Shown here: positions 1-64,000 of the stretch, one piece after another | Position numbering within the stretch: the first letter of the stretch is position 1 | How the letters are laid out: every line of letters starts with the position of its first letter | Made by a program: the position numbers and the translations under genes | Assembly: GCA_964348835.1 (NCBI GenBank) | Contig: CAYGEA010000001.1 | Span: 5,201-69,200, forward strand | Reading direction: 5' to 3' | Source: an uncultured Bdellovibrionales bacterium | Lineage (GTDB): Bacteria > Patescibacteriota > Minisyncoccia > Moranbacterales > UBA1568 | Length of the DNA stretch: 64,000 nucleotides | Notes under the pieces: generated by a model | Seen by the model: only the letters and a program-made list of their open reading frames with translations | Database searches by the model: none | Told to the model about the DNA's origin: nothing

Positions 1-759
1 CGGACGCCAAGAAAATATTTTGTGTTTGTAGTAAAGAAAGATATGAGCCAACACAAAAAGAATCGGCATCAAAAGAAAGAGTGTAGTATGGAGCTGCATC
101 CCGATACCCATCACCATACCGAGGAGCGCGTAGTACCAGAATAGACTTTTCTTTTGGGAAAGAAGAAGAATTTGCTGAAGAAGAATGAGAAAAGCCAGGA
201 GAAAAAAAGGAATAAGGTTGGGATTCCAGCCGAAGCGCGAGTAGCGGATAGTATAAAACGAGAGGGCGTACAGGAGGGTCAGTCCGAGCGTCAGAGCGGG
301 CGAAAAATACGACCGGAAGAAAACAAAAAATAATCCGATGGAAGCAACCGAAAGGAGCGGGATAAGAAGCACACTACCGTCTGGCGTGTTGCCAAAAATG
401 AGACCGGAAAGATATTCTACGTAGTAAAATGCCGGTCCTAAGTGAAACGTCGTTCCACCGGCTTTAGGACCGAGGAGGGGGAAGTCTCCCGAAAACATCT
501 CATCCACTACTTTGGCATCGCGCACCTGATCGGCATTGAAACGCGCCAGGTCGCTAAAATCATTCAGCCGGAAAAATGCCCCGGCAAAAATGATAGCGAT
601 GAGCAAAAGTACGCGCTGATGTTTTTTACTCCAGAACAGTGCCGTATCACGCATCTTTTTCGGATGGGAAATATTTTTCTGCAACCACGAAAACTGTTGG
701 TGAAGTTTTTTTGCAAACTGCTTCGTAGAGTGCGTCAGTTGCTTCTTAAGAGATTTCAT
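1..759 (-). CDS. GT-C fold membrane glycosyltransferase (GT39/GT83, ArnT/PMT-like), N-terminal ~253 aa only; 3' end lies beyond window edge
   Basis: Not in the ORF track because it has no in-window stop. My minus-strand translation from ATG 759..757 gives MKSLKKQL...FNADQVRDAKVVDEMFSGDFPLLGPKAGGTTFHLGPAFYYVEYLSG...GWNPNLIPFF. This is collinear with the N-terminus of the paralogue at 5044..6855 (DQARDARVIDRTLEGDPLDLPLLGPKAGGTFLRLGPGFYYLEY...AWNPNFIPFF). The start ATG overlaps the upstream gene's TGA stop (ATGA). Confidence 0.7.
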   Translation of the reverse strand, partial: MKSLKKQLTHSTKQFAKKLHQQFSWLQKNISHPKKMRDTALFWSKKHQRVLLLIAIIFAGAFFRLNDFSDLARFNADQVRDAKVVDEMFSGDFPLLGPKAGGTTFHLGPAFYYVEYLSGLIFGNTPDGSVLLIPLLSVASIGLFFVFFRSYFSPALTLGLTLLYALSFYTIRYSRFGWNPNLIPFFLLAFLILLQQILLLSQKKSLFWYYALLGMVMGIGMQLHTTLFLLMPILFVLAHIFLYYKHKIFSWRP

Positions 760-2678
760 TTTTCAAAAGGGATAATAGTTATAAAATTTTGAGGACGGTC
801 ATTGATAGACAGTGACCAGACAGATGTACTGAGTAATTGATCAAAATAATAATCGCTGTCTCGATCAGGATGCGGATTATTTTCTAAGAGGAAGCGGTTG
901 CCTAACTTGATGACGCCACGTTTGGAGATGACGAAATAGTCCGGAGTGGCGCGCGCTAGATCTATACGGCGCGACTTCAAACATTTACCGACAAAAAAGC
1001 GGCAGACCGTGTCGCTGTTGGACCAGATGATGAGACGCTCGGCATCGGGCAGGCTATTTAAGTATTCGGCGGCTTCGTAGGAGCCGTGACCCCACGAATC
1101 ATGTATGGAAAGCGGCTGTGGCAAGAGGAAGTTGGCATAGCTGAAGTAAAACGGGCGCAGAGTAAAGAGCGAAATACTGCCCAAGGCAAAAAGTAGGATG
1201 CTGAGAACCATATATATCAGCGAAAACTGTTTGCGTTTGGCAAAGAGCTCTACCAAGGAAACCGCTGTCATACTGGCGATGAGCGGATAGAGAAGAATGA
1301 TGTAGCGGGCATTGGTGACGACGTGGGCGCTTTGAGCAGAGATGAGATAGAGGAAGACGAATACAAGAACGGTAAAAACGACGGCACCGGCGGTATCAGT
1401 GACTTTGCGGAGCAAGATCTGGGTAAAAAGACAGAGAAAAATAAGTAAAATAAGCGGAGAGAGGGAGAAAACTAGCGGAGTCGCTTCCATCAGAAAAATC
1501 TTCGCCGTTGTTTGCAGTGATCCGTCTTTTCTGTCCAAGAGCGGCTTGAAATTGAATTCTTTGGGTTCATTAGCGTAGGCCTGATCGCGGAGAGCGCTTA
1601 TAGGCGCCAAACGTTCACTGCTCCACGCGTTGATGAGGACGAGAGAAATGAGGAGTAGGAAGAGTGTCGCTAGAACAGTGAGGATACCGTGTCGCTTATT
1701 TGCTATCCACGCGAGGGTAATGCCCACGTGCTTACGCATCACAAAAAGAACAAGAAACATCAGCCCCGCGCTTCCGAAAAAAATAGTCAGGGTCTGGACG
1801 CTGAAAAATTGCGAGATGCCTTTGAAAAGATAATCCGGATGGATGAAGACTGCCGGTAAGAAGAGTGCGAAGGTTAGAAGGGCAATAAGAAAAATAATGA
1901 GGATATCGCGAATATGGCGCAGGAGGGTCGGCAGTGTTATTTGTTTGGTAGTTTCTGGGTCTTGAAAAATAATTTTGGCAAAAAGAAACAGGGTGAAGAA
2001 AAGAAAAAGAATAAAAGCGGTGTATTTGGAAAGCAGGGCAAAACCAGTCAAGAGTCCAGCAAGCAAAAGGAATTTTTGTTGCCGGGTATTGAGAAGCGCC
2101 ATATAGGCACACGTTGCCAGTCCGCCAAAAATCCAAAAGAAACTGTCCGGATTGATGATTTGGGCGATGCCCAAGAGAATCGGATTGAAAGCTATGAACA
2201 TGGTACCAAGCAAAGCGATCGGGCGAGAACCAAAAGCTCTGAAGAGGAGCCAGAAGAAGACAAGGAGAGAAAGTGTGGAAAAAATTAGCACTGGCAAACG
2301 AAAAATGATGTTTGTTTTCTCGCTTTGGAGAATATTATAGTTTTCAAATATTTTTTCCTCTTCTCTGGTCTCAGTAATTTTCTCGGTTTTTTCGGGATGG
2401 GGTTCGTACAGGAGTCCAATACCGGAAATGAGCGCAACCGTGACGCCCGGCTTGTCGTTGATGTAGGTTTGTTCCCAGTCTTGACTGAGAAGAGCGCTCC
2501 AGTATGCTGGGATACGGTCATACTTCCACAGATGTTCGTCGGTGGTTTCAAATTTTCCCAAATGAAAAAAGCCGAAGACAAAAAAAGCAATCATCATACA
2601 AAAGAGCACTCTCTGTGAGAAATGCTTTTCCCAAGAAGCGTATTCTCGATTTTTCATTTGGGAGAGCAGAGAAAACAT
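756..2678 (-). CDS. GT-C fold membrane glycosyltransferase (GT39/GT83-like, dolichyl/undecaprenyl-phosphate-sugar dependent), paralogue 2
   Basis: 659-aa ORF, polytopic membrane N-terminal half plus soluble C-terminal domain. Its C-terminal motif GHGSYEAAEYLNSLPDAE is shared with the ORF at 2683..4953 (GSGSYEAAEYLNSLPEAQ). The ORF-track start at 2735 overlaps the upstream gene by 53 nt. The ATG at 2678 (MFSLLSQMKNREY) lies 4 nt after the upstream stop, so I prefer it. Confidence 0.7.
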   Translation of the reverse strand: MFSLLSQMKNREYASWEKHFSQRVLFCMMIAFFVFGFFHLGKFETTDEHLWKYDRIPAYWSALLSQDWEQTYINDKPGVTVALISGIGLLYEPHPEKTEKITETREEEKIFENYNILQSEKTNIIFRLPVLIFSTLSLLVFFWLLFRAFGSRPIALLGTMFIAFNPILLGIAQIINPDSFFWIFGGLATCAYMALLNTRQQKFLLLAGLLTGFALLSKYTAFILFLFFTLFLFAKIIFQDPETTKQITLPTLLRHIRDILIIFLIALLTFALFLPAVFIHPDYLFKGISQFFSVQTLTIFFGSAGLMFLVLFVMRKHVGITLAWIANKRHGILTVLATLFLLLISLVLINAWSSERLAPISALRDQAYANEPKEFNFKPLLDRKDGSLQTTAKIFLMEATPLVFSLSPLILLIFLCLFTQILLRKVTDTAGAVVFTVLVFVFLYLISAQSAHVVTNARYIILLYPLIASMTAVSLVELFAKRKQFSLIYMVLSILLFALGSISLFTLRPFYFSYANFLLPQPLSIHDSWGHGSYEAAEYLNSLPDAERLIIWSNSDTVCRFFVGKCLKSRRIDLARATPDYFVISKRGVIKLGNRFLLENNPHPDRDSDYYFDQLLSTSVWSLSINDRPQNFITIIPFEK

Positions 2679-2682
2679 AGAT

Positions 2683-4953
2683 TCAAGGGAGAGGATCAAA
2701 GGAAAATATTCTGACAAACTGTCCGGAGCGATCATTGATCAGTAATTGATAAACAGGATCCGTCTTTTGGTAGTAGGCGTCAAAACGGATCAGGCCCTCG
2801 TCATTCAACAGATACGGATTGACCAGCATCCGTTCGGTGCGGCTTTCTCGGCCAGTAGAAACAACGACGTAGTCGATATCATCGGATGGGATTTCAGAAA
2901 AATTAAAACCATCCAAGCAAGTACCGACAAAGAATTTGCACACACCGCGCTTGTCCGTCCAAATAGTGAGGTTCTGCGCCTCAGGCAGGCTGTTGAGGTA
3001 CTCTGCCGCCTCATAACTCCCGCTCCCCATATCCTTGATATCAATTGTATAGGCGGGCGGCAAGAGCGCTGAGGCATAGCTCAGAGGGAACGGCGTACGC
3101 AGGAGAATAATGCAAAGGCAGAGGGAGAGGGATAGAAAACCGATACGGTAGCTATCATCCCATTTTTTCATAAGAAGGAACCTCTCCTTGAGTCGAGACA
3201 TCAGTATGGCAAATCCGATACCGCCAAGCACCCCCAAAAGCGGATAGAGGACAATCTGGTAACGATTGATCAACACCACTTCATTGACGGTGGAGCCGAT
3301 GAAATAAAGAAGGATAAACACGATGATGCTGAGCGCCTCTTTTGCATATTTAGCGGCAAGAGCATTATTGAATAAGAGAGTGACAAGGGCTATAAAGACG
3401 CTAAAAATGGTCAGCACCGGAACACCAAATAAGAGGGGATAAAAATTGGTCAAGAAGATTTGAATGGCAATTTTACCTTCAGAGCTACTTTTGGGAGAAG
3501 CGAGAAAAGACATAAAATCAATCCACGGCATGCCGAGCATACCGTTTGTCAGGGTAATCAAAGAGACCAAGAGAAAAAAACCGAACAGGAACTGCGTGAT
3601 GAAGAATCGACCCCGTCTGCCATACTCCATAATAAAAGTGACCGCGCGCGAACGCCAGAAATATTGATCAATCAATATGAAAGCAATCAATCCGATGAAG
3701 AGGGGAGCCACTTTTTCAAAAGCTTGGCTGAAAATCGTTCCGGAGAGCATACGCGCCGGCTCAACCCACAAAGCCGGAAACAGGAGGTACAATACTGACA
3801 GTCCCGTACCGAGCCATATCGTGAAAAAACGGAGCTCTTGCTTGAAGTAGTCCGAAAAGGGGATGTCCTGTGATTTTGTGAGAAGGTAGCGAAGAAATAT
3901 ATAGCCGAAAAAATACAGGATGAGAAAATTAGCGACGTATTTGGTGAGGAGGGCCAGACCGAGAAAAACACCAGACAATATGAGCGTGCGAAAGGTTTTC
4001 TTCTTGATAAAGACGAGAAAAGAGAGAAAAGAGAGCGGAACAAATAACCAGAGCAGAGCATCCGGATTAACGATTCTGCTTATCCCAATGAGCAGAGGTG
4101 AGAGCGCGATGAACGCGTAGGCATAGAGCGCGGTAGCCGTGCCAAAGAGAGGAACCAGAAGAAAATAAAAGAAAGGCAGAAACGCTGTAATAACCAAAAG
4201 AAGCGGAAGACGAAAAGCGAGGTATAAATCCTTAATATCAACGTCAGCATTCTTGGCAGTATAGACGAAGCGCGTGTCGCGATAGTCTTTGGGCGTGACA
4301 AAAAAGAGACCGGCTCCGGAAGCAATGGCCACGGTAATGCCCGGCTTGTCACTGATATTGGTTTTTTCCAAATCTCTTTCGGAGAGATTTTTCCAAAATC
4401 GAGTGATACGTCCATCCATCCAGAGCGGTTCATCGACGGCGGCGAATTGAGTCAGATGAGTCACGGCAAAGGCAAAAAAGATGAGGGTAAGCAAAAAAAC
4501 ACTGGCAAGGGGAAATGTTCTGTGTTTCTTGTGAAAATGCGCAAAGAATTGAGTCGGAGAGAGAGAATTTTCTAACACTCTCTTCTTTTCAGGGTGTCCT
4601 TTTTTAATCACAAGAAACGACCAGTAAGCAAAAGCGCTGATTACATAGAGCCCGACAGCCAATGAAACAAGAAAATGAAAATCTTGAGAAAAAGTCATTC
4701 CGATGGCAAATAGGCAGGCTACCGGCGCGTAGATAAGTAACATCTCTCGCGTAAAAAGAGAAACTCTGTGACGCGATTCTTTCCAGCATGACCAAAGCGA
4801 CACGAGACCCAAAACGACAAAAGTGAGATAGAAGAAGGTATTGTCTTGTGCAATGTGAAAAAAAGAGGTGAAAGAGAACTGCTCTGCGACAAAGAAAAAT
4901 GCCGTCACGGAGAGGAGAAGTATGAGCATGCGGGAGCGAGAAAAATCGATCAT
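2683..4953 (-). CDS. GT-C fold membrane glycosyltransferase (GT39/GT83-like), paralogue 3
   Basis: 756-aa ORF with many TM helices and the same C-terminal soluble domain as 756..2678. The internal segment NISDKPGITVAIASGAGLFF parallels INDKPGVTVALISGIGLLY in the neighbouring gene. Confidence 0.7.
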   Translation of the reverse strand: MIDFSRSRMLILLLSVTAFFFVAEQFSFTSFFHIAQDNTFFYLTFVVLGLVSLWSCWKESRHRVSLFTREMLLIYAPVACLFAIGMTFSQDFHFLVSLAVGLYVISAFAYWSFLVIKKGHPEKKRVLENSLSPTQFFAHFHKKHRTFPLASVFLLTLIFFAFAVTHLTQFAAVDEPLWMDGRITRFWKNLSERDLEKTNISDKPGITVAIASGAGLFFVTPKDYRDTRFVYTAKNADVDIKDLYLAFRLPLLLVITAFLPFFYFLLVPLFGTATALYAYAFIALSPLLIGISRIVNPDALLWLFVPLSFLSFLVFIKKKTFRTLILSGVFLGLALLTKYVANFLILYFFGYIFLRYLLTKSQDIPFSDYFKQELRFFTIWLGTGLSVLYLLFPALWVEPARMLSGTIFSQAFEKVAPLFIGLIAFILIDQYFWRSRAVTFIMEYGRRGRFFITQFLFGFFLLVSLITLTNGMLGMPWIDFMSFLASPKSSSEGKIAIQIFLTNFYPLLFGVPVLTIFSVFIALVTLLFNNALAAKYAKEALSIIVFILLYFIGSTVNEVVLINRYQIVLYPLLGVLGGIGFAILMSRLKERFLLMKKWDDSYRIGFLSLSLCLCIILLRTPFPLSYASALLPPAYTIDIKDMGSGSYEAAEYLNSLPEAQNLTIWTDKRGVCKFFVGTCLDGFNFSEIPSDDIDYVVVSTGRESRTERMLVNPYLLNDEGLIRFDAYYQKTDPVYQLLINDRSGQFVRIFSFDPLP

Positions 4954-5043
4954 ACGATAATTTTGCTAAAAATTGCAAAAACGGCTAAGATATGAATGAA
5001 GTGAAAAGACGAATGACAGAGGGGGTGTTGAACCCTATTATAT

Positions 5044-6855
5044 ATGAATTTTTCTAAAAAAAACAGTGTACGTGACTGGAAAAGGTATCAAATACCTCTT
5101 TTTTTGATCGTTATTATTGGCATCGGACTTTTTATCCGACTGTATGAGATTGGCGATTGGCTGCACTTTGAATTAGATCAGGCAAGAGATGCACGAGTTA
5201 TTGATCGAACATTAGAAGGCGACCCGCTTGACTTGCCGCTCCTTGGTCCAAAGGCAGGAGGTACTTTTTTGCGTCTTGGTCCGGGATTTTACTACTTAGA
5301 ATACATTGGAGCGGAGCTTTTTGGTGGAGCGGTCATTGGCGGAGCAGTGATGGTGGCACTCGCATCCGCAGCCAGTATTCTCCTTTTCTTTCTCTTTATA
5401 AAGCCTCTCTTTCTCTCACGGATGACGCTTGCACTGACGCTCTTGTTTTCCATATCCACCTATCTCGTGTTGTATGGGCGTTTTGCGTGGAATCCCAATT
5501 TTATTCCTTTTTTTGCTTTGCTTGGTTTCTACAGTCTGTTACGAGCGGTTGATAATGAAGAAAAATATCAGGGTCGTTGGCTTTTGGTATCCGCTCTCGG
5601 ACTCGGACTCGGAACACAGATGCATTTCTTGGCATTTTTGGCGTTACCAATGATTGCCCTTCTCTTTCTTATTATCAAGCGACCAAAAATCGCGCTGAAG
5701 TTTTGGATAGGTGCCCTCTTTCTTGTTCTCGTATTGTATCTTCCGATGGCACTGAACGAAATCGCTACTGGTGGACTGAATACACAGGAATTTTTTGGGG
5801 CTTTATCAGAAAAATCTACGAAAGAAGACCACCCAATCATTGAAAAGGTGGTGCGGAATGTGAGCGAATTTAGCCTGCACGGCATCGTGATTCTCACTGG
5901 TTTTGAAGGAGCAACTTTTCCAGCTATTATTATCAAGGATGGAACTTTCGGATCGGTCTGTGACGAAAAGTGCGATCGGGGAAAGTGGTACGGCGTTGTA
6001 AGTATCATGTTGCTTGGTCTGGCAAGCCTCACCTTATTCAAAAGGTTTTTGAGAGAAGAGCGCGGTCAAGCGGCCGATACACTCCTCCTTTCTTTTTTAT
6101 GGTTTGGCGTTACTTTTGCCCTCTTTTTGCCGCTCTCATACGGGGTGGCACCGCGTTTTTTTCTTTTGAATGCGCCTCTTTTCTTTCTACTCCTCGGGGT
6201 CTTCCTCAACTTTTTACAAGATCTTTTGTTTCGCGATAAGAGAGTTGGACAGGCTGCCACTTTCTGTATAGTTATGTTATTCGTCGCGTTAAACGGATAT
6301 TTTTTACTACAGCGTTTCAGCGAACTCAAACAGGCTGGCATAAAAGCAGTAGAAAGCGCGCCGGATCGCATCTTGAAAGAACGCGTGCGCGTGACCCGAG
6401 AACAACAGCTCGCTATTGTAGATTTTTTACAAGCGCAAGCGACTCTCAGAGGTGGGGTGCCGATCTATATGTTCAGCGAGCCGCAGTACCGCCGCGCTCT
6501 CAAGTATCTGATGGAACAACGCGGTATGGAGAATGACGTGCTCGGCTTCAGTGGAATCTACCGTCAGGGGGTATACTTCCTTATCATTCGTACCCAGTCA
6601 AGTATGGAAAACGGATTGAAGAAATACAGGGAAAGCTATACCGTTGGAGAAACGACATCTTTTGGAACACTGATAGCCATTGAGCTTTTCCCCAAACCAG
6701 AGGCCATTATGGGGGAGCGTCAGAACTTTTCTATTGAAGAGAAAGCAAGTGTTTCCAAAGCGCCTCCACGCTATACGCTGCGCGAATTTTTAGCCAGGAG
6801 CAGTACCCAAGAGAAAGAAGAAGGCAATGAGGACGAATTTCTTAATGAAGAATAA
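5044..6855 (+). CDS. GT-C fold membrane glycosyltransferase (ArnT/PMT-like), paralogue 4
   Basis: 603-aa ORF. N-terminus IPLFLIVIIGIGLFIRLYEIGDWLHFELDQARDA...LPLLGPKAGGTFLRLGPGFYY is typical of 4-amino-arabinose/mannosyl transferase family N-termini. About 12 TM helices. Confidence 0.7.
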   Translation: MNFSKKNSVRDWKRYQIPLFLIVIIGIGLFIRLYEIGDWLHFELDQARDARVIDRTLEGDPLDLPLLGPKAGGTFLRLGPGFYYLEYIGAELFGGAVIGGAVMVALASAASILLFFLFIKPLFLSRMTLALTLLFSISTYLVLYGRFAWNPNFIPFFALLGFYSLLRAVDNEEKYQGRWLLVSALGLGLGTQMHFLAFLALPMIALLFLIIKRPKIALKFWIGALFLVLVLYLPMALNEIATGGLNTQEFFGALSEKSTKEDHPIIEKVVRNVSEFSLHGIVILTGFEGATFPAIIIKDGTFGSVCDEKCDRGKWYGVVSIMLLGLASLTLFKRFLREERGQAADTLLLSFLWFGVTFALFLPLSYGVAPRFFLLNAPLFFLLLGVFLNFLQDLLFRDKRVGQAATFCIVMLFVALNGYFLLQRFSELKQAGIKAVESAPDRILKERVRVTREQQLAIVDFLQAQATLRGGVPIYMFSEPQYRRALKYLMEQRGMENDVLGFSGIYRQGVYFLIIRTQSSMENGLKKYRESYTVGETTSFGTLIAIELFPKPEAIMGERQNFSIEEKASVSKAPPRYTLREFLARSSTQEKEEGNEDEFLNEE

Positions 6856-6858
6856 TCT

Positions 6859-9138
6859 ATGCGGTTCCGTAACGAAGTTATATTACTCGGTGGTTTGATG
6901 AGTGCTTTTGTGTGGCTCATTCCCTTCTCAGTGCCCGATGCGTTGGCAGCCAATACCTACTATGTCAAAGAGGGTGAAGACGGAGATGGATCTGAGAGCG
7001 ATCCCTTCGGCTCTATTGAGGACGCGGTGGCAGAGATGAAAGACAAAGGCGGCAAGAAAATTATAGTGTCACAAGGCTCTTACGGGGCAGGCTTTACCTT
7101 GCCAAAAGGAGTGGAACTGGTGGGATCGGATACGAAAGAAGTTATCATCAAAGGCGCTATCCGGATGGAAGATAAGTCCGAACTTTCTGAGGTGACGGTT
7201 GATACCGGAGGAATCTTGGTCGCTGGCAAGGCTGATGTGACGATAGCCAAAGTGCGGGTGCGGGATGTGCTCTTGGTCGGGATCAAAGTAGAAGAGGGGG
7301 ACGGCACAGTCACGATACAAAATACGGAAATCACCGGCTGTAAGAAGGGGATGTATCTTCAAAAAGGCAATGAGATCCGCATTGAAAATGTAGTAGTCAG
7401 CGACAATCGGGAAGAAGGCATCGATATTCGAGAAAATGTTTCCGGCAGTATCCGAAAAAGCGTTTTCAAAAACAACGGGGAATCCGGCATAGAAGTAGTC
7501 CTTGGGAGCTCGGATTTATTGATACAGGACAATACATTTTCCGACAATGGTGCCAGCGGGGTGGCGACGCAGTTTTTCCACGGCGTCAAAAAGATTGGCG
7601 ACGTCAGGATTGACAATAACACGATGAACAATAATACCAATTATGGCGTTGACTGCAAGACACCGCAGGGAGGGCTGGAATCACGTGATTATTTCCTTAA
7701 TTCTATCGGTGTCTCCGGGAATACTTTTTCAAAAAACAAGGTTGGAGAGATAGCCAAAAAATGTCGGATACTCACCGATGAAGAACGTATCGCTCTTGAT
7801 GTAAAAAAATCGGTGCAGTACGACGAAGTATATTCTCCTGAGGAATTTGCTGAACGAGTGCAACGCGATGCCACGGCGCGCAGGGTATATAATGACGGAA
7901 GAGAAAAAGAGGAGCGAGAGAGGGTTGAAATAAGGGTTGGTGAAGTAGAGGGGCTCGTCACTTCTCTCCGAAGCGCCCAAGAAAAATTTGTTGGAAGATC
8001 GCCATTTGGATGTTTTGTCCTTGGAAAAGACAGTCGGCTGAAAAAAGCCCTGCTCGCGGATGTGGACAAAGCAGGGGTTTTGTTTGAGCGTTTAGCACGT
8101 GAGAATAACGATTTGATTTTTGAAACTAATCGGCATTTAGTGAGTGAATCGCTGACGGAATATATGGAAACACTTACCCGTCTCCGTGAAGCTCTTTCTC
8201 TGCCACTGTGCCACATCTCCCTCTTTGGCTGGCTGAATGAGATGATCGCCGCAAAGCTTCCGCCACAAACACTTTTGCCTCTCGACGCAGGCGCCAGTAT
8301 TTCACTCTTTCCCGTTTCAAAGGAACGTACGATTCTTTTTCTCGGAAACATCGGTTATACTTCTAAAAACCGGATGCAGGCTTTCAAAAATGGTGATGAT
8401 TCCGCCTTCACTGAAATCAGCGACCGACTCAGATCTTTTGACACGGTCGTGGCAGATCTGACTTCACCAATTATCGACGAAGCTGATCCGGCGCCCCTCC
8501 AAAATAGCATCGCTCCTCTCGTACTCCCGGCACGCTTTGCTAATATCTTTGCGGTACAGAATATCGGATTGTTCCACTTAGGTCAATCACCGCTCTTCAA
8601 GGTAGTGAAGGAAAAAGGCGAGACAGGGTATACCAAGACAAGAATCAATATGCTTTTGGGAACAGTGGAGACGTTTGGCGGCGATGGAGCAGAACCGAGT
8701 AAAAAAATAGTACTCGATGGGATACCGGTAACCTTTGTACACTTCATAGAGTCCAAAACCGGAGCGCCGGAAGAAACAATAAGCCTTATTAGAGAGGCGA
8801 AAGAAGTCAGCCGCACGGTTATCGTCTATACTGCCTACGACAGGGGAATTTCTGCAAAACTTTCCCAAGAACGCCAGGAAGTCGCACGACAATTTATTGA
8901 AGCAGGAGCGACGCTCGTCATTGGATCAGGACTGATGCTGCCGTTTGAGTATGAAACAGTTGGGGACGGACGAATATATCATTCACTGGGAAATTTTTGG
9001 ACTGGAGGAGAACCGACCAACGAAGCGATCGGGCTAGCCCTCAGACTTTCCATTGATGAGGGAGGACAGGTGACATTTGGAGAAGAAAATGTTTTCTTCA
9101 ATGAAGAGGGAAAAATTATATTCGCGCCTAAAGAATAA
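6859..9138 (+). CDS. Secreted right-handed parallel beta-helix repeat protein fused to a C-terminal CapA/PGA_cap-like (metallophosphatase-fold) domain
   Basis: Signal peptide MRFRNEVILLGGLMSAFVWLIPFSVPDALA. Repeated beta-helix (PbH1) units run along ...IQNTEITGC.../...IENVVVSDN.../...FKNNGESG.../...IQDNTFSDN.... The C-terminal ~400 aa carry LFLGNIGY...FDTVVADLTSPI...YHSLGNFWTGGE, which resembles CapA-family motifs. The usual ANNH is replaced by ANIFAVQNIG here. Confidence 0.55.
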   Translation: MRFRNEVILLGGLMSAFVWLIPFSVPDALAANTYYVKEGEDGDGSESDPFGSIEDAVAEMKDKGGKKIIVSQGSYGAGFTLPKGVELVGSDTKEVIIKGAIRMEDKSELSEVTVDTGGILVAGKADVTIAKVRVRDVLLVGIKVEEGDGTVTIQNTEITGCKKGMYLQKGNEIRIENVVVSDNREEGIDIRENVSGSIRKSVFKNNGESGIEVVLGSSDLLIQDNTFSDNGASGVATQFFHGVKKIGDVRIDNNTMNNNTNYGVDCKTPQGGLESRDYFLNSIGVSGNTFSKNKVGEIAKKCRILTDEERIALDVKKSVQYDEVYSPEEFAERVQRDATARRVYNDGREKEERERVEIRVGEVEGLVTSLRSAQEKFVGRSPFGCFVLGKDSRLKKALLADVDKAGVLFERLARENNDLIFETNRHLVSESLTEYMETLTRLREALSLPLCHISLFGWLNEMIAAKLPPQTLLPLDAGASISLFPVSKERTILFLGNIGYTSKNRMQAFKNGDDSAFTEISDRLRSFDTVVADLTSPIIDEADPAPLQNSIAPLVLPARFANIFAVQNIGLFHLGQSPLFKVVKEKGETGYTKTRINMLLGTVETFGGDGAEPSKKIVLDGIPVTFVHFIESKTGAPEETISLIREAKEVSRTVIVYTAYDRGISAKLSQERQEVARQFIEAGATLVIGSGLMLPFEYETVGDGRIYHSLGNFWTGGEPTNEAIGLALRLSIDEGGQVTFGEENVFFNEEGKIIFAPKE

Positions 9139-9149
9139 TCCAGAGCACT

Positions 9150-10676
9150 ATGCGATCATCCACAACCTACAAACTGCTTATTTTCATTCTCCTTTTGGGC
9201 AGCGTACTCCGGTTTTCCGGTTTGGGAAATAATTCTTTCGTATCCGATGAATTTCTCGATATGAATTCGGCATACGGATACGCGCAGACAGGAAAGTGGC
9301 AGGCATGGGACTTCAATCTTGGAAAACCATCAGAGGTGAATATCAATGCACCCCGCGATGAACGAGCAGCGGTCTATAAGTGGCAAGTAGCACAACTTTT
9401 CAAATTTCTGCCGCCCACCGAAACAGTCGCCCGCTCCGTCAGCGTCTTGTGGGGGAGTATCTCTCTTCTGGTGATTTTTTGGGCGTCGCTGACATTCACC
9501 AAGCGCCGTGAAATCGCGCTTCTTGCGACACTTTTGTTCGCGGTTTCCATAAGCGGGATCATCTTCGATCGGACACTCCGGATGTACGCGATGTTTTTTC
9601 CACTCTATCTGGCGGCGACAACCTTTACCTTTCTCGCTTTGGAAAGAATCTATACCGGTCGCATTTCATTACTTAAGGTTCTATGGGAAAAACTGGGTAT
9701 CAATGTTTTATTTGGGATCCCGGCGATACTTCTTTTTATTCTCTCGCTGCTGACGCATCAATTGACTGGGACGCTCGTTTTTTCCGTGGCAGCCTATCTG
9801 CTCGTGCGAGCGTTTCAGGAATATCGCCAGAATGGCAAGCTGCAGAGCAAATATTCCATCATATTCGCTCTCGGTCTGATAGGAGTGATCGCTGTCGCTC
9901 TGTTTTTTCCGAAATTTTTCCGTGCGTTTGCTGGCGGACTCATTTTCTTCGATGATCACTATGGCTACCTCGGTTATGTTTTGCGCGACTATTACCATCC
10001 TCTGCTGGCGATTCTGTTGATGATGCTCGGCGGATGGTGGATCGCCAAGCGCGAGGGGATGCGCAAAGAATCTCTGTGGCTTTCTCTCTCGCTCCTGGTG
10101 CCGCTAGCGATGGCGGTATGGCTGTGGCGGCGCAATATCGGAGCGCAGTATATTTTTTTCATCCAATCATTCGCGCTGATACTGGTCGCATCCGGTATCT
10201 TTGGTGTCTGGAAATTGGTCTGTGAAAAATGGAATATTACTGAAACAAAAAAATCTCTCGTCATCTTGGGCCTGTTATTGGTACTGGTACCGAACTTCGG
10301 ATACTTCGGCGAAGAAAACAACACGTATCACGAAACGTCATCGGGAAGCAATCCGAATTACCGCAAAGTATTTACCTACTTCAAAAAGCAGCATCTCGAT
10401 ACTGATGTCCTCGTGACCCGCAACGGACGCAATTACTACTTTAGCGGTGCCAACGTGCCGGTGTACGATCTTGGGGATGAAATATCCCGGACTCGGCTTT
10501 CACAAGAAGATCTAGAGAGGTTGATGCAGGAGCATCAGACGGGATGGGTTATTTTGTCCGACAATGACTATGACTATGTCGGCAAAGGCGTGAAGGAATT
10601 CTTGAACAAAAACCTGACCCGCGTCAGCAACGATCAGGTGCGCGGTGCTATTGATGTCTTTACGTGGGGACGCTAA
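9150..10676 (+). CDS. GT-C fold membrane glycosyltransferase (GT39/GT83-like), paralogue 5
   Basis: 508-aa polytopic ORF. N-terminus RFSGLGNNSFVSDEFLDMNSAYGY... resembles ArnT/PMT family members. It starts 12 nt after the preceding gene. Confidence 0.65.
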   Translation: MRSSTTYKLLIFILLLGSVLRFSGLGNNSFVSDEFLDMNSAYGYAQTGKWQAWDFNLGKPSEVNINAPRDERAAVYKWQVAQLFKFLPPTETVARSVSVLWGSISLLVIFWASLTFTKRREIALLATLLFAVSISGIIFDRTLRMYAMFFPLYLAATTFTFLALERIYTGRISLLKVLWEKLGINVLFGIPAILLFILSLLTHQLTGTLVFSVAAYLLVRAFQEYRQNGKLQSKYSIIFALGLIGVIAVALFFPKFFRAFAGGLIFFDDHYGYLGYVLRDYYHPLLAILLMMLGGWWIAKREGMRKESLWLSLSLLVPLAMAVWLWRRNIGAQYIFFIQSFALILVASGIFGVWKLVCEKWNITETKKSLVILGLLLVLVPNFGYFGEENNTYHETSSGSNPNYRKVFTYFKKQHLDTDVLVTRNGRNYYFSGANVPVYDLGDEISRTRLSQEDLERLMQEHQTGWVILSDNDYDYVGKGVKEFLNKNLTRVSNDQVRGAIDVFTWGR

Positions 10677-10717
10677 ATTGTCAATAAAATAAGTTTTTTG
10701 GTGAGAATAAAAAAGAA

Positions 10718-10746
10718 GGGTTACCAGTACCGTAGCACTGGTAACC
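10718..10746. terminator. Bidirectional rho-independent terminator between convergent genes
   Basis: Perfect 11-bp stem GGGTTACCAGT / ACTGGTAACCC with an 7-nt loop. It is preceded by an A-run (aaaaagaa) and followed by tttgtttttg. Confidence 0.7.
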
Positions 10747-10787
10747 CTCGGATGTTTGTTTTTGCAGATACCGGTAACTACATGCGC

Positions 10788-12158
10788 TCAGGATTCGCTT
10801 TCACTATCCTCGCTTGTTGTCGTAACCGCCGTCTCAGGTGCCGGATGAACTTTATCTTTAGCACTGAGTCGGTCCTGAAGTGCCTTCAGTAGCGCCCCAC
10901 CTTCAGGAGTGTTGTTGAATGCCTCAAGCATTCCACCTATAGCTAGCCCTCCTTTTGGAGTGAACAGCTGCATGGCGCTACCGACGCCATCGAGAGCATT
11001 CCCTGTATTGGCAATCACTTTGACGTCAGCATTTACAAGAGCCTTCGCTTGTTCTGTACCGACCACCGTATATGCCTTGAATGCCTCAAGAGCAACAAGA
11101 TAAGATTGGTACTCCGGCAGAGTGGCAATTTTTTCGGCCAGTGCAATCTGTGCATCAACGGGAGCCATCAACATGGCTTTTTCTGCCGCCGCCTTGGCAC
11201 TGCCTTCAATTTGCACACCTTGGGCATGAAGAGTCGTTGACTGTAGTTGTCCTTCAGCCTTAAGAATAACAACTTGCTTATCTTGATCAGCTAAAACAAG
11301 AGCGGCCTCTTTTGCTATTTCAGCCTGTCTGACTTGGCCAACCTTGATAACGTCCATTTCCTTGTCTTTCGTCACCGCTTCAGCGGTAGCGATTTCCTGT
11401 CGAGCTTGTTGATTAGCCACACCGACTACCTTGTCTTTTTCAGCTGTTTTTTCTCCGACAGCTTGCGCCGCCTCCTGAACACTGATATCAACAGCCCGCC
11501 GAGCCGCAACTTCAGCAGTCTCCGCGGCCTGCATATTGTTGGCAACCTCGACCCGGCTTTCCATGGCAATGTGTGAAGATTTTTTTGCCATGATATTATG
11601 GATAACTTGACTGGTATCCGTATCACGGATATCCATAAGTTCCATATTTTTTACCGGCTCGACACCCCAAAATCCAAGCTGTTCCGTTACCTCTTCAGTG
11701 AACTGTTTGCCGAAAGTTGAACGATCAATCATGATTTCGTTAATATCGTTCGACGCCAAGACCTTGCGAACCGCGCCTTGAGTAATCAGCATTAACTGTT
11801 TCCCCAAGTCGTCAAAAGAGGACACCCGTTGTGCGGCGAGCGTCGTATCCTTGATACGGAAAAATGCCGTGACATCGATTTCAAATGGCACCCGCTCTTT
11901 ATCGTAGGCATGGTAACCGTTAAGCGACAGATTGAAGTTACTCACGGGCAACTCGATATAGGACAGCCCGATAATCGGAATCCAGCTTGGCCAGCTATAG
12001 TAGACGTTGCCGGCTGACTGACCGGTACCATACGATATGGTCTTCTTTCGTGATTGCACGATATGGACCTTGTTGGTATCCACTACCGTACGAAACGCGA
12101 TAGCGATGCCGACCACCAAGAGTATGATGACGGCGATTGATACGGAAAGAATAGGCAT
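10788..12158 (-). CDS. Flotillin / SPFH (band-7) domain membrane-raft protein
   Basis: N-terminal TM (MPILSVSIAVIILLVVGIAIAF), SPFH domain, then a long Ala/Glu-rich coiled-coil flotillin region (AQAVGEKTAEKDKVVGVANQQARQEIATAEAVTKDKEMDVIKVGQVRQAEIAKEA). I moved the start to ATG 12158, which has the SD-like AGAGGTGG 5 nt upstream. The ORF-track start at 12293 would add 45 non-conserved residues. Confidence 0.75.
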   Translation of the reverse strand: MPILSVSIAVIILLVVGIAIAFRTVVDTNKVHIVQSRKKTISYGTGQSAGNVYYSWPSWIPIIGLSYIELPVSNFNLSLNGYHAYDKERVPFEIDVTAFFRIKDTTLAAQRVSSFDDLGKQLMLITQGAVRKVLASNDINEIMIDRSTFGKQFTEEVTEQLGFWGVEPVKNMELMDIRDTDTSQVIHNIMAKKSSHIAMESRVEVANNMQAAETAEVAARRAVDISVQEAAQAVGEKTAEKDKVVGVANQQARQEIATAEAVTKDKEMDVIKVGQVRQAEIAKEAALVLADQDKQVVILKAEGQLQSTTLHAQGVQIEGSAKAAAEKAMLMAPVDAQIALAEKIATLPEYQSYLVALEAFKAYTVVGTEQAKALVNADVKVIANTGNALDGVGSAMQLFTPKGGLAIGGMLEAFNNTPEGGALLKALQDRLSAKDKVHPAPETAVTTTSEDSESES

Positions 12159-12311
12159 TTTTCCACCTCTTGTTATGTGCTGATTGGTAAGATACTCTTC
12201 AGAACACCATTGTCCTGAATGTTTATATATATAGAATATATAATAAGTTTTGTCAATCACTCGTAACCTAGGTTCAACAAGTAAGTGCAACACTGTAAAA
12301 AGGTATTTTTC

Positions 12312-13781
12312 CTAAGCTTTTTTGAAAAGTTTTATGAGTGGGGCGGTGTCGGCTGGTTGCAATTCACCAAAGAGCTTGAGGAAAGCGAAGTAGAGGAAAA
12401 AGAGTAGCGCTCCGGAAGCGAGGAAGCTGTAGGCGCCTTGGGGGAGAATGTATGCCAGCAGGGTTATGAGGAAGGTAGAAAGCAACGAAAGCATAATCGT
12501 TTTCACGGAGAGACGGACATTGAAATGGCGGCTCGTGTAGAAGAGAACGCTCTGCATCAGCAGGAAAGAAATGAGAGTGGTAGCCAGTGCTGCACCAGAG
12601 AGCGCCAAGGCCGGAATAAGAAGAAAGTTGAGCAGTATCATCCCAAAAAAACCGAAACATGCCAAATACATCGGTATTTTCACCAATCCAGCTCCATTGA
12701 GGGCAAAACTGAGAACATAAAAAACCGTGAGAAACCCGACACCAAGCGCAAAAATACTCATCGGGTAGGCGGCTTCACCGTAGACTGTTCCATAAAAAAG
12801 ATGCAGGACTTGCGGCGCGTATATGATGAGCAGGGTCACCATCGGAAAGAGAAGGAGCACCATAAGACGGAGAGCTGTATTGACCAATGTTTCCGTTTCT
12901 TGGGTATTGCGCTCGGCAGTAGTTTTGGAAATAGCCGGCAAGAGAACGATCGTCAAGGCGTAGAAGAGATAGTATGGAATACGCCCGACAGTAATGGCGG
13001 CGCTGTAAATACCAGTCAGGTAATCGTCCTTGAGAAGAGCTTTGACGAAATAAAGATCGAGCGTCAGAATCAATTCATAGAAAACAAGAAAAAGGGTAAG
13101 CGGTCCGGCATAGAGCAGGATCGTTTTGCCTGAGAATGCGATGGGCGCGGTATCTGATTGCTTGGTAGCGGGAAAATAGCGGTGCGTAATGAAGATATCG
13201 GCGCACAGTGCGATCAGAAAAACGAGAAGTGGAGCGGCGATGTATCCAGAGAGTGCGCCTTTGATGCCGAAAAAGTACGCGAAACTGACAATAAATAAAA
13301 CACGTCCGAGCGCGCGAATTGTTTTGAGTATCGCCTGCAGTCTGAAAAAATGGAGTCCGGTGAAATAATAGAAATAAAAAGAAGCCGCCGCGAATGCCGG
13401 AATGATGAGGGACGAGAGCTGGAACAGAGGGGTTAGCGTCGCATCGGAGAGAGCCCAAGCGATGAGTGGGGAAGAAAAAAAGAAAAGCGCGGTCACGCCG
13501 AGCATCAGGAAAACCTGTAGTTTGATAGCTTTGTGCTTGATGCCGAGAATCCGCTCTGGGGAACTTTCAAATATCTCGCTCAAATATTTGGACATCGCCG
13601 TCGGGATGCCGTTGCCGATGAGGATGATAATCATCGTCGTCAGTGTCACCACCAGACTGAAGCGTCCATAATCAGCTGGGCCGAGAATACGTCCAACCGA
13701 TGCGTGGATGATGTAGCCGGCAAGATTGAAAATAATTTCAGAAACCGTGAGCCACACGACTGCTTGGGAGAATTTTTTCAT
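12312..13781 (-). CDS. Polysaccharide/oligosaccharide flippase, MOP superfamily (Wzx-like)
   Basis: 489 aa with 12-14 predicted TM helices. Typical Wzx/PST organisation. The start ATG overlaps the TGA of the upstream kinase gene (ATGA). Confidence 0.65.
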   Translation of the reverse strand: MKKFSQAVVWLTVSEIIFNLAGYIIHASVGRILGPADYGRFSLVVTLTTMIIILIGNGIPTAMSKYLSEIFESSPERILGIKHKAIKLQVFLMLGVTALFFFSSPLIAWALSDATLTPLFQLSSLIIPAFAAASFYFYYFTGLHFFRLQAILKTIRALGRVLFIVSFAYFFGIKGALSGYIAAPLLVFLIALCADIFITHRYFPATKQSDTAPIAFSGKTILLYAGPLTLFLVFYELILTLDLYFVKALLKDDYLTGIYSAAITVGRIPYYLFYALTIVLLPAISKTTAERNTQETETLVNTALRLMVLLLFPMVTLLIIYAPQVLHLFYGTVYGEAAYPMSIFALGVGFLTVFYVLSFALNGAGLVKIPMYLACFGFFGMILLNFLLIPALALSGAALATTLISFLLMQSVLFYTSRHFNVRLSVKTIMLSLLSTFLITLLAYILPQGAYSFLASGALLFFLYFAFLKLFGELQPADTAPLIKLFKKA

Positions 13782-14398
13782 ATTTTTGCGAGAATATCCT
13801 GAAAAATACTTTCTTTGTCTTGATCGGCATTGATAACAATGAGATTCCAGTCAGTAACGTTTTGTTTGAAGAGGGCGGTTTTGGCGCGCAGATACTCGAT
13901 GCCCTGTTCCGGGGCAGACTCTCGGGTCATAATCGTTTCCGGAGTGATATCGAAATAGAATCTGACATCGGCTTTGGGAGTATACGCAGAAAGAAGCTTG
14001 ATGCCCCACTGTGCCGCGCTATGAAGAAAACGGGCTTGCTGCCGGGATAGATAGGCGAGGTTGATAATCGAGTCAAAAAAAGAACGATCAGAGAGCAGGT
14101 AATCATACTCCCGCTTGCGAAGGCTGTTCCTAAGGAAACAGAAGCGCACCATATCGAGAAACAGAAACTTTTCTCGAAGAATGAGAGAAAGGAAAGAAGC
14201 CTGAGTCACTGCCTGCTCTTTTCCTGCAGTAAAAGTTTTCTGTCCTGTGAACAGCCTCGCCAAACGATTCGCCAGAGAAAACTCAACCGCGTGAAAATAG
14301 GCCACTTTCTTTCCTTCTTTTTCCAATTTTGCCTTGAGGAGCGCGAGTTGGGTCGATTTGCCAGAACCGTCGACACCGGAAAATGTGATGAATTTCAT
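13778..14398 (-). CDS. Thymidylate-kinase-like P-loop nucleotide kinase
   Basis: N-terminal MKFITFSGVDGSGKSTQ matches the Tmk P-loop consensus (F-E/S-G-x-D-G-x-G-K-S/T-T-Q). A DRS (DRY-like) motif is at LLSDRSFF. 206 aa. It sits inside the glycan operon, so it need not be the housekeeping tmk. Confidence 0.5.
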   Translation of the reverse strand: MKFITFSGVDGSGKSTQLALLKAKLEKEGKKVAYFHAVEFSLANRLARLFTGQKTFTAGKEQAVTQASFLSLILREKFLFLDMVRFCFLRNSLRKREYDYLLSDRSFFDSIINLAYLSRQQARFLHSAAQWGIKLLSAYTPKADVRFYFDITPETIMTRESAPEQGIEYLRAKTALFKQNVTDWNLIVINADQDKESIFQDILAKI

Positions 14399-14409
14399 AA
14401 GCAGTCCGC

Positions 14410-15915
14410 TTAGTACATAATGACCGCTATCGGTTGCATCTTGACCACCGGTTTGACGATGTTGTTTTTTGTGACGCTTTCGATGACATCTTCTGCTCGC
14501 TTGTAGCGGGAAGAATCCTGCTCGATGACTTTGGAGGAGCGTCCATTGTAGAGTCTCACCCCGCGAGATGCGAGCTTTTGATCTAGTTCGGCCTTGTTAG
14601 CCGGGATAATCGTGTCTGTTTTTTTGTCTGATTTGCCCGCGCCATGGTTGCATGAATAAAAACTGGATTCATTGCCGTCTTGACCGACACACAGATACGC
14701 CTCGGTACTCATCGAAGTCGGGATGAATGCCGGTTCTCCTGTTTCGCGAAAGAGCGGATGATCAGCCATTCGCGCCGGGCCATACGCGCGGCTCGTACCG
14801 TTTCTGTGCACCCAGACATTTTTACCGTAGTGCTCTTCTTCGGACACGAGAATGTGGGGCATATCGTAGAGCAGATCGGCCTCTACCGTGCGTCCCAACA
14901 CTGTTTCAGCAGTCCGGACAAAGTTATGCGTGATAGTCGCTCGGTTGGCGTGCGCGAAGTTGGAGCAAGCGTTGCGCGCCGCCATATAGAGCGTACCGTC
15001 TTTACCCTGACCATCAAAAGCGATGAGAGGCTCTTTTTTCCCGAAGTCGGAGGCCCTGATTTTCTTGGCAATTGCCTGTATGGTTTTTCGATACGGGGTG
15101 ATCCAGAGGAGACGCCCGAGATTCATCAGCACGGCAGTGGAGACATGCTCACGTTTTTTGGCGGTAAACATATACATCGTGTACTGTCCAAGGATGCCGG
15201 AGCCACAATGCACCATCAGGAGATATTGCCCTTTCCGTAGATTGAATTTCCGTGCCGTCTCATCATCGATGACGTCGCTGACTTTCATCAGATCAAGGAA
15301 ATGATTGCCGGCCGCGCCGATGATACCCGCCCGGAACTGAGCGATAAAGAGAAAAAGCGGGGGAATGTACCTCAAAATACCACGACGACTTGGAGAAACG
15401 GAAAAAAAATTACCCCTCTCGATGCTGTTCTCCGCTTCGTTTTTCGTCTTGATACCAAGATAGTCAATCAGCGGTCGGATACCAAGACGGCAGATATCCA
15501 GTATCACGGTAAAAGGTAGGACGGTACCGACATATTTTTTGGTCGGGACGGTTTTGGTGGCAGACTCGAAGATACGGTGAATTTCTTCAGGCGTAACATT
15601 GGTGTCATCGAGGTCGAGACGAACCAGCCGCATACCGCAGGCCGGGTCAGAATCATTGAGTTGAGGCAAAATATACTTTTCCGATACGACGGTCGTTCCG
15701 GTGGCATTCTTCCGACCGGGCTTGGAATGAACATCTGCCATTCCGGCAATATGATGAAAGAGGACATCATTACCAGCCACACTTTCAAGTTGGTCCATTG
15801 TCGCCTGTCCCGGCATCAGCGCGTCTTGGATATGAAAAACCACCGGCACTTTCATCTTCTCCGTCTTCCATTCGCTTTTATGCAAAGAGAGTCTGACGAT
15901 ATTGTTTTCTGACAT
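14410..15915 (-). CDS. rtcB: RNA-splicing ligase RtcB (3'-phosphate/5'-hydroxy nucleic acid ligase)
   Basis: Diagnostic RtcB motifs MVHCGSGILG (cf. HSGSRGIG) and SCNHGAGKS (cf. SCSHGAGR), plus HIAGMADVHSKPG (cf. PDVHLGKG). 501 aa. Confidence 0.8.
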   Translation of the reverse strand: MSENNIVRLSLHKSEWKTEKMKVPVVFHIQDALMPGQATMDQLESVAGNDVLFHHIAGMADVHSKPGRKNATGTTVVSEKYILPQLNDSDPACGMRLVRLDLDDTNVTPEEIHRIFESATKTVPTKKYVGTVLPFTVILDICRLGIRPLIDYLGIKTKNEAENSIERGNFFSVSPSRRGILRYIPPLFLFIAQFRAGIIGAAGNHFLDLMKVSDVIDDETARKFNLRKGQYLLMVHCGSGILGQYTMYMFTAKKREHVSTAVLMNLGRLLWITPYRKTIQAIAKKIRASDFGKKEPLIAFDGQGKDGTLYMAARNACSNFAHANRATITHNFVRTAETVLGRTVEADLLYDMPHILVSEEEHYGKNVWVHRNGTSRAYGPARMADHPLFRETGEPAFIPTSMSTEAYLCVGQDGNESSFYSCNHGAGKSDKKTDTIIPANKAELDQKLASRGVRLYNGRSSKVIEQDSSRYKRAEDVIESVTKNNIVKPVVKMQPIAVIMY

Positions 15916-15965
15916 AGAATATAAATGGAAAGAAAAAAAAAGAAAAACTTTCCAAGATTTATCGT

Positions 15966-17099
15966 TTAGAGTGAATCGTAGATTTCCTCGTATTGCTTGG
16001 CGGTGTTTTTCAGGTCGAAATTCTCCTCCGTGAAACGCCGGGCGTTTTCTCCCAAACGGAGGCGTTCTTCTTTATTATCCCTTAGATAAGCCACTTTTTC
16101 GATGAGTTTTGCTCCAGAATCCTTGGGAATGGTAACACAAATATCGTCGTTTGCAAATTCTCGGAACTGCGGAAGATCAGAAAGAATAACCGGCGTGCCA
16201 CAGGCATATGCCTCGATAATGACCAGCGGCACGTCAAACTTCCCTCGCAGATTCTCAACGGGAAAAACGACGGCATCGGCCGTATTGTACAGCGCGGCCA
16301 TATTTGTGGTTGCGGGGTTTTCTTCAAAAAGAATTTTTTTTTCCAAGCCTGCCTGCTGTATATTTTTCTTGAGCTCTTCACGCTTCGCTCGGTCAGCTTC
16401 GTTTTTGATCCGACACGCAAAAAGAAATCGTGTATGAGAATCCGGATGTTCTGTAAAGTATTGAAGAAAGGTTTTGGCAAGCATATCCGTAGCTCCAAGG
16501 CGAGTGTATTCACCTGGATAGATAACAAAAAAATCATCGGGTGTCAGTCCGTAAGTTTTTAACACTATTTCACTTTTTTTTCGAGGCTGGTAAAGAGTAA
16601 GATCGATACCGGGATAGATGAGCGTGACGTTTTCAAACCCCAAAGCGAGAAGCTTTTGCTTGGCAATATCGGTATAAGTAACAAGATGATCGGCAAAAAG
16701 CATGGTCCTCAATGTTTTTGGCGAGTAGAGGTCATCACGGAGCGTAGCAATCGTCTGGAGAGTCTTGCCATGAGTCGGTTTCGCCAAATGTTTGATGAGG
16801 ATAATGTTTTGTCTGGTCGGCGTGAAAAGGTAATGGGTGATATCAAAATCCTCGCGTACTTTCCGGAGGTAGGAAAAAAGTTCGCTTTTCGTTTTTAGCG
16901 TGAAGTGACCGCTGGAAAAAATGTTTTCTTGACGGACAGTCTCCGGCAATCCTTGGAGAAGTTCTCGTGTCGTGAGGAGAGTGAGCGCGTGACCACGGAC
17001 CTGTTTGCCAAGAAAATACGCGAAGTTCTTGGAGGCTTCATCCCACGGAGGCACGAGGGGGCGGGTAGCTAATAAAACTTTTTTAGACATACTGCGCAA
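15966..17099 (-). CDS. GT4 family glycosyltransferase (group 1)
   Basis: C-terminal GT-B Rossmann domain with EX7E-like segment VIYPGEYTRLGATDMLAKTF...EAYACGTPVILSDL. 377 aa. Confidence 0.7.
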   Translation of the reverse strand: MRSMSKKVLLATRPLVPPWDEASKNFAYFLGKQVRGHALTLLTTRELLQGLPETVRQENIFSSGHFTLKTKSELFSYLRKVREDFDITHYLFTPTRQNIILIKHLAKPTHGKTLQTIATLRDDLYSPKTLRTMLFADHLVTYTDIAKQKLLALGFENVTLIYPGIDLTLYQPRKKSEIVLKTYGLTPDDFFVIYPGEYTRLGATDMLAKTFLQYFTEHPDSHTRFLFACRIKNEADRAKREELKKNIQQAGLEKKILFEENPATTNMAALYNTADAVVFPVENLRGKFDVPLVIIEAYACGTPVILSDLPQFREFANDDICVTIPKDSGAKLIEKVAYLRDNKEERLRLGENARRFTEENFDLKNTAKQYEEIYDSL

Positions 17100-17197
17100 G
17101 TATTAAAACATAATTTTCAAAACACAAACGGAGAGTTATTTTGCATTCTGTGCTTTGGGGTTTGTTTGGTCTTTTGTGTTTTTGGTTTTGAGCTTTT

Positions 17198-17551
17198 TCA
17201 TCTGTAGATTTCTTTCTTCTGATCCATAGCCGTGACGATGACACGGGTGCGGGTATCAGGCTGTATCAGAACAGAGGGAGTGATCGTTATTTTTCCACCG
17301 CGCGGTACCTCAAATGTCGCCTCAGCAAACGTTTCATCGTCGGCGATGATGCTGTATCGGAATTTCGTGTTATCGCTGTGATTTTCGACGGTAAAATCAA
17401 GACTTTCCTGATTGCTCGGCAGAGCGAACGACAGCGTCCACCAATTCTTACCTTGTTCAGGATCGAGCTCGCGCTCATTCTGCCAAAACAGGAAGAGGGC
17501 ACTGGCGACAAACAATGTGATGAAAGTAAGAATGAGGAATCTCTGTGACAT
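17198..17551 (-). CDS. Small N-terminally membrane-anchored hypothetical protein
   Basis: 117 aa with a single N-terminal TM (ILTFITLFVASALFLFW). No recognisable motif. Sits between two glycosyltransferase genes in the same orientation. Confidence 0.4.
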   Translation of the reverse strand: MSQRFLILTFITLFVASALFLFWQNERELDPEQGKNWWTLSFALPSNQESLDFTVENHSDNTKFRYSIIADDETFAEATFEVPRGGKITITPSVLIQPDTRTRVIVTAMDQKKEIYR

Positions 17552-17565
17552 ATATATGAAAAAGC

Positions 17566-19530
17566 CTATTGCTTACGCTTGTATATATGAATGCTGTCTG
17601 ATGTATACACCCGTGAGAATTTTCCTGATTTCTCGAATTGTACGGCATCGAAATGAGGATTGACGGCGACGTAATTGATACCAAGATCAGTATAGCATTT
17701 TTCTCCGGAAGGGGTGTTGGGAACGGAAATCGAGAGGAGCGTACATTGTTCCCGTGAAGGATTATCCTCATAGCGTTTGAAGAAGCCGCGTGAGAGAGGA
17801 TAGGCATAATCACGGAGAAAAAAAAGCTTCATCCAAGAATCAGCGACGATGTAGTTGTGATCCTTGAGAATAATGTCTCCCGCGGTGATTTTTTCAGCGA
17901 GGTACTGTGATGCCGCAAAGGTTTGCACCGTATCAAAGGCTTTGCTTTTCGGGAGCAACGCCTGACTATTATCAAATGATCCGCTACCCGCTGAGAATAC
18001 GAAAAGCGAGCCACTCGCGATAAGGAATAAGAAGTATGGGATCCGAAAGGTCGCTATGCCGCTCCGAAACGTGGCAAAAAAAGCGACAGCAGCGATGGCA
18101 GAGAGCATACCGAGTGGAAAGGAGAGATACGAACCGATACGGTTGGAAGGAATATCGATCAGGAGCCACTGCGGTTCGAGTGTCATCAAGAGAAGAATAA
18201 TGCTCCAGCCGAGGAGGAATGCTCCTCCGTAACGCGTACGTGTGGCAAAAGCAAGAAGAAGAGCGATGCCGGCGAGTCCGAGAGCAACGCGCGCTTCACC
18301 GGAAGAGAATGTTACCTGTAGAAAAGAAAGTCCGGTGCGCGTGTTTTTGGTCGGCGTACCAAGCGCCGTGCCGACGGCATTGGTTTCTATATATGTCGGC
18401 ATCGCGATAAGGAAAAAGAATATACAGGCGAAGAGCACGACGATGATCGGGGCTGGAGTGAGTATAAGCTTCAACCATCCGCGGAGCGTCGTGCCGAGTG
18501 TTTCACAATGAAACAGGAGGGCTATACCCGCGGAAGTTATGAGTATGAAAAGCAGTACCAGCGTACTCAGATGATGTGTGTAGGCGAGAGTGAATGTCAA
18601 GAAAAAACCGAGTGCCAAAAAGCTGGAGCTTTTTTCCTTGAAAGCGCGGTAATAGGCGAGAATAATCAGCGGAATGAAAAAATTTCCGAACGTGTTGCCG
18701 ACAACGCCGCCGGAGATGAATTTGGCCTGAGGAGAAGCCAGACTGTAAAGCGGTCCGAAAAAAAAGAGTGCGGCGAGTCCGACATTCTGCGGCGTAAATA
18801 TCTTTTTTGAGAAAAGGGGATGATATATGTCTGCAGTCAGCCTGAGAGCGAGTGCGGCGAGTGCGAGCAGACTGAGCAGATTAACCAATAAAAGCAGGTT
18901 GACCGGAAAGGCGGAGAAAAAATCCAGTTTTGTGACAATACTGAGAGCGGCAAAGGGCAGGTGCTCACCGATGATGAAGTCCGCGATAGGCTCTGGAGTG
19001 GTCAGCGTATAGGCGCCATTACTGCCAGTGATGATCTCCTGTTTGCCATACAAGGGGAGCGTACCGGTAACCGCGATAAACTTGGACCAGTACATATGAT
19101 GACCGAGATCGGTCGCCGTCGGAAGCACCGCATACGCGAGAAAAATACTTTTGATGAATATGGTCAGAGCGATAAGAACAATAAAGAGCATTTTTTGCTG
19201 TCGAGAAAAGGAGTACGCTTGTCTTTCCTCATACTTAGAGGTTGAACCTCTAAGTGAAGCGGATATCTTGGCGGCCATCGCGAGCAATATGAGCGTGGCA
19301 ATGATACTTGTGATGAGAGCGGTAGAGGAAAGCAAAATGTGCATCTTGCCGAGCAGGATCATCAAAAAATCAATCAGTCCGACGCTGATACCAAAAGAGA
19401 AAATGAGGGTTTCAAAAGGAAGAAGCTGATTGCGTTTGTTGAAAAAAAGAGAAAGAATAACCCATCCCGGCACAAAGAGAAAGATTCCGACAGCGATGGA
19501 GAATAATACCGTCTCTTTTAATGCTTCCAT
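17566..19530 (-). CDS. Large polytopic membrane protein, uncharacterised (possible GT-C-like glycosyltransferase or glycan polymerase)
   Basis: 654 aa with more than 12 TM helices across the N-terminal two thirds and a soluble C-terminal domain. The architecture resembles GT-C enzymes, but I recognise no family-specific motif. Confidence 0.45.
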   Translation of the reverse strand: MEALKETVLFSIAVGIFLFVPGWVILSLFFNKRNQLLPFETLIFSFGISVGLIDFLMILLGKMHILLSSTALITSIIATLILLAMAAKISASLRGSTSKYEERQAYSFSRQQKMLFIVLIALTIFIKSIFLAYAVLPTATDLGHHMYWSKFIAVTGTLPLYGKQEIITGSNGAYTLTTPEPIADFIIGEHLPFAALSIVTKLDFFSAFPVNLLLLVNLLSLLALAALALRLTADIYHPLFSKKIFTPQNVGLAALFFFGPLYSLASPQAKFISGGVVGNTFGNFFIPLIILAYYRAFKEKSSSFLALGFFLTFTLAYTHHLSTLVLLFILITSAGIALLFHCETLGTTLRGWLKLILTPAPIIVVLFACIFFFLIAMPTYIETNAVGTALGTPTKNTRTGLSFLQVTFSSGEARVALGLAGIALLLAFATRTRYGGAFLLGWSIILLLMTLEPQWLLIDIPSNRIGSYLSFPLGMLSAIAAVAFFATFRSGIATFRIPYFLFLIASGSLFVFSAGSGSFDNSQALLPKSKAFDTVQTFAASQYLAEKITAGDIILKDHNYIVADSWMKLFFLRDYAYPLSRGFFKRYEDNPSREQCTLLSISVPNTPSGEKCYTDLGINYVAVNPHFDAVQFEKSGKFSRVYTSDSIHIYKRKQ

Positions 19531-19534
19531 ACGT

Positions 19535-20614
19535 TCAGGCTACTTGTTTCATAAAAATATTCAATGCTTCGACGTAGAGACGCGCGACAATATTCCAATG
19601 ATAGGTCGTTCTGGTATACTGACGCGCACGTTCTCCGAGAGCTCGGCGTCCGCTCTCGTTTTCGATAAGCAACAAGATGGCTTTCTGGAAGGCTTCCGCA
19701 TTCTCTGGCTCGACAAGAATCCCATTCTCATTATGACAGATAGCATCAGAGAGTCCTTCCAGATCAGAGGCGACCACGGGACGTCCGCAGGCAGTCGCCT
19801 CGATAACCGCGATGCCGAAACCCTCCATATCACCGGGAACACGGATGTTCGGCTGAATGAAGATGTCCGCGGTATTCAAAAGAAGATTGCGAGTGGTATC
19901 CGTCACGCGACCGAGCAGCCTCACCTGATCCTGCGTTTTTGTCTCTTGTATCACTTGCTTGATGTTCTCTTCTTCCGGTCCGCTGCCGGCCAATACATAC
20001 AAAACGTTTTTCGGAAGATTCGGAAGCACTTCCCGGATAAACCACGCCGCCCCCTTGCGTTTGGCGAGACGACCGGCGGTCAGCAGTACTTGTTTGTCCG
20101 TGATATCGACGCCGAGCACTGTCGCCAAATCATTCCGCGCGTAGCTGCCTTCTAGGGCTTCCGTATCGACGCCATTATTGATCACCACTATTTTTTCTTG
20201 CGGAATATTTTTTTCAAGAGCGGTTGCTCGGGTTTCACCGCTTACCGTAATCAAGCCATCCAACGCCGGAATAAGGTGCTTCACCCAGAGAGATTGGTAC
20301 AGAGTATTTTCATAGAGAATATCCAGACCGTGCAAGATCGCTACAACCGGCTTCTTCGGATACAGAATTTTGATGATATATCCGACAATCGCCAGGACAC
20401 CATCGCCCAAAAGTATGACGTCATAACGGTGAGCAATAAACAGTGTTCGAAGCGTGACATACGGCAGAAAAAAAGGCAATGCTTTCTTGCCATACCGATT
20501 GGCAAGCGTATCGGTGATGGCAAAGCGCTTGAGCCATACCGAAAGCTCATAATTCTGATTCTCGATACCACCGGTCACCGGCGGATACGCGCGCGAAATG
20601 AAAAGAATCTTCAT
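19535..20614 (-). CDS. GT4 family glycosyltransferase
   Basis: Begins MKILFISRAYPPVTGGIENQNYEL, which is typical of GT4. Contains a C-terminal GFGIAVIEATACGRPVVASD donor-binding motif. Confidence 0.75.
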   Translation of the reverse strand: MKILFISRAYPPVTGGIENQNYELSVWLKRFAITDTLANRYGKKALPFFLPYVTLRTLFIAHRYDVILLGDGVLAIVGYIIKILYPKKPVVAILHGLDILYENTLYQSLWVKHLIPALDGLITVSGETRATALEKNIPQEKIVVINNGVDTEALEGSYARNDLATVLGVDITDKQVLLTAGRLAKRKGAAWFIREVLPNLPKNVLYVLAGSGPEEENIKQVIQETKTQDQVRLLGRVTDTTRNLLLNTADIFIQPNIRVPGDMEGFGIAVIEATACGRPVVASDLEGLSDAICHNENGILVEPENAEAFQKAILLLIENESGRRALGERARQYTRTTYHWNIVARLYVEALNIFMKQVA

Positions 20615-20672
20615 GAGGTTACAAGTCTTATAAAGTAAGACCCTTCGACAAGCTCAGGGTGATACTGCTGTG

Positions 20673-21626
20673 TCATTTCCGGTAGCGTTCCTTCTTGAGC
20701 TGATACATCAGGTCTTCGGTCAGCATCCGGCTCGATTTGATCATATCAGCGATGAAGGCGAAGATAAGGAGCTGAATACCAATAATGAACATAATACTGG
20801 AAATGAGAAGGTAATTCAGATACGGAGTGACTTTGAGTCCGCTGGCAAAATACTGTATGAGAAAAAGGGTGAATCCGATGAATGCCAATACGATGAGAAT
20901 GAATGCCGGTACGCCGAAAAATTTCATCGGCCTGACATCGCGCACGGCTTTGAGAATGATGCGCGCGCTGTTATTGACGAAGCTGTAGACGCTTTTGACG
21001 ATCTTCGACTTGCGATCGGCAAAATAGGTGACCTGCACCGGCACCCAGAGGATGCGCAGATTTTTGCCGACGGCATCAATAATCGTTTCCTGCGTGTACG
21101 TAAAGCCCGTCGGGTTGTTCAGACGCAGAAGTGTTTCTCGGCTGTGAGCGCGAAAACCGCAGGTCAGGTCATCTGTTTTTACATTGAGAAACGAGCCGAC
21201 GAGTGAAGCCCCAAGACGGTTGAAAAAATCCTTGATCCACGGAATATTCTGAGCAGACGATTGAGAAAACCGGTCACCAACGACCATATCCGCCTGATTC
21301 TGGAGAATCGGATCGATGAGCTTCTGAATTTCTCCGGAATCAAATTGCCCGTCGGCATCGATATTGACCATAATATCCGCCCCTTCTTTCAGTGCGTTTT
21401 CGCTCGCCGTAGCAAACATCACGCCGAGCTTGCGATTGATGTAGTGTTTCAAAACAAAATCGGCACCGGCTTCTTTGGCAACCGCCGCGGTCCGATCCGT
21501 CGAACCGTCGTCAACCACCTGTATCAACACTTCATCGATACCGCTGTAATGACGGGGCATATTTGTGATGGTCTTTCCGATAACCGCCTCTTCATTGAAA
21601 GCGGGGATGTTGATAATCAGTCTCAT
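20673..21626 (-). CDS. GT2 polyprenol-phosphate sugar synthase (DPM1/GtrB/ArnC-like), membrane anchored
   Basis: N-terminal GT2 catalytic domain (INIPAFNEEAVIGKT...QVVDDGSTDRTA...DADGQ). Two C-terminal TM helices (FFGVPAFILIVLAFIGFTLFLIQYF ... LISSIMFIIGIQLLIFAFIADMI). This architecture characterises lipid-phosphate sugar donors that feed GT-C enzymes. Confidence 0.75.
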   Translation of the reverse strand: MRLIINIPAFNEEAVIGKTITNMPRHYSGIDEVLIQVVDDGSTDRTAAVAKEAGADFVLKHYINRKLGVMFATASENALKEGADIMVNIDADGQFDSGEIQKLIDPILQNQADMVVGDRFSQSSAQNIPWIKDFFNRLGASLVGSFLNVKTDDLTCGFRAHSRETLLRLNNPTGFTYTQETIIDAVGKNLRILWVPVQVTYFADRKSKIVKSVYSFVNNSARIILKAVRDVRPMKFFGVPAFILIVLAFIGFTLFLIQYFASGLKVTPYLNYLLISSIMFIIGIQLLIFAFIADMIKSSRMLTEDLMYQLKKERYRK

Positions 21627-21636
21627 AAATATACAA

Positions 21637-21852
21637 TTACAGTTTTTGAATTTCTTTCAGGTCTTTATCGGGAAGATAGAGCATCAGTAAACCGAGCGCG
21701 ATACCTCCAAAAGCGGTAATCATTTTGTTGCCATACAGGAGGTACATATCTACCCCATCCAGTATATGCCAGATGCCTCTCCAGATAAGCACGAGACCGA
21801 TGATGATGGTCATATTTTTTGCGAGATAGTGGAGCGTGAGTTTTTCCTTCAT
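21637..21852 (-). CDS. Small two-TM membrane protein (possible GT2-associated accessory, DUF2304/GtrA-like position)
   Basis: 71 aa, two hydrophobic helices, immediately upstream and co-oriented with the GT2 synthase. No motif. Confidence 0.35.
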   Translation of the reverse strand: MKEKLTLHYLAKNMTIIIGLVLIWRGIWHILDGVDMYLLYGNKMITAFGGIALGLLMLYLPDKDLKEIQKL

Positions 21853-21864
21853 AGTGTTTTTTTA

Positions 21865-22101
21865 TTATTGTTTTTTAATAAAGAGTTTGGGATCCACGCA
21901 CTGGAAGTCGCAGTTTTCCTTGGCGCCATCAAGACCGCCTTTGATGATGTCCTTTCGACATTGATTGAGATTCTCCTGACAGGCATCTTTGCGTTCGTTC
22001 CAATAATTCAGATTGATGGCATACCCGAAATAGGGCAGGATAAAATAGGCGAGCACCGCCACGCCAGCCAGCCAGATGATGAGCTTGATGAGTGAAAACA
22101 T
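21865..22101 (-). CDS. Small Cys-containing membrane/secreted hypothetical protein
   Basis: The preferred ATG at 22101 gives MFSLIKLIIWLAGVAVLAYFILPYF... and lies 9 nt after the dehydrogenase stop. About 78 aa with five Cys. Confidence 0.35.
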   Translation of the reverse strand: MFSLIKLIIWLAGVAVLAYFILPYFGYAINLNYWNERKDACQENLNQCRKDIIKGGLDGAKENCDFQCVDPKLFIKKQ

Positions 22102-22109
22102 ATCTTTGC

Positions 22110-23396
22110 TTATCGGCCGATGCCTTTGTAAACAATACTCGCCTCCTTGAATAACGCCTTGTCCAAACAATTTTTTCCGTCGACAATGACTCTGATGCCA
22201 TGCTTGTTAAGAAGTTCTGGCGTCAGCATATCTACGAATGCCGTGTGATTGGCCGTAAGAATGAGCGCGTCACAAGCACCGAGAATCCCATCCAGCGTTT
22301 TTTGCGTAGAATCCTTCAAGACATACGGATCAAATGTCTCAACGACACAATGATGCTCATTCAGATGCTTGATAACATCCAAGGCAGGGGATTCGCGCAT
22401 ATCGTCAATATTCGCTTTGTAAGCGAGGCCGAGCACACCCACTCGCGTGCCGTTCATCGGAAGCTTCACTTCATTGAGAGCATCTTGGAGCAAGTCAACC
22501 GTATACGCTGGCATATTGCGATTGATTTCAAGTGCCAGACTGAGAAATTTATGATCAAATCCAGAGGTTTTTTTAGCATATTCCACCAAATAATATGGGT
22601 CGACGGGGATGCAATGACCTCCAATTCCGCAAGAAGGATAATGCGCCATAAAGGCAAAGGGCTTGGTAGCTGCTCCCTCAATCACATCCTTGATATCAAT
22701 CCCCAATTCTGCAAATGAGCGTGCCAATTCATTCACAAAAGCGATATTGACGTTCCGGAAGGAGTTTTCCAAAATTTTTACTGCTTCCGCCTCACGAATA
22801 GCCTTCATCGGACGAATGGGCGCGTCAACTATACTCTGATAGAACTCCAAACCGATAGCCAATCCGGTCGCATCGAGAGCACCGATAACTCGGGGGATAT
22901 TGGTAACGTTCCATTTTTTATCGCCTGGATTGATGCGCTCCGGACAATGTGCGAGATAAACATCACTGCCAAGTACCTGACCGGCTTGCTCAAAAATAGG
23001 CGCGACGATCTCTTCGCTGACACCGGGATTGACCGTTGACTCCAGCACTACCAAAGCTCCTTTCTTAAGGTTTTGAGCAACGATGCGTGTTGCGGATTCC
23101 ACTGGTCCATAATCAGGATTATGGAGCGCGTCCACGGGCGTCGGGACACAGATCAAAACAATGTCCGCTTCTTGAATTTTTTGAGGATCACTGGTCGCTT
23201 CAGGATGATATTTCTCGATACGCTCATCCAAAAATTCCTCAAAAATGGGGCTTTTGCCATCGTTGATAAGGGCGATTTTTTCATCATTCGTATCAAACCC
23301 GATGACCCGATAACCCCGTTCCTTGGCGCGTACGGCAAGAGGGAGACCGACATAACCTAACCCGATCACCGCTACGGTTTTTTCACTGTTCTTCAT
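22110..23396 (-). CDS. Nucleotide-sugar (UDP-glucose/GDP-mannose family) 6-dehydrogenase
   Basis: N-terminal Rossmann VAVIGLGYVGLPLA and catalytic Cys segment GIGGHCIPVDPYYL. 428 aa. It is the first gene of the long minus-strand glycan operon. Confidence 0.8.
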   Translation of the reverse strand: MKNSEKTVAVIGLGYVGLPLAVRAKERGYRVIGFDTNDEKIALINDGKSPIFEEFLDERIEKYHPEATSDPQKIQEADIVLICVPTPVDALHNPDYGPVESATRIVAQNLKKGALVVLESTVNPGVSEEIVAPIFEQAGQVLGSDVYLAHCPERINPGDKKWNVTNIPRVIGALDATGLAIGLEFYQSIVDAPIRPMKAIREAEAVKILENSFRNVNIAFVNELARSFAELGIDIKDVIEGAATKPFAFMAHYPSCGIGGHCIPVDPYYLVEYAKKTSGFDHKFLSLALEINRNMPAYTVDLLQDALNEVKLPMNGTRVGVLGLAYKANIDDMRESPALDVIKHLNEHHCVVETFDPYVLKDSTQKTLDGILGACDALILTANHTAFVDMLTPELLNKHGIRVIVDGKNCLDKALFKEASIVYKGIGR

Positions 23397-23499
23397 AGGA
23401 AGTATTCACTGGAACGAAATGAAGGATACACTTCTTTTCATTATAGGTGAAATACTTCATATTGGCAATCAATACGGCTCTTTTTCGTACTCCTCATCC

Positions 23500-23528
23500 T
23501 TGACAAGAAAGAGGGGAGAGGATATTAT
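23500..23528 (+). promoter_or_regulatory. Sigma70-like promoter (TTGACA -17- TATTAT) for the plus-strand gene cluster
   Basis: TTGACA at 23500..23505, a 17-nt spacer, then TATTAT at 23523..23528. This is a divergent intergenic region. Confidence 0.5.
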
Positions 23529-23532
23529 TCAT

Positions 23533-23556
23533 CTTTCCAAGCACGTGCTTGGAAAG
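23533..23556. promoter_or_regulatory. Perfect 24-bp palindrome (candidate dimeric-regulator operator) overlapping the transcription start region
   Basis: CTTTCCAAGCAC|GTGCTTGGAAAG has 12-bp arms that are exact reverse complements. It starts 5 nt downstream of the -10 hexamer. Confidence 0.5.
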
Positions 23557-23605
23557 AGAAAAAGGTATTCCAAAATGTTCACTTAACAATAGAGGAGTGA
23601 GTGCT

Positions 23606-24148
23606 ATGATGCAGGAAACAAGATTACTCAAGCCTGTATGTGAGATAACTATCAATCAAGAATTTTCTCCTCAGGACGCCTATGCTTTTCTCCATTCTTC
23701 CACGTTTCATTCTTCTCTCTCCGTTGATTCTGTTTTCGCTCTACAGATAATGCTCAACAGCATTAAAGCAAAAAAGGGATCGGCGAAGAGGAGTTACGCC
23801 CAGTGCATCATCAAAAGAAACACGGCCTACAAAAATCTGCAGAAGGAACGCAGAGTACAAGGATATCCTCTCGGTCAGTATGAAGACATCATATTTTTCC
23901 TCAAAGCGACTCTTGAGGGAACGTGTGGCTTTCTCCGTAAGTATGAGATAAACAATTTTTACACGGAACATCTCGGAGCGGATGGCAAAAAAGGTACGAA
24001 GAACGTGCTCCGTGTCAAAATAAAATGGTGCCAAGAGTATTCTCAGTGGAATATTACCACTGTGGCTGTTTCTCCAAACACCACTCAACTGGCTGAGACG
24101 ATACTGGCCGTCCCATATGAGAGTCATTATTTCGATACCATCTCCTGA
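23606..24148 (+). CDS. Hypothetical protein
   Basis: ATG ATG preceded by GAGGAG (aatagaggagtgagtgctATGATG). About 180 aa. No recognisable domain. Confidence 0.35.
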   Translation: MMQETRLLKPVCEITINQEFSPQDAYAFLHSSTFHSSLSVDSVFALQIMLNSIKAKKGSAKRSYAQCIIKRNTAYKNLQKERRVQGYPLGQYEDIIFFLKATLEGTCGFLRKYEINNFYTEHLGADGKKGTKNVLRVKIKWCQEYSQWNITTVAVSPNTTQLAETILAVPYESHYFDTIS

Positions 24149-24331
24149 ATACTCGATTGGCAATTCTTCCTGCCAGCCTCTGTCGCCGCAACACGGTTTC
24201 AGAGGTATTTTTTTTGTTGACGTTTCCGTACACTAAAACCGCAGTGTCAAGTGAAAGGAGCATAATCAGTTGTTCATTGACCTGAAAAAATTCTTACGGA
24301 AAGAAAAAAGAATAGTGCCACAGCCGATTTT

Positions 24332-25582
24332 TTGGTACAATACTTCTATATGCGTATCGGAATCAATGCTTCATTTTTGCGCAAGCCTGGCACGGGGATC
24401 GGTCAGGTGACTTTTAACTTTTTGGAAAAGTTAAAAGAATTTTCAATTTTCAATTTTCAATTTTCAAACGATGAATCGACCGAATTTTTTATTTATACTG
24501 AATCAGAATTTTTAGCACAGGATTATCCAAGAAACTTTCATTTCAAGAATTTCTTACCGTTTTGGAAACGGGACGATGTGATACGTAAGTGGCTCTGGGA
24601 ACGACAGGTGGCGCGCGAGGCAATGAAAGACGGCTGCGACGCCTTCATCAGCCTGTACCAGTCATCGACGGTATTTCCTGCGTCACTTATCAATCATCAG
24701 AGATCATCAGTACATCACACGATGGTCGTGCACGACATCATCCCGAGGTTATTTCCCAGCTACCGTGGCAACCTGCGCCAGGCGTGGCACTGGAAAATGG
24801 TGGAACAGGGGATCACTCAAGCTGATCATATTGCAGCAGTATCACAGCAGACAAAAAATGACCTCGTTCGCGAGCTTCATATTCCGGAAAGCAAAATATC
24901 TGTAACCTCTCCGTCCGTGGCACCGCGCTTCCAGCAAAGAATTTCCCAAGAAACACTGGCAACGATATTGCAAAAATATGGTCTCTCGGAAGGATATATC
25001 TACCATGGCGGGGGACTAGAGATACGCAAAAATACGGAAACGCTTTTGCGGGCGTATAAGTCGCTTTGCGACAGGATACAGGATACAGGATACATGATGC
25101 AAGATAAAAAGGATTCAAATATTACTGTTCCACTGTTGGTAATTACTGGAAAAATTTTCAATAAAACCAACAAGTTGGCGACGGATGTCACGGGACTGAT
25201 ACAGGAGTTACAGCTGGAAGGAAAGGTGAGACTTCTTGGTTTTGTGGCGGACGAGGATATGCCCGCCCTGTATCAGGGAGCGTCGTTTTTCGTTTACCCA
25301 TCGCTCTACGAAGGTTTTGGATTACCAGTCCTCGAAGCGCTTTCTCTGGGAGTACCTACGCTGACTTCCGCCGTCTCCTCGCTGCCGGAGGTCGGTGGAG
25401 ATGCGGTTATCTATGCCGATCCAGAGAGCATCAAAGATGTGGCGCGACAGATGACGCGCTTGCTCACCGATGAGACGCTCCGCGCCACCCTCAGTGCCAA
25501 AAGTAGGGAGCAGGCGCGGCTTTTCAACTGGGAACCTTTCGTACGAAATATCTTGACAATCATACAAGAGTCACGACAATGA
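24332..25582 (+). CDS. GT4 family glycosyltransferase
   Basis: An alternative start is MRIGINASFLRKPGTGIGQ at 24350, which is a typical GT4 N-terminus. The C-terminus carries FVYPSLYEGFGLPVLEALSLGVPTLTS. The gene contains the heptamer repeat listed separately. Confidence 0.75.
   Translation: MVQYFYMRIGINASFLRKPGTGIGQVTFNFLEKLKEFSIFNFQFSNDESTEFFIYTESEFLAQDYPRNFHFKNFLPFWKRDDVIRKWLWERQVAREAMKDGCDAFISLYQSSTVFPASLINHQRSSVHHTMVVHDIIPRLFPSYRGNLRQAWHWKMVEQGITQADHIAAVSQQTKNDLVRELHIPESKISVTSPSVAPRFQQRISQETLATILQKYGLSEGYIYHGGGLEIRKNTETLLRAYKSLCDRIQDTGYMMQDKKDSNITVPLLVITGKIFNKTNKLATDVTGLIQELQLEGKVRLLGFVADEDMPALYQGASFFVYPSLYEGFGLPVLEALSLGVPTLTSAVSSLPEVGGDAVIYADPESIKDVARQMTRLLTDETLRATLSAKSREQARLFNWEPFVRNILTIIQESRQ
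24438..24465 (+). repeat. Heptanucleotide tandem repeat (AATTTTC)x4 inside the GT4 coding sequence
   Basis: Read directly: aattttc aattttc aattttc aattttc, encoding FSIFNFQFS. The unit length is not a multiple of 3. Confidence 0.85.
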
Positions 25583-27186
25583 AAATACCTATCGATTTCA
25601 AAAATGTAGTGCCGGCACTCTCTTTCGGATGGAGTGCCAATAAAATATGCCTGGTGTTTCTCAATATGTTGATCGGGTCTGTTTTGATCGTACTCTCTTA
25701 TATGGGAGCACTGACAATCGATCCCATCGACTTTCTTTTTTTCTCTTTTGTGGGCTTTTTACTGGCGCTTTATCGTCCGGGCTGGGCGTTCCTGCTCTTT
25801 GTCGGGATGTTGCCGTACGAAAATATCAATATCGCGCCGGAAAGTTTCGGGCTCCATCTCCGCCCGTACCAGTGGCTCGTGGTACTCGTGGCTTTGGCAC
25901 TTTTGGTACGCCTGCTCTTCAAACGTTTTCCGCTGGAAAAGTTCGTGCCGAATGTCTGGGATATACTCCTCCTGATTTTTACGATAAGCGCCTTCGTTTC
26001 CGCGCTGATCAGCACTGGTCAAGGAGCGATGAAACAAAGCGTCATTCTCCTTTCATTCCTCTTGCTCTATTTTGTCTGTCGTATCTTTGTGCGCTCTCTC
26101 GATGACGTACGGATGCTGCTGCCATTCATCTTTTCTTCTCTCCTCGTCGTTGCCTGTTATGCGATCATCCAGAATATCCTGTTTCTTTCCGGAAAAGAGA
26201 GTCTGGAAGTGATGGCGGGGCGTCCCAACGCGACGTTTACGGAAGCGGATTGGCTGGGCGGGTATCTCGCGGTGCTGGTCGCGACGCTGACGGCACTTAC
26301 CGTATCGCCTTCCTTGGTTGCCAAGTATATTTCACTTCGCAAGGCCCGTATTCTTTTTTCGCTCCTTTTGTTTGTTGGTTTTTTGGCGCTGATCATCACT
26401 GTCAGCCGCAGCGCCTGGCTGGCAGCCTTCGTGGGCATAATCCTTGCTCTCGGAATATTTGCCTGGCAGAGAGGCTTATTTGATGCATTTCGTTTCTGGA
26501 ACAGATATGTTCTCACAAGAGCGCTCCTTTTGAAACTGTTTATTGCTATTCCTTTTTTGACGGCGCTCCTCTTGATTGCTGTCACCGGTTTGACGCCATT
26601 CGACCTCTTTGACCGAGGCAAAAGCTTGACCTCGGGAGAACAAAAAATAACTATCGCCTGCCGACAAGAGATCGCTCTGCCCGAAAGAATAGAGCATCTC
26701 ACGGAGCTCGCCCCCTACGATTGCGAGCATATCCGTTTGGAAGAACGGGCGGAGCAACAGGCAAACGGAGCCTACATCACGGAAATATTTCGTACCGATC
26801 CCAATGTCAGCATCCGTCAGGATATTTACGGGAAAACCATCAGTATCCTCAGAGAACACTGGTGGAGCGGCATCGGTTTCGGAGTGATTTCAGACTCCCT
26901 CGGGACAGACGGGCGGGGAGCAGGATTGAATGCCAGCAATATCTTTTTGGAAATATGGCTCGGTACTGGAATGATCGGATTCATCGCGTTCGTCATATTC
27001 TGGCTCGGACTGGGATGGAAACATTTCTCGATCGCCATCAAAAAACATTCATCTTTGGCACTTGTGCTCACTGCTGTCTGGGTATGCGTCACCGTATTCA
27101 ATCTTTTCAATTCCGGATTGTTTCTCGGCTGGCTGTTCTTTTTTCTGGCCTGCCTCGCAATGAACGATCAAGAAACCTATGAATAA
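25579..27186 (+). CDS. O-antigen ligase / Wzy-like glycan polymerase family membrane protein
   Basis: 535 aa and polytopic. Contains the characteristic ITVSRSAWLAAFVGIILALGIF periplasmic-loop/TM segment. Its start overlaps the upstream GT4 stop. Confidence 0.6.
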   Translation: MKIPIDFKNVVPALSFGWSANKICLVFLNMLIGSVLIVLSYMGALTIDPIDFLFFSFVGFLLALYRPGWAFLLFVGMLPYENINIAPESFGLHLRPYQWLVVLVALALLVRLLFKRFPLEKFVPNVWDILLLIFTISAFVSALISTGQGAMKQSVILLSFLLLYFVCRIFVRSLDDVRMLLPFIFSSLLVVACYAIIQNILFLSGKESLEVMAGRPNATFTEADWLGGYLAVLVATLTALTVSPSLVAKYISLRKARILFSLLLFVGFLALIITVSRSAWLAAFVGIILALGIFAWQRGLFDAFRFWNRYVLTRALLLKLFIAIPFLTALLLIAVTGLTPFDLFDRGKSLTSGEQKITIACRQEIALPERIEHLTELAPYDCEHIRLEERAEQQANGAYITEIFRTDPNVSIRQDIYGKTISILREHWWSGIGFGVISDSLGTDGRGAGLNASNIFLEIWLGTGMIGFIAFVIFWLGLGWKHFSIAIKKHSSLALVLTAVWVCVTVFNLFNSGLFLGWLFFFLACLAMNDQETYE

Positions 27187-28357
27187 TATCCGGAAAACAA
27201 TCGCCATCGATATCCGCCTGCTCGGTCGGAAACGCACCGGGGATGAAATGGTGTTCTTCCATCTGACCAAGGAAGTTTTGAAGATTGACAGGTATAATCA
27301 GTACCGTTTGCTGACTGATGAAACAGACACAGAAAAATTGCGGGTGCTGGCCGTCCGTCTGGAATGCCTCGGACAACACAATGTAAAGATCGTCTCTCTT
27401 CCGAGCAACAATCGTTTCGCATGGAATCTCTTTACTCTTCCACGCTATCTCTTCTTCTATCAGATAGACGTTCTCCACACGCAATATATCCTGCCATTCC
27501 TCATCCCGCACCGGACCAAGATAGCCCTACACATCCACGACGTTTCATTCCGTGCCTATCCGGAACTGATCGGCTGGTCGGACCGTTTTTTTCTCGCACT
27601 CCTCATAGGCCGTTCGCTCAGGCGGGCCATGTGTATCATCGCGCCATCATCGTTCACCAAAGATGAGATCATTAGATACTACTCCATCAGGGCGGACAAA
27701 ATAGCCGTTGTTCCCAATGCCATCGGTGAGGAATTTCTCCGCGTTGCTCCTTTTACCGAGCAAGATACCGTGCGACTGAGAGAAAAATACCACCTGCCGG
27801 AACATTTCATTCTCTCTCTCGGCACGCTTCAGCCGCGAAAAAATATCCCGTTTTTAATCGGAGCTTTTGCGAAGCTAGAGGAGCGATTCCGAACTACTCC
27901 CGCTACAGGCGCTCCGCTCACGCTGGTACTGGTCGGCAATCGAAACGCTCACCATACCGATACCGCCATCGACAGGAGCATCGCCGAACACCATATCGAA
28001 AATGCGGTAGTATTTACGGGATTCATCGATCGCGATGATCTGCCTTCTGTCATACGACTGGCAGATATATTCGTTTTTCCCTCACTCTACGAAGGTTTCG
28101 GTATTCCGCTCTTGGAAGCGATGAGTCAGGGGGTAGCGGTTGCAGCTTCGGATATTCCCAGCCTGCGAGCGGTCGCCGACGATGGTGCCCTCTATTTTGA
28201 TCCAACCAATATTGCCAACTGCGAAGAAAAATTGTATACTCTTTTCATTGACTCAGAACAGAAAAAGCGCCTGATCCAGCGCGGATATGATCGCATCCGA
28301 TTTTTCTCGTGGGAAAAAAGCGCCCGACTGTTACGTGATATATATACTAAACTATAA
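27179..28357 (+). CDS. GT4 family glycosyltransferase
   Basis: C-terminal FVFPSLYEGFGIPLLEAMSQGVAVAASD motif. 392 aa. Overlaps the preceding gene by 8 nt. Confidence 0.75.
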   Translation: MNNIRKTIAIDIRLLGRKRTGDEMVFFHLTKEVLKIDRYNQYRLLTDETDTEKLRVLAVRLECLGQHNVKIVSLPSNNRFAWNLFTLPRYLFFYQIDVLHTQYILPFLIPHRTKIALHIHDVSFRAYPELIGWSDRFFLALLIGRSLRRAMCIIAPSSFTKDEIIRYYSIRADKIAVVPNAIGEEFLRVAPFTEQDTVRLREKYHLPEHFILSLGTLQPRKNIPFLIGAFAKLEERFRTTPATGAPLTLVLVGNRNAHHTDTAIDRSIAEHHIENAVVFTGFIDRDDLPSVIRLADIFVFPSLYEGFGIPLLEAMSQGVAVAASDIPSLRAVADDGALYFDPTNIANCEEKLYTLFIDSEQKKRLIQRGYDRIRFFSWEKSARLLRDIYTKL

Positions 28358-28364
28358 CCTTTTT

Positions 28365-29561
28365 ATGAATTTTAAGATCTTTTCGAAGCAGTCGTCAGGA
28401 AACAACACGACAAAGAAGCGCTGGTTGCGTATCGCTCTTTTTTTCATCGTGCTTGTAGTACTCGTCTTCGGGGTATTCGCGTGGAAAACGGGATTCATAC
28501 TGAATAAGATTTCTCAGGGCAACGCCAATATTTTTGGCAGTCTCATAAAATCGCTGCCGGGAATGGATAAAACACTCTCCGGCGAGAAAGACGGGCGCAT
28601 CAACATCCTCTTGCTCGGAATGCGAGGGGAGGGTGTCGAAGGAGGCGGACTCTTGGCAGACACGATTATGGTGCTCTCCATCCATCCGAAACAGGACGAA
28701 CAAGATACGACACGCGCTTCGATCATTTCCGTACCGAGAGACCTGTATGTCAAAGTGCCGAACCGTGAAGAGCATCGCAAAATAAACGCTGTCTACGCGT
28801 TGGGCGAAGAACGCGAGCTGCACAAGGGTGGAATGGAGGATATGCGGACAATGGTCGGCGAAGTAACCGGCCTCGATATTCCCTATGCCATCACCATCAA
28901 TTTTCAGGGCTTCAAAGATCTGGTCAACGCGCTGGGCGGGATTAATGTTACGCTGACTGAGCCATTCGAAGAAAATATGCAGTTCCGCGAGCCGCACGTC
29001 TGCGACTCGTATGTGTTCACCGTCCCGACCAAGCCGCCGCAGTTTGAGCACAAATACCATACCAGAAAAGATGGATCACGCTATATTGCCGAAAGCTATC
29101 CGCTCTGCTATAACCCCAACCTCGAATGCGGGGGTGCTTTCAAACTTTCAGCCGGTGAAAATATGCTCGATGGCGACAAAGCCCTTTGTTATGCCAGATC
29201 ACGTGTCACCTCCAACGACTTTGAACGAGCGAAGCGCCAGCAACAGGTCATCCAGTCCATCAAAGACAAAGCGTTGGCAACCGGTACACTGACCAGCTTC
29301 GACACGATCAATAACGTGCTGGACAGTCTCGGCAATAATATCCGGACAAATCTGGAAGCGTGGGAAATGAAACGCTTCGTGGAGCTGTACCAAAAAGTCG
29401 GCAACGAATCAAAGGTCGTGCAGAAAGTCCTCGATACGACTGAGGAAGGACTGCTCTATCATCCGGAAAACAGCGCGCCGGAAGCCGGATATATTCTCCT
29501 GCCTCGCAATGATACGTACGACCGTATCCACGAACTCTTCAAAAACTCGCTCAACCCTTAA
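28365..29561 (+). CDS. LytR-CpsA-Psr (LCP) family cell-wall glycopolymer transferase
   Basis: TM anchor, then NILLLGMRGEGVEGGGLLADTIMVLSIHP...SIISVPRDLYV, the signature N-terminal LCP region. I prefer ATG 28365, 8 nt after the upstream stop. The ORF-track start at 28287 overlaps the preceding gene. Confidence 0.75.
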   Translation: MNFKIFSKQSSGNNTTKKRWLRIALFFIVLVVLVFGVFAWKTGFILNKISQGNANIFGSLIKSLPGMDKTLSGEKDGRINILLLGMRGEGVEGGGLLADTIMVLSIHPKQDEQDTTRASIISVPRDLYVKVPNREEHRKINAVYALGEERELHKGGMEDMRTMVGEVTGLDIPYAITINFQGFKDLVNALGGINVTLTEPFEENMQFREPHVCDSYVFTVPTKPPQFEHKYHTRKDGSRYIAESYPLCYNPNLECGGAFKLSAGENMLDGDKALCYARSRVTSNDFERAKRQQQVIQSIKDKALATGTLTSFDTINNVLDSLGNNIRTNLEAWEMKRFVELYQKVGNESKVVQKVLDTTEEGLLYHPENSAPEAGYILLPRNDTYDRIHELFKNSLNP

Positions 29562-29573
29562 TCATCGGGAGAG

Positions 29574-30398
29574 ATGCCAACAAAAGAACTGACGATCGCC
29601 ATCAATGGGTATAAGAGTCCGGAGTTGCTCCGTCTGTGCCTGCATTCCATCGTGGAACATATGGAAGGTACCGCTATCGATTACGAAGTGCTCGTCACGG
29701 ACAGCGCGACAGAAGAAGACACGGAGATACTGATGCGGGAAGAATTTCCGGAGATCAGATTTTTTCCTTTCCGGAAAAACGTCGGTTTCGTAGCCATGGT
29801 AAATAAGTCGCTCGAAGAAGCGCACGGAAAATATATCTTTCTCATCAACAGCGACATCATCCTCACTCCGGACGCGGTGCCAAAAATGCTCGCATATTTG
29901 AGAGCGCATCCGGATATCGGCGTACTCAGCCCCAAACAGATGAACTTCAACGGGACGCTCCAGCCGAGCTGTTTCCGTTTCTACCAGCCACTCACCATCG
30001 TCTATCGTCGGACCTTTCTCGGAAAGTTTGCTTTTGCCAAACGTCACATCGACTGGTTCACTATGGCAGACTACGACAAGAAAGAACCCCGCGCTGTCGA
30101 TTGGCTGATGGGATCGGCAATGCTCGTATCACAAGAAGCGGTCGCGCGTGTCGGGATGATGGACCAGCGTTTTTTTATGTATATGGAGGACGTCGACTGG
30201 TGCCGACGCTTCTGGGAGCAGGGGTTGCGCGTCGTCTATTATCCGGAAGTATTCGTCTATCATTACCACGGCAAGGGGAGCGCCAAAGGAGGATTCATCG
30301 GTTCGCTTCTCTTCAACAAGCTCACGTGGTATCATATCCGAAGTGCTCTGCAATACTTTTGGAAATACCGTGGCAAATCTCTGCCACATAACGGATAA
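29574..30398 (+). CDS. GT2 family glycosyltransferase (WbbL/rhamnosyltransferase-like)
   Basis: Contains LTIAINGYKSPELLRLCLHSI and DWLMGSAMLVSQEAV...FFMYMEDVDWCRRFWEQG, as seen in cytoplasmic GT2 rhamnosyl/galactosyl transferases. 274 aa. Confidence 0.7.
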   Translation: MPTKELTIAINGYKSPELLRLCLHSIVEHMEGTAIDYEVLVTDSATEEDTEILMREEFPEIRFFPFRKNVGFVAMVNKSLEEAHGKYIFLINSDIILTPDAVPKMLAYLRAHPDIGVLSPKQMNFNGTLQPSCFRFYQPLTIVYRRTFLGKFAFAKRHIDWFTMADYDKKEPRAVDWLMGSAMLVSQEAVARVGMMDQRFFMYMEDVDWCRRFWEQGLRVVYYPEVFVYHYHGKGSAKGGFIGSLLFNKLTWYHIRSALQYFWKYRGKSLPHNG

Positions 30399-30406
30399 TA
30401 CTGCCT

Positions 30407-31714
30407 ATGGAACCAACATCTGCCAAAGACCAAACGCCGACAGAAACCCTCCGCCAGTATGAGCGCGGACACAGGATCTTCAAAAAATCCTTTGTTTTTT
30501 TCTTGGTGTTCTTTCTTATCGGTCTGGCTTTTTGGAGCGGCTATGAGCGAGGTAAAGATACGCTGGCTACCAGCGCGGAGTCGGATACCCTGCTCTCACC
30601 AGAAGACGCCGTCATCCTCAACAAAAACAATCCGGACAAGACGGTGGATTTTGCACTGTTTTGGAAAGTCTGGGGACTCCTCAAAGACAAATACGTCGAT
30701 GGGGGGAAGCTTGATGCCAACGAGCTCTTTTATGGCGCCATCGATGGGATGCTGGCCGCGACCGGCGATCCCTACACGACATTCTTCGATCCCAAAGAAC
30801 AGAAGGAATTTCAGGAAGAGATTTCCGGTGTTTTTGAGGGTATCGGCGCTGAAATGGGGATAAAAGACAAAGTCTTGACGATCATCGCTCCGCTCGAAGG
30901 AATGCCCGCCGAAAAAGCCGGGTTGATGGCAGGTGACAAGATTCTAAAGATAGATGACCAAAGTACGACTCTCTTGTCTCTTGAGGAAGCGGTGAGCAAG
31001 ATCAGGGGAACCAAAGGAACAGAAGTCACACTCACCCTGTTCCGTGATGGTGATGAAGAATCCCACGATATTACCGTCAAGCGCGATACCATCCTCGTCA
31101 AAAGCGTACGTTTCGAGATGAAGGAAGATACCATCGCCTTTATCCGGGTTAGCCGTTTCGGCGATGATACGGAGCGCGACTGGAAGACAGCCGTCAGACA
31201 GGCACTCGATCAGAAAGCGACTGGACTGATCATCGATATGCGTAATAATCCCGGCGGATTCCTTGAAACGTCCATCGAGATGGCCAGCCTGATGTTGCCG
31301 AAAGGCAATGTGGTGGTGATGGAAGAAGACGGATCCGGAAAACGCAAAGAGATGAAAGCCCGCGGAGGAGATGTGCTGTCTCAGATACCGACCGTCGTCC
31401 TCATCAACGAGGGGAGCGCCAGCGCCTCAGAAATCCTAGCGGGAGCGCTTCGCGACAACCGCGATAACGTCACCATCGTCGGCAAGAAATCATTTGGTAA
31501 AGGCTCTGTGCAGGAACTCATTTCTGTCAGCAAAGATACTTCCGTAAAAATCACCGTCGCCCGCTGGCTGACACCGGCCGGTCATCAGATCAATACCGTC
31601 GGCATCAGTCCTGATGTCGAAGTCACCATCACTCGTGATGATCTCGACAACAAGCGCGACCCACAGCTGGACAAGGCTTTGGAAATCCTTAAGGGACAGA
31701 ATAAGGAATCATAA
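30407..31714 (+). CDS. ctpA: Carboxy-terminal processing protease (S41 family, PDZ domain)
   Basis: PDZ region GDKILKIDDQST, then the S41 catalytic block NEGSASASEILAGAL and FGKGSVQ. Has an N-terminal TM. Confidence 0.8.
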   Translation: MEPTSAKDQTPTETLRQYERGHRIFKKSFVFFLVFFLIGLAFWSGYERGKDTLATSAESDTLLSPEDAVILNKNNPDKTVDFALFWKVWGLLKDKYVDGGKLDANELFYGAIDGMLAATGDPYTTFFDPKEQKEFQEEISGVFEGIGAEMGIKDKVLTIIAPLEGMPAEKAGLMAGDKILKIDDQSTTLLSLEEAVSKIRGTKGTEVTLTLFRDGDEESHDITVKRDTILVKSVRFEMKEDTIAFIRVSRFGDDTERDWKTAVRQALDQKATGLIIDMRNNPGGFLETSIEMASLMLPKGNVVVMEEDGSGKRKEMKARGGDVLSQIPTVVLINEGSASASEILAGALRDNRDNVTIVGKKSFGKGSVQELISVSKDTSVKITVARWLTPAGHQINTVGISPDVEVTITRDDLDNKRDPQLDKALEILKGQNKES

Positions 31715-31939
31715 TACTCCTACCTTTTACTGAGAGGAGTTTCTCGATCGCAAGCAACCTTCCCGGGAGCCAGTCATTCATCCAGCGATGAATTCCCTTA
31801 TGAAATTTTTTCGATCCGTCCCGCCAAAGCGGTACGGCACCATGCTCGAAAAAACTTCAACTCTCCCAGAAAGATTCTTGCGACGGGAAACTTTCCTGAC
31901 AGACATTTTGCAATATCCGGGTAAAATTTTGGTATCACA

Positions 31940-32102
31940 TACGTACACAAAAGATTTTTTCAGCTCTCGCTCTACCTGTTTGAAGAAAGGCTCTCGGTTC
32001 GGAAAAAAGAGCTTCTCCGCCGTTGATTGGGGGCTGATTTTTCCGCTAACCGAGAGCCTTGATGAGTCTAGAGCGGAGATGAAAAAATCTTTTGTGTACG
32101 TA
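31940..32102. repeat. ~165-bp extended nested palindrome (MITE-like or structured-RNA-like element) in the ctpA-groES intergenic region
   Basis: The outer 22-bp arms TACGTACACAAAAGATTTTTTC (31940..31961) and its exact reverse complement (32081..32102) are perfect. Inner 13-bp arms are AAGGCTCTCGGTT (31988..32000) / AACCGAGAGCCTT (32048..32060). A further pair is CGGAAAAAA (32000..32008) / TTTTTCCG (32038..32045). Confidence 0.8.
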
Positions 32103-32136
32103 CCCACATATATTAAGAGTAGGTTTGATCCTCTTC

Positions 32137-32174
32137 AGCACTCTGTTGACTTGACTGCTGATAGTGCTTATACT
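32137..32174 (+). promoter_or_regulatory. groES promoter (TTGACT -17- TATACT) overlapped by a CIRCE-like inverted repeat
   Basis: -35 TTGACT at 32146..32151, a 17-nt spacer, then -10 TATACT at 32169..32174. AGCACTC-N9-GACTGCT (32137..32159) matches the CIRCE core AGCACTC-N9-GAGTGCT with one mismatch. An additional AGTGCT sits at 32163..32168. Confidence 0.55.
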
Positions 32175-32205
32175 GGATACATCCATAATCAGTAAAGATA
32201 AAGAT

Positions 32206-32481
32206 ATGTCAAAAACGAATGTCAAACCGCTCGGCGAAAATGTCCTCATCCAGCCGGAAAAGCCGGAACAAAAAACTTCAGCCGGTATCTATCTGCCAGA
32301 CACCGCGAGTCAAGAGCGCTCCCAGCTCGGCAAAGTCATAGCAGTAGGGGAAAGCGACAAGATCAAGGTCAAAGCCGGTCAGAAGGTTATTTTCCGACGC
32401 TACGGAGGTGAAGAAATCAAGATCGAAGGCGCCGAATACCTCATCACCAGCTACAAAGACATCCTCGCTATCGTCGGGTAA
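32206..32481 (+). CDS. groES: Co-chaperonin GroES (10 kDa chaperonin)
   Basis: MSKTNVKPLGENVLIQPEKPEQKTSAGIYLPDTASQE...GKVIAVGE...GQKVIFRRYGGEEIKIEGAEYLI has the mobile loop and roof hairpin. No groEL follows; a terminator and a convergent gene do. Confidence 0.85.
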   Translation: MSKTNVKPLGENVLIQPEKPEQKTSAGIYLPDTASQERSQLGKVIAVGESDKIKVKAGQKVIFRRYGGEEIKIEGAEYLITSYKDILAIVG

Positions 32482-32512
32482 GAGAGGAGAGTGAAAGAAT
32501 CTAGAAATGAGG

Positions 32513-32545
32513 AAAAGAGGCTTAAAATAAGCCTCTTTTATTCAT
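32513..32545. terminator. Bidirectional rho-independent terminator (groES / rhodanese-like convergent pair)
   Basis: aaAAGAGGCTTaaaatAAGCCTCTTttattc is a 9-bp stem flanked by A- and T-runs. Confidence 0.7.
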
Positions 32546-32570
32546 CTTCAAGAATACCGACCCAAGAGTT

Positions 32571-33389
32571 TTACGGTTCCAATACCAGTCCCGATTCGGG
32601 GGCGAAAAGGTTATTGCCGATGAAGGTGCGGGCGGAAAAGATGCCGAGATCAAAGAGGCGCACGCCGGCTTGAAATGCTTCAAGGTCATCTTTGCCATAG
32701 ACGACAATCTGCCGACCCGGAGGAATCTCGCCCGCACGTTTTTCCAACTGACTGAGCGGTATGTTGAGTGCTCCTTTCAAGTGCTTTGCCTTGAAATCAA
32801 CTTCGCTCCGGACATCGAGCAGAGTAATGGAAAGATTATTCTGTCCTCCCGCCTGTTGGTATGCTTCCAGCGTTATAAACGTCACCTTGGACTGATCCAC
32901 AAAAGAGTTCGGATCGCCGACTGACACCAGCGGAGCGTTCGACGCCTGCCATCCTTCCAACCCGCCTTTAAGAAAAAAATAGGGGAAAGATTTCTGGCTC
33001 ATTATATTTTTCGCCGTTTCAAAAACTGGCTGGTCGTCTTCGGAAAAAATAATCACCAGCGTTTCATCCTGCGCCGGAGCAACACTGCCAAGCGCGCCGA
33101 TCGGCACGGAAAGAGCGCGGGCTATATGCGCTTCTTGAAAGGATGCCTCATCGCGTATATCAACCAGCATCAAGGCATCGCCATTCTGCATTTTTTTGAG
33201 AAGCACTGCCGGCTCCATCAGGGGCACGCCTTCTTTTTTATCCACGAGAGCCGGAGGAGTGGACGAGTCGTCCGTCCGTTCATTGTTGAAAAAAAAATTC
33301 TTGCCGATGAAATACCCGCCAACCAGCAGGATGAGCAGACCGCCGATGACAAAAGCCCTCTGATCTCTCGTATTGTCAGGATGTGCCAT
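32571..33389 (-). CDS. Tandem rhodanese-like domain protein, membrane anchored; catalytic Cys apparently absent in both domains
   Basis: N-terminal TM. Two rhodanese-fold signatures are present (LMLVDIRDEASFQEAHIARALSVP; ITLLDVRSEVDFKAKHLKGALNIP). Neither active-site loop contains Cys. Confidence 0.55.
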   Translation of the reverse strand: MAHPDNTRDQRAFVIGGLLILLVGGYFIGKNFFFNNERTDDSSTPPALVDKKEGVPLMEPAVLLKKMQNGDALMLVDIRDEASFQEAHIARALSVPIGALGSVAPAQDETLVIIFSEDDQPVFETAKNIMSQKSFPYFFLKGGLEGWQASNAPLVSVGDPNSFVDQSKVTFITLEAYQQAGGQNNLSITLLDVRSEVDFKAKHLKGALNIPLSQLEKRAGEIPPGRQIVVYGKDDLEAFQAGVRLFDLGIFSARTFIGNNLFAPESGLVLEP

Positions 33390-33404
33390 AAATAAATCTT
33401 TTTG

Positions 33405-34457
33405 TTACTGCAAAAAACCGCCGATAATCTCCTTGTTGCCGAGCAAAAATTCCGCGATCGGCAGTCTGGTTTTTCCTTCCAATTGGACTTCTTCGAGAAA
33501 AATAATCCCTGCTCCAGTTTTCACCCCCACTTTTTCTCCCACTTCAAACACCTGCCCGATCGGATGCGCGGTTTGCGGTGATTGTTTCTGATACGTAATG
33601 CGGTGGAGTTTCAGGCGGAGCAGCTCGCCGTCTTTTTTCCAGAAGACAAAGATACCCGGCCAGGGAGCAAGCGCCCGGTACCGATTGTATATTGCCGAGG
33701 CATCGTCCGTCCATATAATATGTCCGTCTTCGCGTTCGATGAGCTGACAGAGCGTGGCAAGAGTATGATCTTGAGGTATCGAAGCGATCTTGCGTCGCAC
33801 CCACAGCGGTATCGTTTCCAAAAGCAGGTTTTTCCCTTCTTCGGTCAAACGAAGGAGAAGCTCCTCTCTCAATTCATCGGCCCCGATAGCAATTTGTTTT
33901 TGAGCGATGATATCTCCGGTATCCATACCCTTATCCATCAGCATTATGGTGACGCCGGTTTCCGTCTCACCGGCAAGGAGAGCGTTTTGCACTGGGGAAG
34001 CGCCGCGCCATTTGGGCAGGAGTGATGTATGGACGTTGATACAGCCGAAACCCGGTATTGTAAGGAGTGTCTGGGGGAGGATTTTTCCGTAGGCGGCCAC
34101 GATGATGAGATCCGGTTTCAGGGCGCGGATCTTATCAATCGCTGTCTCGTCGAGTTTCTCCGGCTGGTCTATCGGCAGTCCGTATTCGAGCGCTTTCTTT
34201 TTGACGGCGCTCTCCGTCACTTCCTGTTTGCGGCCGATCGGACGATCCGGCTTCGTAATGACGGAAATGATATTATATTTCTGTTCCACCAATCCGGAAA
34301 GAAGAGTAGCTGCCAATGCCGGCGTTCCCATAAAAATCACGCGGATTTTCGGCGTTCCGTGAGCGCGTATCTCGTCTCGGACATCTTCGGACAAACCCAA
34401 TTCTGGGATGACGGTATCTTTCCGCTTTGAGCGGAAGAAATCAAGCAAGGCGGTCAT
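33405..34457 (-). CDS. fmt: Methionyl-tRNA formyltransferase
   Basis: Contains KIRVIFMGTPALAATLLSGL...ISVITKPDRPIGRKQ...HTSLLPKWRGASPVQNALLAGETETGVTIM. I reject the long ORF-track N-terminal extension to 34682 because it overlaps def. The start is placed near 34457 (MTALLDFF...), overlapping the def stop by about 17 nt, and is uncertain. Confidence 0.75.
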   Translation of the reverse strand: MTALLDFFRSKRKDTVIPELGLSEDVRDEIRAHGTPKIRVIFMGTPALAATLLSGLVEQKYNIISVITKPDRPIGRKQEVTESAVKKKALEYGLPIDQPEKLDETAIDKIRALKPDLIIVAAYGKILPQTLLTIPGFGCINVHTSLLPKWRGASPVQNALLAGETETGVTIMLMDKGMDTGDIIAQKQIAIGADELREELLLRLTEEGKNLLLETIPLWVRRKIASIPQDHTLATLCQLIEREDGHIIWTDDASAIYNRYRALAPWPGIFVFWKKDGELLRLKLHRITYQKQSPQTAHPIGQVFEVGEKVGVKTGAGIIFLEEVQLEGKTRLPIAEFLLGNKEIIGGFLQ

Positions 34458-34935
34458 ACTTTTTTTCTGAAGAGAGTGTATTTTTCCGCTGTTGTTTTCT
34501 GTGGCGGTTGACGATGAGGATGCCTTCAAGATGATCCACTTCGTGCTGGATGACGATGGCGAGCAGTCCTGTGGCGCGGATTTTCTTCGGCAAGCCTTTT
34601 TCATTTTGATACCGGACGGTGATTTCTTCGGACCTGAGAATAGGGAAAAACTCTCCCGGCAGAGAGAGGCATCCTTCTTCAAAAAGAATCTTTTCCTGAG
34701 AAAGCGAAGTGATTTCCGGGTTGATAAGATAGAATATTTCGTTCTCCACCTCCGCTACTGCCAATCGCAGCGAAAGCCCGATCTGCGGAGCGGCCAAGCC
34801 GACACCGTTCTCTTTCCGCATTATCTTGATCATTTCAGGCAACAACATCTGAATCTCCTTGGTCAGGGGATCCTTCACGCGCTCAGTCTTCTTGAGCAGT
34901 ACTTCGGTTGTGGCGCCGGTCACCAGTGACAGCAT
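34441..34935 (-). CDS. def: Peptide deformylase
   Basis: All three PDF motifs are present: GVGLAAPQIG, EGCLSLPG and HEVDHLEG. Start is at the internal ATG (MLSLVTG...) just downstream of the priA stop. Confidence 0.85.
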   Translation of the reverse strand: MLSLVTGATTEVLLKKTERVKDPLTKEIQMLLPEMIKIMRKENGVGLAAPQIGLSLRLAVAEVENEIFYLINPEITSLSQEKILFEEGCLSLPGEFFPILRSEEITVRYQNEKGLPKKIRATGLLAIVIQHEVDHLEGILIVNRHRKQQRKNTLSSEKKYDRLA

Positions 34936-34939
34936 AATT

Positions 34940-36970
34940 TCAGAGCAATGAAAGTGGATCAATGTCGATACTGTACAGAGCGGTGTTTTTTCGTAAAAAA
35001 GAATGAATATCGAGAGGAATCGGCTGACCTGACGGAATACGCAACACAAGAGTGCTCTCGAAAAATTTTTTCATCCCTTGCTTTTTTGCCGGTTGGGGAG
35101 CATTGAGACGATACTGGCGTTTTCTTTTTCCCTCGAGAAGCAACAGAGAAAGTGAGCGCTCGAGGGTTTCTGCCTTACTATCCGCTTCCTCTTTCGTCTT
35201 GCCCTGACAGGTAAGCGTAATCAACCGGGAGAATGGGGGGTAAGAGAGATCTTCGCGTTCAGCGAGCAATTGTTCGGCAAATACTTCCGAATCGAGCGAG
35301 GCGATTCTCTGGAAAAAAGCGCTTTCCGGATGGAATGTCTGGATGAAAATTTTTCCCGAAGCGCTCTCTTCTCGCTCTCTGAGACGAGCCTGACTTTGAC
35401 TTTGTTTGACTGCCTTGTGGCTAATCTGCCCGATCGCCCGAGTCAAAATATGCGAGAGCTTTTCATCGGCGCGAAAATCAGGAAAAGCAAGCAGGCTATC
35501 CGCATCAATCATACCAAAAAGAGCCATTTTCGGCAAGGTCGGACCCTTGAGTATCATCTGTGTCCCGATGAGGATATCGACGGTGCCTTGGGACACTTGT
35601 TCGTACAAACGCTCCGCACTTCCGGATGCCCGCATGGTCGATCCATCAGCGATGATGACGCGCGCGGAAGGGAAAAGTTTCTGCACTTCGCGCTCGACTC
35701 GTTCCGTACCGAAACCGATATGCCGAAATCCCAAGTGTCCGCAGGAAGGACAGCTGGGGAAAGAGCCGGTTTTGTAGGGACAAAACAGGCAGTGGAATGT
35801 CCCATCTCTCTTTACAGTCAGCGCGTGCCCCGAATGAGGACAACGGATGATGTTTTTGCAGTGTTCGCACACGGAAAAAGCATTCATTCCTTGGCGGTGG
35901 ATATACAAGAGAATCTGTTTTTTTTCACTGAGTGCCGTCCGGATGGCGAGGGTAAGCGCCTGCGAAAGCGGAGAATAATTTTTCTTATACCGTTCCAGAC
36001 GCAAGTTCACCGTTGTAAGTAGGGGACCGAGAGGGGCGGTCTTCTGCGGTGGAACCAAAGGGACATACTGTTGTTTTTTCAGCCGGTAGCGGCTCTCGAT
36101 GCTCGGGGTGCCCGAAGCGAGGAGCAGTTTCGCCCGGTGGAGCAGAGCGAGCTCTCCTGAAACGCGCTTGCCATCATAGCGCGGACTCATATCCCACTGC
36201 TTGTAACTTTCGTCCTGCTCTTCAAGGAGCGTCACCAACTTCAGATTCTTGAAAGGAGCGAACAATCCCTGTCGCGTCGCAAGAATGATATTCACTTCGC
36301 CGCTCTTGATCTTTTCCCATGCCTCAAAATATGGTCCATCCGCCAACTGACTCGAGAGCACCACTATTTTTTCTTGAGATATGTATCGCAGAAAAAGCGC
36401 CTCCCACTCGGGCAACAGCGTCATCTCCGGCACCAAAAACAATGCCTGCTGTTTTTCAACTGCTATTTTTTTGGCGAGGTGCGCGAACAGACGCTGCGGA
36501 TGATTGAGAGAAGAAGTATCGATATATCCCGGCGTCTCTCGTTCCAGCGCGGCAACGTCTTTGAGGATTTTGGCTTCTTCCTTCGTCGGACGCAGTGCCT
36601 CTCTCTTTTGAGCAGGGGAGGAAACGTTCTTTTTTCTGGCTTTGGCGCGGCGCGGAAGAAAATGCCTGAGCGTTTTGCCGAGCGGGGTGAAGTATTCGCG
36701 AGAGATATATTCCGCCAGTTGCAGTTGTTCGGCAGTCAGGAAATCCGGCTCAATGATTGCTCCGACAAACTTCATCCACCCTGGCGCCTGACCGGGGAGG
36801 GGAGCACAGCCAAACACCACTCCTTCCAGAGTTTGTTTGCCAAACGGGATCTTGACGGAAGAGCCCGCTGTCACCGGTACAGCCGAGAGGTAGCTGAAAA
36901 ACGGCGAGCGAACCAGAGGCAAGATCACCAGCGGAGCGATTTCCAGACGATAGAGTGCGGATCTCTTCAT
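34940..36970 (-). CDS. priA: Primosomal protein N' (PriA replication-restart helicase)
   Basis: Helicase motifs, plus the PriA Cys-rich Zn-binding cluster CEHCKNIIRCPHSGHALTVKRDGTFHCLFCPYKTGSFPSCPSCGH. 676 aa. Confidence 0.8.
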   Translation of the reverse strand: MKRSALYRLEIAPLVILPLVRSPFFSYLSAVPVTAGSSVKIPFGKQTLEGVVFGCAPLPGQAPGWMKFVGAIIEPDFLTAEQLQLAEYISREYFTPLGKTLRHFLPRRAKARKKNVSSPAQKREALRPTKEEAKILKDVAALERETPGYIDTSSLNHPQRLFAHLAKKIAVEKQQALFLVPEMTLLPEWEALFLRYISQEKIVVLSSQLADGPYFEAWEKIKSGEVNIILATRQGLFAPFKNLKLVTLLEEQDESYKQWDMSPRYDGKRVSGELALLHRAKLLLASGTPSIESRYRLKKQQYVPLVPPQKTAPLGPLLTTVNLRLERYKKNYSPLSQALTLAIRTALSEKKQILLYIHRQGMNAFSVCEHCKNIIRCPHSGHALTVKRDGTFHCLFCPYKTGSFPSCPSCGHLGFRHIGFGTERVEREVQKLFPSARVIIADGSTMRASGSAERLYEQVSQGTVDILIGTQMILKGPTLPKMALFGMIDADSLLAFPDFRADEKLSHILTRAIGQISHKAVKQSQSQARLREREESASGKIFIQTFHPESAFFQRIASLDSEVFAEQLLAEREDLSYPPFSRLITLTCQGKTKEEADSKAETLERSLSLLLLEGKRKRQYRLNAPQPAKKQGMKKFFESTLVLRIPSGQPIPLDIHSFLRKNTALYSIDIDPLSLL

Positions 36971-37169
36971 AGCTCTATTCTAGCTGGATTAGCCCGTAAA
37001 CTCCAGCACCATAGTACTTTTCTTGCAATTGTAAGAAAAGTACTACTGATAAAAAAGAAAGTTATTGACCAGCAATGTGAAATATGTTTCAATTGTATTC
37101 TCAAGTAAGATGTACTTGCGACTGCACCGGCAGACCTCCGGAATGTACATTCAAAAGAAAGGAAACATC

Positions 37170-37721
37170 ATGAGCGCAAATGGAGTGATGCACGACCGGT
37201 TCAAATTGGTTAACACCTTTGAGATCGTTGTGCCGGAAGGTTACGATCATTACACTCGCTTGGATTCGTTCGCTAAGTCACACAACAAGGAGTTCCAATA
37301 CTTCAACAGTGAAATCACTGACGCAAACTTCCGCTGGGCTACGACGAAACTCAAACCAGGATGGAAGTTCAAGGTGAAGGTCTTCGAGATCAAGGAGATA
37401 GCGAAATCCGAAGACTGCATGGCGAAGCTCCGTTCGGAGAAAGCTATTTTCGTCGGCGCTCAGGGAGCCTCGCTCGTCTGGGAGCAGAAAAAGCAAGAAC
37501 TGCCGGACAATCGGTGGTTCGCTTCCTTCGATGAGAAAGACGCTCTTTGGAAGGATGCCCACGACTACCACAGGGTGCCGCTCGTGGGCCGCCACTCGGG
37601 CGAGGTCTTCAAGTTCGACCTCGGCTACTTCGGGATCGGCTGGATCGACGACGACGGCATCTGCCTCCTCTGCTTCTGCGATGTAAAAAAGCCAAAAAAA
37701 TATCTCGGAAAACTGAACTAA
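37170..37721 (+). CDS. Hypothetical protein (no recognisable domain)
   Basis: The ATG is preceded by AAAGGAAA. About 183 aa. The C-terminus carries a Cys pair (ICLLCFCD). A stem-loop follows. Confidence 0.4.
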   Translation: MSANGVMHDRFKLVNTFEIVVPEGYDHYTRLDSFAKSHNKEFQYFNSEITDANFRWATTKLKPGWKFKVKVFEIKEIAKSEDCMAKLRSEKAIFVGAQGASLVWEQKKQELPDNRWFASFDEKDALWKDAHDYHRVPLVGRHSGEVFKFDLGYFGIGWIDDDGICLLCFCDVKKPKKYLGKLN

Positions 37722-37742
37722 TCAGTTTCCTCTTCAAGCCTC

Positions 37743-37785
37743 GTGCCTCTTACTAAATGTATTTTAGTGGGAGGCACATTTTTTT
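37743..37785 (+). terminator. Putative rho-independent terminator
   Basis: GTGCCTC ... GAGGCAC stem (7 bp, long loop) followed by ATTTTTTT. Confidence 0.4.
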
Positions 37786-38014
37786 ATATAAATACTCTGA
37801 AATAAAAACATTAACTCTCTCTCTGCCAAATTTACATTTATTGGAGAGTAAACTCCAGCTCTGGCACCAGACCGATATTGATTCTTTTTATATATTCTGC
37901 TATAGTGATACATTATCGGAATGAACTGATAATCACTGTAGGTAAACCGTGTCTCAGTGCGTATTGGACATTAACAATTCAGACTTTCAACCCTTACACC
38001 TTACAAGGAGGACA

Positions 38015-38635
38015 GTGCCGATGACTACGTTTTATGAAGAGCTTTGTACTACCGCCAGAGCCAACAACTATACCAATCTGGAAAACAAGAAACAGGCTGT
38101 ATTAAGAGTGGTGGAAAGATGGACTGAAAACAGTCCTACCATCGACGACGCGCTCGCTGGAAACATCAGTCTTCAGGTACTCGTAGGGCCGATCATAAGA
38201 CCGAACCTGAGGATATCGTTCTTCAACCGAGAAGAGGATATTCTCGGTTCTCCGAACTTCCAAGAATGGTTCGACAGACTCTTCAAACAACTGGGAACTA
38301 TCCTCCCTCTCAAGGAAAGCGTCAACAGGGGATATCCGGAAGACCAAATATCTCTCTGGCTGCCAGTGAAGCTTTCCCAATTCTATGGAGCCAAGAGACA
38401 TCTCTTGACGTGTCTTGGCATAACAGCAGGACTTCCGCTATTGATAGATAAACTTCCTTCACCGGCGTTTTTATATGCGCTCATCATAGGAGCTGCGGTC
38501 GGGTCTTGTGTGGAATTGTTGCTTTTCTGTCTGAACGCATCCCGCCATTTCCGCAGACGACGGAAGATGGCGCAAGAACTGCTTCGGCAAACCCAGAACA
38601 TCGACAGGATTTTCCAAGAAGCCTCGCTGGGTTGA
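38015..38635 (+). CDS. Hypothetical protein with C-terminal TM helix
   Basis: ATG at 38015 preceded by CAAGGAGGA. About 206 aa. C-terminal hydrophobic segment LPSPAFLYALIIGAAVGSCVELLLFCL followed by a basic tail RRRRK. Confidence 0.4.
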   Translation: MPMTTFYEELCTTARANNYTNLENKKQAVLRVVERWTENSPTIDDALAGNISLQVLVGPIIRPNLRISFFNREEDILGSPNFQEWFDRLFKQLGTILPLKESVNRGYPEDQISLWLPVKLSQFYGAKRHLLTCLGITAGLPLLIDKLPSPAFLYALIIGAAVGSCVELLLFCLNASRHFRRRRKMAQELLRQTQNIDRIFQEASLG

Positions 38636-38747
38636 GGGCTGAATCACAGAAAAACCAAAAAAGTCCCGGAGAAATCATCGATCTCTCTGGGACTTTTTCA
38701 TACCCGCATTGGTTGCTTTTTTGGCTCATCTCTGCCATAGTAGAGAT

Positions 38748-39296
38748 ATGAACAAGACCCGCAGACTGTTTGTCGGTATTCCGCTTTCGCCGGCGCTCCG
38801 CAAACGCTTGACCCAAGAAAGAGAAACGTGGCCCGAAGAAGCGGTCATTTTTACGGCGCCTGACAATCTCCACGTGACGCTTTTTTTTCTCGGATTCGTC
38901 CGTGAAGAAGCGGTCGCTGATGTCTGCCTGCGCGTGGGCGAAGTCTGCCGATCCACTGAATCGTTCGAACTGGTATGGAGCGGCATACGATTGATGGACA
39001 GTGAAGAGTCACCAAAATCAATCTGGTTGACCGGAGAACCAAGTGACGCGCTCCGTTCACTTCGAGAAGCCATCGAAAAAGAATTTGCCTCTTTCATCAC
39101 CGAAAAGAAAGTCTATCGTCCGCACGTGACCCTCGCCAAGATCAAGAAATCCAAGTGGCTCAAGCTTGATGAGAAGCCGAAGCTCAGAGAAAAACTCCTT
39201 CTCATAGAACCGGTCGATACCGTCGCGGTCTTCGAAAGCTTCTCACTCGAAGGCAAGCGTCGCTACGAACAGATTGATACGTTTCCATTACTGTAA
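38748..39296 (+). CDS. thpR: RNA 2',3'-cyclic phosphodiesterase (2H phosphoesterase, ThpR/LigT family)
   Basis: Two H-x-T-x motifs are present, LHVTLFFLG and RPHVTLAKI. About 182 aa. Confidence 0.75.
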   Translation: MNKTRRLFVGIPLSPALRKRLTQERETWPEEAVIFTAPDNLHVTLFFLGFVREEAVADVCLRVGEVCRSTESFELVWSGIRLMDSEESPKSIWLTGEPSDALRSLREAIEKEFASFITEKKVYRPHVTLAKIKKSKWLKLDEKPKLREKLLLIEPVDTVAVFESFSLEGKRRYEQIDTFPLL

Positions 39297-39301
39297 GAGA
39301 T

Positions 39302-40015
39302 ATGGATATACTCGGTATCCCGATAGATGCGCTGACGCGAGAAGAGATTCTACTCCGTGTGAAGACTTTTTTGAAAGAGCCAAAGTTTCATCAGATAGCC
39401 ACCGTCAATCCGGAGTTTCTTAGAGAGGCTGAAAAAAACACTGACTTCCGTACGGTGTTGCTCGATACCGATCTCCGTGTCGCGGATGGATTCGGCATCG
39501 TCTTGGCGGGACTCTTACGAGGAACATACATAGAGCGTTTCCCCGGCACTGATTTGATGGATGAAATATTGTCTCTCGCAAATGAACAAACGTTATCCGT
39601 CTATCTTGCCGTCAACAAAGATGGACTCAGTTCTTTTGAAGAAATCAGATCGGCTCTCCTCAAAAAATATGCTCATCTTATTGTCCGTGGTGCTGATATG
39701 GATCCAAAGCATTCAGAAAGCTACACGCTACAAGCTACAAGCTACAAGCTCGCCCTGTGCAACTTTGGAGCACCCGCTCAAGAAATATTTCTCTCTCGTC
39801 TCCGTAAAGAACCGGGTACCGTGCGGTTAGCTATGGGTGTCGGCGGCTCGTTTGACTATCTCACCGGCAAACAAAAGCGCGCGCCACAATTTCTCCGAGC
39901 CATCGGACTCGAATGGCTGTGGCGTCTCATCCGACAGCCCAAGAGATGGCGACGGATCTGGAACGCCCTCGTTGTTTTCCCTTTTCTCTTCCTTTCCGCT
40001 ACAATAAAAAAATAA
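39302..40015 (+). CDS. WecB/TagA/CpsF family (GT26) glycosyltransferase
   Basis: N-terminus MDILGIPIDALTREEILLRVKTFLKEPKFHQIATVNPEF...DLRVADGFGIVLAGLL matches TagA/WecG. 237 aa. Contains a heptamer repeat. Confidence 0.75.
   Translation: MDILGIPIDALTREEILLRVKTFLKEPKFHQIATVNPEFLREAEKNTDFRTVLLDTDLRVADGFGIVLAGLLRGTYIERFPGTDLMDEILSLANEQTLSVYLAVNKDGLSSFEEIRSALLKKYAHLIVRGADMDPKHSESYTLQATSYKLALCNFGAPAQEIFLSRLRKEPGTVRLAMGVGGSFDYLTGKQKRAPQFLRAIGLEWLWRLIRQPKRWRRIWNALVVFPFLFLSATIKK
39721..39748 (+). repeat. Heptanucleotide tandem repeat (CTACAAG)x3 plus one degenerate copy inside the tagA-like coding sequence
   Basis: ctacacg ctacaag ctacaag ctacaag, encoding SYTLQATSYKL. Confidence 0.8.
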
Positions 40016-40029
40016 CTGAAACAATACCT

Positions 40030-41583
40030 ATGCCTGCCGTATTGAACATCCGCGTCCGTTTTGCTCCGTCACCGACTGGTTACCTCCATGTCGGGGGTCT
40101 GCGTACCGCGCTCTACAATTATCTTTTTGCCAAGAAAAATAATGGCGTATTTATCTTGCGCATCGAAGACACGGATCAGAAACGCTTTGTTCCCGGATCA
40201 GCAGAAAGCCTGATACAGACGCTCGATGCGCTCGGAATGCAGTATGAGGAAGGTCCCCGTTTGAAAAATCAGGCGAATGGGAGAGTATCGAGGAAGTATC
40301 CTGAAATTACCGAGGTGGGCGATTATGGCCCATACATCCAGAGCGAACGATTGAATCTATACAAAAAATACGCTGATGAATTGCTGGGGAGTGGCAAGGC
40401 GTATCATTGTTTCTGTACCGCAGAGCGTCTCACGGAGCTGCGCGCAGAACAGGCAAAACACAAGCAGGCGCCGAAGTACGACAAGCATTGTCTCTCGCTG
40501 GCACCTGATGAAGTGACAAAGAGATTGGCGGCCGGCGAACCTTCCGTCCTCCGTCTTAATATTGTGTCAGACAGAGGTGATGTGATGTTTGATGATATGG
40601 TCCGCGGACAAGTAACCATCAATGTCCGGGATATCGACGATCAAGTACTGATGAAGTCTGATGGTTTCCCTACGTATCACCTCGCCAATGTCATAGATGA
40701 TCACCTGATGGGTATCAGCCATATTATCCGGGCTGAAGAGTGGTTGCCATCGACGCCCAAACACATTCTGCTGTATGAAGCGTTCGGTTGGGATCTGCCA
40801 CGCTTCGCCCATATTCCGCTCTTGCTCAACGCTGATAAAAGCAAACTTTCCAAACGTCAAGGCGATGTCGCGGTGGAAGATTATCTGAAGAAAGGCTACC
40901 TCACGGAAGCGCTCATAAATTTCGTAGCGCTTTTAGGGTGGCATCCGGGGCAAGGGAAGACGCAAGAAATTTTTACGCTGGAAGAATTGATATCGGCTTT
41001 CGACTTAGCCCAAGTCCACAAGGCGGGCGCCGTGTTCGATCTGAAAAAGCTGGATTGGATGAATACGGAATATATCAAGCGTCTGACCTCAGATGAGCTC
41101 TACGAACGCGCGCACTCATTTCTGGAAGCCAAAGATTTTTTCCTCGCTTGGAAAGATCAACACTCGACGCTCGGCAAAGAGGCACAGACGGCATTTGTAA
41201 AAAAAATCCTCGCGGTTGAACAGGATCGACTGGTAAAGCTTTCTGATGTGGGGGAGAACAATCTGTTTTTCTTTGCCGAAGATAGTATCTACGACAAGGC
41301 GCTCCTCAATTGGAAACAGAATACTGCCGATATGACTAGAGACGCACTGACAAAGGCCGAGGCGACTCTGGCCAGTCTTGATGATGCCGATTGGGAAAAG
41401 AGAGAAGCATTGGAAGCCGTCCTGATGGAAGCGGCAGGGGACAAGAGGGGAGACTTCCTCTGGCCGATCCGCGTCGCGCTCACCGGAGCCAAGCGCTCGC
41501 CATCACCCTTCGATGTCGCGTGGGTCTTGGGAAAAGATGAGAGTCTCAAGCGCATTCACAATGCTCTTCTATCCCTTTTGTAA
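40030..41583 (+). CDS. gltX: Glutamyl-tRNA synthetase
   Basis: Class I HIGH region RFAPSPTGYLHVGGLRTALYNYLFAKK, and KMSKS-type KLSKRQG. ATG at 40030, 15 nt after the tagA-like stop. Confidence 0.85.
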   Translation: MPAVLNIRVRFAPSPTGYLHVGGLRTALYNYLFAKKNNGVFILRIEDTDQKRFVPGSAESLIQTLDALGMQYEEGPRLKNQANGRVSRKYPEITEVGDYGPYIQSERLNLYKKYADELLGSGKAYHCFCTAERLTELRAEQAKHKQAPKYDKHCLSLAPDEVTKRLAAGEPSVLRLNIVSDRGDVMFDDMVRGQVTINVRDIDDQVLMKSDGFPTYHLANVIDDHLMGISHIIRAEEWLPSTPKHILLYEAFGWDLPRFAHIPLLLNADKSKLSKRQGDVAVEDYLKKGYLTEALINFVALLGWHPGQGKTQEIFTLEELISAFDLAQVHKAGAVFDLKKLDWMNTEYIKRLTSDELYERAHSFLEAKDFFLAWKDQHSTLGKEAQTAFVKKILAVEQDRLVKLSDVGENNLFFFAEDSIYDKALLNWKQNTADMTRDALTKAEATLASLDDADWEKREALEAVLMEAAGDKRGDFLWPIRVALTGAKRSPSPFDVAWVLGKDESLKRIHNALLSLL

Positions 41584-41598
41584 AGCACTTTCTGGCTG

Positions 41599-41607
41599 TG
41601 GTATAAT
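41599..41607 (+). promoter_or_regulatory. Extended -10 element (TGGTATAAT) upstream of the M23 peptidase gene
   Basis: TGnTATAAT matches the extended -10 consensus. It lies 11 nt upstream of ATG 41618. Confidence 0.35.
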
Positions 41608-41617
41608 AAAAGATACT

Positions 41618-42880
41618 ATGCGCCAACAATACAAAAATTATCGCTCCGGTTTTCTCGTGACTATGCTCCTGTTAAGCAGTGTTGTTTTTGTGGCTTGGAC
41701 AAGCGCGCAGGTTGCAGACCTTACTAAGGAACAGGAAAAAGCTTTGAATAAAAAAGAGGATGAGCTGGATGCTATCAAGGCAAAAATCAAAGCCTACAAC
41801 CAGATCATCAATCTCAAAGAGCGCCAGGGATCGACACTGAGCGACCAGATCAAGTCTCTCGAAGCACAGGCCAGCAAACTAGAACTTGAAATCGGTCTCA
41901 ATAAGAAAAAATTAGATACATTGGAAAGCGATGTCGCCAGTCTCGGTCAGCGTATCAGTGAAAAAGAGGCGCTCATCAACAGCCAAAAACAGATTCTCTC
42001 AGAACTGATGCGCGTGTACTACGACGATTACTCCGGCAATGTTTCCACCCTTATTTTTTCCGCCGGTGAGACACTTTCCTATTTGAATAAGGAAGGATGG
42101 ACGACAGAAGTCAATGGCAAGATCAGTGATATGCTGGACTCGGTCAAAACGCTCCGCGAGAGCCTTGTAGGGGAACGCACGGCCATTGAAGAGAAGAAAG
42201 CAGAAACCGCCACACTGTATGCTCAACTGACCGAACGCAACGATTACCTTGAAAGCACCAAAGAAAATAAGGCTTACCTCCTCAACAAGACGCAGGCGGA
42301 AGTCAAAAAGTATGATACGCTCGTCGATGATCTGCAAAAACAGCGCGAGGAAATAGAAGGAGAAATCGAGGAATTGGAAGCAGGAAAAATAGACGCACTC
42401 AACCTTAAAGACATTCCCGCTTTCAAGAAAGGTCTTCTTGCGTACCCTTTGAAAAAATTCGGCATCAGCCAGGGCTATGGTAAGACGAAATTTTCCAAGA
42501 AAGCCTACGCCTCAGGAAAACACAACGGCATCGATTTCACGGCGGCAAGCGGAACTTCCATTCTCGCCTCAGCGAGCGGCCAAGTCGTAGGAACCGGGAA
42601 CCTCGGCAGATATGCATATGGCAAGTGGGTCGCCATAAATCATGGCAACGGACTCATCACTCTCTACGGGCATATGAGCTCGATTTCTGTCAGCAAAGGT
42701 AAGAAGGTTGAGCAGGGCGATAAGATCGGAGCCGTCGGCAGTACCGGCTATTCGACGGGACCGCACGTTCACTTCACTGTTTTCTCTGCCAAATCATACG
42801 AATTAGTCGCATCAAAAACCGTTAAAGGTCTCCAGATTCCGATTGGTGCCACCGTCAATCCAAATGTGTATCTGCCATAA
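41618..42880 (+). CDS. M23 family peptidoglycan metalloendopeptidase with N-terminal coiled-coil (EnvC/NlpD-like)
   Basis: TM/signal, about 250 aa of coiled-coil, then the M23 motifs HNGIDF and GHMSSI...GSTGYSTGPHVHF. Confidence 0.8.
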   Translation: MRQQYKNYRSGFLVTMLLLSSVVFVAWTSAQVADLTKEQEKALNKKEDELDAIKAKIKAYNQIINLKERQGSTLSDQIKSLEAQASKLELEIGLNKKKLDTLESDVASLGQRISEKEALINSQKQILSELMRVYYDDYSGNVSTLIFSAGETLSYLNKEGWTTEVNGKISDMLDSVKTLRESLVGERTAIEEKKAETATLYAQLTERNDYLESTKENKAYLLNKTQAEVKKYDTLVDDLQKQREEIEGEIEELEAGKIDALNLKDIPAFKKGLLAYPLKKFGISQGYGKTKFSKKAYASGKHNGIDFTAASGTSILASASGQVVGTGNLGRYAYGKWVAINHGNGLITLYGHMSSISVSKGKKVEQGDKIGAVGSTGYSTGPHVHFTVFSAKSYELVASKTVKGLQIPIGATVNPNVYLP

Positions 42881-42943
42881 GAAGAGGGAAACAAGACTTC
42901 ATAGATGTCTCCACCAGCCACCCGAAGAGAGAAATATCCGATT

Positions 42944-43708
42944 ATGATGAAAAAATCTCCAACCCATCCTCTCCGCGCGCGTTTTGCGAAAGATATAGTA
43001 GCCGAAGTGATACTCCCGATACAACAGACGGGGCGAGTGGCGATTTTTGCCGGCGGACTGCCTTCGTCACCGAACAAGGGGAGTCTTCTTCGATTTTTGG
43101 CTCGCCAGGGATACGTTGCTATCTATCCCCGTTATCGCGGCACATGGGAAAGCGACGGTTTTTTTCTTGAACGTTCACCCACGCAAGACATCCGCGATGT
43201 CATTGACGATCTTGCTAAAAATAAGGGCTTTACAGACATCGCCACGGGAGAATTCCAAAAAATAAAAGTGTCTGCCATCCATCTCTTCGGCTCATCCTTC
43301 GGGGGACCAGCCGTCATACTAAACAGTTACCCGCCCATCGTCAAGAAAATCATCGCGCTCGCTCCGGTACTCGACTGGCACTCGGTTGAAAAAACCGAGC
43401 CGCAGAAGTCGCATATCCGTTTTGTCGAGGCAGGTTTCGGCGGCGCGTACCGTCTCCGTCACAAAAGCGATTGGAAGAAACTTCTCAAAACGGATTTCTA
43501 TAATCCCTCCGCTCATACAAAGACCATCATCGGCAAAAAAATATTCATCCTGCACTGCGCGGATGATACCGTGGTGCCATCCGCACCCATACGCTCATTT
43601 GCTGAAAAAACCGGCGCCGCATATTACCTCAAACCGAAGGGTGGTCACGCTATCAATATCACTCATTTGTTTTTCTGGAAGAAAATCAGCGCTTTTGTAA
43701 ATACTTAA
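42944..43708 (+). CDS. Alpha/beta-hydrolase fold protein (dienelactone hydrolase / S9-like)
   Basis: Nucleophile elbow GSSFGG, and a C-terminal His in KGGHAI. Confidence 0.55.
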   Translation: MMKKSPTHPLRARFAKDIVAEVILPIQQTGRVAIFAGGLPSSPNKGSLLRFLARQGYVAIYPRYRGTWESDGFFLERSPTQDIRDVIDDLAKNKGFTDIATGEFQKIKVSAIHLFGSSFGGPAVILNSYPPIVKKIIALAPVLDWHSVEKTEPQKSHIRFVEAGFGGAYRLRHKSDWKKLLKTDFYNPSAHTKTIIGKKIFILHCADDTVVPSAPIRSFAEKTGAAYYLKPKGGHAINITHLFFWKKISAFVNT

Positions 43709-43786
43709 ATTATTTATACCAGGACGAAACACTTCCTGGTGTTTTATAATCTTGTAAAAAATGTATATTACCATAAAATCTTTCTT

Positions 43787-45007
43787 ATGGAAGAAAAAAT
43801 CTCGCGAGGCGTAACCATACTCGGCTCCACTGGCAGTGTCGGTATGAGTACCTTACAAGTCATAGCGGAACAACGGGAAAAATTTCACATTGTCGCTTTG
43901 ACGGCTTTTTCTCAGGCGGAAAAAATGTTTGAGCAGTGTCTCTTGTTTACGCCACAGTACGCCGTTCTAGTAGATAAATCCTCAGCTCAGTGGCTCACAC
44001 AAAAACTCCATGAAGCGGGCTCGACAACCAAAGTACTCGCTGGGAGAAAAAATTTGGAGTATGCTGCTTCGCTCCCTGATGCGGAAATAGTTATGGCCGC
44101 TATCGTCGGCGTTGCCGGGCTTTGTGCTACTCTCGCCGCCATAACTGCCGGAAAGACGGTATTACTCGCGAACAAAGAGTCTTTGGTGGTTGGCGGTACC
44201 TTTTTTATGGACGCGGTCAAAAAGTATGGCGCGACGCTCTTACCGATCGACAGCGAACACAACGCTATTTTTCAGTGCTTACCGGAGACCTACGCTGGCG
44301 ACAAAACTAAGTCGGGGATTCGACGCATTCTCTTGACGGCGTCCGGAGGCCCATTTCGCACAACGCCTGCTCTTGATATGGGAAACGTCACGCCCGATCA
44401 AGCCTGCGCGCATCCACAATGGAAAATGGGAAGAAAGATATCCGTCGACTGTGCCACAATGATGAACAAAGGCTTAGAGGTCATCGAAGCGCATTTTTTA
44501 TTTCACATCGCACCGAAACATATACAGATAGTCGTCCACCCACAGAGCATTATTCACTCTCTGGTGGAATACACCGATGGATCTGTCATCGCCCAATTAA
44601 GCAACCCCGATATGAAAACACCGATCGCTCATGCCCTCGGATACCCTAAGCGTCTGAACACAAACATACCATCACTCGATTTTTTCAAGATTTCTCAACT
44701 GACTTTTGAAGAACCTGATTTCATAAAATTTCCCTGTCTACAACTCGCTTACAAGGCACTCGAAGAAGGGGCTGGTGCTCCGGCTATCTTAAACGCCGCT
44801 AATGAAATTGCCGTGGAAGCCTTCCTGAAAGAACGCATCCGATTTGTCGATATACCACGGATACTCGCCTCTGTTTTAGAACATTTTCCACGCACATTAC
44901 CTATCCGCACCCTTGCTGACATCATACGCCTCGACAAAGCGGTACGAAAGTTTACGCAAGCTTACATCATCAATGAATTACAGAGTGTCGAGCAAAAAGT
45001 CTCATAG
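43787..45007 (+). CDS. dxr: 1-deoxy-D-xylulose-5-phosphate reductoisomerase
   Basis: Contains GVTILGSTGSVGMSTLQVI (NADPH site), LANKESLV and DSEHNAIFQC. Confidence 0.85.
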   Translation: MEEKISRGVTILGSTGSVGMSTLQVIAEQREKFHIVALTAFSQAEKMFEQCLLFTPQYAVLVDKSSAQWLTQKLHEAGSTTKVLAGRKNLEYAASLPDAEIVMAAIVGVAGLCATLAAITAGKTVLLANKESLVVGGTFFMDAVKKYGATLLPIDSEHNAIFQCLPETYAGDKTKSGIRRILLTASGGPFRTTPALDMGNVTPDQACAHPQWKMGRKISVDCATMMNKGLEVIEAHFLFHIAPKHIQIVVHPQSIIHSLVEYTDGSVIAQLSNPDMKTPIAHALGYPKRLNTNIPSLDFFKISQLTFEEPDFIKFPCLQLAYKALEEGAGAPAILNAANEIAVEAFLKERIRFVDIPRILASVLEHFPRTLPIRTLADIIRLDKAVRKFTQAYIINELQSVEQKVS

Positions 45008-45390
45008 AACTCCCTGTACATTATTTTTCTTCTCTCAAGACTCCCCCGCCATTTTTTCAAAAAAGAGGGGAGGATTGTCCGGTGAAAAGATGAAGGTACT
45101 TATCCCACATTATAGAGACGCTGATACGAACAAAGAAACAGCGTAAAAAATAACACAAGGAGAAGGAGGGACAGGGAGATATATATCAAAAAGATATTGG
45201 AAAGGTCTCAGAACGCATTTTATGAGCTCGTTTTAAAAAAAAGAAAAAACGGCAGCGGTGGAGTCTATACATACAATCACGCGCGCTTTAGATACATCTG
45301 CTCCTATAGTAATGTCGCATAAGTTACATAGAACGACGTACAGTGTATCTCTGAAGGAACCACTCTATATTGAAATACCAAGAAAAACAG

Positions 45391-46029
45391 CTACCCCCTC
45401 TCACTAACTGGATTGGGATATGCCGGAATAGATAATACTTTCTTTATAAAGTTGTCCATGGTAATGAGCTCAATATTCTCAGGAAACTTAATCTTCTTTC
45501 GTTCAACAAGTAACGACACATCCCCTTCAGTGAGTTTTTTTGAAAACAATACCAAATACATTTTTTCTTTTAAATGTGAATATTTTCGAACTTTGATATA
45601 CACATTCGACGAAAGATCATGCGGTGTTTCTGTCGTAAAGATATCTACAGAGAAATTTTCAATCGGATTAAATACATAAAAATCAGCACGGAGCTTTTTT
45701 TCTGTATCGATAGGCTTTTCTAGGTGTACGAACGGTTCATGGAATTTTGCATATAAAATATCTCTCAATCTAGCCTCACTTATTCTAGAGCGTTGATTTG
45801 ATTCAAAACCAATTTTTGATCGATGCTCACCTTTTGAGAGATAAACATCTTTATGTCCAATTAATTTTCGGAGCTGTGGAAGTCCCCCAAATAATCTTTG
45901 AATCTGACGACTTGACGGTAAATATTCAAATTTATCCACCTCTTGAGAAGCAGGAAGTCTCCCGTACTTTTTTTGAAATCGCTCAAAACCATCTTTTATT
46001 TTTTCTAAAGTCCATCTTTTAGCGCCCAT
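45391..46029 (-). CDS. Hypothetical protein, AT-rich; downstream partner of the AAA+ ATPase
   Basis: 212 aa with no recognisable motif. A possible degenerate D...D/E..K pattern is RADFYVFNP...SVDIFTTET...YIKVRKY. Compositionally atypical. There is a 46-nt gap after the ATPase gene on the same strand. Confidence 0.5.
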   Translation of the reverse strand: MGAKRWTLEKIKDGFERFQKKYGRLPASQEVDKFEYLPSSRQIQRLFGGLPQLRKLIGHKDVYLSKGEHRSKIGFESNQRSRISEARLRDILYAKFHEPFVHLEKPIDTEKKLRADFYVFNPIENFSVDIFTTETPHDLSSNVYIKVRKYSHLKEKMYLVLFSKKLTEGDVSLLVERKKIKFPENIELITMDNFIKKVLSIPAYPNPVSERG

Positions 46030-46074
46030 ATACGATACTTCAAAAAAATATTTAATCTCTTGTTTTTACGAATC

Positions 46075-47265
46075 TTATTTTTTAATATCAAAAATTGGCA
46101 TAATCCGTTTCATGAAATCTCCAAATAATGGAACAGTAAATTCTGTATCTCCATACGCGGGACTATATATCATTCCCTTAGCAATTAAATTACTTCTGAA
46201 TGGAGCAACTTTTTGAACATCAGTATTGAGTTTCTCTGCTATGTCTCCAGATCTATGCGGTCCGGGGCCAAGTTCTGCCATAGCTCTTAGATATTCCCTC
46301 TCTCTTGGTGTTAGTCTATCAAAGCGAACTCTAAAAAAATTTTGATCCAGTCTACTGATTGATGCACTAGTCGCTCTTTTTAGAACATCTACACCCACAG
46401 GTGATTTTTCAGCAATTTCCCAAGATTGATACCCCCACTCTTGTAAAAAATATGGATATTTTTCTGTGATTCGTAAAATTTCTTTGAGAGCTTCATGAGT
46501 AAATTTTACTCCTTCTGCTTTCATCGGTTCTTGCAATGCTTTCATGGCGTCTTCATCAGATAGAGGGCCTATTTCAGGATAATTAAACAATCTTTCTGCG
46601 TATGATTTAGCATTACCAGCTTTTCCACGAAGTTGTGGTAATCCAGCCCCAATAATTACTAGCGGAAGAGATTTTTGAGAAATTTTATGTGAAGCCATTA
46701 TCAAAGAGCTAAGCTCTTCTTCAGACAAATATTGCATCTCGTCGATAATAAGAACTATTGCGGTTTCAGAAGCACGGGCCGCTTCACCTAAAGCAATAAA
46801 TAATTGGGCAAGATCAGCCTCAAGGTCACCACTATCAGCAGTTCCTTTTTCAGGATTAATATCAATTCCAAGCTCGACCTCTTGTATTTTTACCCTTAAA
46901 CCTGAAACAAAACTCTTCAGTACTCGTAGGCCTCTTTTTACCTTTTCATTGACACCTTCTTTTGCATCTAAGCTGAAAAGAAGTTGTCGTAGATAAGGGA
47001 TCAAAAGTTCTGGTAAAGCCTTATTTTCATGGGCTTCAATCATAACAACCTTGTAGCCGTCTGTTTCAGCAAGCTCAGAGATTTTATGCAAAAGTACGGT
47101 CTTCCCTACACCGCGTAGACCTACTAATAAAAGACTTTTCTCTGGACGACCTCTTTTCACTCGAGCAAGAGCCAGCATAGCTTTTTCAAGAATCTCTGAC
47201 CGACCAGCAAGCTCGGGAGGTGGAGTTCCGGCGCCTGGAGAAAAGGGGTTTCGTAAAGGATCCAT
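46075..47265 (-). CDS. AAA+ ATPase of the Arch_ATPase/AAA_16 (STAND-like) type with C-terminal winged-helix-like region
   Basis: N-terminal NPFSPGAGTPPPELAGRSEILEKAMLAL...LLLVGLRGVGKTVLL (Walker A). Walker B is IVLIIDEMQYL. C-terminal segment is LTPREREYLRAMAELGPGPHRSGDIAEKL. Both this gene and its 212-aa partner are AT-rich. Confidence 0.65.
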   Translation of the reverse strand: MDPLRNPFSPGAGTPPPELAGRSEILEKAMLALARVKRGRPEKSLLLVGLRGVGKTVLLHKISELAETDGYKVVMIEAHENKALPELLIPYLRQLLFSLDAKEGVNEKVKRGLRVLKSFVSGLRVKIQEVELGIDINPEKGTADSGDLEADLAQLFIALGEAARASETAIVLIIDEMQYLSEEELSSLIMASHKISQKSLPLVIIGAGLPQLRGKAGNAKSYAERLFNYPEIGPLSDEDAMKALQEPMKAEGVKFTHEALKEILRITEKYPYFLQEWGYQSWEIAEKSPVGVDVLKRATSASISRLDQNFFRVRFDRLTPREREYLRAMAELGPGPHRSGDIAEKLNTDVQKVAPFRSNLIAKGMIYSPAYGDTEFTVPLFGDFMKRIMPIFDIKK

Positions 47266-47442
47266 TGATTGTATATAGTTTAATAAGTTTATCTATATTA
47301 TCTTTAAACTAGCATAATTTTACTAAACTTGTAAAGACTGGTAAAAAATGGAGTCACAAAATAGGGCTGTTCTCTTACAGAACTCTCTATTTTTCCCTAT
47401 TGATTACTCATGAAGCTTGAGCAGCGGTTTAAAAAATAAAAA

Positions 47443-47478
47443 CGGAAGGTGCTGGGATCAGCTCCTTCCGGATTTTTT
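47443..47478. terminator. Rho-independent terminator downstream of the GGDEF gene
   Basis: CGGAAGGTGCTG ggat CAGCTCCTTCCG stem followed by GATTTTTT. An A-run lies on the other side. Confidence 0.6.
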
Positions 47479-47484
47479 GATAGT

Positions 47485-48291
47485 TTACGATACTATACCT
47501 TTCTTTTCTTTCAGAACGCGGTTGCGTCCCTGATCTTTGGCCACATATAAGAGTGCATCCGTCCTGCTGACAAGGTCAGCAAAGATATTCTCACTGGTGA
47601 GATGCAGATTGGCAACCTCCGTTTCCGCAATGCCGACACTGACCGTCACAGATAGCCTTTGCTGACGCTGATCATCCAGATGAATAATCGTTCTTTCGAT
47701 GGCATCACGAAAAATTGATGCCTGATCGTAAGCATACTGTATGCTTGATTGCGGAAGGACGATGAGAAATTCTTCCCCGCCCCAACGGCCAAGAATTTCT
47801 CCTTGGCGGTGACTGAAATATTCACCTATCAGATTACTGACAAGAACCAGCATCTGATCGCCCACCGTATGACCATGACGATCATTAACTGATTTGAAAT
47901 GATCAATGTCGATCATCAGCGCCACCACGTTTGGTGCCTTACGATGTTCTCCAACATCACGCATCGAACGTTTCCACGCATTGACCATCGCCGAAAATCT
48001 CAATTCAATACCACGCCTGTTGGCAAGTCCTGTGAGCGGATCTGTCACAGATTGCTCCAGTGCAACCTCAAGCGCCCGTTGAGTGACTTGCAGTTCCCTC
48101 TTAGCCTTTTGAAGACTTCTCTCAAGCTCGGCAATTTCCTCCGCCGGGCCAAATATGTCTCCTCCTCGGCTAAGGTATATTCCGTGACTCAGTGTAGGGT
48201 TGATGTTATCACCAAGCGTCACACCAAGATTGTGTTTGTTTGCATCATCACGCATTGTTCGTATTACCCTCCAGTTGTTGAGAAAAAACAA
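47485..48291 (-). CDS. GGDEF-domain diguanylate cyclase (no obvious sensor domain)
   Basis: Contains DPLTGLANRRG, ALMIDIDHFKSVNDRHGHTVGD and RWGGEEFLIVLP (GGEEF active site). About 100 aa of N-terminal coiled-coil-like leader. Confidence 0.8.
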   Translation of the reverse strand: MFFLNNWRVIRTMRDDANKHNLGVTLGDNINPTLSHGIYLSRGGDIFGPAEEIAELERSLQKAKRELQVTQRALEVALEQSVTDPLTGLANRRGIELRFSAMVNAWKRSMRDVGEHRKAPNVVALMIDIDHFKSVNDRHGHTVGDQMLVLVSNLIGEYFSHRQGEILGRWGGEEFLIVLPQSSIQYAYDQASIFRDAIERTIIHLDDQRQQRLSVTVSVGIAETEVANLHLTSENIFADLVSRTDALLYVAKDQGRNRVLKEKKGIVS

Positions 48292-48382
48292 AAATAATGC
48301 TTTTACAGAAGCAAAATCTCTCTGTCATATTTTTAATGTACTTTCATTCCATCATAGCACAAAAACAGATTATTGTCAATAG

Positions 48383-49627
48383 ATGAAAGAAACGATTTCT
48401 CTGATACAATATAATGGAGTTATAAGTATTCCGTATCAGTCCGCGTTAAGTCGGCATAAGTCTGCCTGTATGCGCATATCATACTCTGCCCTCGACACCT
48501 ATCAGACCTGCCCCTTGAAATACAAGTTCCGGCAGATAGACAAGATCAAAGAGCCCAAGTCCAAGGAGGCTGTTTTTGGCACGCTCTTACACTCAGTCCT
48601 CCACTACATCCACACGCCCGCCATCCTCTCCCCCTCTGTCGAACAGGCGCTTGATTATTTCGCCAAGGGTTGGAACAGCGAAGTGTATGAAAACGAGATG
48701 GAGGAGCGCGCGGCATTCTCTCAGGGCGTCACCATCGTCCAGAACTACCTCGCTCGGACCAAACCCGCAGACTACAACATCGTGGCGCTCGAAAGCCGTT
48801 TCGCCATAGAGATCGGCGACGACGAGTCCGGCAAGCACATCGTCTCGGGCATCATCGACCGCATCGACAAGACTGCGGACGGCTACGAGATCATCGACTA
48901 CAAGACCACGCGCAAGATGCCTTCGCAGGACAAGGTGGACAACGACATCCAGCTCTCTATTTATCTGCGCGCGTTTCTCGAACGCTACCCCAAAGAAATT
49001 GATAACCTCGACAAAATTACTGTCAGCCTCTACTACCTCAAGCACGGCGTAAAACTCTCTTCCAAGCGCACTCACGAACAACTGAAAAGTCTGGAAAAAA
49101 CATTTCTCGATGTCATCCACTCCATCGAAGAAGAGCAGTTCGACCCGATCCTCTCCCCTCTCTGCGACTGGTGCGGATACCAAAACATCTGCCCGCTCTG
49201 GAAACATAAATTTGCCGAGACCCGCAAACTGGAAACCGAAGAAGTCCACACCGCCATAAGCGAGTACCTCGACATCAAAGGAAAATTGAGCGAGGAGAAA
49301 CTGCGCCTCGCCAAACTACAAGCCATTATCCTTCAATATATGGAACAGGAGGGTGTTGATCGCGTGTTCGATGACAACGGCATCATCGCCAAATCGCTCC
49401 GCAAAACCTACAAATACGATGAGAAGAAACTGCGCGCCATCCTCGAACCGCTCGACAAATGGGAATCGGTGCTCAAAGTAGACGGCATCGCGCTGCGCAC
49501 TATCCTTGCCGTTCTCCCCTCCCCGACCCGCCAAGAAGCCGAGGAAGCCAAAGTACTCGATAAAGAAAGTACCACTCTCTCCGTCAAGAAAAACAAGATT
49601 GAAGCTGATGATGATTTGGCTTTTTAA
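48383..49627 (+). CDS. PD-(D/E)XK nuclease superfamily protein, RecB/AddB/Cas4-like with 4-Cys Fe-S cluster
   Basis: N-terminal YSALDTYQTCPLKYKFRQI, core SGIIDRIDKTADGYEIIDYKTTRK (D...E-x-K), QLSIYL (QxxxY), and C-terminal CDWCGYQNICPLW. About 130 aa of C-terminal extension with unknown function. 414 aa. Confidence 0.7.
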   Translation: MKETISLIQYNGVISIPYQSALSRHKSACMRISYSALDTYQTCPLKYKFRQIDKIKEPKSKEAVFGTLLHSVLHYIHTPAILSPSVEQALDYFAKGWNSEVYENEMEERAAFSQGVTIVQNYLARTKPADYNIVALESRFAIEIGDDESGKHIVSGIIDRIDKTADGYEIIDYKTTRKMPSQDKVDNDIQLSIYLRAFLERYPKEIDNLDKITVSLYYLKHGVKLSSKRTHEQLKSLEKTFLDVIHSIEEEQFDPILSPLCDWCGYQNICPLWKHKFAETRKLETEEVHTAISEYLDIKGKLSEEKLRLAKLQAIILQYMEQEGVDRVFDDNGIIAKSLRKTYKYDEKKLRAILEPLDKWESVLKVDGIALRTILAVLPSPTRQEAEEAKVLDKESTTLSVKKNKIEADDDLAF

Positions 49628-49675
49628 CAATGTGTGTTCTTTTGTCTCAACCCCATCAACGTATGGAGGATCAAG

Positions 49676-49912
49676 ATGACCACTCACGATGACGCTGTGT
49701 TACGTAAAAAACTGGAACGGTTCTTGAAAAAATACCCAAAAAGTTCTTTGGAAGATCTTGTGCGGGCAGCTCATGAAAAAAAGTTCCACATCGATCCGAA
49801 TCGCCGGATTCGCGGAGCAGAAATAAAAGCCTTTCAGGAGAATGGTATTATTTCTGACCATCTCGCGGCGTTTATCGAGCAGATGAAAATTTCCGGCGAA
49901 GAAAATGAGTGA
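49676..49912 (+). CDS. Small hypothetical protein (78 aa)
   Basis: ATG preceded by GGAGG at -7. Basic and helical in character. Lies 48 nt downstream of the nuclease gene. Confidence 0.45.
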   Translation: MTTHDDAVLRKKLERFLKKYPKSSLEDLVRAAHEKKFHIDPNRRIRGAEIKAFQENGIISDHLAAFIEQMKISGEENE

Positions 49913-49945
49913 CCATTGACTCGTAGGTCGCACAAGAAGCACTGA

Positions 49946-49977
49946 GGCAGAGAAGGTTTCTCTGCCTTTTATTTTTT
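49946..49977. terminator. Bidirectional rho-independent terminator
   Basis: GGCAGAGAA ggtt TCTCTGCC followed by TTTTATTTTTT. It sits between a plus-strand gene end and a minus-strand gene end. Confidence 0.7.
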
Positions 49978-49993
49978 GTCATACATTTCAGAC

Positions 49994-51749
49994 CTACTCG
50001 GATACTGTATCAGTCTTCCATTGTTTGTGACTCTCCGTGTACTTGCGCCACATCTCGGCGAATGATGCCGAAGATGCCAACAGATGACTGAAGTTTCCAG
50101 AAACGCTGATCACCCCACGCTCGAAGATATAAATTGTATCAAACATCCTGAGGAGATGCAGTTTGTGGATGGAGGCGATAATCGTCTTGTCCCGATACGT
50201 AGAAAAAATATTCTCATAGATAGCTATTTCGTTCTGTGCGTCCACACTACTAGTTGATTCATCCAGAAGGATGATGGATTTTTCTTCTGAAGCCATGAGT
50301 CCGCGTACCAGAGCCAAGCGCTGTTTCTCTCCGCCACTCAAGTTCACTCCCCGCTCTACGACAGAAGATTCCAGTCCCCGTGGCAGACGATCTGCCACAG
50401 AACTGAAGCGGGCAATGTCCATATACTTCCGGATCTCATCTACTGTCCGGTCTATTCCCATCGTGATATTCTCCCTGACAGAAGTGGCAAATACTTCCGG
50501 CTCCTGCGGAATAAGCGCGATGTCGTTTCTCATCGCAAGAAAGCCTCCTCCAAGTTCCTGGCCATCCAGACTGACAGAAACACTCATCGGCGTATAGAGG
50601 CCACGCAGAATCTTGAGAAATGTGGTTTTGCCACTCCCGCTCTCCCCGATCACGGCGATCTTTTCACCGCGACGGATAGACAAAGAGATATCATCGAGGT
50701 GCAAATCCACATCACCGTCCTCGCTGTGGTAGGAAAATGAAAGCGAACGGATGTCACAGACACTCCACTCGTGTCTGGTATTTCCTTCTTCCACTACTTG
50801 GCGAAAATTATCAGACAGCTCCTCGGTGTTTTGGATAGCCGTCCGCCAGCGCACGGTACTACTATAAAGATCAGCAATGCTGTAAAATATATCATTGATA
50901 CGTCCGGTGTAACTATAGAGTGCAAACAGGGTACCGACGAGAATAGTCTCTCCGTTTAAGAGTGCCCTATATCCATAAAATCCAAGGACAAAGGAGATCA
51001 TTGTTCCGCTGACCATGCTCGCCGTAAACCACTTCCATTCATTGAGCTTGCTGTTCTTCACAAAGAGTGTGGACGGACTCATCATATTTTTCCACAAGTC
51101 TTGCGAAAGTAGCCTCTCCACACGTAAAATAACGACCGTTGAAATATTACTGATAACATCATACACTTTGGCGGAAATTTTATTCTCCGCCCTATTGAGC
51201 TCCCGATACTGCTTCACGAGCGTCTTATCAAATTGAATGATGATGCGAATAGCCAAAAAAGTGACCAAAAGCACGATAAAAATAGTATCGAGGTTGAACA
51301 ACGCCAAAGCGATGACCGAGCCGACAAAACGCACACCTGCTTGGATAAACTGAAAACTATTCTCTGAAAAGCTGTAGAGCGCCTTGGTACCTTTTTCAAT
51401 CTTATCTATGGTATCGCCGGAGTGATGATCCGTATGCCACTCGAGCGGCAACCCGATAGTACAATCGAGAAGGTGTTTCTTGTAGTTAGCACGCACCAAA
51501 AAAACTATTGGTCGTTTCGAGCACGCGCGCTGGACCATGGAAGGCCCAAAAAGCGACGGTTTGGAGAACAAACAGACTAAGGAGAATGAAAAAGATATGT
51601 AGGTTAGCAAAAGATATCCCCTGCGCCTGGACGGTATTCAAGATCTTGGCCACGATGAGGGGCTCGAGTAAACTTATAGCATTAGCAATAATAAGCAAAA
51701 AGATATAGAAAACAACCCGAGGACGGTTGCCCTCGGAAAATTGCCACAT
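49994..51749 (-). pseudogene. ABC exporter (fused TMD-NBD, MsbA/type-1 exporter-like) interrupted by a frameshift at an A7/T7 homopolymer
   Basis: NBD motifs GESGSGKTT, LSGGEKQRLALVRGL and ILLDESTSSVD lie in the 538-aa ORF. The N-terminal TM region (MWQFSEGNRPRVVFYIFLLIIANAISLLEPLIVAKILNTVQ...) is in the separate 87-aa ORF at 51486..51749. Removing one A from the run 51498..51504 joins them: ...ETTNSF-LVRANYKKHLLD.... Confidence 0.6.
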
Positions 51750-51770
51750 CTTGCGCGCGAGAAAAAAATC

Positions 51771-51799
51771 GGGTTATTCATACTATATTGAGGTTCTGG
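51771..51799. repeat. Direct repeat copy A (GGTTATTCATACT...TTGAGGTTCTGG) flanking the P-loop kinase gene
   Basis: 13-nt and 12-nt blocks are identical to copy B at 52313..52345. It includes a duplicated ATGAATAACC, which is the kinase start codon plus 7 nt. Confidence 0.7.
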
Positions 51800-51815
51800 A
51801 ATAATGCTGGAACTT

Positions 51816-52322
51816 TTATTCCTCAAGAAGATCTTTCGTCTGTTTAATTGAAGTGAGCTTTATAAGTTTACCATGGTCTTCTATCTTAGCTAAAAACCTG
51901 TCGAGGGAAATAGCCTCTCCTTTCGTCCATACAAGCTTCATAAACTTCCAATCAAATTTTTCAGGACTGCCTTCTAACTCTGGACGGGGATCTTTTCTGT
52001 GTTTTAACCATCTTTTAAAATAACGAATCACAGCGACAATGGGCGGATAATCTAGATAAATAATTGTATCTGCACGAGTAAAAATAAAAGTACGCGCCTC
52101 TTTGCTGATATAACCTTCAATAATCCACTTGTCTCCGGCACCTATCTCTTCCAATTTTTTAACAGTTTCTGTATCCCCAATATACTGCCACCCCGGATTC
52201 CACATAATTGAATCCATGAGAAAAAGAGGTAACTTTAATTTTTCAGCAAGTTTTCTTGCAAATGTTGATTTTCCTGAAGCGCTGACTCCTACAATAACAA
52301 TCTTTTTTCCAAGGTTATTCAT
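51816..52322 (-). CDS. P-loop NTPase / nucleotide-kinase-like protein (AAA_33 / topology-modulation-like)
   Basis: MNNLGKKIVIVGVSASGKSTFARKLAEKLKLPLF carries the Walker A. About 168 aa. AT-rich. Confidence 0.55.
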   Translation of the reverse strand: MNNLGKKIVIVGVSASGKSTFARKLAEKLKLPLFLMDSIMWNPGWQYIGDTETVKKLEEIGAGDKWIIEGYISKEARTFIFTRADTIIYLDYPPIVAVIRYFKRWLKHRKDPRPELEGSPEKFDWKFMKLVWTKGEAISLDRFLAKIEDHGKLIKLTSIKQTKDLLEE

Positions 52323-52345
52323 ACTCTTCTCAGTTGAGGTTCTGG
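52313..52345. repeat. Direct repeat copy B
   Basis: See copy A. It overlaps the kinase start codon and the 12 nt upstream of it. Confidence 0.7.
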
Positions 52346-52359
52346 GACAACATGACAAC

Positions 52360-52902
52360 TTATTTAACAAGTTCCACTAACAAGGGGAATTCTTTATAGG
52401 GTTGCTTATGAGTGGTTGAGCCCATATGTCCATCATGGCGAATAATAAGTTTTCCTCCCAGATTGTCAGCCATAATCTTCCCTTGTGTATCATCGCAACC
52501 CCATGGGTCGTTGTCGGAATTAATGAAGATAAACTCTTTGGCTTTTCCTCTTATTGCATCCCAGTGAAATTCCTCTTCATTTTTCTCACTTTCCAAATCT
52601 TTACGTAATGCCTTGGCATAACCAGAGACCAAGATAGCTTGCTTGACTCTCACATTAATATTTTCCAGCACACTTAAGATTACTTGAGAACCTGCGGAAT
52701 GGTCAATGAGCACCGTTTCCTCGGTAAATGTACCACCAGAGAGGATAAACGGTAACCATTCTTTAAGATTTGGGTAATCATCATTGGGTAATTGAGGTAG
52801 CCAGACATCGTATCCTATTTTTTCTAACTCATTTTTCAAATACGGAAACCAGAACTCATCTTTTTTTGTTCCGGTACCATGAAGTATGATGGCGTTCTTC
52901 AT
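52360..52902 (-). CDS. Serine hydrolase, YdeN/RBBP9-like alpha/beta hydrolase
   Basis: MKNAIILHGTGTKKDEFWFPYLKNELEKIGYDVWLPQLPN...LIDHSAGSQVIL matches the PF06821-type esterase family. 180 aa. Confidence 0.6.
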   Translation of the reverse strand: MKNAIILHGTGTKKDEFWFPYLKNELEKIGYDVWLPQLPNDDYPNLKEWLPFILSGGTFTEETVLIDHSAGSQVILSVLENINVRVKQAILVSGYAKALRKDLESEKNEEEFHWDAIRGKAKEFIFINSDNDPWGCDDTQGKIMADNLGGKLIIRHDGHMGSTTHKQPYKEFPLLVELVK

Positions 52903-52948
52903 AAAATACTTTGCTGAGGCTCTGGGATGAAGTTAAAACCTATTTGAG

Positions 52949-53599
52949 TCAAATTGATGTAAAATCTTGAATTGAACCTTCTTTCATGTCAATGTATTTT
53001 ATTCCGAGTGGCTCAAGGAGCATGATAGGAATTCTACGGGTTGGCCCGAGCTGGTGTTCCTGACGGAGCATGCCGTCATGCACCGGAAATACTACTTTTG
53101 GTTTGATGAGCTTAGCATATTCGATAGCTTCTTCAAGTTTCATCCAGGGGCCAGAAACAGGGAGGGCTAAAATACTAATATTCTTATCTGGATTGTGAAA
53201 AGAATCTCCTGGATAGAAGAGAGTTTTATTAATATAAAAGCCAGTGTTTTGAACCTTGGGGAGATCACGGTGAATGCATGCATGTTCACTCCCGCAACTT
53301 TCGATACTGATGTCCTTGATAATTATTTCTTCTCCATCGGTAATTGATGAGTAAGTAATATTTGCTTCATCAAGAATTTTTCCGACACTCGCATGAGAAA
53401 TGATTTTTGTTTGTGGGTTTTTTATCAAGATTTCTTTTAAAGCATCGACATGCAGATGATCTTGATGTTCGTGCGTGATGAGAATGACATCGATATCTTT
53501 GACATCGGTCGTAGCATTGTAATTTCCAGGGTCAGTCAAAATACAAAGTGCTTCCACTTCAATAAGTAAACAACAATGACCGAATTTAGTAATTTTCAT
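52949..53599 (-). CDS. MBL-fold metallo-hydrolase
   Basis: HxHxDH motif ILITHEHQDHLHVD. I prefer ATG 53599 (MKITKFGHCCLL) because it avoids overlap with the tRNA. Confidence 0.7.
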   Translation of the reverse strand: MKITKFGHCCLLIEVEALCILTDPGNYNATTDVKDIDVILITHEHQDHLHVDALKEILIKNPQTKIISHASVGKILDEANITYSSITDGEEIIIKDISIESCGSEHACIHRDLPKVQNTGFYINKTLFYPGDSFHNPDKNISILALPVSGPWMKLEEAIEYAKLIKPKVVFPVHDGMLRQEHQLGPTRRIPIMLLEPLGIKYIDMKEGSIQDFTSI

Positions 53600-53610
53600 A
53601 AATTTGTATG

Positions 53611-53681
53611 CTGGGGTGCTAGGAATCGAACCTAGGATCATAGGACCAGAACCTATTGCCTTACCGCTTGGCTACACCCCA
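53611..53681 (-). tRNA. tRNA-Gln (anticodon CUG)
   Basis: Manually folded. Acceptor stem TGGGGTG/CACCCCA, D-arm GCC-AAGCGGTAA-GGC (identical to the E. coli tRNA-Gln D-arm), anticodon stem ATAGG/CCTAT with loop TTCTGGT, T-arm CTAGG-TTCGATT-CCTAG, discriminator G. No encoded CCA. Position 37 is G, which is unusual. Confidence 0.8.
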
Positions 53682-53837
53682 AGGTGCGAGAATGAAGAAT
53701 TTTGAATCAAGAATCATGATGTAAAAACCCGTAACTCACTATTCCTGATTCAACTCAAAAGCACTCCCCTTATTCTACACGAAAGGAGTTTTTTTTCAAG
53801 AGTCTGAAGAACGGAGGAAATCACCTCCATTTTTACG

Positions 53838-54752
53838 TTAAGTCTTCAGATAACGGCGGATGGCAATGGCGCTGGAGAGCACGCCGAGAGAGATACCGAG
53901 CAGAATCAGTCCGCCGAGAATGTACCAGAAGAGATCCAAGAAGAGGTCCATAAAATTCCCCTGTGGGAGGGCGCCTTGGGTCAGCGGCGCGATAAAGTAG
54001 GCGACGATCGCAAGGAATACAAGCGTCACGAGAGATGCTACCAATCCATAGAGCGCGCCCTCGAAAATGAACGGCATCCGCACGTAGATATTGGAAGCGC
54101 CGACCAGACGCATAATCTCGAATTCCTGACGATGGGAATAAATAGTGATCCGGATAGTATTGAACGTGATGAGGATGGCCACAAAGATAAACAACGTGCC
54201 AAGTATCAGTCCGGTCGTTTCGGTAGTCTTATTGATGCGATCAAGACGTTCGAATATCTTTTTATTCTTCTCGTAGTTGATGCGACTGATGTCATTCTGA
54301 AAAGTTGAATTTTTTATCTGCTCGACGATGAGCGGATAGTCTTCCGGTGTCACCGCTTTGATGACGAGCGACGCCAAGAGCGGATTCTCCCCTATTTCCT
54401 CGACGGCTTGAGCGATGATGGGATCGTTGCCGCTGTCCGCGAGGAACTGCTTCAGAGCATCCTCACGCGACACATACTCGACTGACGTTATTTCTTTCTT
54501 ATACTTGGAAAGCTCGTCTTTGATCCCGAGTATCCTCTCCTCCGAAACGTCCGGATTGAACGACACACTGACACTCACTTTTTCGCGGAGATTCTGCAGT
54601 ACCAGCTGCGTCGTCATCCCGAGCAGAAATGAAAGACTGACAATGAAAAGAGAGAGCGATAATATACTGATCGTCGCGAACGTCAGCCAGCCATTACGCC
54701 GGAAATTTTCCTTGCCCTCTTTGAACGTGCGCCAGAGTTTGAGTGTTTGCAT
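53838..54752 (-). CDS. ftsX: Cell-division ABC transporter permease FtsX
   Basis: N-terminal TM, a large extracytoplasmic loop and three C-terminal TMs. Located immediately downstream of ftsE. Confidence 0.8.
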   Translation of the reverse strand: MQTLKLWRTFKEGKENFRRNGWLTFATISILSLSLFIVSLSFLLGMTTQLVLQNLREKVSVSVSFNPDVSEERILGIKDELSKYKKEITSVEYVSREDALKQFLADSGNDPIIAQAVEEIGENPLLASLVIKAVTPEDYPLIVEQIKNSTFQNDISRINYEKNKKIFERLDRINKTTETTGLILGTLFIFVAILITFNTIRITIYSHRQEFEIMRLVGASNIYVRMPFIFEGALYGLVASLVTLVFLAIVAYFIAPLTQGALPQGNFMDLFLDLFWYILGGLILLGISLGVLSSAIAIRRYLKT

Positions 54753-54769
54753 AGTACGGAATAGTTATC

Positions 54770-55471
54770 TTAATGTAAGGTATACTTCCCCTTACTCTGA
54801 TCATGCACGATGTGGTTGTCACTGATCACGACAACGCGCTTGCCGATTTTATCGACCACGCCTTTGTTGTGCGTCGCGAGCAAGACCGTCGTGCCGAAGG
54901 AATTGATTTCCAGCAAGAGCCGAATAATTTCATCCGAAGAAACCGGATCAAGGTTGCCCGTCGGTTCATCCGCGATGATCATCTTGGGACGATGGATGAG
55001 GGCGCGCGCCAGTGAGACACGCTGCTGTTCTCCTCCGGAAAGCTGTTTGGGAAACTTGTGCATCTTGCTGCCGAGTCCCACGATTTCGAGGATTTCCGGC
55101 ACTTCCTGATTGATTTCTGCCGTGCTCCGGCCATCGACTTCCAGCGCATACGCGACGTTTTCAAAGGCGGTACGCTGTGGCAGAAGCTTGAAATCCTGAA
55201 AGACGGTGCCGATATTGCGACGGAAAAATGGCAGGTGCTTGCGATTGATCTTGCTGAGCGGTCGTCCATTGAAATAAATTTCTCCTTGGTTGGGATCTTC
55301 TTCGGCATAGATCAGTTTGAGGAGCGTCGATTTACCGGCGCCGCTCGCTCCGACGATGGAAACGAATTCCCCGGGCTGGATGACCAGATTGATATTCTCA
55401 AGTACCGCGTTGTCAGGCGGAAATATCTTGGTGACGTTTTCAAAACGGATGATGGGTTCAGTGTCTGCCAT
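54770..55471 (-). CDS. ftsE: Cell-division ABC transporter ATP-binding protein FtsE
   Basis: Walker [10 protein letters not shown], signature [15 protein letters not shown], Walker [13 protein letters not shown]. Start at MADTEP. Confidence 0.8.
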
Positions 55472-55563
55472 ATATGTTTTTCTTTTTTTTCGATTCACTG
55501 TTATAAGGTTTCACTCACCAATATATTTTACCATACTTAGTGACAAATGGCACGATGGTATTT

Positions 55564-56656
55564 TTAGCGGGAATGCAGATGGCGGAGCTCGGCTTCTATG
55601 AACGCTCCGAGATTGCCGTCCAACACTTTACTTGCATCACTGGTTTCGGTATTGGTGCGATGATCCTTGACCAAAGTATAGGGATGCAGGACATACGAAC
55701 GGATCTGATTGCCCCACTCGGCGCTCTTGACCTCTCCGCGCAGTTTTCTTTTTTCCGCTTCCTGTTCTTCGATCTGACGGGCGACAATCTTTGAACGAAG
55801 TATTTTTATCGCTTCTTCTTTGTTCTGCAGCTGGGAGCGCTCATTCTGACACGTCACGACGATACCGGTTGGAATATGGGTGACACGCACCGCGCTGTCC
55901 GTCGTATTGACGCTCTGACCGCCCGCGCCTGATGAACGATACGTATCGATACGGAGTTCGTCCGGTCTGATGGCAACCACTTCCGCGTCATCGATTACCG
56001 GCATCACTTCCACCGAAGCAAAGGACGTCTGGCGCAAACTCTTGGCATTGAACGGCGACAAACGCACCAAACGATGGATACCAGCCTCCCCGTGCAGATA
56101 CCCATAAGCATAGACACCCGCTATCTCGATCGTCGCGCTCTTGATGCCGGCTTCACTGCCACGGGATTCATCGAGCAAACGCGTCTTCCAGCCCTGCTGT
56201 TGTGCATAGCGCAGATACATCCGTAGGAGCATCTCCGCCCAGTCCTGAGCATCGACACCGCCCGCACCGCTCCGCACACAGAGGAGGGCACTTTTGGCAT
56301 CATAGGGACCTCCGAGCAAGGTCTTGAATTCCCACTCACTGATGGCTTTTTGTGCCTCTTCGTATTCTTTGTGGAGCATTTCGGTATCTTCCGGTTTCAG
56401 GTTTTCCAGAAGCGCAAAGCCTTCAAGGTCAGCCAAAGACTTCTCAAGGCGTTCGAGAGAAATCCGCTCATTCTGGAGCATCTCCAGTTCCTGCATCACG
56501 CGTCCGGCAGACTGCGCATCGTTCCAAAAATCAGGCCGGGAGCTCGAGAGCAAAAGTTCCGCAATGCGCTTTTCTTTCTGACCCAAGTCAAAGATAGTCC
56601 TGCAACTGCAGGAGTTTTTGTCGAAGAACCGCGATGTTTTCTTGCGTGATATTCAT
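55564..56656 (-). CDS. prfB: Peptide chain release factor 2, with programmed +1 ribosomal frameshift
   Basis: Contains SPF (LSPFNAKSLRQTSFASVEV) and GGQ (RSSGAGGQSVN). A short upstream frame MNITQENIAVLRQKLLQLQDYL ends in CTT TGA C at 56587..56593. A +1 slip gives ...DYLDLGQKEKRIAELL..., continuous with the 340-aa ORF. A GCAGGA Shine-Dalgarno-like element lies just upstream of the slip site. Confidence 0.85.
56587..56593 (-). other. prfB +1 frameshift site CUU UGA C
   Basis: Canonical RF2 autoregulatory recoding heptamer, read directly from the minus strand. Confidence 0.8.
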
Positions 56657-56732
56657 AGTCGATATTCTAACATAATTCCCCTCTTTACAAAAGAAAAAGC
56701 AGGCTGTTGGAGCATGCCTGTTCCGTACTCTG

Positions 56733-56808
56733 TGGAGCCAAGACCGGGGATCGAACCCGGGACCTGCACGTTACGAATGTGCCGCTCTGCCGACTGAGCT
56801 ATCTTGGC
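56733..56808 (-). tRNA. tRNA-Thr (anticodon CGU), CCA encoded
   Basis: Folded manually. Acceptor GCCAAGA/TCTTGGC, D-arm GCTC-AGTCGGCA-GAGC, anticodon stem GCACA/CGTGC (one A·C mismatch at the bottom) with loop TTCGTAA, T-arm CCGGG-TTCGATC-CCCGG, discriminator T, then CCA. Confidence 0.8.
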
Positions 56809-56851
56809 ATTAACTGGGGCAAGTATTATACAACTTCCTACTTTCAAACTT

Positions 56852-57292
56852 CTATACAAGAGTACCACGTACTTGTGCTCGACGACTAGGCGCCCGATTT
56901 GGTCTCCCCCTCCCTTTATTGAGGGCAGCAAAAGTCGATGTTAGTGCATCACAGTTGGGACACAATAGACGTAAGTTACCCTCTTTATTATTAAACCAAT
57001 CACCATCAATATGATCAGCCACTAGTGGCACGACATCTGTATACTGATTAACTTGAGACCACCCACATAGGCAACATTTATTACCAAACTTTCGCCGTAG
57101 ATAACGTTTTATGTGTTTGGAAACAACACCTATATTCCTCAAGCCTGTCACCATACCTGATTTCCACTGCTTGATGAAAGTCTTGTGCTGATACTCCTGC
57201 TGACACACATTACTGCAGTATTTATACCGAACGCGAGCGACTACTTTATAACATACAGGACAGCTTGGATGCACTTTTTTTAGTATTGACAT
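56852..57292 (-). CDS. HNH endonuclease (Zn-finger plus HNH nuclease motif)
   Basis: Contains CPVC...C..C, HIDGDWFNNKEGNLRLLCPNCD (the H-N-N/H motif) and CLCGW. 146 aa. The local sequence is AT-rich. The gene lies directly upstream of tRNA-Thr on the same strand. Confidence 0.75.
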   Translation of the reverse strand: MSILKKVHPSCPVCYKVVARVRYKYCSNVCQQEYQHKTFIKQWKSGMVTGLRNIGVVSKHIKRYLRRKFGNKCCLCGWSQVNQYTDVVPLVADHIDGDWFNNKEGNLRLLCPNCDALTSTFAALNKGRGRPNRAPSRRAQVRGTLV

Positions 57293-57455
57293 AACCCTAT
57301 TTTATCAAACAGTCGACCAATGTGCAACTTCTCGGTGGTTGTCTTGATGCAGCAAAACGTCCTTGAGTCAGCCATCAATTCCCTGCCCGCCTTGGGAGAG
57401 GATTCTGGAAGGTGGCTCCATAGTTTAGGTTCTCCAACTTTTCAATTGTGCAGAG

Positions 57456-58250
57456 CTAACTTTTCAAAACTCGCTTCGTCTCTCCATCAACGGAAAAGAA
57501 CTCGATAATTTTCATATTGTTCTTTTCAACAAAAACGACAATGAGGTTGAGCAACAAAGCAAGCAAGACAAGGTATGCGCCTCCGGCGAATACCGATGGG
57601 ATGTCATACAACGAACCCGAGCGAATCATAAAATGTCCGAGTCCTTGGTTTGAGGAGATAAATTCTCCGATGAACGCACCGAGAAGAGCGAAACCGACAT
57701 TGAGTTTCATTGAGGCGAGAACCCAAGAAAGCGAGGACGGAAAAATGACTTTTTGGAAAATCTGAAAGCGCGTTGCGCCGAAGATTTTCAAAAGCCGAAA
57801 TTCCTCAATATCAACACTTTTCGCTCCCTCGTATGCTTGGGTAAGAGCGACAAGAAAAGCACCAAGTGTCGCCATCGCGATTTTCATACTCAAGCCAATA
57901 CCGAACCAAACAATAACCATAGGGGCAAAGGCAAATATCGGGATTGCACCAAAAATCACGATGTATGGCCTAAAAATACGCGCTACAAGCGGCGAATACC
58001 AAAGAACGAACCCTGTTATAGTTCCGAAGATTACGCCGAGGACAAAGCCCGTTAATGCCTCAAAACCAGTTATGAAAAAGTCGCCTACGAGAAGTCCACT
58101 TGCGGTATTTTGAACAAGCGAAGCCCAAATTTCCGAAGGTGAGCCAAAAAGAAAATTAAATCGTGGAAATTGAGTAGCAAACACTTGCCACACTGCAAGT
58201 ATGAAAACAAAAAGTAAAAACGGTGAGATTTTGTAAAGTAAGTTTTTCAT
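57456..58250 (-). CDS. ABC transporter permease, NitT/TauT (SsuC/TauC-like) family
   Basis: Six TM helices. Start ATG 58250 overlaps the upstream ATPase stop (ATGA). Confidence 0.7.
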   Translation of the reverse strand: MKNLLYKISPFLLFVFILAVWQVFATQFPRFNFLFGSPSEIWASLVQNTASGLLVGDFFITGFEALTGFVLGVIFGTITGFVLWYSPLVARIFRPYIVIFGAIPIFAFAPMVIVWFGIGLSMKIAMATLGAFLVALTQAYEGAKSVDIEEFRLLKIFGATRFQIFQKVIFPSSLSWVLASMKLNVGFALLGAFIGEFISSNQGLGHFMIRSGSLYDIPSVFAGGAYLVLLALLLNLIVVFVEKNNMKIIEFFSVDGETKRVLKS

Positions 58251-59032
58251 ACTTGTTTGCTCATCAATTTCCATATCCGCTCAAAAAGTTCTTGAAAATC
58301 TTTACTCTTTCGTACATTGACTGGATCGCGGTATTCATCGGGAATATTGATATTCGTTTCATAAATAATTTTTGCCGGTCTTTCACTGAACACAACAAGT
58401 TTATCGGATACTGCGATTGCTTCCTCGATATTGTGCGTAACAAAAATGGCGACTTTTTGAGAGGATACAATATACGAACGAATTTCTTTCATCAACTGCA
58501 GGCGTGCGTCAAAATCTATCGCCGAAAAGGGTTCGTCAAAAAGCACAATATCGGAATCTTGAAGCAAGGTTCGTATAAGAGAAACTTTCTGCCTCATTCC
58601 GCCAGAAATTTCTGCCGGATAAGATTTTTCAAACTGCGCCAACCCGTTCTTTTGTAATAAATTTCTTGCTTCAACAACAGAAGTTTTAAGACTTTTCTTC
58701 TGTATTTCAGCAGGAAGCAAAATATTACCTAAGAGCGTTCGCCACGGCAGAAGCAAGTCCTTTTGCGGAACATATCCGACGGAACCCTGTACAGAAATTT
58801 CTCCGGTTGTTGTCTTTTCAAGACCGCTAATGATATTGAGAAGTGTTGTTTTTCCCGAACCGCTTCTGCCGACAATAGCAAGAATTTCACCAGCCTTTAC
58901 ATCAAGCGAAATATTTTCTAATACCGACAATTCCCCTCCGTTGGAGGGAAATTGTTTTGATATATTTTCAGTTTTTATCGAAGCAATACTACTTTGCTCG
59001 CTCCGAGAAGTTGGTAATGACATAGTTTTCAT
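58247..59032 (-). CDS. ABC transporter ATP-binding protein, NitT/TauT (SsuB/TauB-like) family
   Basis: Walker A GRSGSGKTT, signature ISGGMRQKVSLIRTL, Walker B IVLFDEPFSAID. Confidence 0.8.
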   Translation of the reverse strand: MKTMSLPTSRSEQSSIASIKTENISKQFPSNGGELSVLENISLDVKAGEILAIVGRSGSGKTTLLNIISGLEKTTTGEISVQGSVGYVPQKDLLLPWRTLLGNILLPAEIQKKSLKTSVVEARNLLQKNGLAQFEKSYPAEISGGMRQKVSLIRTLLQDSDIVLFDEPFSAIDFDARLQLMKEIRSYIVSSQKVAIFVTHNIEEAIAVSDKLVVFSERPAKIIYETNINIPDEYRDPVNVRKSKDFQELFERIWKLMSKQV

Positions 59033-59969
59033 AAGGTGCGGCGGATTTCAGGTCGCCTACATCCAAACGCGCTTGGATAGCGGCTTCCCAACCGGCCTTA
59101 GTGATAACTGTATCACTCGGAAACACTCCTGCCTTTATCATATTTTGAACAGCGTTCTCGGCAATATCTTTTGGTACATCAGGGAATTTTGTAATGAGGA
59201 AGTCGGCTACTTCGTTTGGATGTTGACGAATATATGCCATCGCCGTTTGAAGCGCGTTTACCGCTTTCTGTATCGTTTCTGGATTTTTCTCAACATAACT
59301 TGGCAATGCTGTCATACCTGTAAGTGCAAATTCGGGATAATAGTCGTTGAGCGAGTAAACAATATGGTCGCCGTTTTTTACCGCCGTTGATACATTCGGC
59401 TCTAACTCCAAGGCGATGTCTACTGCTCCCGTATCAAGAGCCACGAGCAAAGAACCGAATGCCGTTTCCTTGATGTTTGGTTTTACGTTTCCAGTTTGAA
59501 ACATTTTTTTCTGCAACACATAAGCGGTTGATGGTGATGGAAAAGTTGCAACACTGTATCCATTCAAACCAGTAGGATTTGTAATTGTTCCGATACTTGC
59601 TTTCTTTGCAACACCCCAAAAAGGAACGCCCCGAAGCACGGCGGCAACAACTTTTCCAGGTTGACCCTTTTCGCCGGAAACGGCGACAAAGGTTGGGTCA
59701 CCTACGGCGAATTGGGCTTCGCCACTCAAAAGCGCGGCAAATGCTTTTTCGTCGCCACCAGCCGTTGTAATATTTACATCAAGACCTTCGTCCTTAAAAA
59801 ATCCTTTTTCTTGAGCAACGTACAGAGGCGCATACAAAAATACTTCAAACGCTTGCGCGATTGTGATTTTTTTTAAAGTTTGTGGTTGTTGTGTAGTTTG
59901 CTGATTAGCAAGGAATCCAGTAATTGCCAATACAATAACCAAAATAATACCAATGATTATTTTATTCAT
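58989..59969 (-). CDS. ABC transporter substrate-binding protein (NMT1/THI5 or SsuA-like)
   Basis: N-terminal signal/TM (MNKIIIGIILVIVLAITGFLA), a periplasmic-binding-protein fold, and operon context with the SsuBC-like genes. Confidence 0.65.
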   Translation of the reverse strand: MNKIIIGIILVIVLAITGFLANQQTTQQPQTLKKITIAQAFEVFLYAPLYVAQEKGFFKDEGLDVNITTAGGDEKAFAALLSGEAQFAVGDPTFVAVSGEKGQPGKVVAAVLRGVPFWGVAKKASIGTITNPTGLNGYSVATFPSPSTAYVLQKKMFQTGNVKPNIKETAFGSLLVALDTGAVDIALELEPNVSTAVKNGDHIVYSLNDYYPEFALTGMTALPSYVEKNPETIQKAVNALQTAMAYIRQHPNEVADFLITKFPDVPKDIAENAVQNMIKAGVFPSDTVITKAGWEAAIQARLDVGDLKSAAPYENYVITNFSERAK

Positions 59970-60057
59970 AATGGCTCTATACCAATTATTATTTATGGTT
60001 TCATAATACCAAAATCTTTCATCTTGAACAAATCAGACAAAGGAAGTGTCAGCATCC

Positions 60058-61104
60058 TCACTTCGTAAGTTCCGCATCGATCGCCTGTTTCAACGACTCG
60101 TAGCCCACGGCACCCGGCAGAAAAGTTCCATTGACGAAAGTGCCTGGCGTACCGCTGATGGTGAAACCCTCCGCCTCCGCCATATCCGCGTTCATCTTGT
60201 CCTGATATTTTTTGGTATCGAGACACTGGGTAAACTGACGTCCGTTCAAACCGAGACGCCACGCATAGTCTTTGAATTTCTGCGTACCGGCGGTTTTGCT
60301 CCATTCGTCTTGCTTGGCAAACAGATTGTCCGCGTACGCCTGAAATTTCCCCTGCTCATTGGCACAACTCCCCGCGAGCGCGGCGTTCTGTGCCTGCGGA
60401 TGAAATGAAAGTGGCAGGTGCTTATAGACGAAGAGGATCTTGCCCTCGTATTCTTTGAGCGCCTTGTTCACGTCCGCCTGAAACACCTTGCAGTACGGGC
60501 ACTGGAAATCAGCATATTCGATAATTTTCACCGACGCATCCTTGGGACCGACAGTGATATCCGTATCATCTATTTTTGGAAGCGTGAGATATTTGCCCAC
60601 CGGCAAACCTATCTTCCCCATATCAAAGAAATACCGTCCGCCTGCCGCTTCGAACAGACTCGATGCCTGAGCATAGAAATGACTCTCCGCTACGTTTCCA
60701 GAGAAAATAAAGGCCGGGAGGGAGGTGACTTGGAAACGCTCGATCAAAAGTTTGCCGGTATCGGAGCCACTTTCAATCGGCATCGCTTCGAGCGTCGGCA
60801 GCACCCGTCTCAACCATACGAGCGCCTCACTCGGATCACAAGCCTCGCACTCTTTATCAGTCACGATCTGTACGGTCACTTTCGGATCATCATACGCCAC
60901 CCAGGTTTTTCCACCCGCCTCCAAAAGCGCGTGCGTCTTGACCGCCTGAGAGGAGAATCCCCGACCCAGAGCCAGCTGAACGAAATCCACGAACAAGCTC
61001 CCCGCAAACAATCCGGCGAGAATAATGATGATAGCGGAAAGATCCTTCACCTTTTTCTTGTCTGCCATCTGGCGCTGATCCTGTTCTTGAGAAAAAATTT
61101 CCAT
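60058..61104 (-). CDS. DsbA-family thiol:disulfide oxidoreductase with N-terminal TM anchor and two thioredoxin-like segments
   Basis: Contains CEAC (in KECEACDP) and the DsbA-type active site FQCPYCKVFQ. TM segment LSAIIIILAGLFAGSLF. Confidence 0.7.
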   Translation of the reverse strand: MEIFSQEQDQRQMADKKKVKDLSAIIIILAGLFAGSLFVDFVQLALGRGFSSQAVKTHALLEAGGKTWVAYDDPKVTVQIVTDKECEACDPSEALVWLRRVLPTLEAMPIESGSDTGKLLIERFQVTSLPAFIFSGNVAESHFYAQASSLFEAAGGRYFFDMGKIGLPVGKYLTLPKIDDTDITVGPKDASVKIIEYADFQCPYCKVFQADVNKALKEYEGKILFVYKHLPLSFHPQAQNAALAGSCANEQGKFQAYADNLFAKQDEWSKTAGTQKFKDYAWRLGLNGRQFTQCLDTKKYQDKMNADMAEAEGFTISGTPGTFVNGTFLPGAVGYESLKQAIDAELTK

Positions 61105-61132
61105 ACGGTTGTCCGTCCAAAAAAATTATGAG

Positions 61133-61531
61133 TTACTGCGCGCAGGACCGGGCGTTAGCATTTTTGTCACGGAGACTCGTACCGCCCGCATCAATCAGCT
61201 TCTGTTCCAAAGCGTTCAAATCATACGGCGTTTCTGCCGATGCCAGCGTATAGTCCTCGAAGCCGATAGTCACGGTTTGTACCGCCACCGCTTTGGCACC
61301 TCCTCCGATGACGGCTGCCACGATGAAAAGTGCGATGAGGTCATACCTCGTATACTCGCGCCGGAGAATAATGCGTTCATACGTCACGGTGAGAAAAACC
61401 CGCGTGTCTTCTCGTGCGGTACTCTGACGCAACCGGTGCGTCACCCGCGCATACGTGCAGTGGATATACGCCGCACACTGAACGCTGAAAACCTTGAATT
61501 TCGTCTTGAAAAAATCCGTATTCATTTCCAT
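61133..61531 (-). CDS. Hypothetical single-TM protein upstream of dsbA-like gene
   Basis: 132 aa. Hydrophobic helix LIALFIVAAVIGGGAKAVAV. Has C-x5-C rather than the C-x-x-C of VKOR. Coding status is uncertain because an alternative plus-strand ORF overlaps. Confidence 0.3.
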   Translation of the reverse strand: MEMNTDFFKTKFKVFSVQCAAYIHCTYARVTHRLRQSTAREDTRVFLTVTYERIILRREYTRYDLIALFIVAAVIGGGAKAVAVQTVTIGFEDYTLASAETPYDLNALEQKLIDAGGTSLRDKNANARSCAQ

Positions 61532-61677
61532 AGGACTGCTCTTTTTCAGTGAAAATCGTTTAAAAAGACATCATAGCAAAGTAGCACAAAGCCTTTTCCA
61601 GCGCAAGAAAGCCTCGTGCCAAAAAAGAAAGCGCATTCTGAGCAAGAAAGTGCGCCAGTAGAGAAAAAGAAAGGTCA

Positions 61678-62067
61678 TCAGAGACGCGTAATGTCATCCA
61701 AAACAGCGTCCAGAGCATCAAGACTTTTACTTCCGAGGCCGTCAGCCTTGCAGGATGGATTGGCGAGTTCACGGCGGACCTGTTCCACCACGGTAAAGGG
61801 CCGTACGCCTTTCAAGATGTTGTCGTTGAGGGCGATATTGGGTCCCGCCTTGCAATACCCGAAACACTCGTAGACCGGCAGTATCAGCGCCTCTTCTTTC
61901 GTCAAACCTTCTTTGAGATTCGCGAAAATCTCCGCCCCTCCTTTCTGGAGGCACTTGGTATTCAGGCACACCTTGATCGTCGCCTGCCCGCCAGCATCGT
62001 CTCGCGTAGCGTTTGGGGCAGGTCCGCTTCTTTGTTTCTCCGAATGAGATGTATGTATTGTTTTCAT
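61678..62067 (-). CDS. Thioredoxin-like [2Fe-2S] ferredoxin (NuoE/HoxF-like fold)
   Basis: Has the four-Cys pattern C(x4)C...C(x3)C (VCLNTKCLQKGG ... YECFGYCKAGPN). 129 aa. Confidence 0.65.
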   Translation of the reverse strand: MKTIHTSHSEKQRSGPAPNATRDDAGGQATIKVCLNTKCLQKGGAEIFANLKEGLTKEEALILPVYECFGYCKAGPNIALNDNILKGVRPFTVVEQVRRELANPSCKADGLGSKSLDALDAVLDDITRL

Positions 62068-62214
62068 AAGTGTCAGTAGAGTATATCCGTGATAGAGAGA
62101 AACATCAAGGAAAGAGAGCTCGGGTTTCCCTGTTTCAGCAGAGAGGAGTATACTGTAGATACAGGGTAAATCTTAACTCTACACCATTGTGGTTCTACCT
62201 CGTTTTTTGAGAGT

Positions 62215-62601
62215 ATGGTTTGTTTAAACATTAATCTCAAACGTATGGACGCAATGTCATCAGGCAGCACCAAGCCGCTCTATCGCGGCACACAAGTAGT
62301 CTGGTATATTCTCGGTCTTGTAGAAATACTCCTCGCCTTTCGCTTGGTACTGAAGTTGCTCGGCGCCAATGCCGGTGCCGGATTCACCAGCTTCATCTAT
62401 ACCGTCACCGGACCGTTTACCGCGCCGTTTATTTCAGTCTTTCGCGTGTCAAAAGCGCAGGGCAGTGTTTTTGAATGGACGACCATCCTCGCGATGTTTG
62501 TCTACTGGGTCATCGCATGGGGAATCATCAAGCTCCTCGTTATGGGCAAGACCGTCTCCACCCCTGAGGCAGCCGTGAAACTGGATCAACAAGATCAGTA
62601 A
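62215..62601 (+). CDS. YggT-family membrane protein
   Basis: Contains VVWYILGLVEILLAFRLVLKLLGAN...FTSFIYTVTGPFTAPF. The start may be the internal ATG at 62245. Confidence 0.5.
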   Translation: MVCLNINLKRMDAMSSGSTKPLYRGTQVVWYILGLVEILLAFRLVLKLLGANAGAGFTSFIYTVTGPFTAPFISVFRVSKAQGSVFEWTTILAMFVYWVIAWGIIKLLVMGKTVSTPEAAVKLDQQDQ

Positions 62602-62628
62602 ACCTCATTCTTAACCAAACTCATTACT

Positions 62629-62862
62629 ATGGCAACTATTATTAACAATCCCCCATCGAGTCAATCCCCCGCTCCATCTGATGGCGGAAGTGGAATGATG
62701 GGAATCCTCGTAGGCGTCGTTCTTGTCGTAGTGGTCATTTTCCTCTTCGTTGCATACGGACTGCCTGCTATGCGGGGAACTCAAAACACAAATAGCGACG
62801 ACGCGGGAACGACCGTCAATATTCCCGTTCCTGAGAAAATTGATGTCAATATCAAAAAGTAG
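62629..62862 (+). CDS. Small single-TM hypothetical protein
   Basis: 77 aa. Ser/Pro-rich N-terminus, then TM GILVGVVLVVVVIFLFVAYGL. Confidence 0.4.
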   Translation: MATIINNPPSSQSPAPSDGGSGMMGILVGVVLVVVVIFLFVAYGLPAMRGTQNTNSDDAGTTVNIPVPEKIDVNIKK

Positions 62863-62910
62863 CTTATTGAAAGTTTGGGTATAATATACATTTATATTAA
62901 TTGTAAACAT

Positions 62911-63156
62911 ATGGGTGTCTTAATTTGGATTATTTTCGGAGGTCTCGTCGGCTGGGTCGCATCTCTCTTGATGCACACCGATAGCCAGCAAGGCATCCTT
63001 CTGAATGTCATCGTCGGTATCGTCGGTGCCGTCATCGGCGGTTGGATTATGACGTTCTTCGGTCAGTCCGGCGTTTCAGGTTTTAATCTCTACAGTTTCG
63101 TCGTAGCACTCATAGGGGCAGTTGTCCTTATTTATGTCGTCAAAGCTTTGCGCTAA
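62911..63156 (+). CDS. GlsB/YeaQ/YmgE-family (transglycosylase-associated) stress membrane protein
   Basis: MGVLIWIIFGGLVGWVASLLM...ILLNVIVGIVGAVIGGWIM is the family signature. ATG at 62911. Confidence 0.75.
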   Translation: MGVLIWIIFGGLVGWVASLLMHTDSQQGILLNVIVGIVGAVIGGWIMTFFGQSGVSGFNLYSFVVALIGAVVLIYVVKALR

Positions 63157-63175
63157 AGCCATACAGCGCAGTAAA

Positions 63176-63206
63176 AAAAGCTCTCTCGTGAGAGCTTTTT
63201 CTTTTT
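63176..63206. terminator. Bidirectional rho-independent terminator
   Basis: AAAAAGCTCTCtcgtGAGAGCTTTTTCTTTTT lies between convergent genes. Confidence 0.7.
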
Positions 63207-63231
63207 CCCTATTCATCTCCGTGTTCCATCG

Positions 63232-63813
63232 CTACCCCTTTTCCGTGGTCCACAGTGTCTCTAATAACGCCTCTCTCCCCTCGCCCGTCTTGGCAGAGTA
63301 CCGTACCAGCGAACAGTCTGGGAATTCTTTACGCAGGGTCTCTATATTTCTGGTCATATCGTTGCGTCCGCCCTTATCCGCCTTGTTGGCAACGATGATG
63401 ATGTTTCGTCCGTACTCCCGAAGCAACGCGAATGTCTGCCGGTCCGAGTCCTTGGCACCGATGGAGGCATCGACGATCAGCACGGCAGCAAGGAATTCCA
63501 CCTCGTCTGTTCCGGCGTACCAAGACAGATGCTTTTCCAGTTTCGCGCGCACCGCTGGTGGACGGTTGGCATAGCCGTACCCGGGCAGATCGACGAGATA
63601 CCATTCATCATTGATGAGAAAATAATTGATTTCCGTGGTACGCCCAGCCGTGGAACTCGCACGAGCCATATCCTTATGCCGTACCAGCGAATTGATGACG
63701 CTGGACTTGCCCACGTTGGAGCGCCCAAAAAAAGCCACTACCGGGAGAGAAGGCTGTGGCAAGCCCTCCGATCCGATCACTCCTTTCACAAATTGTACCG
63801 TGCGTATCTCCAT
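63232..63813 (-). CDS. engB: Ribosome-biogenesis GTPase YihA/EngB
   Basis: G1 motif GRSNVGKSSVINSL and G3 motif DLPGYGYA. 193 aa. Confidence 0.85.
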   Translation of the reverse strand: MEIRTVQFVKGVIGSEGLPQPSLPVVAFFGRSNVGKSSVINSLVRHKDMARASSTAGRTTEINYFLINDEWYLVDLPGYGYANRPPAVRAKLEKHLSWYAGTDEVEFLAAVLIVDASIGAKDSDRQTFALLREYGRNIIIVANKADKGGRNDMTRNIETLRKEFPDCSLVRYSAKTGEGREALLETLWTTEKG

Positions 63814-64000
63814 AATGATACCTCTTCATACCACGAATACAAGGAGATGTAAACCCCTCTATCTTGACATTCCCCTCTCTCGGTGCTTAATTGAGAACAG
63901 GAGAACACTATCGTTCGTTAACAAACGAAAAGAAGGAACGAGATAATGACCTATATCGTTCAGCAATGCTCGCATAGAGATATAAAAGTTGCCGATATTC

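Follow-up and report, generated by a model that had tools for sequence, protein, structure and literature searches.

A palindromic element between ctpA and groES of a Candidatus Moraniibacteriota bacterium: a probable member of a lineage-specific hairpin repeat family

Introduction

The spacer between ctpA and groES in the 64-kb stretch of DNA analyzed here (the window) contains a long palindrome, referred to as P, that is crossed on both strands by open reading frames. This raises the question of whether the region encodes a protein, controls the heat-shock promoter next to it, is a structured RNA, or is one copy of a mobile repeat. The host is a Candidatus Moraniibacteriota (CPR/Patescibacteria) bacterium, and its nearest public genomes are groundwater Candidatus Moraniibacteriota MAGs. 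The CtpA protein of nzgw503, assembly GCA_023261685.1, is 96% identical to that of the window (DNA ~93% identical), while that of nzgw504 is 74% identical. CPR bacteria such as Moraniibacteriota have tightly packed genomes of ~1 Mb that are usually thought to be repeat-poor, and a full-text literature search did not turn up any account of interspersed palindromic repeats in CPR bacteria. We argue below that P is probably a copy of a MITE- or REPIN-like foldback repeat family, ~150–170 bp long and non-coding, that is specific to a subclade of Candidatus Moraniibacteriota.

Structure of the Palindrome and Its Setting

P is flanked by the gene for an S41/CtpA C-terminal processing peptidase (30407-31714) and the gene for Cpn10/GroES (32206-32481). 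Going from ctpA towards groES, the 491-nt spacer between them holds a weak hairpin, a second structured element that is separate from P (module A), a linker, P itself, a 31-nt linker and a CIRCE-like repeat with the promoter of groES (Table 1). The initial annotation had described three nested inverted-repeat pairs here, and all of them were recovered in place. The outer pair consists of TACGTACACAAAAGATTTTTTC (31940-31961) with its reverse complement (32081-32102), an exact match of 22 nt with a gap of 119 nt that can be extended to 27 nt at 96% complementarity. The middle pair (AAGGCTCTCGGTT at 31987-31999 and AACCGAGAGCCTT at 32048-32060) reaches 22 nt when extended at 82% complementarity, CGGAAAAAA / TTTTTCCG form the inner pair, and a 13-nt pair lies around the centre of P. 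The 22-mer of the outer pair has only two sites in the 64-kb window, where 0.00 are expected (no such pair in 100 shuffles), and the outer pair is the longest inverted repeat of the entire window.

The single long hairpin predicted in the initial annotation was also obtained by folding, with a single strand of P forming one near-perfect hairpin of ~64 pairs and z-scores between −10 and −12. As RNA, the plus strand folds at −86.5 kcal/mol (z = −10.1) and the minus strand at −85.8 kcal/mol (z = −11.2), and with DNA parameters the value is −56.5 kcal/mol (z = −12.2), none of which was ever equalled by shuffled sequences. Neither strand has a T-run after the complete 163-nt hairpin. The sequence of the spacer with P is identical in three ENA assemblies; one NCBI MAG and another ENA assembly have the spacer at 96% and P at 97% identity. 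The presence of P in independent assemblies shows that P is not an assembly artefact.

Table 1. Coordinates of P, its parts, its neighbours and its copies. Positions are those of the window unless a locus of nzgw503 is named.
Feature	Position	Strand	Description and basis
Palindromic element P, copy c1	31940..32102	.	163-nt hairpin-forming interspersed repeat; fold, paralogues and inverted L009 copy
P left outer arm, 27 nt	31940..31966	+	96% complementary; copy alignment
P right outer arm, 27 nt	32076..32102	+	inverted-repeat search
P left middle/inner arm AAGGCTCTCGGTTCGGAAAAAA	31987..32008	+	compensatory changes at four helix pairs among paralogues
P right middle/inner arm TTTTCCGCTAACCGAGAGCCTT	32039..32060	+	inverted-repeat search; copy alignment; covariation
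P asymmetric apex AAAAAAGAGCTTCTCCGCCGTTGATTGGGGGCT	32003..32036	+	near-invariant in all copies; best-conserved part of the family
Module A, separate from P	31738..31899	-	~160-nt three-way junction, stabler on minus strand
groES control region, outside P	32134..32174	+	CIRCE-like repeat overlapping sigma-70-like promoter
Spurious ORF+135, 135 aa, through P	31788..32195	+	no homologue, Pfam match or coding substitution pattern
Spurious ORF-109, 109 aa, through P	31778..32107	-	no Pfam match; 0 synonymous, 7 nonsynonymous differences
c2 left-outer-arm remnant ACCGACCCAAGAG in window	32556..32568	+	reading of both sequences; c2 complete in nzgw503
Empty c3 site in window	38704..38708 (38705/38706)	.	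nzgw503 has a 239-nt insertion with palindrome, L024 12690-12928
nzgw503 c1	L024 5932-6094		orthologous site; 97% identical to window copy; −81 kcal/mol
nzgw503 c2	L014 ~6790-6948 = L024 ~7235-7395		79% over 144 nt; −84 to −89 kcal/mol
nzgw503 c3	L024 ~12730-12898		between ORF227 and ligT; 78% over 126 nt; −100 kcal/mol with flanks

Coding Potential

Two long open reading frames run through the palindrome on opposite strands, as the initial annotation had noted, and its suggestion that the region is non-coding agrees with the comparisons made here. A search of 5.8 billion proteins at a limit as loose as E ≤ 1 found no homologue of ORF+135, and neither ORF+135 nor ORF-109 has a Pfam match. Compared with nzgw503 (~93% identical), ORF+135 carries 19 substitutions that are spread evenly over the first, second and third codon positions (7, 5 and 7), with 10 nonsynonymous and 5 synonymous codon differences. 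There is therefore no third-position excess in ORF+135, while the genuine genes in the same comparison have counts of 11, 9 and 61 (ctpA), 2, 1 and 10 (groES) and 15, 11 and 45 (the rhodanese gene). The codon differences of ORF-109 against nzgw503 are all nonsynonymous (Table 1), and this frame is shortened to 54 aa in the nzgw503 locus L014. That either frame encodes a real small protein, with the palindrome being incidental, is barely credible; both frames are open across P and ORF+135 is equally long in L014, but the gene callers of four assemblies annotated nothing there and the substitution patterns point the other way. Judged from these sequence comparisons, neither overlapping ORF is a gene and the palindrome region is non-coding, and in annotation the two ORFs of 100–135 aa over P should not be called genes.

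Copies of P in Related Genomes

Further copies of P were found in relatives of the window strain, with loci L014 and L024 representing nzgw503 and locus L009 representing a third strain whose groES is ~97% identical to that of the window. Three P loci (c1, c2 and c3) lie within 16 kb in nzgw503, all in the same orientation. While c1 occupies the site orthologous to that of the window, c2 and c3 are 77–80% identical and are found in other intergenic regions, c2 being located between an inserted cassette, consisting of a promoter and ORF168, and the rhodanese gene. At the corresponding places the window has no more than 13 nt from the start of the left c2 arm and an empty c3 site (Table 1). In L009, P is found beside the same CIRCE-like repeat and promoter, but it is reversed, asymmetric apex included, and 93% identical, and the junction next to it consists of 17 nt that are unrelated to the 29 nt in the window. 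Compared with the protein database, the ORF downstream in L009 had as its sole match a fragment that is 66% identical and lies on a contig of 1.2 kb.

More distant relatives with CtpA proteins 74–80% identical (L013, L019/L020, L023, L027 and L028-30) have ctpA-groES spacers of 33–115 nt with neither module A nor P. The spacer of L022 (CtpA 79%) is 468 nt long and contains module A without the interior of P, though it keeps a single arm-like stretch, GAAAAATTCTTTTGCATGCGATAC, that matches the L009 copy collinearly (94%) over its right arm and flank. The one-arm remnants at these two sites, in L022 and at the c2 site of the window, would most simply be read as partial deletions of earlier copies. 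REP singlets have likewise been described as remnants left by partial loss (PMC3337134). The comparison shows that copies of P have been gained or lost between genomes that are ~93% identical, and that the element is reversed in one strain.

Five instances of P are known in all. The initial annotation had proposed a search for multiple copies, and this check turned up the diverged copies at other loci in nzgw503, while even a full covariance-model scan recovered a single copy in the 64 kb of the window. Neither nhmmer profiles nor the covariance model with filters off found further copies in the window and ~198 kb of related loci, the weak matches there being ordinary terminators. An exact scan of genome and metagenome contigs for GAACCGAGAGCCTTTCTTCA returned only two chance matches of 20–21 nt, and a related genome differs from it by two bases; these scans are weak negatives because the 20-mer is not the most conserved part of P, which is the apex GAGCTTCTCCGCCGTTGATTGGGGGCT. 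Viral contigs had no match to either the apex of P or the core of module A, and the PLSDB plasmids had no match in distant mode. Breaks in contigs were also considered as proof of multiple copies and set aside as unsafe, since the megahit breaks in L016/L007 result from two strains sharing a 141-nt identical stretch. Logan contigs break as well, and contig ends recur systematically at 31863 and 32007.

Conservation, Covariation and Strand Bias

Only 2 of 153 interior positions of P are changed between the window and nzgw503 (1.3%; 98.7% identical), compared with differences of 3.5–9% in genes, 7–16% in the linkers around P and 5–32% in other spacers. The differences found in P cluster at the ends of the stem (31937-31943 and 32097-32104). 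The L009 copy does not show such constraint, with 93% identity in P against ~97% in groES. What preserved P between the window and nzgw503 is either purifying selection or an exchange of this stretch by recent recombination. A difference of 1.3% is not what is expected of a decaying selfish insert. Module A is better conserved than P, with 0 of 152 positions differing between the window and nzgw503, and in L022 and L017 it has been inverted in situ with its flanks conserved.

Within the family, homology among the copies extends from approximately CAAAAG(W)ATTTTTT to its complement. Each copy has its own ~8 bp at the outer end of the stem, and yet these remain complementary; in the left arm of c1 the ~8 nt at the outer end, TACGTACA, occur in this copy alone and the remainder, CAAAAGATTTTTTCAG, is common to the paralogues. 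The flanks of the copies have no significant similarity, and we rejected an extension of P into them. Conservation is highest at the apex, where the family motif is GCTKCTCCGCCRTTGATTGGGGGC, and lowest at the ends of the stem. It is the reverse of the arrangement in MITEs defined by their terminal inverted repeats and in REPINs. An apparent flip of the outer arms of c2 relative to c1 was dismissed as an artefact of self-similar A/T-runs, as c3 aligns with both in one orientation.

Covariation was assessed over four sequences, and both partners have changed in 13 of 55 pairs. The corresponding number in shuffles was 5.3 ± 1.7, with none of 500 reaching 13, and slid controls gave 1–5; 92% of cells were paired across the four sequences. 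On this alignment, the paralogues are shown to keep the full-length stem through compensatory changes.

The two strands are not entirely equivalent. On the plus strand the apex reads as an A-run, a hairpin at 32014-32033 with two G-U pairs that occur on this strand only, and a T-run, giving it the shape of an intrinsic terminator. A terminator scan likewise picked out the apex as a terminator-like site in each of c1, c2 and c3, and did so on the plus strand only (6-bp hairpin, T5–7). Each copy has 3–4 G-U pairs on the plus strand and 0–2 on the minus strand, and the plus strand is the more stable by 3–8 kcal/mol in every copy. The stem is mostly strand-symmetric, as in a DNA palindrome, but the bias, though mild, is consistent and suggests that the form that matters is one single strand.

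No promoter common to the paralogues was found and none is evident inside P. Rfam gave no match at the gathering score in the window, no credible match to E = 10 over 31700-32300 and none to E = 1 over c2. For the structured sRNA that the initial annotation had considered as one option, the evidence points neither way, with no Rfam match, no shared promoter and a weak strand bias.

Relationship to the groES Control Region

The initial annotation had also considered P as a regulatory site for the heat-shock promoter. The promoter of groES (TTGACT-17-TATACT, 32146-32174) has its −35 box overlapped by a CIRCE-like inverted repeat, TCAGCACTC-N9-GACTGCTGA (32134-32161). P resembles a CIRCE/HrcA operator in being an inverted repeat upstream of groES, but the CIRCE-like site is a separate 9-N9-9 repeat and P lies 31 nt further upstream. 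This control region is kept in L009, L014 and L022 regardless of the state of P. Since it is conserved in relatives in which P is absent or inverted, P is not the heat-shock operator, and the paralogues of P adjoin unrelated genes, which also speaks against this part of the initial annotation.

Origin and Possible Function

If P is neither a gene nor an operator, its conservation could still mean that it works for the host, as one of a family of hairpins acting in cis as RNA or ssDNA (an insulator or terminator, an RNA-stability or RNase III site, or a small RNA) kept by purifying selection and occasionally duplicated. We regard this as unlikely, although several observations favour it: the interior of c1 is far less changed than the genes and linkers around it, what differences there are sit at the extreme ends of the stem, the terminator-like apex with its T-run occurs on the plus strand of all three paralogues, G-U pairs are nearly confined to that strand, and all three copies in nzgw503 are co-oriented with their upstream gene. 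Against these stand the L009 copy, which is reversed and has diverged more than groES, the lack of P in most relatives and of c2 and c3 in the window, and the presence of separate terminators after the genes upstream of c2 and c3. The paralogues also lack a common promoter and an Rfam match, and the 23-bp perfect and almost G-U-free stem, which folds equally well on both strands, looks more like symmetry at the level of DNA than like an RNA gene. A broader version of the argument takes in the whole ctpA-groES spacer as a locus of structured modules rather than junk, with A as a hitherto undescribed three-way-junction ncRNA of ~160 nt in the minus-strand sense and P as a strand-specific hairpin with a terminator apex, both under purifying selection and both flipping in situ by way of their own arms. 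This too is rather doubtful; if true, it would make them a new family of elements acting at the level of RNA or ssDNA in streamlined CPR genomes.

The reversed copy in L009 also brings to mind an invertible DNA switch, in which the arms would serve as recombination sites and a flip would change groES expression or antisense transcription into ctpA. The interior and apex are indeed reversed beside the same CIRCE-like repeat and promoter, the adjoining module A is inverted in situ between lineages with its flanks conserved, and short-read contigs of several samples end within the ctpA-groES spacer. However, the flank changes along with P in L009, which is not what a clean flip would leave, no promoter is evident within P, and neither an invertase nor a recombinase gene turned up nearby. 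With c2 and c3 adjoining unrelated genes and all assemblies of the window-type strain having one orientation, we consider a switch highly unlikely.

A mobile foldback repeat is the reading that we favour as probable. The initial annotation had suggested a MITE-like element among its options, and this one is favoured by the diverged copies elsewhere, the sites with and without a copy, and the strain in which the copy is reversed. No transposase or recombinase was seen among the window ORFs scanned, nor does the window contain a parent IS with matching ends, the arm sequence occurring nowhere else in it. The initial annotation had also proposed a check for target-site duplications. Comparing c3 with the empty site in the window revealed no target-site duplication, c2 has only imperfect direct repeats of 9–19 nt that partly overlap its own arm, and none is recognisable at c1. 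P is shorter than ~300 bp and non-coding, has terminal inverted repeats and occurs as dispersed copies that vary among relatives, all of which are criteria for prokaryotic MITEs.

The copies of P sit in intergenic DNA downstream of genes, and bacterial MITEs and pneumococcal repeats are also intergenic and downstream of genes (PMC10969869, PMC3049150). As a mobile repeat, P would act as a single-stranded hairpin of the plus strand, either as ssDNA or as RNA, and copies would be spread into and deleted from the intergenic DNA downstream of genes. Spread and excision may take place as single-stranded hairpins through a putative enzyme. The HUH/Y1 enzymes (IS200/IS605, REPIN/RAYT) are a known class that acts on such hairpin substrates. 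Alternatively, P may spread by recombination at arm-like A/T-rich sequences, and correction of one arm by the other could maintain its symmetry without selection. P would have no dedicated role in heat shock at this locus; at most, its apex may incidentally insulate the HrcA/CIRCE-type promoter of groES from read-through out of ctpA.

Hairpin repeats that are gained, lost and flipped between genomes ~93% identical amount to active small-scale genome dynamics in CPR bacteria. P and module A may partly explain why short-read assemblies recurrently break in this spacer of the clade, and the P family can serve as a marker for strain tracking. If the conservation of P and module A reflects function, they would be new non-coding elements in an uncultivated phylum.

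Comparison with Known Systems

An integron attC site was considered and rejected for P, as there is no RYYYAAC...GTTRRRY at its ends and neither an array nor an integrase in the loci. We also rejected c2 as the attC of the neighbouring cassette in L014, where the indel of the cassette is separate from that of c2 and the cassette has its own promoter and terminator.

P resembles MITEs that form a full stem-loop, such as Coxiella QMITE2, Neisseria Correia elements, enterobacterial ERIC and pneumococcal RUP, which are likewise non-coding and 100–250 bp long (PMC10969869). The long terminal inverted repeats of QMITE2 are 23–29 bp, compared with 27 nt in P (PMC10969869). These MITEs also share with P an intergenic location, a very stable predicted hairpin transcript, diverged copies and a presence that varies among close relatives (PMC10969869). 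P differs from them in lacking a clear target-site duplication and in having only 1–3 copies per stretch of DNA examined, and neither a cognate IS nor a transposase turned up in the window or its scanned ORFs. In addition, its apex is the most conserved part, and its outermost ~8 bp vary while staying complementary.

A REPIN consists of two conserved REP units of ~20–25 nt near its ends with a poorly conserved spacer (PMC3337134). Like P, REPINs form one long imperfect hairpin, are thought to act as ssDNA or RNA, keep their hairpin despite diverged sequence and leave single-arm remnants in the form of REP singlets (PMC3337134, PMC3116915). However, REPINs are ~90–110 nt long with tens to hundreds of copies, whereas P is 163 nt long with few copies, and no RAYT (Y1/HUH) gene was seen among the scanned ORFs of the window. 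P falls outside the REPIN definition because its centre is conserved and its ends vary.

The pneumococcal SPRITE is also an interspersed repeat, with a core like an oversized intrinsic terminator (a stem and a T-rich tract) and a location near the 3′ end of a gene or between two convergent ones, and neither a target-site duplication nor a parent IS has been established for it (PMC3049150). SPRITE belongs to a different phylum and has no sequence similarity to P, in which the terminator-like hairpin is just the tip of a ~65-bp stem and termination is predicted. Set beside these systems, the P family is probably a new example within a known kind of mobile hairpin repeat.

Module A in the ctpA-groES Spacer

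Module A, which lies between ctpA and P (the hairpin-forming palindrome of the same spacer), folds into a three-way-junction structure of ~160 nt. The junction is closed by a long stem that includes several G-U pairs; its other two arms are an A/U-rich hairpin tipped with G+C and a small hairpin. One strand is more stable than the other by 17-22 kcal/mol. Comparison of the window with nzgw503, the closest public genome, gave 0 differences over 152 positions of the module, and against L022, a relative lacking the interior of P, module A is 91.4% identical while ctpA and groES reach 77% and 87%, respectively. Differences within the module are mostly exchanges between G-C and G-U pairs. Neither an Rfam match nor a conserved ORF was found for it.

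In both L022 and the related locus L017, module A is on the opposite strand, yet its flanks are unchanged (TTTTAYTG / AGGARCAGTTTCYCG ... CGGGAAACTKTTCCT / GACARACATTT), and we therefore conclude that it was inverted in situ. We regard module A as a candidate for a new ncRNA or an invertible module.

Assembled contigs also end within the spacer. Logan (k=31) assemblies of four different samples have contigs that all break off at exactly the same position inside module A (31863), and two further Logan contigs start at the apex of P (32007); L017 ends at the equivalent of window position 31853. No repeat of at least 31 nt accounting for the ends inside module A and at the apex was present in the window, and these ends could come from a mixture of strains, from additional copies at other sites, or from a drop in coverage at the hairpins.

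A second block, module B, contains two REP-like hairpins, CCGCGGCAAGCCGCGG and CCAGGGCAAGCCCTGG. Relative to L017, which does not have it, the L022 copy is bordered by a TTATT direct repeat; the copy in the related locus L018 is in reverse orientation, immediately 3′ of the ctpA stop codon.

Positions of the features in the window and in related loci
Feature	Window	Other loci	Remarks
Module A	31738-31899	L022 2997-3161 (+); L017 3506-3553 (+)	sense strand minus in window
Module B		L022 2863-2992; L018 11301-11416	~130-nt block
Contig ends	31863; 32007	L003-L005, L025, L008, L010	window-equivalent positions
groES control region; groES	32134-32174; 32206-32481
Cassette after groES terminator	32539/32540 (site)	L014 6076-6745 (= L024 ~6522-7190); L009 470-1450
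840-bp cassette	37008-37847 (region 36996-37859)		window-specific
34-nt palindrome	37012-37045		in 840-bp cassette
218-aa ORF	37065-37721		in 840-bp cassette; no Pfam match
Gene cluster	45391-49627
AAA_16/STAND-like ATPase	46075-47265		in cluster
GGDEF protein	47485-48291		in cluster
PD-(D/E)XK nuclease	48383-49627		in cluster
tRNA genes	53611-53681; 56736-56808

groES and Neighbouring Cassettes

groES has its own CIRCE-like operator, which overlaps the -35 box and is a perfect inverted repeat in L022. It is not followed by groEL; the next gene is convergent and encodes a rhodanese-domain protein. In relatives such as L019, just 33 nt separate ctpA from groES, leaving no room for a promoter.

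The gene cluster with the ATPase, GGDEF and nuclease genes looks accessory; it also contains ORFs without a Pfam match, and two tRNA genes lie a few kb away. The 840-bp cassette, which also carries a promoter-like TTGACC and a terminator, has a perfect 12-bp direct repeat, GTAAACTCCAGC, on both sides, and nzgw503 has a single copy of this 12-mer and no cassette.

Downstream of groES and its terminator, nzgw503 carries a cassette that is absent from the window and is made up of a promoter (TTGACT-17-TATAAT), a ~70-nt leader, ORF168 and a terminator. The strain represented by L009 shares this promoter and leader, which there precede a 272-aa ORF. Since ORF168 and the 272-aa ORF are unrelated (BLASTP E = 15) and neither has a Pfam match, different genes appear to have been swapped behind one shared leader.

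Follow-up and report, generated by a model that had tools for sequence, protein, structure and literature searches.

A Patescibacteria AT-rich islet that probably joins a mobile ATPase gene to a resident nuclease-like gene

The AT-rich islet at positions 45008-47484 of the window (the whole 64,000-nt stretch of DNA analysed here) is very probably a composite, in which a mobile ATPase gene has landed beside a resident nuclease-like gene, and not a module. The layout, folds, distribution and synteny of the genes, and the absence of co-occurrence, are direct results, whereas their biochemical activities and any part in defence are inferred. The ATPase gene is read as a single-gene insertion because co-occurrence of the two genes is absent in both directions, and because relatives have the GGDEF gene followed directly by the partner. 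Adjacency, shared AT-richness, and the look of an "ATPase plus small unknown" are insufficient to call a defence module; two-way co-occurrence and composition across relatives told the mobile gene from the resident one.

The layout of the islet agrees with a preliminary description made from the sequence. Two genes on the minus strand, one for the ATPase (46075..47265; 396 aa) and one for its partner (45391..46029; 212 aa), lie between dxr, which ends at 45007 and is convergent with the partner gene, and a GGDEF diguanylate cyclase gene (47485..48291, minus strand; Pfam GGDEF, 4.9e-33), with both flanking identities supported by Pfam. The pair is co-directional as claimed, but the gap between them measures 45 nt, not 46. 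A sliding-window GC check bears out the AT-richness: the islet has a GC of 0.372, against 0.470 for the window, and no other 2477-nt segment in the scan falls as low (z = -3.46). The ATPase gene has a GC3 of 0.24 and the partner one of 0.28, while six neighbouring genes range from 0.45 to 0.67. Neighbours in the window include dxr, S15 hydrolase, M23, GluRS, GGDEF, PDDEXK_1 and ABC transporter genes.

The convergent dxr and partner genes are separated by 383 nt of AT-rich sequence (45008..45390) that contains no RNA family and no significant structure, and an Rfam scan of 44.0-48.5 kb gives nothing meaningful. No integrase, IS element, tRNA junction or flanking repeat is found around the islet, nor does it have a defence-island or mobile-element location; comparison of its flanks for direct and inverted repeats gives short chance-level matches only, plus one 14-nt perfect inverted repeat.

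The ATPase and its family

The proposed placement of the ATPase among Arch_ATPase/STAND-like proteins holds. Walker A (GLRGVGKT, residues 49-56) and Walker B (LIIDEMQY, residues 171-178) are both present, and the protein passes AAA_16 (PF13191; 67.3 bits, cut-off 32.6) and falls below the gathering cut-off of ATPase_2 (PF01637; 29.4 bits against 33.2). Its fold agrees with that of solved Arch_ATPase members (AAA+ core, lid, C-terminal winged helix). The chain stops after the winged helix, at residue 396, and neither an effector domain nor TPR, LRR or WD40 repeats are found; compared with the STAND immune NTPases (Avs/AVAST, NB-ARC NLRs, MalT), it lacks both the N-terminal effector and the C-terminal repeat sensor. 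Identity to the Arch_ATPase/PF01637 proteins PABY2304 of Pyrococcus abyssi (2qen) and SSO1545 of Sulfolobus (2fna) is only 16-17%, and in contrast to these the family of the window ATPase is bacterial, extremely conserved, horizontally mobile, and often located inside R-M operons. A PDB sequence search was uninformative for ATPase and partner alike.

Homologues number more than 8000, at 69-78% identity, and come from sequences that bear the names Gammaproteobacteria, Levyibacteriota, Peregrinibacteria, Roizmanbacteria and Bdellovibrio/Patescibacteria; the mean column identity of the family is 76% over 36 aligned sequences with names from several phyla. The family appears in 121 plasmid records, annotated only as "ATP-binding protein" and surrounded by TA, recombinase and IS genes; a Legionella plasmid (NZ_CP021275.1) is among the carriers. 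IMG/VR contains no homologue, GenBank phages yield two weak matches, and literature searches found no paper characterising the family. Of 77 loci, in a sampling skewed towards the query, 20 have R-M genes flanking the family member. Three operon types are represented, as the ATPase gene recurrently separates subunit genes of type I, type III-like and type ISP-like restriction operons, one such order being HsdR-HsdM-[ATPase]-HsdS. These contexts suggest, through guilt by association only, a link of the family to defence or R-M. A PADLOC search for a named defence system returns nothing for the partner and, for the ATPase, only a weak best match to mad8 (3e-7, 28 bits, in the P-loop region), the rest being P-loop-level noise. 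Both mad8 and the ATPase associate with methyltransferase-containing loci, but the match is partial as well as weak, and no other mad genes of the MADS system occur in the window.

The family, in which an ATPase core is combined with a helical lid and then a winged helix, moves as a solo gene among phyla and plasmids. The ATPase may be a switch that binds DNA and is driven by ATP, comparable to Orc1/Cdc6/TnsC; it would form oligomers on DNA and, with no effector domain of its own, would modulate or complement restriction or conflict functions. An alternative that we consider unlikely, though not far-fetched, is that the ATPase is not conflict-related, and serves instead in the replication, partition or maintenance of mobile elements (an Orc1/Cdc6-, Hda- or TnsC-like DNA-loading ATPase), hitch-hiking into chromosomes. 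An Orc1/Cdc6-like replication factor had been named in advance as an identity at odds with the defence proposal; the ATPase does not reach the cut-off of the Orc1/Cdc6 model NCBIfam TIGR02928.

Co-occurrence and transcription of the two genes

The two-gene defence-type module of the preliminary description finds no counterpart elsewhere, as the ATPase is absent from all 43 non-self partner loci, and the partner from all 91 non-self ATPase loci. The sampled loci represent the 80 best of 430 metagenome matches and one genome per species, and most leave room to detect a neighbour: the upstream sequence reaches 1.3 kb or more in 39 of the 43 partner loci, and the downstream sequence 0.8 kb or more in 67 of the 91 ATPase loci. 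At 36 genome loci, tblastn with the ATPase gives no match closer to the partner than about 8 kb, and the ATPase is likewise not near the partner in L124-126 or L134-137. The two genes occur together only in the window and in L041-43, three contigs that other samples yielded for this organism. Two further genes, one of 230 aa that follows the ATPase homologue in L037-39 and one of 212 aa in L131, proved unrelated to the partner. A conserved module of ATPase and partner is not supported.

The pair had also been credited with its own flanking stem-loops, but the only significant hairpin is the intrinsic terminator of the upstream GGDEF gene (47431..47470, minus strand; hairpin 47470-47443 plus a U-run), with a folding energy of -20.1 kcal/mol, z -3.9, and 0/200 shuffles. 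An equivalent hairpin and T-run follow GGDEF in relatives, as is visible in the alignment of L126 and L001. This terminator shields the ATPase gene from transcription that begins further upstream. The promoter-like hexamer pairs ahead of the ATPase start codon (TTTACC-17-TAAAAT and TAGATA-16-TACAAT, 47268..47345, minus strand) are consensus matches only, in numbers not above shuffles. Downstream of the partner, and in the gap between the genes, no hairpin is significant. The AT-rich gap from the ATPase stop to the partner start (46030..46074, minus strand; fold -4.7 kcal/mol, z +0.6) has, on the minus strand, neither a promoter-like nor a terminator-like site. Read-through from ATPase into partner is likely, since the gap is 45 nt long and lacks a terminator; the co-transcription proposed earlier is plausible, the two genes are probably expressed together, and their proteins could interact.

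This arrangement would also fit a nascent, lineage-specific system, in which the arrived ATPase (sensor or motor) has been wired to the resident nuclease (effector), a reading that we hold to be improbable. Arch_ATPase-like AAA+ domains fused to PD-(D/E)xK nucleases are known from the DUF1703 and DUF234/COG1672 proteins (PMC1913061, PMC3424549), so an ATPase-nuclease pairing is biochemically sensible, and the nascent system would be a split analogue of these fusions. DUF1703 (PF08011/PF09820) and DUF234 (PF03008, COG1672) proteins have the same two domain types, but here these reside in two adjacent genes whose adjacency is limited to one lineage, and neither ATPase nor partner has a sequence match to PF08011, PF09820 or PF03008. 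The arrangement is stable in the three further contigs of the organism. L124, which encodes the closest partner homologue (78%), has in the same slot, 60 nt upstream of the partner, a different P-loop NTPase of 498 aa, with weak nSTAND3/AAA_16 matches and unrelated to the window ATPase; this NTPase has 143 homologues. The L124 arrangement might mean that NTPases and the nuclease associate repeatedly, and not just that insertions favour this site; that the slot upstream of the Patescibacteria nuclease recruits interchangeable P-loop NTPases, with the nuclease as common effector for swapped-in sensors or motors, is a decidedly long shot. Weighing against a nascent system are the partner and ATPase loci without co-occurrence and the overwhelmingly solo occurrence of both families, each conserved independently of the other gene, and a fused operon is what one would expect to arise whenever a gene is inserted between another gene and its promoter. 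In the composite reading, the ATPase gene would be horizontally acquired cargo that, in one Moraniibacteriota-like lineage, was inserted after the GGDEF terminator and ahead of the partner; the insertion probably displaced the partner's own promoter, which would leave the two genes co-transcribed with no evolved functional partnership.

The partner, a resident Patescibacteria gene

The partner family occurs mainly in Patescibacteria (851 representatives), where its neighbours are GluRS, M23, cysteine desulfurase/NifU and C39_2. Conserved synteny with core genes, an outcome that the preliminary description had listed beforehand as speaking against its own proposal, is what the partner displays across Patescibacteria. 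GGDEF, the ancestral immediate upstream neighbour, is followed directly by the partner with no ATPase between them in L001-3, L126, L134, L136 and L137, and the arrangement PDDEXK_1(-), GGDEF(+), partner(+), then convergent M23-GluRS-WecG-LigT, is found in L137, L136, L126, L125 and L001-3. The window has the relatives' order, PDDEXK_1-GGDEF-partner-M23-GluRS-WecG-LigT, plus an extra ATPase. The PDDEXK_1/Cas4-like nuclease gene (48383..49627, plus strand; PDDEXK_1 4.5e-37, Cas4 models 2e-13) is a conserved syntenic anchor of the partner locus; 14 non-self loci have it as well as the partner, with identities of 42-84%, and the identities of the two proteins co-vary (Spearman 0.80, p 0.001). Of 31 loci, 27 have a partner gene whose GC3 is below the locus mean (Wilcoxon 6.5e-8). 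The partner is a vertically inherited resident gene, not a foreign one, and its AT-richness is a trait of the whole family; the claim of a compositionally foreign islet stands for the ATPase gene and fails for the partner.

That the entire 2.5-kb islet, partner included, arrived as one acquired foreign block is highly improbable. Both genes and both spacers are AT-rich, as such a block would be, but partner orthologues occupy the same syntenic slot in at least nine relatives without the ATPase, partner divergence tracks that of the neighbouring PDDEXK_1, and the partner is AT-rich in nearly every genome. The spacers flanking the ATPase were aligned with the GGDEF-to-partner spacers of L001, L003, L124-126, L134, L136 and L137, and no insertion junction (target duplications, terminal repeats) could be defined because the spacers of these relatives are too diverged to align. 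An ATPase ancestral at the locus and lost from all sampled relatives is scarcely credible, as it has no direct support beyond these undefinable junctions, would need many independent losses, and sits poorly with closest homologues (75-78%) found in unrelated contexts and with a GC3 below that of the seven other genes measured in the region.

The 212-aa protein consists of an N-terminal four-helix HEAR-like domain and a C-terminal domain with the core alpha-beta-beta-beta-alpha-beta fold of the PD-(D/E)xK superfamily. The earlier guess of such a nuclease core was a good one: the fold is found, and the residues that it pointed to, D116 (beta2), D129 (beta3) and K146 (on the following helix), are invariant across the family. 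The canonical (D/E)xK lysine position is taken by an invariant Phe (D129-I-F131), and K146, the sole invariant Lys, may, to judge from its conservation, stand in for the missing lysine. The N-terminal motif, W-x-x-E-x-I-x-x-x-F-x-x-F-x-x-x-x-G-R-x-P ... LPS-x-x-x-I-x-R-x-FGG-L, is like that of HNH_repeat/HEAR (PF18780) at sub-threshold level (12.8 bits, E 0.16, cut-off 26, for the window protein), with sub-threshold matches of E below 1 in 17 of 34 family members (best 2.4e-4). Unlike HNH_repeat proteins, the partner has a single copy of the motif, attached to PD-(D/E)xK rather than HNH, and its gene is syntenic rather than mobile. The HEAR-like domain is putatively DNA-binding. Viral collections contain no partner homologue, and a BFVD search gives generic endonuclease-fold matches only, with low TM-scores.

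PD-(D/E)xK comparators of the partner are Bax1, Burkholderia CdiA-CT, and the type II REases of the NgoMIV/PspGI/EcoRII group. The partner differs from these in its Phe at the lysine position with K146 on the next helix, in being small and free-standing with a HEAR-like N-domain, and in that no methyltransferase, immunity or XPB partner gene is near its gene. We infer that the partner is a Mg2+-dependent DNA endonuclease, in which the HEAR-like domain would position a core of E85, D116 and D129, with the lysine K146 supplied from the following helix. Its role would be in housekeeping DNA repair or recombination, or it may be a domesticated homing-type nuclease.

Both families may deserve specialist attention, the ATPase family as a testable candidate restriction accessory or regulator, and the partner family for its HEAR-like domain, a PD-(D/E)xK core whose lysine is relocated, and a synonymous AT bias that persists despite vertical inheritance. 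Should the idea of swapped-in NTPases prove true, the locus would amount to a modular version, split over two genes, of the fused AAA+/PD-(D/E)xK proteins, caught during assembly.

Composition and co-occurrence of the AT-rich gene pair

Between dxr (43739..45007, plus strand) and a GGDEF gene (47485..48291, minus strand) lie two minus-strand ORFs 45 nt apart, one for an Arch_ATPase-like AAA+ protein of 396 aa (the ATPase, 46075..47265) and one for a protein of 212 aa (the partner, 45391..46029). The preliminary description of this stretch is confirmed in what it observed, apart from flanking stem-loops belonging to the pair: the ORFs are present, and GC at 45008-47484 is 0.372 vs. 0.470 for the whole window, lower (z = -3.46) than in any other sliding window of equal length. 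The deviation is located at synonymous sites: GC3 is 0.45-0.67 in six neighbor genes but only 0.24 in the ATPase and 0.28 in the partner.

The proposal that the two genes form a novel defence module is not supported by their distribution in either direction. A scan of one genome per species yielded 36 loci with partner relatives, most with 8 kb upstream, and tblastn with the window ATPase found no match in any of them; nor does the ATPase occur in seven further contigs carrying the closest partner homologs (65-78% identity). Conversely, no partner relative is found in the ATPase-homolog loci (84 metagenome, four from further contigs, three plasmid). In total, 43 non-self loci encode the partner, 39 of which extend at least 1.3 kb upstream, and 91 non-self loci encode the ATPase, 67 of which extend at least 0.8 kb downstream; not one has both genes. 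Besides the window, just three contigs carry the pair; they belong to the same organism and come from other samples.

GC is also low (0.37-0.41) in two other patches of the window, 52001-53500 and 58001-59000. A tRNA-Gln gene (53610-53681, minus strand) overlaps the annotated 5' end of ORF 52949..53641, whose start is therefore probably further downstream. A 14-nt perfect inverted repeat, AGCTTCATGAGTAA / TTACTCATGAAGCT, has one arm within the ATPase ORF (46489-46502), and its second arm (47404-47417) falls in the ATPase's upstream spacer; chance alone would give about 0.01-0.03 pairs of this kind per 2.7 kb.

Synteny and transcription around a probably inserted ATPase gene

Seven loci from other genomes (L001-L003, L126, L134, L136, L137) share the order PDDEXK_1 (minus), GGDEF (plus), partner (plus), then convergent M23 peptidase, GluRS, WecG and LigT; another, L125, has the same order minus GGDEF. 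The window departs from this order only by extra genes: the ATPase between GGDEF and partner, and an S15 hydrolase and dxr on the other side of the partner. In more distant Patescibacteria the partner's neighbors are likewise core genes (GluRS, M23, cysteine desulfurase/NifU, C39_2 peptidase, PDDEXK_1), and the identities of partner and PDDEXK_1 to their window counterparts co-vary (Spearman 0.80, p 0.001), as expected under vertical descent. The idea of a compositionally foreign islet holds for the ATPase, which was acquired, and fails for the partner, which is resident and belongs to a family that is AT-rich as a property. What looks like one islet thus combines an acquired gene with AT-rich spacers and a resident gene whose AT-richness is intrinsic.

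Only one stem-loop is significant, at 47470-47443 on the minus strand and followed by a U-run (-20.1 kcal/mol, z -3.9, 0/200 shuffles). Lying directly after the GGDEF stop codon, it is the terminator of that gene; the gap between ATPase and partner is without structure and no significant stem-loop lies downstream of the partner, so the pair does not have the stem-loops of its own once ascribed to it. In relatives, GGDEF ends in a hairpin and T-run, and a TATAAT-like box lies upstream of the partner. The window keeps the same kind of terminator, now followed by the ATPase, and the minus strand has no promoter-like site ahead of the partner. The insertion would separate the partner from what used to be its promoter region, and to judge from these signals the partner is probably now transcribed from the ATPase promoter, which would explain the operon-like look of the pair with no evolved partnership.

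A different NTPase occupies the same slot in L124, a locus whose partner homolog (L124:2726-3367) is the closest to that of the window (78%). There a 498-aa P-loop protein (L124:1169-2665, plus strand) is encoded 60 nt upstream; its matches to nSTAND3, ATPase_2 and AAA_16 are all marginal, it has no similarity to the window ATPase, and its 143 homologs, where named, are all from Patescibacteria. Such a recurrence might reflect a modular NTPase-nuclease association, a combination that is biochemically meaningful given that DUF1703 and DUF234/COG1672 proteins unite an Arch_ATPase-like AAA+ module and a PD-(D/E)xK domain in one polypeptide (PMC1913061, PMC3424549). We consider this very improbable. 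Among the loci compared, the 498-aa protein adjoins the partner in L124 only; an insertion hot spot is the best fit to two different NTPases in one slot.

Several other features of the neighborhood deserve record. The S15-type hydrolase and dxr (42905-45007) stand between M23 and partner only in this lineage, dxr adjoining the partner in no other locus, so that a second local difference in gene content flanks the partner. Direct succession of GGDEF (47485-48291 in the window) and partner is conserved in the clade of the seven loci; since both come with a terminator and promoter-like signals of their own, this arrangement need not mean that they are functionally linked. A 414-aa PDDEXK_1/Cas4-like nuclease (48383-49627, plus strand; Cas4 models 2e-13) has counterparts linked to the partner in 14 other partner-bearing loci, at 42-84% identity (58-84% in all except L018); neither a CRISPR array nor cas genes turned up near it. 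Two contigs of the window's own organism from different samples differ by two genes, of 212 aa and 139 aa, present at L043:1063-2173 and not in L042, near a Ser_hydrolase gene: strain-level variation a few kb from the islet.

The putative nuclease family of the partner

The partner has no matching family in Pfam, NCBIfam or PADLOC. Its 85 close homologs are, where named, mostly from Patescibacteria (Moranii-, Nomura-, Paceibacterota, Saccharimonadales), with a minority from a few Chloroflexi/Dehalococcoidia and Bdellovibrionales-labelled MAGs, and a profile search collects 851 cluster representatives, almost all of them 200-290 aa long and free-standing. D116 (RADFYVF), D129 (SVDIF) and K146 (YIKVRKY), the residues already singled out from the sequence, are invariant, and E85, H102 and E104 nearly so. 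By its fold the partner belongs to the PD-(D/E)xK nucleases, a known kind, as had been guessed at the domain level. An invariant Phe (F131) occupies the canonical beta3 lysine position, and the putative catalytic lysine appears to come from the following helix. The N-terminal motif, W..E.I...F..F....GR.P ... LPSSRQIQR.FGGL, gives sub-threshold matches to PF18780 (homing-endonuclease-associated repeat) in 17 of 34 members, a resemblance to be taken as a lead, not as membership.

Among 31 Patescibacteria loci (window 45391-46029 and orthologs in L001-L035, L125 and L126), partner GC3 is lower than the average of the locus around it in 27 (Wilcoxon 6.5e-8; mean difference -0.125) and is the lowest of any gene in 19, so its AT-richness is a family property and no sign of recent arrival. 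It persists despite synteny and apparent vertical inheritance.

The ATPase family and restriction loci

The ATPase belongs to the Arch_ATPase-type AAA+ proteins, also a known kind and also correctly guessed: AAA_16 matches above cut-off (3e-18) and ATPase_2 just under it (29.4 bits vs. 33.2). Many P-loop families, nSTAND5 and nSTAND6 among them, match at noise level. In NCBIfam the only matches are Hda, Orc1/Cdc6 and RFC, all below threshold, and in PADLOC only mad8 matches, weakly (3e-7). The family is very large (more than 8000 homologs scored) and unusually conserved, with 76% mean column identity over 36 aligned sequences. The best 120 homologs, at 69-78% identity, carry source names from Gammaproteobacteria, Levyibacteriota, Peregrinibacteria, Roizmanbacteria and Bdellovibrio/Patescibacteria. 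Homologs at 50-61% identity occur in 121 plasmid records (Legionella, Protochlamydia, Sphingobium, Rhodococcus, others), annotated solely as "ATP-binding protein" amid toxin-antitoxin, recombinase and IS genes. Viral collections essentially lack the family; the only substantial match is a full-length homolog at 40% identity (MT837995.1:1116-2315) in an unannotated 5.9-kb record that comes from human faeces and is named "Bacteriophage sp."

No neighbor family is constant, 249 neighboring ORFs falling into 173 clusters. Restriction-modification genes flank the homolog in 20 of the 77 loci with callable neighbors, in three distinct arrangements, each of which places it between subunits of a different class of restriction operon: type I HsdR-HsdM-[ATPase]-HsdS (L080, L081, L085, L115, L119, L121, L123), ResIII helicase-[ATPase]-N6_N4 methyltransferase (L056, L058, L076), and SNF2/PLD helicase-[ATPase]-type ISP-like methyltransferase (L071, L072, L075). 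Elsewhere homologs lie beside Fic, SocA_Panacea or RelE/ParE genes, and some have ordinary housekeeping surroundings, for example lnt and lptFG. This is what one would expect of a mobile gene that travels alone and favors restriction loci; by association only, it supports a putative conflict-related role, and the restriction-embedded homologs suggest a putative, uncharacterized accessory or regulatory role in restriction. In the window, no restriction system adjoins the ATPase.

Beyond the folds, motifs and distribution shown for both proteins, the ATPase would be an ATP-dependent DNA-binding switch of the Orc1/Cdc6/TnsC/MuB kind, assembling on DNA via its winged helix and acting on, or alongside, restriction complexes, presumably with no catalytic effector of its own. 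The partner would be a DNA endonuclease that requires Mg2+ and is positioned by its helical N-domain, and may serve in housekeeping repair or recombination or represent a domesticated homing-type nuclease. What is worth following here is the restriction-embedded ATPase family on one hand and the persistently AT-rich nuclease family of Patescibacteria on the other.
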